NCBI GenBank assembly: GCA_041690855.1
Contig: JBEPVU010000001.1
Span: 1 to 29,156, forward strand
Direction: 5' to 3'
Length of the DNA: 29,156 bases
From: Gammaproteobacteria bacterium
GTDB taxonomy: Bacteria; Pseudomonadota; Gammaproteobacteria; CAIUAS01
Below are positions 1-29,156 of the stretch, one piece after another; positions within the stretch are counted from its first letter, which is position 1; the number at the start of each line of letters is the position of its first letter. The translations under genes were made by a program, and so were the position numbers. The notes below the pieces were generated by a model. That model did no database searches and was not told the DNA's origin. It worked only from the letters and a program-made list of their open reading frames with translations.

Positions 1-98
1 GTTATAATACCATGGCAGAATTTTAGTTAGGGTAGTATTAAGTAGCAGGGTGTCGTAGGGAATCTTTTTTTATGCTGTCATCTTTTTACTGCAGTCAG

Positions 99-134
99 TG
101 GGAGATCCTTCGTCGCTATGCTCCTCAGGATGAC
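99..134. repeat. Half copy (right arm) of the GTCATCCTGAG/CTCAGGATGAC palindromic repeat
   Basis: TGGGAGATCCTTCGTCGCTATGCTCCTCAGGATGAC matches 7924-7959 at 34/36 nt. Only TGTCATC (76-82) remains of a possible left arm. Confidence 0.85.
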
Positions 135-141
135 CAGTAAG

Positions 142-999
142 TTAATCTAAAAAATCGGGCGCTCGTGGTTTTTTGCTGGGTTTTGTTACATAGATTTTAC
201 CGTCATCATCACTCAGCGCACCGGTTTTCCAGGGTAATTTATGGTAAGCCGCCGCGGCGCCCGATAAATGAATAATAGGATATTTGATGATGTCAAAAAA
301 AGGTGAATAATCAAAATCGCTGGGCGTATAGAGTTTAGGATTGCGTTGAATTAATTCAATATTATCTGCGTTTTGTTCTAATACGGGCAAAATAGGAAAA
401 TCGACCGCTTGAAAAGCTTCCGCAATCACAGAGGTGCAAATCTCGCGTGTGGAGGAGCTGGCTTTGTGGTTAAATAAACTGGAGCGCCAGCGGCGCGGTA
501 AAATGGAAAGAGGAAATAAAAAGCGGGCTAAATCGAATAATTGACGCATGTTATATTGTATGCCTAAACGATTAATAAGATAAGCAATCACTGCCTGCGC
601 ATCTTGTCTGGCAATACCATTCGGACGGCAGATACGCATATGTTCATTCTGATAATCGGTTAATGGTGAAACAATAATGCCTTGTCCTAACACGCTTTCA
701 ATAATTAATTGCGCATCTGGTTCGCCCATGTAATGTTGTTGCAGACGTTCACGCAATTCTGGCGCAGAAATATCATAAATACGGCCTATATAAAGCGCCG
801 CATGGGTCCAGGGGCTTTGCGTAAACATTTGAATGGCGCGGCTGACGCGTGCACGGCCTTCAATCAACAATACATCGCAGGGACGGATTTCATATTGAAT
901 ACGTTCAAAATCACTTAATGGAAAACCGCGTGTTGGGGCGACATCCTGCAAGAGCCAGTTAATTAATCTAGTGCGTATTTTACGATTGATAATTTGCAT
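142..999 (-). CDS. Permuted papain-like amidase (YiiX/YebB, NlpC/P60 C92 family)
   Basis: 285 aa. N-terminal DVLLIEG...SPWTHAALYIG (His) precedes C-terminal EICTSVIAEAF (Cys), the permuted order. Starts 6 nt after the purB stop. Confidence 0.75.
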   Translation of the reverse strand: MQIINRKIRTRLINWLLQDVAPTRGFPLSDFERIQYEIRPCDVLLIEGRARVSRAIQMFTQSPWTHAALYIGRIYDISAPELRERLQQHYMGEPDAQLIIESVLGQGIIVSPLTDYQNEHMRICRPNGIARQDAQAVIAYLINRLGIQYNMRQLFDLARFLFPLSILPRRWRSSLFNHKASSSTREICTSVIAEAFQAVDFPILPVLEQNADNIELIQRNPKLYTPSDFDYSPFFDIIKYPIIHLSGAAAAYHKLPWKTGALSDDDGKIYVTKPSKKPRAPDFLD

Positions 1000-1005
1000 A
1001 ATAAA

Positions 1006-2391
<1,386 letters not shown>

Positions 2392-2466
2392 TTATGGCTT
2401 GTGTGGGGGCAATTGTGCAGAAATATGGCACTGTCTGCAATAGAGATATAACATTAAGTAGCCAAA

Positions 2467-2475
2467 TGCTATAAT
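2467..2475 (+). promoter_or_regulatory. Extended -10 promoter (TGnTATAAT) for the symporter
   Basis: TGCTATAAT, 36 nt upstream of the ATG at 2512. Confidence 0.6.
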
Positions 2476-2511
2476 CCGCCGTTTTAAAGACTAGAGGGGT
2501 AGAAATAAGTC

Positions 2512-3795
2512 ATGGTAATAGCAAAGCGTAAGTCTATATTATATTTCTGGTTTGTGCTAAAGCCTTGGCAACGCATTATTTTGGGATTACTGCTGGGTAT
2601 TGCTACCGGTTTGATTTTTGGCCAGAAAGCGACTTATTTAAAACCTATTGGCTCCTTATTTATTAATGCCATTCATATGATGATTGCGCCCGTGGTATTT
2701 ACGGCGATTGTCTGTGCGGTATTAACCATGCATGATCCGCATAAAATGCGGCGTATTGGCACTAAAACCATTTTGCTCTATACCGCTTGTATGATAGTGG
2801 CGGCGAGTATTGGCTTAGGCGTTGGTACATTAATTGCACCTGGCCATGGGTTGCAGCCATTGCCGGGCGATCCTGGCAGTGTTGCTAAGGCAGTCCCTTC
2901 TTTAAGTGAACTTATTATTAATATTATTCCGGCTAATCCGGTGGCGGCTTTTGCTGCAGGCAATATTCTGCAGATTTTAGTATTTGCACTGATTTTAGGC
3001 ATTGCGATTAATATGGCGGGAGAAAAAAGCCAGCCAGTGGCGGATTTTTTCCGCGCTTTTTCCGGGGTAGTATTTAAGTTAACAGCCATCGTAATGAGTT
3101 TTGCGCCCGTTGGTATTTTTGCCTTAATGGCCTGGGTAACGGGTGAGTTTGGCATGGGAGCGTTGATACCGTTAATGAAGCTGGTGGCAACGGTTTATTT
3201 TTGTTGTCTTTTACATTGCGTGCTGGTGTATGCCGGTTCACTGGCGGCGCTTAAGTTAGAGCCGCGGCATTTTTTCAAGGGGGCGGTGGATGCTATTTTA
3301 ATGGCGTTCAGTACGTCCAGCAGTGCGGCGACTTTGCCGGTGACGATGCGTTGTGCGGAGGAGAATTTAGGTATTTCAAAAGGGGTGTCGGGATTTTTGT
3401 TACCGCTGGGGACTACATTAAATTTGAATGGCTTATCGATTTATTTAGGCGTTGCCACTGTTTTTGCAGCGAATATGTATGGTGTGCATTTATCGCTGGC
3501 GCAGTATGTGACGGTGGTGGTTACGATTGTGTTGACTTCTATGGGCGCCGGGGGCGTACCTGGTTCGGCGATTATTGTGATGGGCGCGGTGATGAGTTCT
3601 GTTGGGTTGCCGCTGGGCGCTATTCCTTTGATTGCGGGTGTTGATCGGTTAAATGATATGGCGCAGACGACGACGAATGTGCTGGGTGATTTATATGCGG
3701 CTGTGGTGGTTGCGAGGAGTGAGAAGGAATTGAATTTGAAGGTTTATAATAGTTCGAATGATGCAACGGAGATTGAAGAGGTTCCTTCTGTATGA
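2512..3795 (+). CDS. Dicarboxylate/amino acid:cation symporter (DAACS, GltP/GltT-like)
   Basis: Multi-TM 427 aa with AFSTSSSAATLP, LPLGTTLNLNG, GAGGVPG and GVDRLNDMAQTTTNVLGD motifs. Confidence 0.92.
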   Translation: MVIAKRKSILYFWFVLKPWQRIILGLLLGIATGLIFGQKATYLKPIGSLFINAIHMMIAPVVFTAIVCAVLTMHDPHKMRRIGTKTILLYTACMIVAASIGLGVGTLIAPGHGLQPLPGDPGSVAKAVPSLSELIINIIPANPVAAFAAGNILQILVFALILGIAINMAGEKSQPVADFFRAFSGVVFKLTAIVMSFAPVGIFALMAWVTGEFGMGALIPLMKLVATVYFCCLLHCVLVYAGSLAALKLEPRHFFKGAVDAILMAFSTSSSAATLPVTMRCAEENLGISKGVSGFLLPLGTTLNLNGLSIYLGVATVFAANMYGVHLSLAQYVTVVVTIVLTSMGAGGVPGSAIIVMGAVMSSVGLPLGAIPLIAGVDRLNDMAQTTTNVLGDLYAAVVVARSEKELNLKVYNSSNDATEIEEVPSV

Positions 3796-4301
3796 CGACA
3801 TCTACATTGCCAGGTAAACGGGTGAGTGAATCGGCGGTGCATGAGCATACGTATAAGGTGTTTCCCAATGATTTGAATTCGTATGGTACTGCTTTTGGTG
3901 GGATGATTATGGCAATCCTGGATCGGATTACGCTGGTGGTGGCGGAAAGGCATAGTAGTAAGACTTGTGTGACGGTATCAGTGGATGCAATGCATTTTCT
4001 AGCCCCAGCGGGGCAGGGTGATATTCTATTGTTTTATGCATCAATTAATCGAAGCTGGCGTACCTCAATGGAAATTGGTGTAAAAGTATTAGCGGAGCAT
4101 TATCAAACGGGTGAGAAACGGCATATTTTATCGGCTTATTTTACCTTTGTAGCCTTGGATGAAGAGAAACAACCTGCAGAAGTTCCCCCTGTAATCCCCG
4201 AAACCCCTACCGAAAAACGCCGCTACAGCGAAGCGGGCAATCGGCGTGAAAGACGGCATCAAGAAGCCGCCGAACGAAAAGCAGGATGGCAGAAGGAATA
4301 A
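3792..4301 (+). CDS. Acyl-CoA thioesterase (hotdog fold, YciA-like)
   Basis: VFPNDLNSYGTAFGG, VTVSVDAMHF, SMEIGVKV, SAYFTFVALDE. ATGA overlap with the symporter stop. Confidence 0.9.
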   Translation: MTTSTLPGKRVSESAVHEHTYKVFPNDLNSYGTAFGGMIMAILDRITLVVAERHSSKTCVTVSVDAMHFLAPAGQGDILLFYASINRSWRTSMEIGVKVLAEHYQTGEKRHILSAYFTFVALDEEKQPAEVPPVIPETPTEKRRYSEAGNRRERRHQEAAERKAGWQKE

Positions 4302-4305
4302 GCGT

Positions 4306-4352
4306 TGTATAATTAGACATGCTGATTAATACCAGCTATAATTCATTATACA
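4306..4352 (+). promoter_or_regulatory. Sigma70 promoter of the TA operon within an inverted repeat
   Basis: TAGACA(4314-19)-N17-TATAAT(4337-42), flanked by TGTATAAT(4306-13)/ATTATACA(4345-52), with an inner GCTG-N8-CAGC. Confidence 0.65.
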
Positions 4353-4370
4353 TGTATGGAGTTTATTTTT

Positions 4371-4592
4371 ATGCTTAATCAAAGAGTTACTAAGACCCAC
4401 AGAACAATACCAGAGAGTCTGGTCAATACTTACCGGCGCTTTGGCCGCTTCGGGCCTGCCTATCAAATTCTTGGCATCATCCGAAAATTAGACAGCGGTG
4501 ATATTTTAATGAAAATCCATGTTTTTGAAAGTAATGAAGATGTTGAATATCCGCTTTCTAATATTTTAAATGATCCGCTAGAGGCTAATTAA
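4371..4592 (+). CDS. DUF5397-like small protein, putative antitoxin of VapD (VapY-type)
   Basis: YRRFGRFGPAYQIL...LMKIHVFESNEDVEYPLSNILNDP resembles DUF5397 from memory. Lies directly upstream of vapD. Start moved from 4356 to 4371 because GGAG (4358-61) precedes that ATG. Confidence 0.7.
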   Translation: MLNQRVTKTHRTIPESLVNTYRRFGRFGPAYQILGIIRKLDSGDILMKIHVFESNEDVEYPLSNILNDPLEAN

Positions 4593-4594
4593 AA

Positions 4595-4873
4595 ATGTAC
4601 GCAATCGCGTTTGATCTTGTTGTAGCAGAGACTAATAAACATCATCCTAAAGGAGTATCACAGGCTTATAATGATATTGCTAATGTTTTAGCAGGATTTG
4701 GTTTTACCTGGGTGCAAGGCAGCTTATATGTTAATAATAATGAAGATATGTCTAATTTATTTGAAGCAGTTATTGCACTTAAATCTTTATCTTGGCTCCC
4801 AAAATCAGTACGTGACATTCGAGCGTTTCGAGTTGAGCAGTGGTCAGATTTTACAAAAATAGTAAAAAATTAA
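4595..4873 (+). CDS. vapD: Virulence-associated protein D (Cas2-like ferredoxin-fold nuclease toxin)
   Basis: MYAIAFDL (catalytic Asp), AYNDI, FGFTWVQGSLY, SVRDIRAFRVEQWSDFT. Confidence 0.92.
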   Translation: MYAIAFDLVVAETNKHHPKGVSQAYNDIANVLAGFGFTWVQGSLYVNNNEDMSNLFEAVIALKSLSWLPKSVRDIRAFRVEQWSDFTKIVKN

Positions 4874-4890
4874 CATGAATTTTATCCCAT

Positions 4891-4919
4891 AAAAAAACCC
4901 CGCTTTCGCGGGGTTTTTT
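4891..4919. terminator. Bidirectional intrinsic terminator between vapD and groL
   Basis: A7-CCCCGC-TTTC-GCGGGG-T6 between convergent genes. Confidence 0.92.
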
Positions 4920-4939
4920 GTAGAGCAACAGAATACGAT

Positions 4940-6616
<1,677 letters not shown>

Positions 6617-6638
6617 TCATTGCAATTGATTAATGAGA

Positions 6639-6944
6639 TTAACCTTCAATAACACCCAGAATATCTTCTTCACGTAATACGAGTAGCTCTTTGTTGTCGA
6701 GTTTGACTTCTGTACCTGCATATTTGCCGAACAGTACGGTATCGCCCACTTTAACGCTAAGCGCACGGGTATCGCCGTTATCCAGTAATTTGCCAGCGCC
6801 AACAGCCACAATAGTGCCGCGGATAGGTTTTTCTTTAGCGGTGTCTGGAATGACAATGCCGCCCGCGCTGAGTTTTTCTTCCTCTTCACGTGTGACGATC
6901 ACACGGTCATAGAGGGGACGAATCTTGATTTTTTCTTTACTCAT
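6639..6944 (-). CDS. groS: Co-chaperonin GroES
   Basis: [40 protein letters not shown]. Confidence 0.99.
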
Positions 6945-7008
6945 GTAAAGTCTCCTTTAAGTTTTGCTGCGATTACTCTAAACTAAATTTCAGGTCTAAA
7001 ACCTAGAA

Positions 7009-7035
7009 TTAGCACTCTAAGCCTTCGAGTGCTAA
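7009..7035. promoter_or_regulatory. CIRCE element (HrcA operator)
   Basis: Perfect TTAGCACTC-N9-GAGTGCTAA upstream of groS. Confidence 0.96.
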
Positions 7036-7062
7036 TCATAGGCTTTCTGGATATTTAGTCAA
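7035..7062 (-). promoter_or_regulatory. Sigma70-type groESL promoter abutting CIRCE
   Basis: Minus strand TTGACT-N16-TATGAT. The -10 box shares a base with the CIRCE edge. Confidence 0.65.
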
Positions 7063-7070
7063 GTAGTTTA

Positions 7071-7096
7071 ATGGTGACGAACACGGTTTTTTCAAG
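7071..7096 (-). promoter_or_regulatory. Sigma32 (RpoH)-type groESL promoter
   Basis: Minus strand CTTGAA-N14-CACCAT, against the consensus CTTGAA-N13-17-CCCCAT. Confidence 0.7.
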
Positions 7097-7097
7097 T

Positions 7098-7862
7098 ATG
7101 AATAAAAAAGTGCAATCTACACAGGCCACGGTTGACTTTGGCTACCAGGAAGTGCCTGTCCAGGAAAAAATCCATAAAGTAGCGGAAGTCTTTACTTCTG
7201 TAGCCAGTCAATACGATTTGATGAACGACTTAATGTCATTAGGTGTGCATCGCTTATGGAAAAAATTTACGCTGGAAACCAGCGGCGTGCGGGTAGGCCA
7301 GCGGGTATTAGATTTAGCCGGTGGCACAGGCGATCTGGCGGGTGCGTTTGCTAAAAAAGTGGGGCATAGCGGTGCTGTTTATCTGGCCGATATTAATGAA
7401 AATATGCTGAAGACTGGCCGCGATCGCTTAATCAATGCAGGCTTAATGAATAATCTTTTTTTTGTGCAGGCGAATGCTGAAAGTCTGCCGTTTGCCGATA
7501 ATTATTTTAACTGCGCCAGTATGGCTTTTGGGCTGCGCAATGTCACCGATAAAAGGGCGGCTTTAACAGCGCTGTATCGCGTATTGCAACCCGGTGGGCA
7601 ATTATTAGTGTTAGAATTTTCAAAACCGATATTACCGCTGGTGCAAGCGATTTATGATCGCTATTCTTTTGCATTACTGCCAAAACTGGGCGAATGGGTA
7701 GCAGGCGACGCGGCCAGTTATCAATATTTAGTAGAATCTATCCGGCGGCATCCTGATCAGGAAACCCTAAAAGAAATGATTTTAACGGCAGGGTTTGATA
7801 AATGTGAATATCATAATTTGAGCAATGGTATAGTCGCCTTGCATCGCGGTTGGAAGTATTAA
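7098..7862 (+). CDS. ubiE: Ubiquinone/menaquinone C-methyltransferase UbiE
   Basis: [28 protein letters not shown] motif [23 protein letters not shown]. Start placed at MNKKVQ (7098) instead of 7071. Confidence 0.95.
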
Positions 7863-7868
7863 ACAGTT

Positions 7869-7960
7869 TGTCATCCTGAGAAGCGTTAGCGACGAAGGAT
7901 CTCTCTAGTTAGGCACAATTGTTGGGAGATCCTTCGTTGCTACGCTCCTCAGGATGACAG
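7869..7960. repeat. 92-bp palindromic (REP/BIME-like) element with GTCATCCTGAG...CTCAGGATGAC ends
   Basis: Arms 7869-7903 and 7927-7960 are near-perfect inverted repeats around a 23-nt loop. A second partial copy is at 99-134. Confidence 0.9.
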
Positions 7961-7971
7961 AAAAAGAGTTC

Positions 7972-9348
7972 TCAGTATGATCCCTCAAAAAATTGAATAT
8001 TATTCCGGCCGGATTCTTTGGCGCGGTACATGGCTTTATCGGCAAATTTTAATAATTCATCAGGCTCAATGCTGTCTCTGGGATAAAAACTAATCCCAAT
8101 ACTAGCCGTAATGACGACAGGATAATCTGCAACCATCATAGGTTCTGCCAGCTTGCCGCTGATTTTTTCTGCTAAGGCAATAACCTGTTCAAACTGTATA
8201 AGATTAGAAAAAAGAATAATAAATTCATCGCCGCCTAAGCGGGCGACAGTGTCGCTTTCGCGTATATTAGCCCTTAAACGTTCAGCGATTATTTTCAAAA
8301 CGGCATCGCCAATGGGATGCCCCAGCCGATCATTAATATTTTTAAAGCCATCCAGGTCTAAAAATAAAACAGCAATAAAATGATTAGTCCGTTTAGCTTG
8401 CGCGATCATTTGTTGTAAACGATCTAATAGTAAAATCCGGTTGGGCAGTTCCGTCAAAGCATCATGTGTGGCTTGATTCAGCAATTGCTTTAAATGAATG
8501 TTCGCATTGTACAAAGCTGTTTTTGTTAACTCCAACTGCCGGTTTTTTTGCTGCAGAAGATTACTGGCGGCTTGTTTATACGTTAAAGAAACTAAGGCAA
8601 TACCTATCGTTAAAATACTGATAATAGTCGTATAAGAGCTTAAAAAATGCCAATTAAATAAATTATCCTGCAGCGTAACCGTTAAATTGGTGGGAACAAA
8701 TATTAATGCCGCCAGGCCTATGTAATGGGTGCCGCAGATAGCGGCGCCCATAAATAACGCGCTTAATAATTTTAAGTACAGTTGCTTATTTGTTTTGGCG
8801 TAATAGGTGTTGGTAGCCAGCCATAAAGCAATAATACAGGCTAAAATAGCAATAATAATCGAACTCACAAATAAACCCGGGCGATGATAAATTTTTACGC
8901 TATCATGCTGCAATGTAATAATGCTGATGTAGTGCATAATAAAAATAGCCAGTCCCAGCAGAATGCCGGCTATTACAAGGCGTAAATAAAACCAACGGTG
9001 AAACTTAAATAACGAGAGCGCCAGACCGCTTAATAAAGCCGTGGCTAACATGCCTGCTATTGTTAACGAAAAATCATAATGAATTGAGGTGGGGGCGATA
9101 TACGCCAGCATACCCATAAATTGTATGGACCAGATCCCGGCGCTTAAAGCAAACGCGCTGCCGCAAATCCATAAAAACTTGGCATTCTGGCTGCCTTCAT
9201 CACTCGTGCGTAAATGGCCCGTAATATCTAAGGCCACGTAAGAAGCACAGACGACTATTAAATACGAAAGTCCCATCAGGAGAACATTATAACTTCCACT
9301 GAGTGGATGGCTTATAATAGCGCTGGGTTGAAAAAATTCTGTGAACAT
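7972..9348 (-). CDS. MHYT-domain membrane diguanylate cyclase (MHYT-GGDEF)
   Basis: Seven-TM N-terminus with degenerate MHYT repeats (IQFMG, MHYIS, THYIG). ATHDALTELPNR, DLDGFKNIND, I-site RESD and GGDEF are present. No EAL domain. Confidence 0.9.
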   Translation of the reverse strand: MFTEFFQPSAIISHPLSGSYNVLLMGLSYLIVVCASYVALDITGHLRTSDEGSQNAKFLWICGSAFALSAGIWSIQFMGMLAYIAPTSIHYDFSLTIAGMLATALLSGLALSLFKFHRWFYLRLVIAGILLGLAIFIMHYISIITLQHDSVKIYHRPGLFVSSIIIAILACIIALWLATNTYYAKTNKQLYLKLLSALFMGAAICGTHYIGLAALIFVPTNLTVTLQDNLFNWHFLSSYTTIISILTIGIALVSLTYKQAASNLLQQKNRQLELTKTALYNANIHLKQLLNQATHDALTELPNRILLLDRLQQMIAQAKRTNHFIAVLFLDLDGFKNINDRLGHPIGDAVLKIIAERLRANIRESDTVARLGGDEFIILFSNLIQFEQVIALAEKISGKLAEPMMVADYPVVITASIGISFYPRDSIEPDELLKFADKAMYRAKESGRNNIQFFEGSY

Positions 9349-9410
9349 AACATCCCTATTGTTTTCTAAAGTGGATCGCTACCTTGAAATATACTCACTG
9401 CCCTTTGAAA

Positions 9411-9460
9411 TTGCGTATTATTCCTTCCCCCTTCAAGGGGGAGGAGATTAAAATACGCAA
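9411..9460. repeat. CCTTCCCCC/GGGGGAGG hairpin repeat, copy 1
   Basis: TTGCGTATT...CCTTCCCCCTTCAAGGGGGAGG...AATACGCAA. The core TATTATTCCTTCCCC recurs at 25526. Confidence 0.7.
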
Positions 9461-9543
9461 AACCTTAGTGCGTTTGGTAAATAGCACACAATTTTGATAA
9501 TACATGGTAACATTAGCTTTTTTAAGATACCAGTTTTGCAATT

Positions 9544-10155
9544 ATGCTCATTTCTTTTATGCTGACAACGGCTGAGAAAGCCTTAAATAAATTTCTGCAG
9601 ATGGATCCGCAAACGCCGCTGCGTCTGACGGCTATTGCCGGTAAAGTAATTTGTATCGAGTTTCAACCCATCAACTATGCGGTTTATTTTTTAATCCAGC
9701 AGCATGATATTCGCCTGTTAAGTAATTATAACCCCACACCGGATGTACATTTAGCCGGTGCGCCCTTTGATTTTTTACGTTTAAGTAAAGCGGCTTCCAG
9801 TAGTAAAGCATTGTTTGAAAGTAATATTAAAGTAACGGGCGATTTAGACGTTGCTAAGCAGTTTAAAAAGATTTTTGCTGAATTAGATATTGATTGGGAA
9901 GAGCAATTATCAAAAGTAACGGGTGATGTGATTGCACATCAGGTCGGCAATTTTATGCGTTCTTTAGGACGGTGGGCGCGGCATAGCGCAGCAAGCTTAA
10001 AGCAGGATGTGACGGAATATGTGCAGGATGAAGCGCGCTGGTTGCCTTTACGGATGGAAGTGCAGGCATTTTTGCAGCAGGTCGATGAAACACGCGATGC
10101 CGTTGAGCGCTTAAGTCTACGCATACAACGCTTACAACAACGGACAACAGTATGA
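9544..10155 (+). CDS. ubiJ: Ubiquinone biosynthesis accessory factor UbiJ (SCP2 domain)
   Basis: [43 protein letters not shown]-terminal coiled coil. Position before ubiB. Confidence 0.88.
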
Positions 10156-11786
10156 GGCGTCTTTTTCGTTTAATTCAAATCCATGTTATTTTAGCGCGTT
10201 ATGGTTTGGATGAATTAATTTTATCCTTACATTTATTCCGGCCTTTGCGCTTTTTAATATATCTCAATCCCTGGAACTGGTGTGTTAATAAAAAGCGCTT
10301 ACGCGGTGAACGCTTGCGCCTTGCGCTGGAAGCATTAGGGCCTATTTTTGTGAAATTTGGTCAGGCATTGTCTACGCGGCGGGATTTACTGCCGGAAGAC
10401 ATTGCCGATGAGTTAGCAAAATTGCAGGATAAAGTGCCGCCATTTCCAGGCGAAATAGCGAAGCAAATGATTGAGCAGGCTTATGGATTTCCACTGGAAG
10501 ATGTGCTGCAGGATTTTGCAGTGATACCATTGGCCTCGGCTTCGATAGCACAGGTCCATACGGCAAAATTGCAGAATGGCAAAGAAATTATTATTAAAGT
10601 TTTGCGGCCGGGCGTGCATAAAAATATTCAGCGTGATGTGGCGTTATTATATGTGTTGGCTGGTTTGGCCGAACGTTATTGGTCGGAAGGGCCGCGTTTG
10701 CGGCCTAAAGCAGTGGTGGCGGAATTTGAACGTCATTTAGCGGATGAATTAGATTTATTACGCGAAGCGGCCAGCGCCTCGCAGTTGCGGCGCAATTTTT
10801 TAAATTCTCCGCTGTTATATATTCCAGAAGTATATTGGCATTACACACGGAAAAATATTTTAGTGCAGGAACGGATCTATGGTATTCCAATTGGGGATAT
10901 TAAGGCTTTAAAACAACAGAATATTAATTTAAAAGTGCTGGCGGAGCGGGGCGTAGAGATTTTTTTCACGCAGGTTTTCCGCGATTGTTTTTTTCATGCC
11001 GATATGCACCCAGGCAATATTTTCGTCTCACCACAACATCCCGATAATCCACAATATTTAGGCGTTGATTTTGGCATTATGGGGACGTTAAGTCCTTTTG
11101 ATCAGCGCTATCTGGCTGAAAATTTATTGGCTTTTTTTAATCGAGATTATCAGCGGGTGGCGGAATTACATGTGGAATCAGGCTGGGTGCCGGCCGACAC
11201 GCCGGTTGATCAATTTGAAGCAGCGATCCGCACCGTTTGTGAACCTATTTTTGAACGGCCATTAAAAGATATTTCTTTTGGCCAGTTATTATTGCAATTA
11301 TTTCAAACGGCAGGCCGTTTTAATATGCAGGTGCAACCGCAATTAGTATTGCTGCAAAAAACATTATTTAACGTCGAAGGTTTAGGCCGCCAGCTTTATC
11401 CTGATTTAGATTTATGGGCGACCGCTAAACCTTTTCTCGAACGCTGGCTGAAAAACCAGCTTGGCGCACGCGCATTATTGCGTAAAATTCGCCGTAATAT
11501 GCCTTATTGGGCAGAAAAATTACCGGATTTGCCGGATTTATTATATCAAACACTGGTTGATTTAAAGGAACAAAAGCGCACACATAAGCAAATTGTGGTA
11601 CATGAAAAAAACAGAAAACTGACTCATAGCAATCGCAGCCCTTGGCGTTTGGCGTTTGGTATCGTATTAATAGTAATAGCGTTATGGCTTAATTTACCGG
11701 CGGAATTTTTAACAGACATTCAGCATGTGCATCCAGTTTATGCTTTTGTATTAGGAATAATAGGTTTAATTTTTTTATTGCTATGA
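10152..11786 (+). CDS. ubiB: Ubiquinone biosynthesis kinase-like protein UbiB (ABC1 family)
   Basis: [50 protein letters not shown] overlap with ubiJ. Confidence 0.96.
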
Positions 11787-12151
11787 AAAAAATATTACTA
11801 ATAGACGATGATCCCATTAGCCTGCGTGTATTAACCAATTATTTACAAGCATCCCCTTATGAATGCCAGACAGCAGAAGATGGTTTGCAAGCCTGGGAAC
11901 TACTGCAACAGCATCCCACGGCATTCGCGTTAATTATTTCCGATCGCATTATGCCAGGCTTGCATGGGCTGCAACTGTTAGCAAAGATGCAGACACATGC
12001 TGAGTTATGCAAAATTCCCCTGGTGTTATTGACCGGCGAAGCCGAAAAAGCCGAGCAGATCGAGGCTATCAAAGCGGGCGTGGTCGATTTTTTATATAAA
12101 CCTGTTGACCAGCAATTGCTGTTGACTTTCCTGAAAAGAATATTAAAATAA
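11783..12151 (+). CDS. Single-domain response regulator (CheY-like receiver)
   Basis: ILLIDDD, phospho-Asp in [22 protein letters not shown] overlap with ubiB. Confidence 0.9.
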
Positions 12152-12289
12152 TTCTTTATTTCATTAAAACATCTTTAATAAATTGATGCTGGCTATCCTC
12201 CTAGACGAAGGCAGGTTCACTCTTCTATGGAAATCTGAAATATTAATAATAATAGTTTTTATTGGCTATTTTTTAATGAAGTGCTCTTT

Positions 12290-12727
12290 CTAATTGCCCC
12301 AACACTCCGTTACGGTGTTTGTTCCACTAATACTTTTCTGTCCCGTTTGAGTCAGTGAAAAATTTGCACAGGCGCTATCGCTTGCCTGGCTGGTGCCGGT
12401 AATGGGTGTGGCTTGCAGGGTATACGCAGTCGCGCTTAAGGTTGGAATCGATAAAGTATAATAACCTTGCGTAGTAGTCGCGCTGCTTAAGCCTAAATTG
12501 CCAGTAATGCTGGCGCTGCTGTAACTATTATTATTTTCGGCGTAATAACGTTCCATTCGAGTGGCTAAATCCATTAAAGCGATAGTGGCTTCTGTGCGGC
12601 GCGATTTGCGCAGATAGCTCATATAACTCGGTACAGCAATTATTGTGATAATAGCCAGAATCACAATAGCGATTACCATTTCGACTAAACTCATGCCGAA
12701 AATTTTTTTAGTCTGTTGCATGCGCAT
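12290..12727 (-). CDS. pilE: Type IV minor pilin, PilE-like
   Basis: Prepilin cleavage site G|MSLVEMVIAIVIL, PSYMSYLRKSRRTEA, MERYYAENNNSY, C-terminal Cys pair. Confidence 0.85.
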   Translation of the reverse strand: MRMQQTKKIFGMSLVEMVIAIVILAIITIIAVPSYMSYLRKSRRTEATIALMDLATRMERYYAENNNSYSSASITGNLGLSSATTTQGYYTLSIPTLSATAYTLQATPITGTSQASDSACANFSLTQTGQKSISGTNTVTECWGN

Positions 12728-12730
12728 GGC

Positions 12731-13690
12731 TTACTCCTTGAAACCAGCAGCACTCAAGCCATTAAACTGACTGCCAATGCTATGCGCGAATTGTGCGCCC
12801 AGGCTACCAAAAACCTGATCCAGTAAATTAGGTTTAATACTGTAATCAACAATGTTATCGCATTTAATAACACTGCGGGCGACAGAATTTACATCGCCAA
12901 AACCATCGATTAAACCTAATGGCAATGCCTGCGTACCTGTCCAGACTAAACCCGAAAATAAATTCGGATCACTTTTCAAGCGGTCGCCACGGCCTTGCTG
13001 GACTTTTTTAATAAACTGCGTATGTACACTATCCAGCATTGCCTGTGCGTAATGTTCATCTTCTGGTTTCATGGGCGAGAAAGGATCCAGAAAACCTTTA
13101 TGGCTGCCGGCTGTCATTAACCGGCGTTCAACGCCTAGCTTGTGCATACCATCGACAAAACCAAAACCATCGAGCAACACGCCTACGGAACCTACCAGAC
13201 TGGAAGGATCGGCATAAATATCATCCGCAGCCGAAGCAATAAAATAAGCCGCTGAAGCGCATAAATCGGAGCAGACCGCATAGACTTTAATTTTCTTATG
13301 CGCGGCGCGCAGATAGCGGATTTCTTCATAAATCTGCGAAGCCTGCACAGGGCTGCCGCCGGGGCTATTGATACTTAAAATAATCGCCTTAGTATTTTTT
13401 TCTTTAAAAGCGTCTTGCAGGGCTTGAATGGTATCATCGGCATTTGCCTGCTTGTCCGCCGCGATAACGCCATCGATAGTAATCAAAGCCGTATGCTCTT
13501 TGACACGGCCAGCGGCGCTCCAGTCGTTATTCGGCCAGAGCAGATATAAAACAGCAAATAGGAAAATAAAGAACAACAGTTTAAAAAACACACCCCAGCG
13601 CCGCTGGCGTTTTTTCTCTTTCAGCGATTCTAATACTAGTTTTTCCAGAGTTTTCTGTTCCCAGCCAGGGATGTTTAACTGTTCGCTCAT
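12731..13690 (-). CDS. sppA: S49 family signal peptide peptidase (SppA-like)
   Basis: One TM helix, INSPGGSPVQASQIY, CASAAYFIASAAD, GSVGV, AGSHKGFLDPF. Confidence 0.88.
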   Translation of the reverse strand: MSEQLNIPGWEQKTLEKLVLESLKEKKRQRRWGVFFKLLFFIFLFAVLYLLWPNNDWSAAGRVKEHTALITIDGVIAADKQANADDTIQALQDAFKEKNTKAIILSINSPGGSPVQASQIYEEIRYLRAAHKKIKVYAVCSDLCASAAYFIASAADDIYADPSSLVGSVGVLLDGFGFVDGMHKLGVERRLMTAGSHKGFLDPFSPMKPEDEHYAQAMLDSVHTQFIKKVQQGRGDRLKSDPNLFSGLVWTGTQALPLGLIDGFGDVNSVARSVIKCDNIVDYSIKPNLLDQVFGSLGAQFAHSIGSQFNGLSAAGFKE

Positions 13691-13749
13691 AGCTTACCTC
13701 GTGATGACAATACGTTGCATTATAACGTATTTCATCAGAGGATAAAGCT
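13691..13749. promoter_or_regulatory. Long imperfect palindrome filling the kinase-sppA spacer and covering the sppA SD
   Basis: AGCTT-a-CCTC-g-TGATGA-c-AATACGTT-gcattat-AACGTATT-TCATCA-GAGG-ata-AAGCT. Confidence 0.6.
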
Positions 13750-13754
13750 ATTTT

Positions 13755-16289
13755 CTAGGGGTGTGGAGGGAGTGGTTTTAATTGATCTGATATTTTCTGT
13801 TGGGTGTTGCCTGGGTTTAGGGAAGACTGATTATCAACTTTGGCAAGCTTTTTAAAACTTAGAATTGGATTATAATTCGGATTAGTATTTGTTGAGGAAC
13901 CAACCTTTTTTACTGTGCTTGGTTTCGCATTATCTGAGTTACCAATAGCATTACCAGTAGATTTTCTAGCGGTATGAATTTCATAGGAGCCTTGCGCTAT
14001 TAGAGAAATGCCGATAAATGCTACGCCAGCCATAATGATAACGCCGGCAAAAGGAATTAATAGGCAGAAAGGGCTTGCTAATGTTAATACTGATCCCCCT
14101 AAAATTTTCCATAAGCCGTGGGAAGATTTAGGTTTATTTGTTGTTTCCGTTTTTGGAATGGGGGTATTTACTTTGGGGGGAATTGGGTTTGAATTTTTTA
14201 AATTAGGGCGCTTGTTTTTTGAGTCTGAAATAGGACTTTTTATCTGAGATGAGTTAATTTTTTTTCTTTTATCAAGAGATTTTAATTCTTTATTAAACTT
14301 TTCTAAGTTTTTTTCTGCTGAAAGGGATTTGCTTACAATTGTTTTAAAAATTTCAATTTTTTCATTAATTGCTAGCGAAATATTTTTGGTTTGACTTTTG
14401 TCTGTATTCTTTTCAAGGGTGTCATCAGAAGTTACTGAAAAATCATATTGTTTCCAGGTTTGATCCTTAATATAGCTTGATTGACTCCAGAATCCGTTTG
14501 CCATTAAATGTAGTTGAGCAAAATCGCTCCATTGCTGTTCTGAGTCTGGTGGAGGATTATGAGATAATCTTTTCACTATAGTAAAAAATTTTAAAAGCTC
14601 CTCACTGTCAGGCCGTTGATGGTACTCTTTCTGCATCCGCTGCAGAAATTTTATTATCAGGTTTTTTAGATCACTGACTAGATTTTTTGGTAACTCGAAG
14701 TCTTGAAATAAACCTATAAAATCGAAAGGAATTTTTGAATACTTTTCATAATCTTTCGGGTTGTTTTTCGGGTTGTTTTTGTCTTGCTTTTGCGCTTCCG
14801 TTTTAGTGGCAACCGGATTAACAACACCTAATAATTTAAGAATAACAGGTAATAAACTATATAGATCACTTTTAAGGCCAGTCATAGGAATAAAAGCTTC
14901 AGGTGGCATGAAATCTAAGGTGCCACCTGTAAGAGTATCGGGGGAAATATCCTGTGGATTAATCTCGGCATTAATAAGGTCAGATAGACCAAAATCTATC
15001 ACAAAAGCATTTTCTTTCTTATCATCTAAAATAATATTATCAGGTTTTATATCATTATGTCGCACTTGTTTGTTATGCAATTTTGCGTTGTGGAATTCAT
15101 AGATTTGCAAAATCAATTGCCAGACTAACGTAACGCTTTCAGCAAACGTTGTGTTAATAGTAGTAGTTTTCCCCAAATTTTCTTTGCCCAGCATGTCCAT
15201 AACTATGATAGATTGAGTTTTATTCTGATTAACCTGTGTCACTTCAAATAGTTGGGTTGGATAATATTGACGAGTAATTTTAAATTCTTGGAGAAAGATA
15301 TCATGAAAGCCAGGATAGTCCTGTGCAGTCTGGTTTGGAATTTTAGCGGCCAAGGAGACAATAATAGGCCCGGTAGATTCTATTTGATAACCATAAGTTT
15401 GGCATACCTTGCTGAAATTGCCGGTACCTATGAGGGTATTATCAATAATTAAAAATTTGTCGTTATTTGAGCTAATTTTTACTATTATATAGTTAATATT
15501 TTGATGGGTGTATGGAACATATTTATTAACACCGATGTTATCCGCATTAGATTTTTTTATTATTTCAGCGATTACATCGACAGATAGTGAATCCTGAGAT
15601 ATTTTGACAGAAAATTCCTCTACTAATTTTTTTTGAAAATTTATCAGGGATTTTTTTAAATCTGCATTTGCAGCGGGTAAATCCATTAAAACTAATGCGA
15701 TTGCACCGTGTAGCCTCGTTGCATATTCAGCCAATTTAAAGCTCTTTTTAGGATCTGCTAGAACTGTAAGAAGAGCCTCTAGAGTTTTTTTGAATTTTTG
15801 TATCGCTTCATTATTTAAATCAAGGGTAATTTTTTGTAAGGCCAGGAGTATTTTCCTAAAATGAAAAGAAGTGTTTTTAAATGAAACTTCGTTTTCTTGG
15901 TATAATGTATCGATTTGTTCAATAATTTTTGTATGGAAATTAAGTAAGTTGTTTTTGTCTTGTTGATTTTGGTTTGAACTTAAAGTGGCAGGTGATTCGC
16001 CATTGCTTTCCTCTGGTAAAGCATTATTTTTTTTATTCTGTAATGCGTAATTAATTTCCTGCGCCAACTGTAATAATAATTTTGTCAACTCGTCTATTAA
16101 TATTGGGTCTTCGCCAGAATTTTGTTGAATTCGCTTATTTATTTGCGTTTTTAAATAAGATAGGAATTCTTGTATTGTTTCATTCTGGCTGGTATTGAAA
16201 ATCTCCAAAGCCTTAATAATTTCATCGGTGATTTTACTGAGCTTTTCACTTGTGCAAATGTCAGAGGAAATAATAGTTGTGCCAGGCAT
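13755..16289 (-). CDS. Eukaryotic-like Ser/Thr protein kinase with C-terminal hydrophobic hairpin, candidate secreted effector
   Basis: IGTGNFSKV, AAK, HNDIKPDNIIL, DFG, GGTLDFMPPE, DLYSL. Helical N-terminus, K/P-rich linker, two TM segments near the C-terminus. AT-rich. Confidence 0.85.
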   Translation of the reverse strand: MPGTTIISSDICTSEKLSKITDEIIKALEIFNTSQNETIQEFLSYLKTQINKRIQQNSGEDPILIDELTKLLLQLAQEINYALQNKKNNALPEESNGESPATLSSNQNQQDKNNLLNFHTKIIEQIDTLYQENEVSFKNTSFHFRKILLALQKITLDLNNEAIQKFKKTLEALLTVLADPKKSFKLAEYATRLHGAIALVLMDLPAANADLKKSLINFQKKLVEEFSVKISQDSLSVDVIAEIIKKSNADNIGVNKYVPYTHQNINYIIVKISSNNDKFLIIDNTLIGTGNFSKVCQTYGYQIESTGPIIVSLAAKIPNQTAQDYPGFHDIFLQEFKITRQYYPTQLFEVTQVNQNKTQSIIVMDMLGKENLGKTTTINTTFAESVTLVWQLILQIYEFHNAKLHNKQVRHNDIKPDNIILDDKKENAFVIDFGLSDLINAEINPQDISPDTLTGGTLDFMPPEAFIPMTGLKSDLYSLLPVILKLLGVVNPVATKTEAQKQDKNNPKNNPKDYEKYSKIPFDFIGLFQDFELPKNLVSDLKNLIIKFLQRMQKEYHQRPDSEELLKFFTIVKRLSHNPPPDSEQQWSDFAQLHLMANGFWSQSSYIKDQTWKQYDFSVTSDDTLEKNTDKSQTKNISLAINEKIEIFKTIVSKSLSAEKNLEKFNKELKSLDKRKKINSSQIKSPISDSKNKRPNLKNSNPIPPKVNTPIPKTETTNKPKSSHGLWKILGGSVLTLASPFCLLIPFAGVIIMAGVAFIGISLIAQGSYEIHTARKSTGNAIGNSDNAKPSTVKKVGSSTNTNPNYNPILSFKKLAKVDNQSSLNPGNTQQKISDQLKPLPPHP

Positions 16290-16330
16290 GGTTATAATCT
16301 CTTCCAGTAAAAATTTAATGTTATTTTTAG

Positions 16331-16363
16331 AGTATAGAAGAATAAGCTTAAGAAAACCTTAAC
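16331..16363 (-). promoter_or_regulatory. PmrA-type box plus -10 upstream of the kinase
   Basis: Minus strand gTTAA-GG-TT-TT-cTTAA (16363-16348), then 11 nt, then TATACT (16336-16331). Confidence 0.7.
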
Positions 16364-16449
16364 TACAACAATATCTCTTTATTTATGTATATATAAATTT
16401 GTATACTATGCAAATAATTTTATGTTTTTAGCAGCGATTGTTCCATTAA

Positions 16450-16476
16450 CTTGAATTTGCTCTAATTGCCCTTATA
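16450..16476 (+). promoter_or_regulatory. Sigma32-type promoter for clpB
   Basis: CTTGAA-N13-CCCTTATA upstream of a canonical heat-shock gene. Confidence 0.55.
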
Positions 16477-16512
16477 TTTTTAAATATAGACCTTAAATAA
16501 TAGGGAAAAACC

Positions 16513-19092
16513 ATGAGCCTTAATAAACTAACCACCAAGTTTCAATCCGCCCTTGCCGAAGCGCAATCGCTGGCAGTAGGGCGCGACAATCAATTTATTG
16601 AACCTATCCATCTGATGAAAGCCTTGTTAGACCAGCAGGATGGCGCTGCGCGCGCTTTATTGACGAAAGCGAATGTGAATGTCAGTAAGCTCCGTGCTGA
16701 TTTAGATCAGGCGATGAGTCAGTTGCCACAAGTGGCGGGTTCTGCGCCTGGTGAAGTGTATCCTTCCAATGAATTAACGCGCTTATTAAATTACACCGAT
16801 AAATTGGCGCAAAAGCGCAAAGATCACTATATCTCCAGTGAATTGTTTATCTTGGCGGCCATAGAAGATACGGGTGCGTTAGGCAATTTAATGAAAAAAG
16901 CCAGCGCTACTAAAACGGCTGTTGAAAAAGCGATTGATGAAGTGCGTGGCGGTGAAAGTGTCGGCGATGAAGGCGCCGAAGGCCGCCGCCAGGCGCTGGA
17001 AAAATATACGATTGATTTAACCGAACGCGCCGAAAAAGGCCAGTTGGATCCGGTGATCGGGCGTGATGATGAAATCCGCCGTACGATTCAGGTATTACAA
17101 CGCCGCACCAAAAATAATCCTGTCTTAATTGGCGAACCTGGCGTGGGTAAAACCGCGATTGTAGAAGGTTTGGCGCAGCGCATTGTGAATGGCGAAGTGC
17201 CGGAAGGTTTAAAAAGCAAGCGGATTTTAGCATTGGATATGGCGGCGTTAATTGCCGGCGCCAAATACCGCGGTGAATTTGAAGAACGCTTAAAAGCGGT
17301 ATTAAAAGATGTGTCTAAACAGCAAGGGCAGATTATTTTATTTATCGATGAATTGCATACTATGGTAGGCGCTGGTAAAGCCGAAGGTGCGATGGATGCC
17401 GGCAATATGCTAAAACCTGCATTAGCGCGCGGCGAATTGCATTGCGTAGGCGCAACGACCTTAGATGAGTATCGTAAATATATTGAAAAAGATGCTGCTT
17501 TAGAACGGCGCTTCCAGAAAGTGTTAGTTGATGAACCCAGCGTAGAAGATGCCATTGCCATTTTGCGTGGGTTAAAAGAACGCTATGAAGTGCATCATGG
17601 CGTAGTCATTACTGATGCGGCAATTGTTGCCGCAGCGACTTTATCGCAGCGCTATATCACCGATCGTAATTTACCGGATAAAGCCATTGATTTAATCGAT
17701 GAAGCCGCCAGCTGTCTGCGTATGGAAATTGATTCCAAACCCGAAGCCATGGATAAATTAGATCGCCGTTTAATTCAATTAAAAATCGAACGCGAAGCTT
17801 TGAAAAAAGAAACCGATGAAGCGTCCAAAAAACGCTTAACAAAATTAGAAGATGAAATTGGCGTGTTAGAAAAAGAATACGCTGATTTAGCGGAAGTCTG
17901 GCAGGCCGAAAAAGCGATTTTGCAAGGTACGCAACATATTAAAAGTGAATTAGAACGTGCGCGGCTGAATTTAGAAGCGGCCAGACGCAGCGGTGATTTA
18001 ACTAAAATGTCGGAACTGCAATATGGCCGTATTCCTGAATTAGAAAAACAATTGCAACAAGCGGAACAGGCGGAAAAAAACGAAAAACATTTATTGCGTA
18101 ATAAAGTCGCTGAAGAAGAAATTGCCGAAGTGGTTTCTAAGTGGACGCATATTCCGGTAGCAAAAATGCTAGAAGGCGAGCGCGAAAAATTATTGCAGAT
18201 GGAAACTATTTTACATAAACGCGTGATTGGTCAGGATGAAGCTGTGAGCGTAGTGGCCAATGCCATTCGCCGTTCGCGTGCGGGCTTAGCTGATCCTGAT
18301 CGTCCGATGGGTTCGTTTATGTTTTTAGGACCAACGGGTGTGGGCAAAACCGAATTATGCAAAGCGCTGTCAATGTTTTTATTTGATACCGAAGAAGCGA
18401 TGGTGCGTATTGATATGTCAGAATTTATGGAAAAACATTCCGTAGCTCGTTTAATCGGTGCGCCGCCTGGCTATGTGGGTTATGAAGAGGGAGGCTATTT
18501 AACCGAAGCGGTGCGCCGCCGGCCTTATGCCGTTATTTTACTGGATGAAATTGAAAAAGCGCATCACGATGTTTTTAATATTTTATTGCAGGTATTGGAT
18601 GATGGTCGCTTGACCGATGGACAGGGGCGTACTGTAGATTTTCGTAATGCCGTGATTGTTATGACATCTAATTTAGGGTCACAATTAATTCAGGATTTAG
18701 GCAAAGATGAAGATTACGCCACGATAAAAAGTGCGGTACTGGAAGTAGTCACACAGCATTTTCGGCCGGAATTTATTAATCGTGTTGATGAGGTTGTGGT
18801 ATTCCATCCACTTGGGAAAAAACAAATTCATGCGATTGCCACGATTCAAATCGAACGCTTACGTGCGCGCCTGCGTGAGAAAAATCTGCAATTGCACATC
18901 ACTGATGCGGCGATAGACCATTTGTCCGCAGTGGGTTTTGATCCCGTTTATGGCGCAAGGCCGTTAAAACGCGCCATTCAGCAAAACCTGGAAAATCCTT
19001 TAGCGAAAGACATACTGGAAGGCAAATTCCTGCCGGGCGATACGATAAAAGTGGATTATCAGGATGAAAAACTGTTGTTTGCGAAAGCCTAA
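16513..19092 (+). CDS. clpB: ATP-dependent disaggregase ClpB
   Basis: Two AAA+ modules ([16 protein letters not shown]), coiled-coil M domain, GYVGYEEGG. 859 aa. Confidence 0.98.
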
Positions 19093-19154
19093 CATTGACA
19101 AACTATTTCTCCTATATCAGTATGAGATATTCTATAAGCAAACTTAAAAATACC

Positions 19155-21452
19155 ATGAAAAAATACCGCAATAAAATATTATTCTCAGTTGGATTATTAG
19201 CTGCTTCATTCCTCTTACTTGCTCAACCAGCTCATGCAGATTCAACGCCTTTAAGCTTGATTAACATTTATCCGAACACATATTATTCTGATATTCATCG
19301 ACATAATATATATTATTATTTATTAAAAAATAATCAAGCTAACCCTGTTTTCTTTGAAATAAGTCCACTTACTCATGGGCTGCACGTTAATCAACGTATT
19401 TCTACTTGTAGTAATGGTTTAGCGGCAGGTGCAAGCTGCAAATTAGTAATCAGTTTTGATGTACCTAACAAAATAGGTCAAATACAAACTCAGCTCATTA
19501 TTACTACTAAAGATAAGCAATCTATTCAATTTCCTCTTACGTATAATGTTCCTGCTAAACCTACAGCAATTAAAACTATTGCCAGTACAAGTGTTGATCA
19601 TTGGCAAGCAACTGGCCCTTATGGCGGTCAAGTGATGGATATTGCTATTTCTCCCTCTGATCCAAATCATTTATTTGCAGGTGTTTATGGCGCAGGGGTG
19701 TATAAATCAACTGATGGCGGTAAAAATTGGACGCCAGTAAATAATGGTATGACTACTTTAAATGTTCAACAATTGCTAATAAAGGGTGACGCAATTTATG
19801 CTGTTACTTTTGATGGTGGAATTTTTAAATCTAACGATGATGGCACGCATTGGATAGCTATAAATAATGGTTTGCCTTTTCCTGCTTATATTGGTGTTCT
19901 GGCTGCTGATAACAATACCTTATACGCGAGCGATGATGTTGGTGGGATTTTTCGTTCTACTGATGGAGGTATCCATTGGACAACAATAGGAAATAATTTT
20001 CCCGAAAATGTGAATTCCAATGCGATACTAATAAAAGGCAATGTTATTTATGCAGGGACAGAAGGCGCAGGACTGCTTAAATCTGAAGATAGCGGAAAAA
20101 CATGGGCATACGCTAATAATGGAATAGGTAATAATGTTATAAATACTTTATTCGATGATAACGGTATTTTATATGCAGGTACACCCAATTACGGAGCAAC
20201 AGATGATTCGGTATATAAATCAACAGATGGTGGACAACATTGGACACTGGCGAGTAATGGTTTAGGTATCAACAATATCACTAGCTTTGCAAAACAAGGT
20301 AAAGCTATTTATGCCGGTGCAGGTTCTCAGTCAGTGGGTAATGGAGTATTAATATCGCATGGCGGAGTATTTAAAACCACTGACGGTGGCAGAATCTGGA
20401 CACCGATTGCCAGGCTTGATTATCAATTTGTAGATAAAGTTATTGCAAATAATTCTACATTATATGCTGCAACGGCTGGTGGACTTTATCAAAGTAGAAA
20501 CGGTGGCAGTAATTGGACTGCAATAAACAATGGAATTAATGGTAATTGGATAACCAGCCTGCTGGTATTACCAGATGCTATCTATGCGGGCACTGCAACC
20601 TCTGGCATTTTCAAATCAACTGACAATGGTATGACTTGGGCATCTATAAATGCTGAAACTAATCTCAATAATAGTTTAGGCATTATTGGCATAACTTCTG
20701 ACAACAACAAAAATATTTATGTAAATTACATAAGCTCTGAAATAACGCGAGGACAATATACGCTCACAGGTATATATAAATCATATGATGGCGGACACAG
20801 TTGGATATTATTAATTCCTCCTAGTCATGGCACGAATCCCGTTATACCTTCTGCAATGTTAAATCAAGACTCAGCTTTCTATATTGGAACGGTAATGTGG
20901 GGCGTTTACCAATCTCTGGATGGTGGAGCATCATGGCAGCAATTTGCTCCAGGATTTCCTAACGAACAAATAGCTAGTATGACTGTTTTAAATAAAATGT
21001 TTTATGTTATTAACAACGGTCTTGGTATATATAAAACTTCTATTTCCGGCACAGAGCAATGGAACAGCGCATTTGGTAATCTGCCTTCTATACAAGTAAT
21101 AAATGGTTTAGTACCTGTAAAAAATGGCTTGCTTGCAAATTCCTTACTAGTGCTTACTAATCTAGGAATCTATGCAAGCAAAGATGGCGGACAAAACTGG
21201 CTGCCACTCAACAATGGATTACTGCCTTATACTAATGTTACTAGCTTACTACAGCTTAATGACACTACCTTTATCGCTGGTACATCTGATGGTATATATA
21301 AGTCAATTGATAGCGGTCAAAACTGGTGGCCAGATAGTAATGGCCTGAATCAAATTGTTCCTATTAATAATTTAGTGAGCGATGGTAATTATGAATTTGC
21401 CGGAACGATGGCGGGAATTTATAGAGCGAGCTTACTACCAAAAACTAATTAA
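19155..21452 (+). CDS. Secreted protein: Ig-like domain plus BNR/Asp-box beta-propeller
   Basis: Signal peptide MKKYRNKILFSVGLLAASFLLLAQPAHA (start moved from 19095). Cys-pair Ig-like domain (TCSNGLAAGASCKL). About 13 S-x-D-x-G-x-x-W Asp boxes. Confidence 0.8.
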   Translation: MKKYRNKILFSVGLLAASFLLLAQPAHADSTPLSLINIYPNTYYSDIHRHNIYYYLLKNNQANPVFFEISPLTHGLHVNQRISTCSNGLAAGASCKLVISFDVPNKIGQIQTQLIITTKDKQSIQFPLTYNVPAKPTAIKTIASTSVDHWQATGPYGGQVMDIAISPSDPNHLFAGVYGAGVYKSTDGGKNWTPVNNGMTTLNVQQLLIKGDAIYAVTFDGGIFKSNDDGTHWIAINNGLPFPAYIGVLAADNNTLYASDDVGGIFRSTDGGIHWTTIGNNFPENVNSNAILIKGNVIYAGTEGAGLLKSEDSGKTWAYANNGIGNNVINTLFDDNGILYAGTPNYGATDDSVYKSTDGGQHWTLASNGLGINNITSFAKQGKAIYAGAGSQSVGNGVLISHGGVFKTTDGGRIWTPIARLDYQFVDKVIANNSTLYAATAGGLYQSRNGGSNWTAINNGINGNWITSLLVLPDAIYAGTATSGIFKSTDNGMTWASINAETNLNNSLGIIGITSDNNKNIYVNYISSEITRGQYTLTGIYKSYDGGHSWILLIPPSHGTNPVIPSAMLNQDSAFYIGTVMWGVYQSLDGGASWQQFAPGFPNEQIASMTVLNKMFYVINNGLGIYKTSISGTEQWNSAFGNLPSIQVINGLVPVKNGLLANSLLVLTNLGIYASKDGGQNWLPLNNGLLPYTNVTSLLQLNDTTFIAGTSDGIYKSIDSGQNWWPDSNGLNQIVPINNLVSDGNYEFAGTMAGIYRASLLPKTN

Positions 21453-21485
21453 TAGGGCATTCCCACCACGAGATTTGAAGGGTTT

Positions 21486-21517
21486 TGACTATTTTGCAGA
21501 CCGTTACAAAATAGTCA
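21486..21517. terminator. 11-bp hairpin between convergent genes, possible terminator
   Basis: TGACTATTTTG-N10-CAAAATAGTCA, with no clean U tract on either strand. Confidence 0.4.
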
Positions 21518-21524
21518 GCTATAT

Positions 21525-22538
21525 TTAACCTTCCATTGCCTGCGTATATTTCCCCTTGCACGCCGCTGAATTTAATTGAGCGCGTTTATAAAAAGCCTGT
21601 TGCGCTGCTTTAACATTTTCCAGTTTGCCTTGCCAGGTTTTTAAGCAGGTATCCTGTAAAGCGCGGCCATAAGAGAAGCTTAATAACCAGGGATTTTGCT
21701 TAGTGACGTTCATAGCGTTTAAGTGCGCTGTGGCGAGTTCTGAGCGTTGACCGCCGGACAAGAAATTAATAGTAGGCACGGCAGCGGGAACAGTACGGCG
21801 TAGAATTTTTACGGTAGCTTGCGCAACGGCTTCTGTGCTGGCTTGTGGACGATGATCAGCGCCGGTAATTACCATACCGGGTTTTAAAATCATGCCTTCT
21901 AAAATAACGCCGTATTTATTTAAAGCGCTAAAAACGGCTTGTAACGTTTTTTCGGTGGCTTCGGCGCAGCGTTCCAAGGTGTGATCGCCGTCCATTAATA
22001 ATTCAGGTTCTACGATAGGTACAATGCCTTGGTTCTGGCAAATCGCTGCATAGCGGGCAAGGGCTTGCGCATTGGCACGGATTGCCAGTGGGCTGGGTGT
22101 GCTGGCGGAGATGTTTAATACCGCGCGCCATTTTGCAAAACGCGCGCCCATTTCTTTGTAACTGGCTAAACGTTCGGCGAGGTTGTCTAATCCCTGGGTG
22201 ATGGTTTCATCCGGGGTGTTGGGTAAGTGGGTAATGCCTTTGTCGACTTTAATGCCGGGAACAATGCCTTTTTCAGCCAGTAATTCAGGAAATAATTTGC
22301 CATTGCCGGCGCGTTGGCCTAAGGTTTCTTCGTATAAAATAACGCCGTTGATAAATTCTTCAATGCCGGGTGTGGTGAATAATAATTCACGGTAGGCGCG
22401 GCGGGTTTCGGAAGTGGATTCTAGTTGGATGCTGGTGAAGCGTTTGGTGATGGTGGCGGTGCTTTCATCAGCGGCGAGAATACCTTTGCCGGAGACGGCG
22501 ATTTGTGCGATGGTGGCTTCGAGTTCGTGTCTAGACAT
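21525..22538 (-). CDS. fba: Class I fructose-bisphosphate aldolase (eukaryote-like glycolytic family)
   Basis: GKGILAADES, GIKVDKG, FAKWRAV, IVPIVEPE, Schiff-base Lys in ILKPGMV, FLSGGQ, FSYGRALQ. Confidence 0.95.
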   Translation of the reverse strand: MSRHELEATIAQIAVSGKGILAADESTATITKRFTSIQLESTSETRRAYRELLFTTPGIEEFINGVILYEETLGQRAGNGKLFPELLAEKGIVPGIKVDKGITHLPNTPDETITQGLDNLAERLASYKEMGARFAKWRAVLNISASTPSPLAIRANAQALARYAAICQNQGIVPIVEPELLMDGDHTLERCAEATEKTLQAVFSALNKYGVILEGMILKPGMVITGADHRPQASTEAVAQATVKILRRTVPAAVPTINFLSGGQRSELATAHLNAMNVTKQNPWLLSFSYGRALQDTCLKTWQGKLENVKAAQQAFYKRAQLNSAACKGKYTQAMEG

Positions 22539-22632
22539 TTTATAGCTCCCTTATTTTAGGTAATTAAATGGGCGACAGTATTCTATCTTCGTGGAGAAAT
22601 ATCAAGAGTGGTAGGATATACTGTGTTGAGTC

Positions 22633-22755
22633 TGTGCCGGTTCAGTCTGCCGGTTGTTCTTTGGTAAACACGCTGTGAATACATCCGTGTACGCTCGGCT
22701 GCCGCATCCATGCGGCAGACGGTTTACCAAAGAACAACCGGCAGACTGAACTAAA
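22633..22755 (+). repeat. 123-bp structured dispersed element, copy 1
   Basis: TGTGCCG, perfect 30-bp inverted arms (22640-69/22722-51) enclosing two CA-TCCN-TG hairpins, then TAAA. A same-length copy is at 28593. Confidence 0.92.
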
Positions 22756-22794
22756 TACTTTAGTTTTTGAAAAAGTATAAAGTGAAGGATTGTT

Positions 22795-23727
22795 ATGCAA
22801 TATAAAGATTATTACGCCATTATGGGGCTTAAGCGGGAGGCTGCGCCGGAGGAGATTAAGCAGGCTTATCGTAAGCTGGCGCGTAAGTATCATCCAGATG
22901 TGAGTAAGGAAAAAGATGCGGAGGAACGCTTTAAGGAAGTGAATGAGGCGTATGAGGTATTAAAAGATTCGGAAAAGCGTAAGCAGTATGATCAGTTGGG
23001 CGCCAACTGGCGGGCAGGCGAGGAATTCAGGGCGCCGCCGGATTGGCAGCAGCAGCATTGGGGCGGGCAGGGTGCGCGTTTTGAGACAGAAGATTTTGCA
23101 GGCGGAGATTTTAGTGACTTTTTTTCTTCGCTATTTGGTGGCAGGTTTCGGCAACAGGCACACTCGCATCAGGCGGGATTTAATCGGCGGGGTGAAGATT
23201 TGCAAAGTAAAATTACTATTTCATTAGAAGAAGCATATGCAGGTACAATGCGTGCTATTCAGTTAAGTGGCGGAGCCAAAGGCGCACGTGAGTTAAAAGT
23301 TAAAATTCCTGCGGGCGTTATACAGGGACAGCAGATTCGGTTAAGCGGACAAGGCAATCCTGGCATGGGTAAAGGCGAACCTGGCAATCTTTATCTGGAA
23401 ATTAATCTAAAGCCCCATCCTTTTCTACAGGCGGATAAAGCTGATATTTATTTAACGCTGCCTGTTACGCCGTGGGAAGCTGCTTTAGGCGCTACCGTGG
23501 CCGTCCCCACCTTAGGCAGCAAAGTGGATTTAAAAATTCCGGCCGGTTCACAATCAGGCCAGAAACTCCGCCTCAAAGGCCGTGGCTTACCGGCTAAAAC
23601 GCCAGGCGATCAATATATCACCCTGCAAGTCATGCTGCCGCCCGCCAATACACCCGCACAGCGTGAACTATACGAACAAATGGCGCAGCAAATGCCTTTT
23701 AACCCGCGTGAACGGCTAGGAGGCTAA
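22795..23727 (+). CDS. cbpA: DnaJ-class curved DNA-binding co-chaperone CbpA
   Basis: J domain with HPD, G/F region, no zinc finger, DnaJ C-terminal domain. Followed by cbpM. Confidence 0.88.
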
Positions 23728-23728
23728 A

Positions 23729-24046
23729 ATGAAAAAGCACGTGACGGAAATAGTAACGGGCATCATTGTTGACGAAACCACCACGTTTACCTTGCAGGAA
23801 GTCTGTTATACCTGCGACATCAACGTTGAAATAATCACAGAAATGGTAGAACACGGCCTGATCGAACCCCAAAAAGCCGATACGAGCGACTGGCAATTTG
23901 ACCCCCATGCCTTACGCCGCTTAAAAATAGCCTTACGTTTACAAAAAGACTTAGGCATCAACTTACCTGGCGCTGCACTGGCACTCGATTTACTTAACGA
24001 ATTACAAGAACTGCGCGACAAACTGGCTATTCTTGAAAATAATTAA
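23729..24046 (+). CDS. cbpM: Chaperone modulator CbpM (MerR-like)
   Basis: EMVEHGLIEP, WQF, RLQKDLGINLPGAALALDLL. 1 nt after the cbpA stop. Confidence 0.9.
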   Translation: MKKHVTEIVTGIIVDETTTFTLQEVCYTCDINVEIITEMVEHGLIEPQKADTSDWQFDPHALRRLKIALRLQKDLGINLPGAALALDLLNELQELRDKLAILENN

Positions 24047-24061
24047 ATAGCAAAAGTGATT

Positions 24062-24208
24062 TTCACCTCTCCCCCCGGGAGAGGTCGCCGCGTAGCGGCG
24101 GGTGAGGGAGCGCTTATCAGCATGAAATACATTCTTGAAGAAAGCGGTGTTAATTCCCCTCACCCGCCCAGGCTACGCCTGGTCGGCCTCTCCCGCTGGA
24201 GAGGCGAA
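24062..24208. repeat. REPIN-like inverted doublet (CCTCTCCC/GGGTGAGGG family)
   Basis: Left unit 24062-24108 and right unit 24157-24208 are inverted. Each has a CCTCTCC/GGAGAGG hairpin, a GTA-loop hairpin and CGGGTGAGGG. Confidence 0.88.
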
Positions 24209-24255
24209 GAAAAAGAGTGCTCGATTTTATTCATGAATAAAATTTTCATAAAAGA

Positions 24256-24285
24256 TTGACGAACTTTATCCCAAATCGCTATACT
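24256..24285 (+). promoter_or_regulatory. Sigma70 promoter of the atp operon
   Basis: TTGACG-N18-TATACT. The ORF-track TTG start at 24256 is the -35 box. Confidence 0.65.
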
Positions 24286-24303
24286 CACTTTGCCATAGCG
24301 AAT

Positions 24304-25493
<1,190 letters not shown>

Positions 25494-25525
25494 TCTAGTT
25501 AATTAAGCGATTAGTGAGTTGTTTT

Positions 25526-25558
25526 TATTATTCCTTCCCCCTTTCAGGGGGAAGAAAT
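25526..25558. repeat. CCTTCCCC/GGGGGAAG hairpin repeat, copy 2
   Basis: TATTATTCCTTCCCCTTTCAGGGGGAAGAAATA, similar to the element starting at 9417. Confidence 0.65.
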
Positions 25559-25585
25559 ATTGATAATTTATTATTAATACATTGA

Positions 25586-25903
<318 letters not shown>

Positions 25904-25929
25904 ATCTTTAAGTTAAGTAGAGTGAACTG

Positions 25930-26400
25930 ATGGAAATCAACATCACATTGTTAGGGCAGTTAATTACGTTTGCAATCCTGGTATGGGTCACTATGAAATA
26001 TGTGTGGCCGCAGATTACTAAAGTGATGCAGGAACGTGAACAGCGTATTGCCGATGGTCTGGCTGCCGGTGAACGTGGCGAGCATGAACTGGAATTAGCG
26101 CAACATAAAGCAACGGAAAAATTGCGTGACGCTAAAATTCATGCGGCTGAAATTCTGGATCAGGCCAATAAACGCGCTAATCAAATTATTGAAGAAGCTA
26201 AAGAACGCGCCCGTGAAGAAGGCAGTCGTTTATTAGTTATCGCGCGTGCCGATATCGAACAGGAAGTGCAGACGGCGCGGCAACATTTACGCCATGAGGT
26301 TGCTTCTTTAGCGATAACCAGTGCAGAAAAAATATTGGCACGTAGTATTGATGACAATGTCCAGCATGATTTAATTAATAAAATGCTGGCTGAAATTTAA
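25930..26400 (+). CDS. atpF: ATP synthase F0 subunit b
   Basis: INITLLGQLITFAILVWVTMKYVWP, REQRIADGL, coiled coil. Confidence 0.96.
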   Translation: MEINITLLGQLITFAILVWVTMKYVWPQITKVMQEREQRIADGLAAGERGEHELELAQHKATEKLRDAKIHAAEILDQANKRANQIIEEAKERAREEGSRLLVIARADIEQEVQTARQHLRHEVASLAITSAEKILARSIDDNVQHDLINKMLAEI

Positions 26401-26408
26401 GAGGGTCT

Positions 26409-26945
26409 ATGTCAAAGCAAACCGCAATAGCCCGTCCTTATGCAAAAGCGTTATTTGAAATAGCGTTGCAGCAAAGAACTATCAGCCTCTGGTCTGAATT
26501 ATTGCAATTGACAACTTTTATAATAAAGCAACCCGAAGTACAGGCATTATTAGACAGTCCGCATGTAACAGCACAACAGTGCGGTGATTTTTTATTAAAA
26601 ATCTGTCAACCGAAATTAACCAGCGAAAGTGAAAACTTTCTAAAATTATTAGCACAGCGGGATCGGCTCGCCATTATTCCAGAAATTACTGAGCTTTTTG
26701 CGGTATATCGGGCTGAGCAGGAAAAATTAGCGAAAGTGCGGATAACATCCGCTTTACCGCTCAATAAAGACGAGCAGGAAAATTTGGCGCGCAAACTAAA
26801 ACAACGTTTGCAGCGCGAAGTGGTATTGGAGTGCCGTGTAGACAGTAGTTTAATCGGCGGTTTAATTATTCAAGCGGATGATTTAGTCATCGATGGCTCC
26901 ATTCGCAGTAAATTAACGCGTTTACAAACGCAATTGTTAAGTTAG
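26409..26945 (+). CDS. atpH: ATP synthase F1 delta subunit
   Basis: IARPYAKALF, SLIGGLIIQADDLVIDGSIR. Confidence 0.96.
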   Translation: MSKQTAIARPYAKALFEIALQQRTISLWSELLQLTTFIIKQPEVQALLDSPHVTAQQCGDFLLKICQPKLTSESENFLKLLAQRDRLAIIPEITELFAVYRAEQEKLAKVRITSALPLNKDEQENLARKLKQRLQREVVLECRVDSSLIGGLIIQADDLVIDGSIRSKLTRLQTQLLS

Positions 26946-26970
26946 TTAATGATTGTTAAGTTAGTTAATG
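26933..26970 (+). repeat. Perfect 19-bp tandem duplication spanning the atpH stop
   Basis: ATTGTTAAGTTAGTTAATG at 26933-51 and 26952-70. Confidence 0.9.
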
Positions 26971-27003
26971 TAGGGTGGATTAGGCCGCAGGCCGTAATCC
27001 ACC
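26970..27003 (+). repeat. GTAG-tagged REP
   Basis: GTAG followed by the hairpin GGTGGATTA-GGCC-GCA-GGCC-G-TAATCCACC. Confidence 0.85.
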
Positions 27004-27032
27004 ATTTTTAATACCTAATTTTTAAAGAAGAA

Positions 27033-28592
27033 ATGTCTATGTCAACACAAATGCAAATCAGCCCGGCAGAAATCAGCGAGCTTATCAAGCAGCAGATTTT
27101 AAATTTCAGTGCGAAAGCCGAAACACGTACAGAAGGCACGATCGTTAATTTAAAAGACGGTATTGTGCGCATTCATGGTTTAGGCGATGTCATGTTAGGC
27201 GAAATGATTGAATTTCCTGGCGGCAGCTACGGCCTGGCTTTAAACCTTGAACGCGATTCCGTGGGCGCCGTTGTGTTAGGCCCTTATGATCATTTAACCG
27301 AAGGGCAAGTGGTTAAATGTACCGGCCGTATTCTGGAAGTACCTGTAGGTGAAGCTTTATTAGGCCGCGTGGTTAACGCCTTAGGTCAACCGATTGATGC
27401 TAAAGAACCTATCATGACGACTACCACTTCACCCGTGGAAAAAGTAGCGCCTGGCGTTATCTGGCGTCAATCTGTTTCACAACCGTTACAAACCGGCATT
27501 AAAGCCATTGATACCATGACGCCCGTTGGCCGCGGCCAGCGCGAATTAATTATCGGCGATCGGCAAACAGGTAAAACAGCGATTGCTATTGACGCCATTA
27601 TTAATCAGAAAAATACCGGCGTTAAATGTATTTATGTGGCCGTTGGCCAGAAAGCGTCTTCCATTGCAGCCATTGTTCACAAATTAGAAGAACATGATGC
27701 TATGAAGCACACCATTATCGTTGCCGCCAGCGCCGCCGATTCCGCTGCACTGCAATTTATTGCACCTTATGCAGGTTGTGCAATGGGCGAATATTTCCGC
27801 GATAAAGGTGAAGATGCTTTAATCATTTATGATGATTTAACCAAGCAAGCCTGGGCTTACCGGCAGATTTCACTATTATTGCGCCGTCCGCCAGGCCGCG
27901 AAGCGTATCCAGGCGATATTTTCTATTTACATTCCCGTTTATTGGAACGAGCTGCGCGTGTTGATGCAGAATATGTTGAAAAAGCAACGCAAGGCCGAGT
28001 AAAAGGCCGTACGGGTTCGTTGACTGCTTTACCGATTATTGAAACACAAGCCGGTGACGTATCCGCGTTTGTACCAACCAATGTTATTTCTATTACTGAT
28101 GGCCAGATCTTTCTGGAAACGGATTTATTTAATTCGGGTATTCGTCCTGCTATTAATGCAGGGTTGTCTGTATCGCGTGTGGGTGGTGCGGCGCAAACTA
28201 AAATCGTGAAGAAATTAGCGGGTGGTATTCGTATTGGTTTAGCGCAATACCGTGAATTAGCGGCGTTTTCACAATTTATGTCTGATTTAGATGAGACGAC
28301 CCGCAAACAATTAGAGCGTGGTCAGCGCACGACAGAAATTTTAAAGCAGAAACAATACGCGCCTATGAGTGTAGCGGAAATGGCGGTGAGTATGTTTGCC
28401 GTGGATCGGGGTTATCTGGATGATGTTGAATTAGGCAAAGTCATTCCGTTTGAGCATGAATTGCAATCTTACATGCGGGCGCATGAGCGTGATTTATTGA
28501 ATAAAATTAATGAGTCGGGCGATTATAATGATACGATTGCGGGTGAGTTGAGTGTGGCGATTGAGAAATTTAAAGCGACAAGTACTTGGTAG
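27033..28592 (+). CDS. atpA: ATP synthase F1 alpha subunit
   Basis: [42 protein letters not shown]. Start is 27033 or 27039. Confidence 0.98.
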
Positions 28593-28715
28593 TGTGCCGG
28601 TTCGCCTGTCAGGTTGTCTTTTGGTAAACACGCCGTGAATACATCCCTGTAGGCTCGACTGCCGCATTCATGCGGCAGACGGTTTACCAAAAGACAACCT
28701 GACAGGCAAACTAAA
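28593..28715 (+). repeat. 123-bp structured dispersed element, copy 2
   Basis: TGTGCCG immediately after the atpA TAG, 29/30-bp inverted arms (28600-29/28682-711), the same twin inner hairpins, then TAAA. Confidence 0.92.
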
Positions 28716-28741
28716 GTTTAAGAATTGAAAGAGAGAGACGA

Positions 28742-29156
28742 ATGGCAGTAGCGAAAGAAATACGTACGAAAATCAGTAGTATTAAAAGCACGCAGAAGAT
28801 TACGCGGGCGATGGAGATGATTTCGGCGGGGAAAATGCGTAAGGCGCAGGATAGAATGGCGTTGTCGCGTCCGTATGCGACTAAAATCCGGCAGGTGATT
28901 AGCCATTTAGCCAGTGGACATTCGGAATATCGGCATCCGTATCTGGAAGTGCGTGAAAATAAACGCGCGGGTTTTATGCTGGTGACCTCTGATCGCGGGT
29001 TGTGCGGTGGATTGAATTCTAATTTATTGAAAACCGCATTGCTGGAAATGAAAACGCTGCGGCAGGCGGAAATAGAAATTGATTTGTGTTTGATTGGTAA
29101 TAAAGCGGAAGCTTTTTTTAAGCGGCATGGCGGCCATATATTGGCGGAAGCTAATC
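28742..29156 (+). CDS. atpG: ATP synthase F1 gamma subunit (5' part, runs off the window)
   Basis: Absent from the ORF track. My translation: [36 protein letters not shown]...[14 protein letters not shown]. Confidence 0.95.

Follow-up and report, generated by a model that had tools for sequence, protein, structure and literature searches.

Results

A strand-specific halo at the fba/cbpA junction

Why do the silent sites of two divergent genes share the same physical-strand bias on both sides of a short palindromic repeat? This question is raised by the fba/cbpA junction in the window, i.e., the whole stretch of 29,156 nucleotides analysed here. The features concerned are the following.

21525..22538, − strand: fba, class I fructose-bisphosphate aldolase (Pfam Glycolytic, 488.7 bits)
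22152..23085, unstranded: halo 1, extreme + strand G/T richness at third codon positions (HMM patch)
22633..22755, − strand: repeat copy 1, a 123-bp hairpin (inverted repeat I1)
22795..23727, + strand: cbpA, DnaJ-like curved-DNA-binding protein (Pfam DnaJ and DnaJ_C)

Halo 1 was delimited by a three-state HMM that is blind to repeat positions. It takes in the first 129 codons of fba and the first 97 of cbpA along with the spacer between them, with 111 G, 13 C, 35 A, and 67 T at its 226 third-position sites. In successive 50-codon bins of the + strand, the G:C count is 21:4 at 22146-22293 (GT 0.72), then 26:0 (0.86), 27:3 (0.80), and 22:2 (0.78), and finally 19:8 (0.70) in the last bin, which extends to 23151 and beyond which GT is 0.54. 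Over the 22,748 windows of 50 codons that make up the genome background, mean GT is 0.497 (sd 0.10), and 92 windows (0.4%) lie at GT ≥0.86 or ≤0.14; the binomial tail for 43/50 is 1e-7. Codon positions 1 and 2 are barely shifted.

As the 5′ third of fba, a minus-strand gene, lies inside halo 1, its codons end in C or A: codons 2-52 carry C 30, A 14, T 7, and G 0 at the third position. This is the 44/51 of the original prediction, including the lack of G, and the reported decay was also recovered, with the C/A-ending share dropping to 12/25 and then 5/12 toward the 3′ end. The 5′ third of cbpA, a plus-strand gene, lies inside the halo as well, so its codons end in G or T instead; our recount of codons 2-60 (G 25, T 20, A 11, C 3) gives 45/59, close to the 44/58 first given.

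An artefact of chimeric assembly, polishing error or mixed strains had to be considered, as the source genome (G000) is a 6x metagenome-assembled genome (MAG) of 308 contigs (92% complete, contamination 0.13%), and such fragmented bins have contigs that break at repeats. Nevertheless, Logan contigs, which were assembled independently from the source run, match 19917-22385 and 22704-24085 with 0 differences and an even depth of ~6-7x. They cross the halo borders, which are thus not assembly joins. The low contamination and the restriction of the changes to silent positions, with protein identity preserved, also argue against an artefact, the likelihood of which we consider negligible. The synonymous halo around copy 1 is thereby confirmed as real.

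The repeat resembles TwoAYGGAY

The arms of copy 1 (22640-22669 and 22722-22751) are 30 bp long and perfectly complementary. They form a basal stem enclosing two small hairpins, with the − strand loops AUGGAU (8-bp stem) and ACGGAU (4-bp stem), and copy 1 folds as single-stranded DNA (ssDNA) with -51 kcal/mol (z = -12). Among nine copies, 19 of 48 pairs show compensatory double changes, and the arms contain no wobble intermediates. Strict Watson-Crick pairing maintained through 19 double changes would fit a hairpin that is used as DNA, and a DNA-level hairpin would account for G-U-free arms at least as well as an expressed RNA.

The covariance model of RF01731 matches the − strand of copy 1 with 38.0 bits (E = 6.5e-5 in a 211-nt search). 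Its gathering score of 43 bits was reached nowhere in the window or at six other loci, and a search of 41 genomes with genome-scale E-values, which gave no match anywhere, was uninformative. The element is TwoAYGGAY-like, lying under the Rfam gathering threshold. Its 28-nt core occurs in more than 117 gammaproteobacterial contigs.

In the source genome, BLAST identified 44 copies, and nhmmer added 9 places outside the BLAST set. Full-length copies are ~215 bp long and have outer terminal inverted repeats of ~30 bp ending in TATA. With terminal inverted repeats, many dispersed copies, and no coding capacity, the element has the traits of a MITE. No cognate autonomous element or transposase was found in the 92% complete bin, a level of completeness at which its absence is not proven; away from the repeat itself, its outer inverted repeats are present solely as stray fragments. 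The copies that bear halos form a distinct, diverged subset devoid of outer inverted repeats, whereas most of the 26 copies without halo are full ~215-bp elements in which these repeats are intact. We regard the halo-bearing copies as old and the full-length, halo-free copies as younger.

A second halo and an element-free patch in the window

The window contains a second copy with a weaker halo, and a patch that has no copy.

28593..28715, − strand (orientation as copy 1): repeat copy 2 at the atpA/atpG junction (direct repeat D1, 85% identity, and inverted repeat I2)
28050..29152, unstranded: halo 2, weaker, at the 3′ end of atpA and the 5′ end of atpG (polarity as halo 1)
3141..3974, unstranded: G/T patch without element at a symporter/thioesterase junction (HMM patch, polarity as halo 1)

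In halo 2, within which the HMM called a patch at 28792-29152, GT ranges from 0.58 to 0.83, and five of six bins fall between 0.68 and 0.83. At the same junction in the congener G001, where the element is absent, GT is 0.48-0.60. Since halo 2 includes the 3′ end of atpA, a codon effect of 5′ gene ends is ruled out. The element-free patch contains 127 G, 17 C, 34 A, and 102 T. Its orthologue in G001 is itself moderately G/T-rich (0.54-0.78), so this patch is only partly lineage-specific.

Halos follow the orientation of the repeat across the genome

Genome-wide, the bias has the element at its centre and its sign changes with element orientation, in line with the original prediction. In a meta-plot of the 44 copies oriented by element, third-position GC skew is 0.3-0.5 within ±700 bp. 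A halo is seen around ~16 copies, with a symmetric GC3 skew plateau near 0.75 up to ~600 bp and a decay by ~1.1 kb. Blindly called patches are touched by 14 of 42 copies, compared with 29 of 776 spacers (3.7%; odds ratio 12.9, p=2.5e-9), and patch sign and element orientation agree 13:1 (p=0.002); two more copies, truncated by contig ends, agree in sign. The element sits centrally in its patch (relative position 0.54 ± 0.11, n=7, p=0.009 vs uniform). Halo half-widths are about 0.2-1.2 kb, mostly 0.4-0.9 kb, and several halos fade gradually with distance from the element. Spacer DNA is shifted in the same direction as silent sites, to a smaller extent, with GT of 0.64 and 0.56 beside halo copies vs 0.55 and 0.47 beside other copies.

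As the source genome is a single MAG in 308 contigs, replication direction could be inferred solely from skew; on this basis, patch sign agrees with the background contig skew 39:13 for all patches and 7:1 for halo copies, and element orientation is also correlated with it (21:7). Transcription-associated bias is ruled out, because both strands have genes with patches (55 vs 33) and a single patch spans each of four divergent gene pairs. A halo common to all palindromic repeats is likewise ruled out, as an oriented halo is absent from all three other families (B, C, and D). Other palindromic repeats are nonetheless mildly enriched at patches (6/53 and 9/71, vs 3.7% of spacers).

Patches cover about 2.4% of the genome, and 38 of the 53 patch loci have no copy; 27 of these are internal and have no notable hairpin either. 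Hidden hairpins were looked for inside in-gene patches, and none were found. The element-free patches are not accounted for by copies left unassembled at contig ends, as 11/38 of them are near ends (25% expected), and copy-specific arms acting as guides in trans were rejected, with 2 of 117 12-mer matches in patches vs an expected share of 2.7%.

Relatives lacking the element lack the halo

Neither element nor halo is present at five orthologous loci in G001 and at one in L198 (both congeners), as anticipated if the bias belongs to the element. Together with the orientation-dependent skew and the Logan contigs, this means that the observation withstood all three refuting conditions set in the original prediction. 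In a 167-kb sample of G001, there is no patch of at least 100 sites. Judging from these orthologues, the halo state is evidently derived in the source lineage, where it appeared along with the insertion.

Among homologous elements in other genomes, no halo was observed at six loci in G029. At 80 loci of other gammaproteobacteria, the mean oriented excess is 0.039 (p=0.10), and the within-gene comparison of proximal and distal parts gives a mean of 0.022 (p=0.48); strong left-side gradients occur at four individual loci only (L134, L136, L094, and L143). The halo as a general property of the element family is not supported. None of the conclusions depends on the unpublished genome G040. Given the 26 halo-free copies, the halo-free homologues, and the 27 element-free internal patches, the element is neither sufficient nor necessary for a halo.

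Silent sites move to G without a detectable increase in rate

At fourfold sites of the G/T strand, base frequencies are.56-.59 for G,.20-.25 for T,.12-.15 for A, and.06-.07 for C, and only G gains. These values are alike in both gene orientations, which bears out a physical-strand rather than a coding-strand effect. Silent sites are thus pushed to G > T >> A > C over ~0.4-0.9 kb on either side of the element, whatever the gene direction. The G/T-enriched strand is antisense to the AYGGAY loops, and the polarity tracks element orientation and, where it can be judged, the background GC skew of the contig.

The direction of change had been attributed to C>T and A>G deamination of a single-stranded + strand. 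An excess of both changes on one physical strand, irrespective of gene direction, is what ssDNA deamination predicts, and it is present, with net flows on the G/T strand of +207 for A>G and +53 for C>T. A deamination footprint also needs unbiased transversions, and in this respect the spectrum is not one of pure deamination: T>G (+82) and C>G (+49) likewise flow to G on the same strand. No neighbour-base context of a deaminase or polymerase was detected, the shift being similar with every 5′ and 3′ neighbour.

Polarised changes on the G000 branch, read on the + strand, include 17 A>G and 1 T>C in the halo, and 12 A>G and 11 T>C outside the halo in the same genes (p=0.005). The claim that the neighbouring core genes are mutagenised is not established, as neither synonymous nor amino-acid substitutions are detectably more frequent in the halo on this branch. 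Silent changes amount to 27/160 (17%) in the halo and 46/288 (16%) outside, at sites near saturation for which a past burst is possible, and amino-acid changes to 13/219 and 45/421, respectively. From the polarised counts, we calculate that favoured changes occur at ~1.8x and disfavoured ones at ~0.4x the level seen in the remainder of the genes. At third positions, identity to G001 amounts to 0.51 within halos and 0.57 outside them; for unrelated sequence, the base compositions would give ~0.28. Halos show no increase in amino-acid divergence; the changes are confined to silent positions, and protein identity is kept.

Regarding candidate enzymes, an HUH nuclease had been suggested to process the element, and none linked to the repeat was found. 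The source genome has one HUH nuclease, a Y1_Tnp gene (C249, 140.9 bits) of the IS200 type (TnpA), which is bounded by its own short hairpins and has only family C elsewhere on its contig. No loss of repair genes was found, MutS, Ung, and EndoV being present. A Y-family polymerase, present in G001, was not found in the 92% complete bin of the source genome. The latter has one weak match to a reverse transcriptase, and more matches exist in halo-free relatives.

Discussion

A same-strand gap as the possible origin of the halo

The explanation we favour, to which we give slightly less than an even chance, is that the halo results from a cis-acting, element-anchored, strand-specific mutation bias brought about by a same-strand gap or ssDNA. 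The halo would then be the accumulated footprint of a substitution bias acting asymmetrically on the strands over a long time near old TwoAYGGAY-like copies. The hairpin may cause one neighbouring strand to be recurrently single-stranded or recurrently resynthesised. This would probably take the form of a gap confined to a single strand and spanning the element, which could originate, for example, from stalled lagging-strand fill-in or from a strand-specific nick widened both ways. Damage to the exposed strand could lead to A>G and C>T, and biased misinsertion at refilling (dG opposite T, A or G; dT opposite G) could enrich G and T on one strand. As non-synonymous changes would be purged by selection, silent sites alone would drift to a new equilibrium. 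Resection of a two-ended break is excluded, because it predicts a switch of sign at the element, and a single sign is observed on both sides.

Several observations count against this cis model. The halo-free copies, the element-free internal patches, and the lack of a general halo in homologues are not readily explained by it; the T>G and C>G flows are unexpected from deamination; and there is neither a context signature nor a candidate enzyme. With no rate excess, the pattern also fits a fixation bias. In a stronger form of the model, a TwoAYGGAY-like subfamily would be a natural cis-anchored, strand-specific mutator: a strand-specific nick or stalled fill-in at the hairpin would repeatedly open a gap extending ~0.6 kb in either direction, within which damage or biased refilling would change silent sites in the adjacent core genes. 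This form seems rather unlikely to us.

The halo and the repeat could also share a common cause: kilobase zones, arisen independently in this lineage, in which one strand is prone to be single-stranded in relation to replication, and into which the repeat is preferentially inserted, or where it is preferentially retained, in a strand-defined orientation, like ssDNA-dependent transposons. Such a passenger role for the repeat would fit the majority of patch loci that lack a copy, the agreement of patch sign and of element orientation with background skew, and the mild enrichment of other palindromic repeats at patches. However, a passenger would sit anywhere in a patch, whereas the element is central; half-widths around the element fall in a narrow range, and young full-length copies are never in patches. 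We therefore judge a common cause unlikely. Alternatively, ~1-kb recombination tracts could have been imported from an unsampled close relative with a genome-wide extreme strand bias, the halo copies being those of the donor, brought in with their flanks. The element-free patches would be naturally explained by import, the patches are similar in size to recombination tracts, their sign tracks replication-type skew, and the halo copies are a distinct subset. Nevertheless, the donor would need a GC3 skew near 0.8, and no bacterial genome with such a skew is known to us; the presence of 15 copies in ~2.4% of the genome would imply ~600 donor copies, unless import is targeted to the element. Moreover, several halos fade gradually and have no block-like ends, amino-acid divergence is not raised, and third-position identity to G001 in halos remains far above the value for unrelated sequence. 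Import is accordingly unlikely, slightly more so than a common cause.

A further possibility is selection on strand composition. The flanks could be kept G-poor on the AYGGAY-sense strand, which would then be free of structure or a good Rho substrate; or they could be kept G-rich on the other strand, where R-loops or the loading of RecA would help the hairpin to operate. The rise of favoured changes together with the fall of disfavoured ones is what a fixation bias predicts, and a strand of only C/A or only G/T is unable to fold on itself. Yet selection would have to act on hundreds of single silent sites, on both sides and up to 0.7 kb away, within genes transcribed either way, and most copies and all sampled homologues elsewhere manage without a halo, which makes this explanation very unlikely.

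Implications

In housekeeping genes such as fba, atpA, and atpG, the skew prevails over codon preference. If the element is causal, the mutation spectrum and codon usage of a locus can depend on the mobile repeats next to it, and the halo would give natural access to the ways in which hairpins interfere with replication or repair in vivo, as well as a footprint separating old, young, and possibly excised insertions. If the mutator interpretation is true, a mobile repeat locally reprograms the mutation spectrum of a bacterial chromosome, and the 27 element-free patches would mark excised copies or other triggers. If the tracts are imports, an unsampled relative would be expected whose entire genome has a strand bias without precedent. 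In addition, the halo provides a testable property for the TwoAYGGAY family, which is itself without known function.

Comparison with known systems

We found no description of such repeat-anchored halos in the literature. According to the accessible parts of the family's descriptions, TwoAYGGAY (RF01731) consists of two AYGGAY-loop hairpins on a long basal stem (PMC2864571; 10.64898/2026.09.22.753630). The element shares with it, as far as these parts go, many copies per genome, a mobile-element-like spread, and GCYGT-type short repeats beside some copies. It differs in its score below the gathering threshold and in its outer 30-bp terminal inverted repeats, which are foreign to the family as described there. 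The family is an RNA with proposed Csr/Rsm binding. A compositional halo is not mentioned in the accessible parts of Weinberg 2010 (PMC2864571) and Li et al. 2026 (10.64898/2026.09.22.753630).

With REP/REPIN sequences and their RAYT (HUH) proteins, and with IS200/IS605, the element has in common palindromic extragenic repeats, an orientation tied to the replication strand, and presumably a handling dependent on ssDNA hairpins. In contrast, the sole Y1 (HUH) gene of the source genome does not adjoin the repeat, and the REP-like family C has no oriented halo. To our knowledge, no halo has been reported for REPs.

Phase 2 of somatic hypermutation and the engineered EvolvR nickase-polymerase both involve error-prone, strand-polarised patch synthesis after a nick. 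By analogy, a kilobase strand-specific window at a defined site and an A>G excess on the strand that would be resynthesised are similar. Unlike in these systems, neither a nickase nor an error-prone polymerase was found here, and hotspot context and rate increase were not detected.

Strand skew in bacteria is usually seen as a chromosome-scale feature, set by replication and transcription. As in replication strand asymmetry, where the leading strand is G/T-rich, G exceeds C and T exceeds A on one physical strand irrespective of gene direction, and the sign of the halo matches the background skew in the proportions given above. On the other hand, halo GC3 skew reaches ~0.75, while contig backgrounds are mostly 0.1-0.25 in absolute value, and the halo spans ~1-1.5 kb and not a replichore, being anchored to the repeat and following its orientation.

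The comparison with vertebrate mitochondrial DNA draws on established knowledge and on the accessible parts of two studies (PMC9561281, PMC11792237): there, the strand that is single-stranded longest accumulates A>G and C>T. The halo is similar in its extreme silent-site skew, with one base, C, nearly lost at fourfold sites, and in the lead taken by A>G, and it would likewise be interpreted through a strand that is single-stranded for some time; it differs in being a local patch in a bacterial chromosome to which T>G and C>G also contribute, and no replication mechanism is known that would leave the same strand exposed to the left and right of a hairpin. What the halo presents is a kilobase-scale skew, comparable in extremity to that of mitochondrial DNA, tied to single repeat copies and to their orientation.

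Composition of the fba/cbpA halo

The window is the entire contig C1 (29,156 bp) of bin G000 (2.0 Mb, 40% G+C, 308 contigs). A single public sequencing run, a freshwater-sediment metagenome, contains it, and the evidence base is a single low-coverage bin. The features concerned are the following.

21525-22538, minus strand: class I fructose-bisphosphate aldolase (fba)
22633-22755, minus strand: repeat copy 1, 123 bp with 30-bp perfectly complementary arms, between the divergent fba and cbpA
22795-23727, plus strand: CbpA, DnaJ-type (cbpA), followed by MerR-type CbpM
28593-28715, minus strand: repeat copy 2, 85% identity, oriented as copy 1, between atpA and atpG
28742-29155, plus strand: atpG (Pfam ATP-synt)

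The long minus-strand ORF at 28711-29154 is an antisense shadow of atpG, with which it has its third-position register in common, and is open because of the skewed composition.

The last base of fba codons 2-52 is C in 30 cases, A in 14, T in 7 and G in 0, and that of cbpA codons 2-60 is G in 25, T in 20, A in 11 and C in 3, which reproduces the counts of the original prediction. On the plus strand, third positions in 50-codon bins over 22146-23151 exhibit G:C ratios of 21:4, 26:0, 27:3, 22:2, and 19:8 and G/T shares of 0.72, 0.86, 0.80, 0.78, and 0.70; the share across most of the contig is 0.40-0.66. Genome-wide, 50-codon windows (n=22,748) have a mean G/T share of 0.497 (sd 0.10), and 92 of the 22,748 reach the extremes of 0.86 or 0.14. 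A three-state HMM, blind to repeats, calls a single patch here, at 22152-23085. Codon positions 1 and 2 hardly shift in the flanks of copies with such a halo, and protein identity to the congener is equally high within and outside the patch, so the differences are real substitutions passed by selection and not sequence errors. Chimeric assembly, a concern raised with the original prediction, is not seen: Logan contigs of the source run span 19917-22385 and 22704-24085 with 0 differences and even depth, each crossing a halo border from ordinary sequence far into the halo, one per side. The halo is real, highly significant, and replicated within the genome.

The bias follows the physical strand

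Fourfold sites on the G/T strand have a similar composition in genes coded on that strand (G.56, T.25, A.12, C.07) and on the opposite one (G.59, T.20, A.15, C.06), the background being about.23/.31/.21/.25 for G/T/A/C. The bias thus belongs to the physical strand, as originally proposed. At twofold sites of the same strand, G/(A+G) goes from.25 to.61-.67 and T/(C+T) from.76 to.92-.93. Since genes under patches run in both directions (55 vs 33) and each of four divergent gene pairs lies under one single-sign patch, codon selection, 5'-end effects, and transcription-coupled bias are ruled out. Resection of a two-ended break is likewise ruled out, as the sign is equal on both sides of the element. 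Halos share the sign of their contig's background skew in a ratio of 7:1, and large patches as a whole in one of 39:13; for halo-free copies, orientation agrees 10:5. Because of this sign agreement, as judged on short contigs, the G/T strand is probably the replication-sense G-rich strand, presumed to be the lagging-strand template.

Association with one repeat family

Throughout the genome, the skew is tied to a single repeat family and locked to its orientation; BLAST finds 44 copies of this family in G000, and a profile search nine further places that BLAST missed. The orientation-dependent skew expected across copies is present: element-oriented third-position GC skew is 0.3-0.5 within ±700 bp and ~0.05 past 1.2 kb. 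The 16 copies with a halo exhibit a symmetric GC-skew plateau of ~0.75 on both sides, extending to ~600 bp and vanished by ~1.1 kb, with G/T shares of 0.73-0.82. Large blind HMM patches are touched by 14/42 copies vs 29/776 intergenic spacers (odds ratio 12.9, p=2.5e-9), and their sign is concordant with element orientation 13:1 (p=0.002), as it is for two more copies, truncated by contig ends, that were found later. The element lies at a relative position of 0.54 ± 0.11 in the patch (both sides assembled, n=7; p=0.009 vs uniform). No oriented halo surrounds the three other abundant palindromic families of G000 (53, 71, and 43 copies). Purine-rich (G and A) HMM calls at C63:3-2274 and C145:1908-5109 were left out of the patch statistics; they lie in two giant genes with internal repeats and represent another kind of bias.

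The element is not sufficient for a halo. In G000, 26 copies have none, and a general halo is absent from six copies in G029, a genome of the same class, and from 80 loci elsewhere. These 80 average an oriented excess of 0.039 (p=0.10), and 0.022 (p=0.48) in a within-gene comparison. At four of them, L134 (Marinobacter MAG), L136 (Marinobacter excellens), L094, and L143, G increases strongly relative to C within single flanking genes as the left side of the element is approached (at L134, silent-site G:C goes from 19:31 to 34:13), with the polarity of G000; over all 80 loci, the effect is not significant. Nor is the element necessary for a patch: of the 53 patch loci, a copy is present at 15, another 11 are near contig ends (no excess over expectation), and 27 are internal, with no copy and no notable hairpin. 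Patches of the window and of other contigs are as follows.

3141-3974: element-free patch at an overlapping symporter/thioesterase junction (G127 C17 A34 T102), same polarity, one of the 27
23812-23971: short patch of opposite polarity in cbpM, plus strand C/A-rich (G4 C24 A20 T6)
C38:4666-4917, C58:6210-6418, C16:2930-3044; also C12, C26, C48: copies of palindromic families B or C in patch spacers

The orthologue of 3141-3974 in the congener G001 is itself G/T-rich (0.54-0.78), and because it shares part of the bias, this patch is partly lineage-specific and partly gene-intrinsic. The patch in cbpM lies just left of a REP-like doublet (about 24060-24200); family C overall has no oriented halo. 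Several element-free patches carry family B or C copies in their central spacers, and these families are ~3-fold enriched at patches (6/53 and 9/71 vs 3.7%), with no consistent orientation.

Comparison with relatives

G001 is the only congener in the genome collection (nucleotide identity 79% for fba and 71% for cbpA). It is syntenic and without the element at 5/5 loci compared (fba/cbpA, atpA/atpG, and three more with halos in G000), and its silent sites there are ordinary, with G/T shares of about 0.5-0.64 vs 0.8-0.98 in G000; at the locus of opposite polarity, the shares are 0.36-0.48 in G001 and 0.06-0.16 in G000. A further congener, L198, recovered from a metagenome (85% amino-acid identity in fba), likewise has neither element nor halo, and its spacer is short. 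The same bias in element-free orthologues would have spoken against the original prediction; these orthologues do not have it. Of the silent sites in 167 kb sampled from G001, 0.4% fall in patches, none of which reaches 100 sites; the figure for G000 is 3.0%. The sole element copy of G001 has no patch adjoining. These comparisons indicate that the halo is a derived state of the G000 lineage, acquired along with the insertion.

Silent changes on the G000 branch were polarised with G001 and L198 as outgroups, keeping unambiguous changes only. The fba/cbpA halo has 27/160 (plus strand: A>G 17, G>A 3, T>G 2, C>T 2, C>G 1, T>A 1, T>C 1), and fba and cbpA outside it have 46/288, including A>G 12 and T>C 11; the A>G vs T>C asymmetry differs between halo and remainder (p=0.005). 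Compared with G001, the G/T strand has, over four loci, net flows of A>G +207, T>G +82, C>T +53, and C>G +49. G is the sink, C is nearly lost, and transversions take part, so that the proposed C>T/A>G deamination covers two of these flows but not T>G and C>G. The shift is similar with every neighbouring base. Silent density on the branch is 17% in the halo vs 16% outside, amino-acid changes number 13/219 vs 45/421, and third-position identity to G001 is 0.51 in halos and 0.57 outside. Substitution direction is altered; the rate is not seen raised, although near-saturation could mask a rise, and the suggested mutagenising of core genes is not borne out by silent or amino-acid density.

Possible mechanisms

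An explanation has to account for a bias on the same strand on both sides, centred, oriented, and with a half-width of ~0.6 kb. The best fit, which we propose tentatively, is a recurrent one-strand gap, anchored in cis by the element, that spans the hairpin; the exposed strand would be damaged, the gapped strand refilled with bias, or both. Damage and refilling would place the nick on opposite strands, between which composition alone gives no discrimination; the N>G flows speak for some involvement of misinsertion. No candidate enzyme for the gap was identified in G000. The bin encodes MutS, Ung, and EndoV; the search of it (92% complete) for a Y-family (IMS) DNA polymerase was negative, and at least one occurs in G001 (C153:4357-4800) and in G029. 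Processing by an HUH nuclease, as first suggested, is not supported: the sole such enzyme found in G000 is unrelated to the repeat. No IS200-type Y1 transposase was found in G001.

C249:3020-3496: IS200-type Y1 (HUH) transposase (TnpA), a single gene between its own short hairpin ends

The original mechanism is partly supported: the physical-strand, orientation-locked, element-linked bias stands, and pure deamination, a raised rate, and the HUH link lack support.

It is unlikely that the element is a passenger inserted into pre-existing zones, a reading that its central position in patches weakens. Import from an unsampled, extremely skewed relative seems a little less likely again; the copy density it implies for the donor, the gradual fading of several halos, and a protein divergence that is not raised all weaken it. 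Selection on strand composition is improbable, and an artefact very much so.

Architecture of the element and related repeats

Read on the minus strand, a long basal stem of the element carries a pair of hairpins whose loops are AUGGAU and ACGGAU, and the predicted fold of both strands is about -51 kcal/mol (z = -12 to -13). Among nine copies, 19/48 pairs have compensatory double changes and the arms have 0 single-sided (wobble) intermediates, a pattern that suits a hairpin kept perfect as DNA. In halo copies, no more than the inner 123-bp hairpin can be recognised, with arms that have diverged individually in each copy. Most halo-free copies are complete elements of ~215 bp, bounded by outer terminal inverted repeats of ~30 bp that end in TATA.

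C22, C57, C78, C83, C85, C135, C257, C287, and others: full ~215-bp halo-free copies

Given their full length and intact outer repeats, these copies look like young MITE insertions; no autonomous element bearing the outer ~30-bp ends was found in the bin.

The element's 28-nt core is shared by more than 117 contigs, among them those of Marinobacter, Microbulbifer, Cellvibrio, and a Legionellales MAG, and by G029. The element scores 38.0 bits with the Rfam TwoAYGGAY model (gathering score 43, reached nowhere in the regions searched), and we describe it as TwoAYGGAY-like and do not file it as a member. TwoAYGGAY was described in PMC2864571 as a probable RNA that occurs in gammaproteobacteria, Clostridiales, and gut metagenomes. 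The available portions of PMC2864571 and 10.64898/2026.09.22.753630 do not mention a compositional halo, and literature searches found no description of such halos. Runs of GCYGT-type 5-mers adjoin some halo copies (C141 about 4990-5030, C46 about 5120-5150) and resemble the short 5-6-nt arrays reported beside Pseudomonas TwoAYGGAY elements in 10.64898/2026.09.22.753630.
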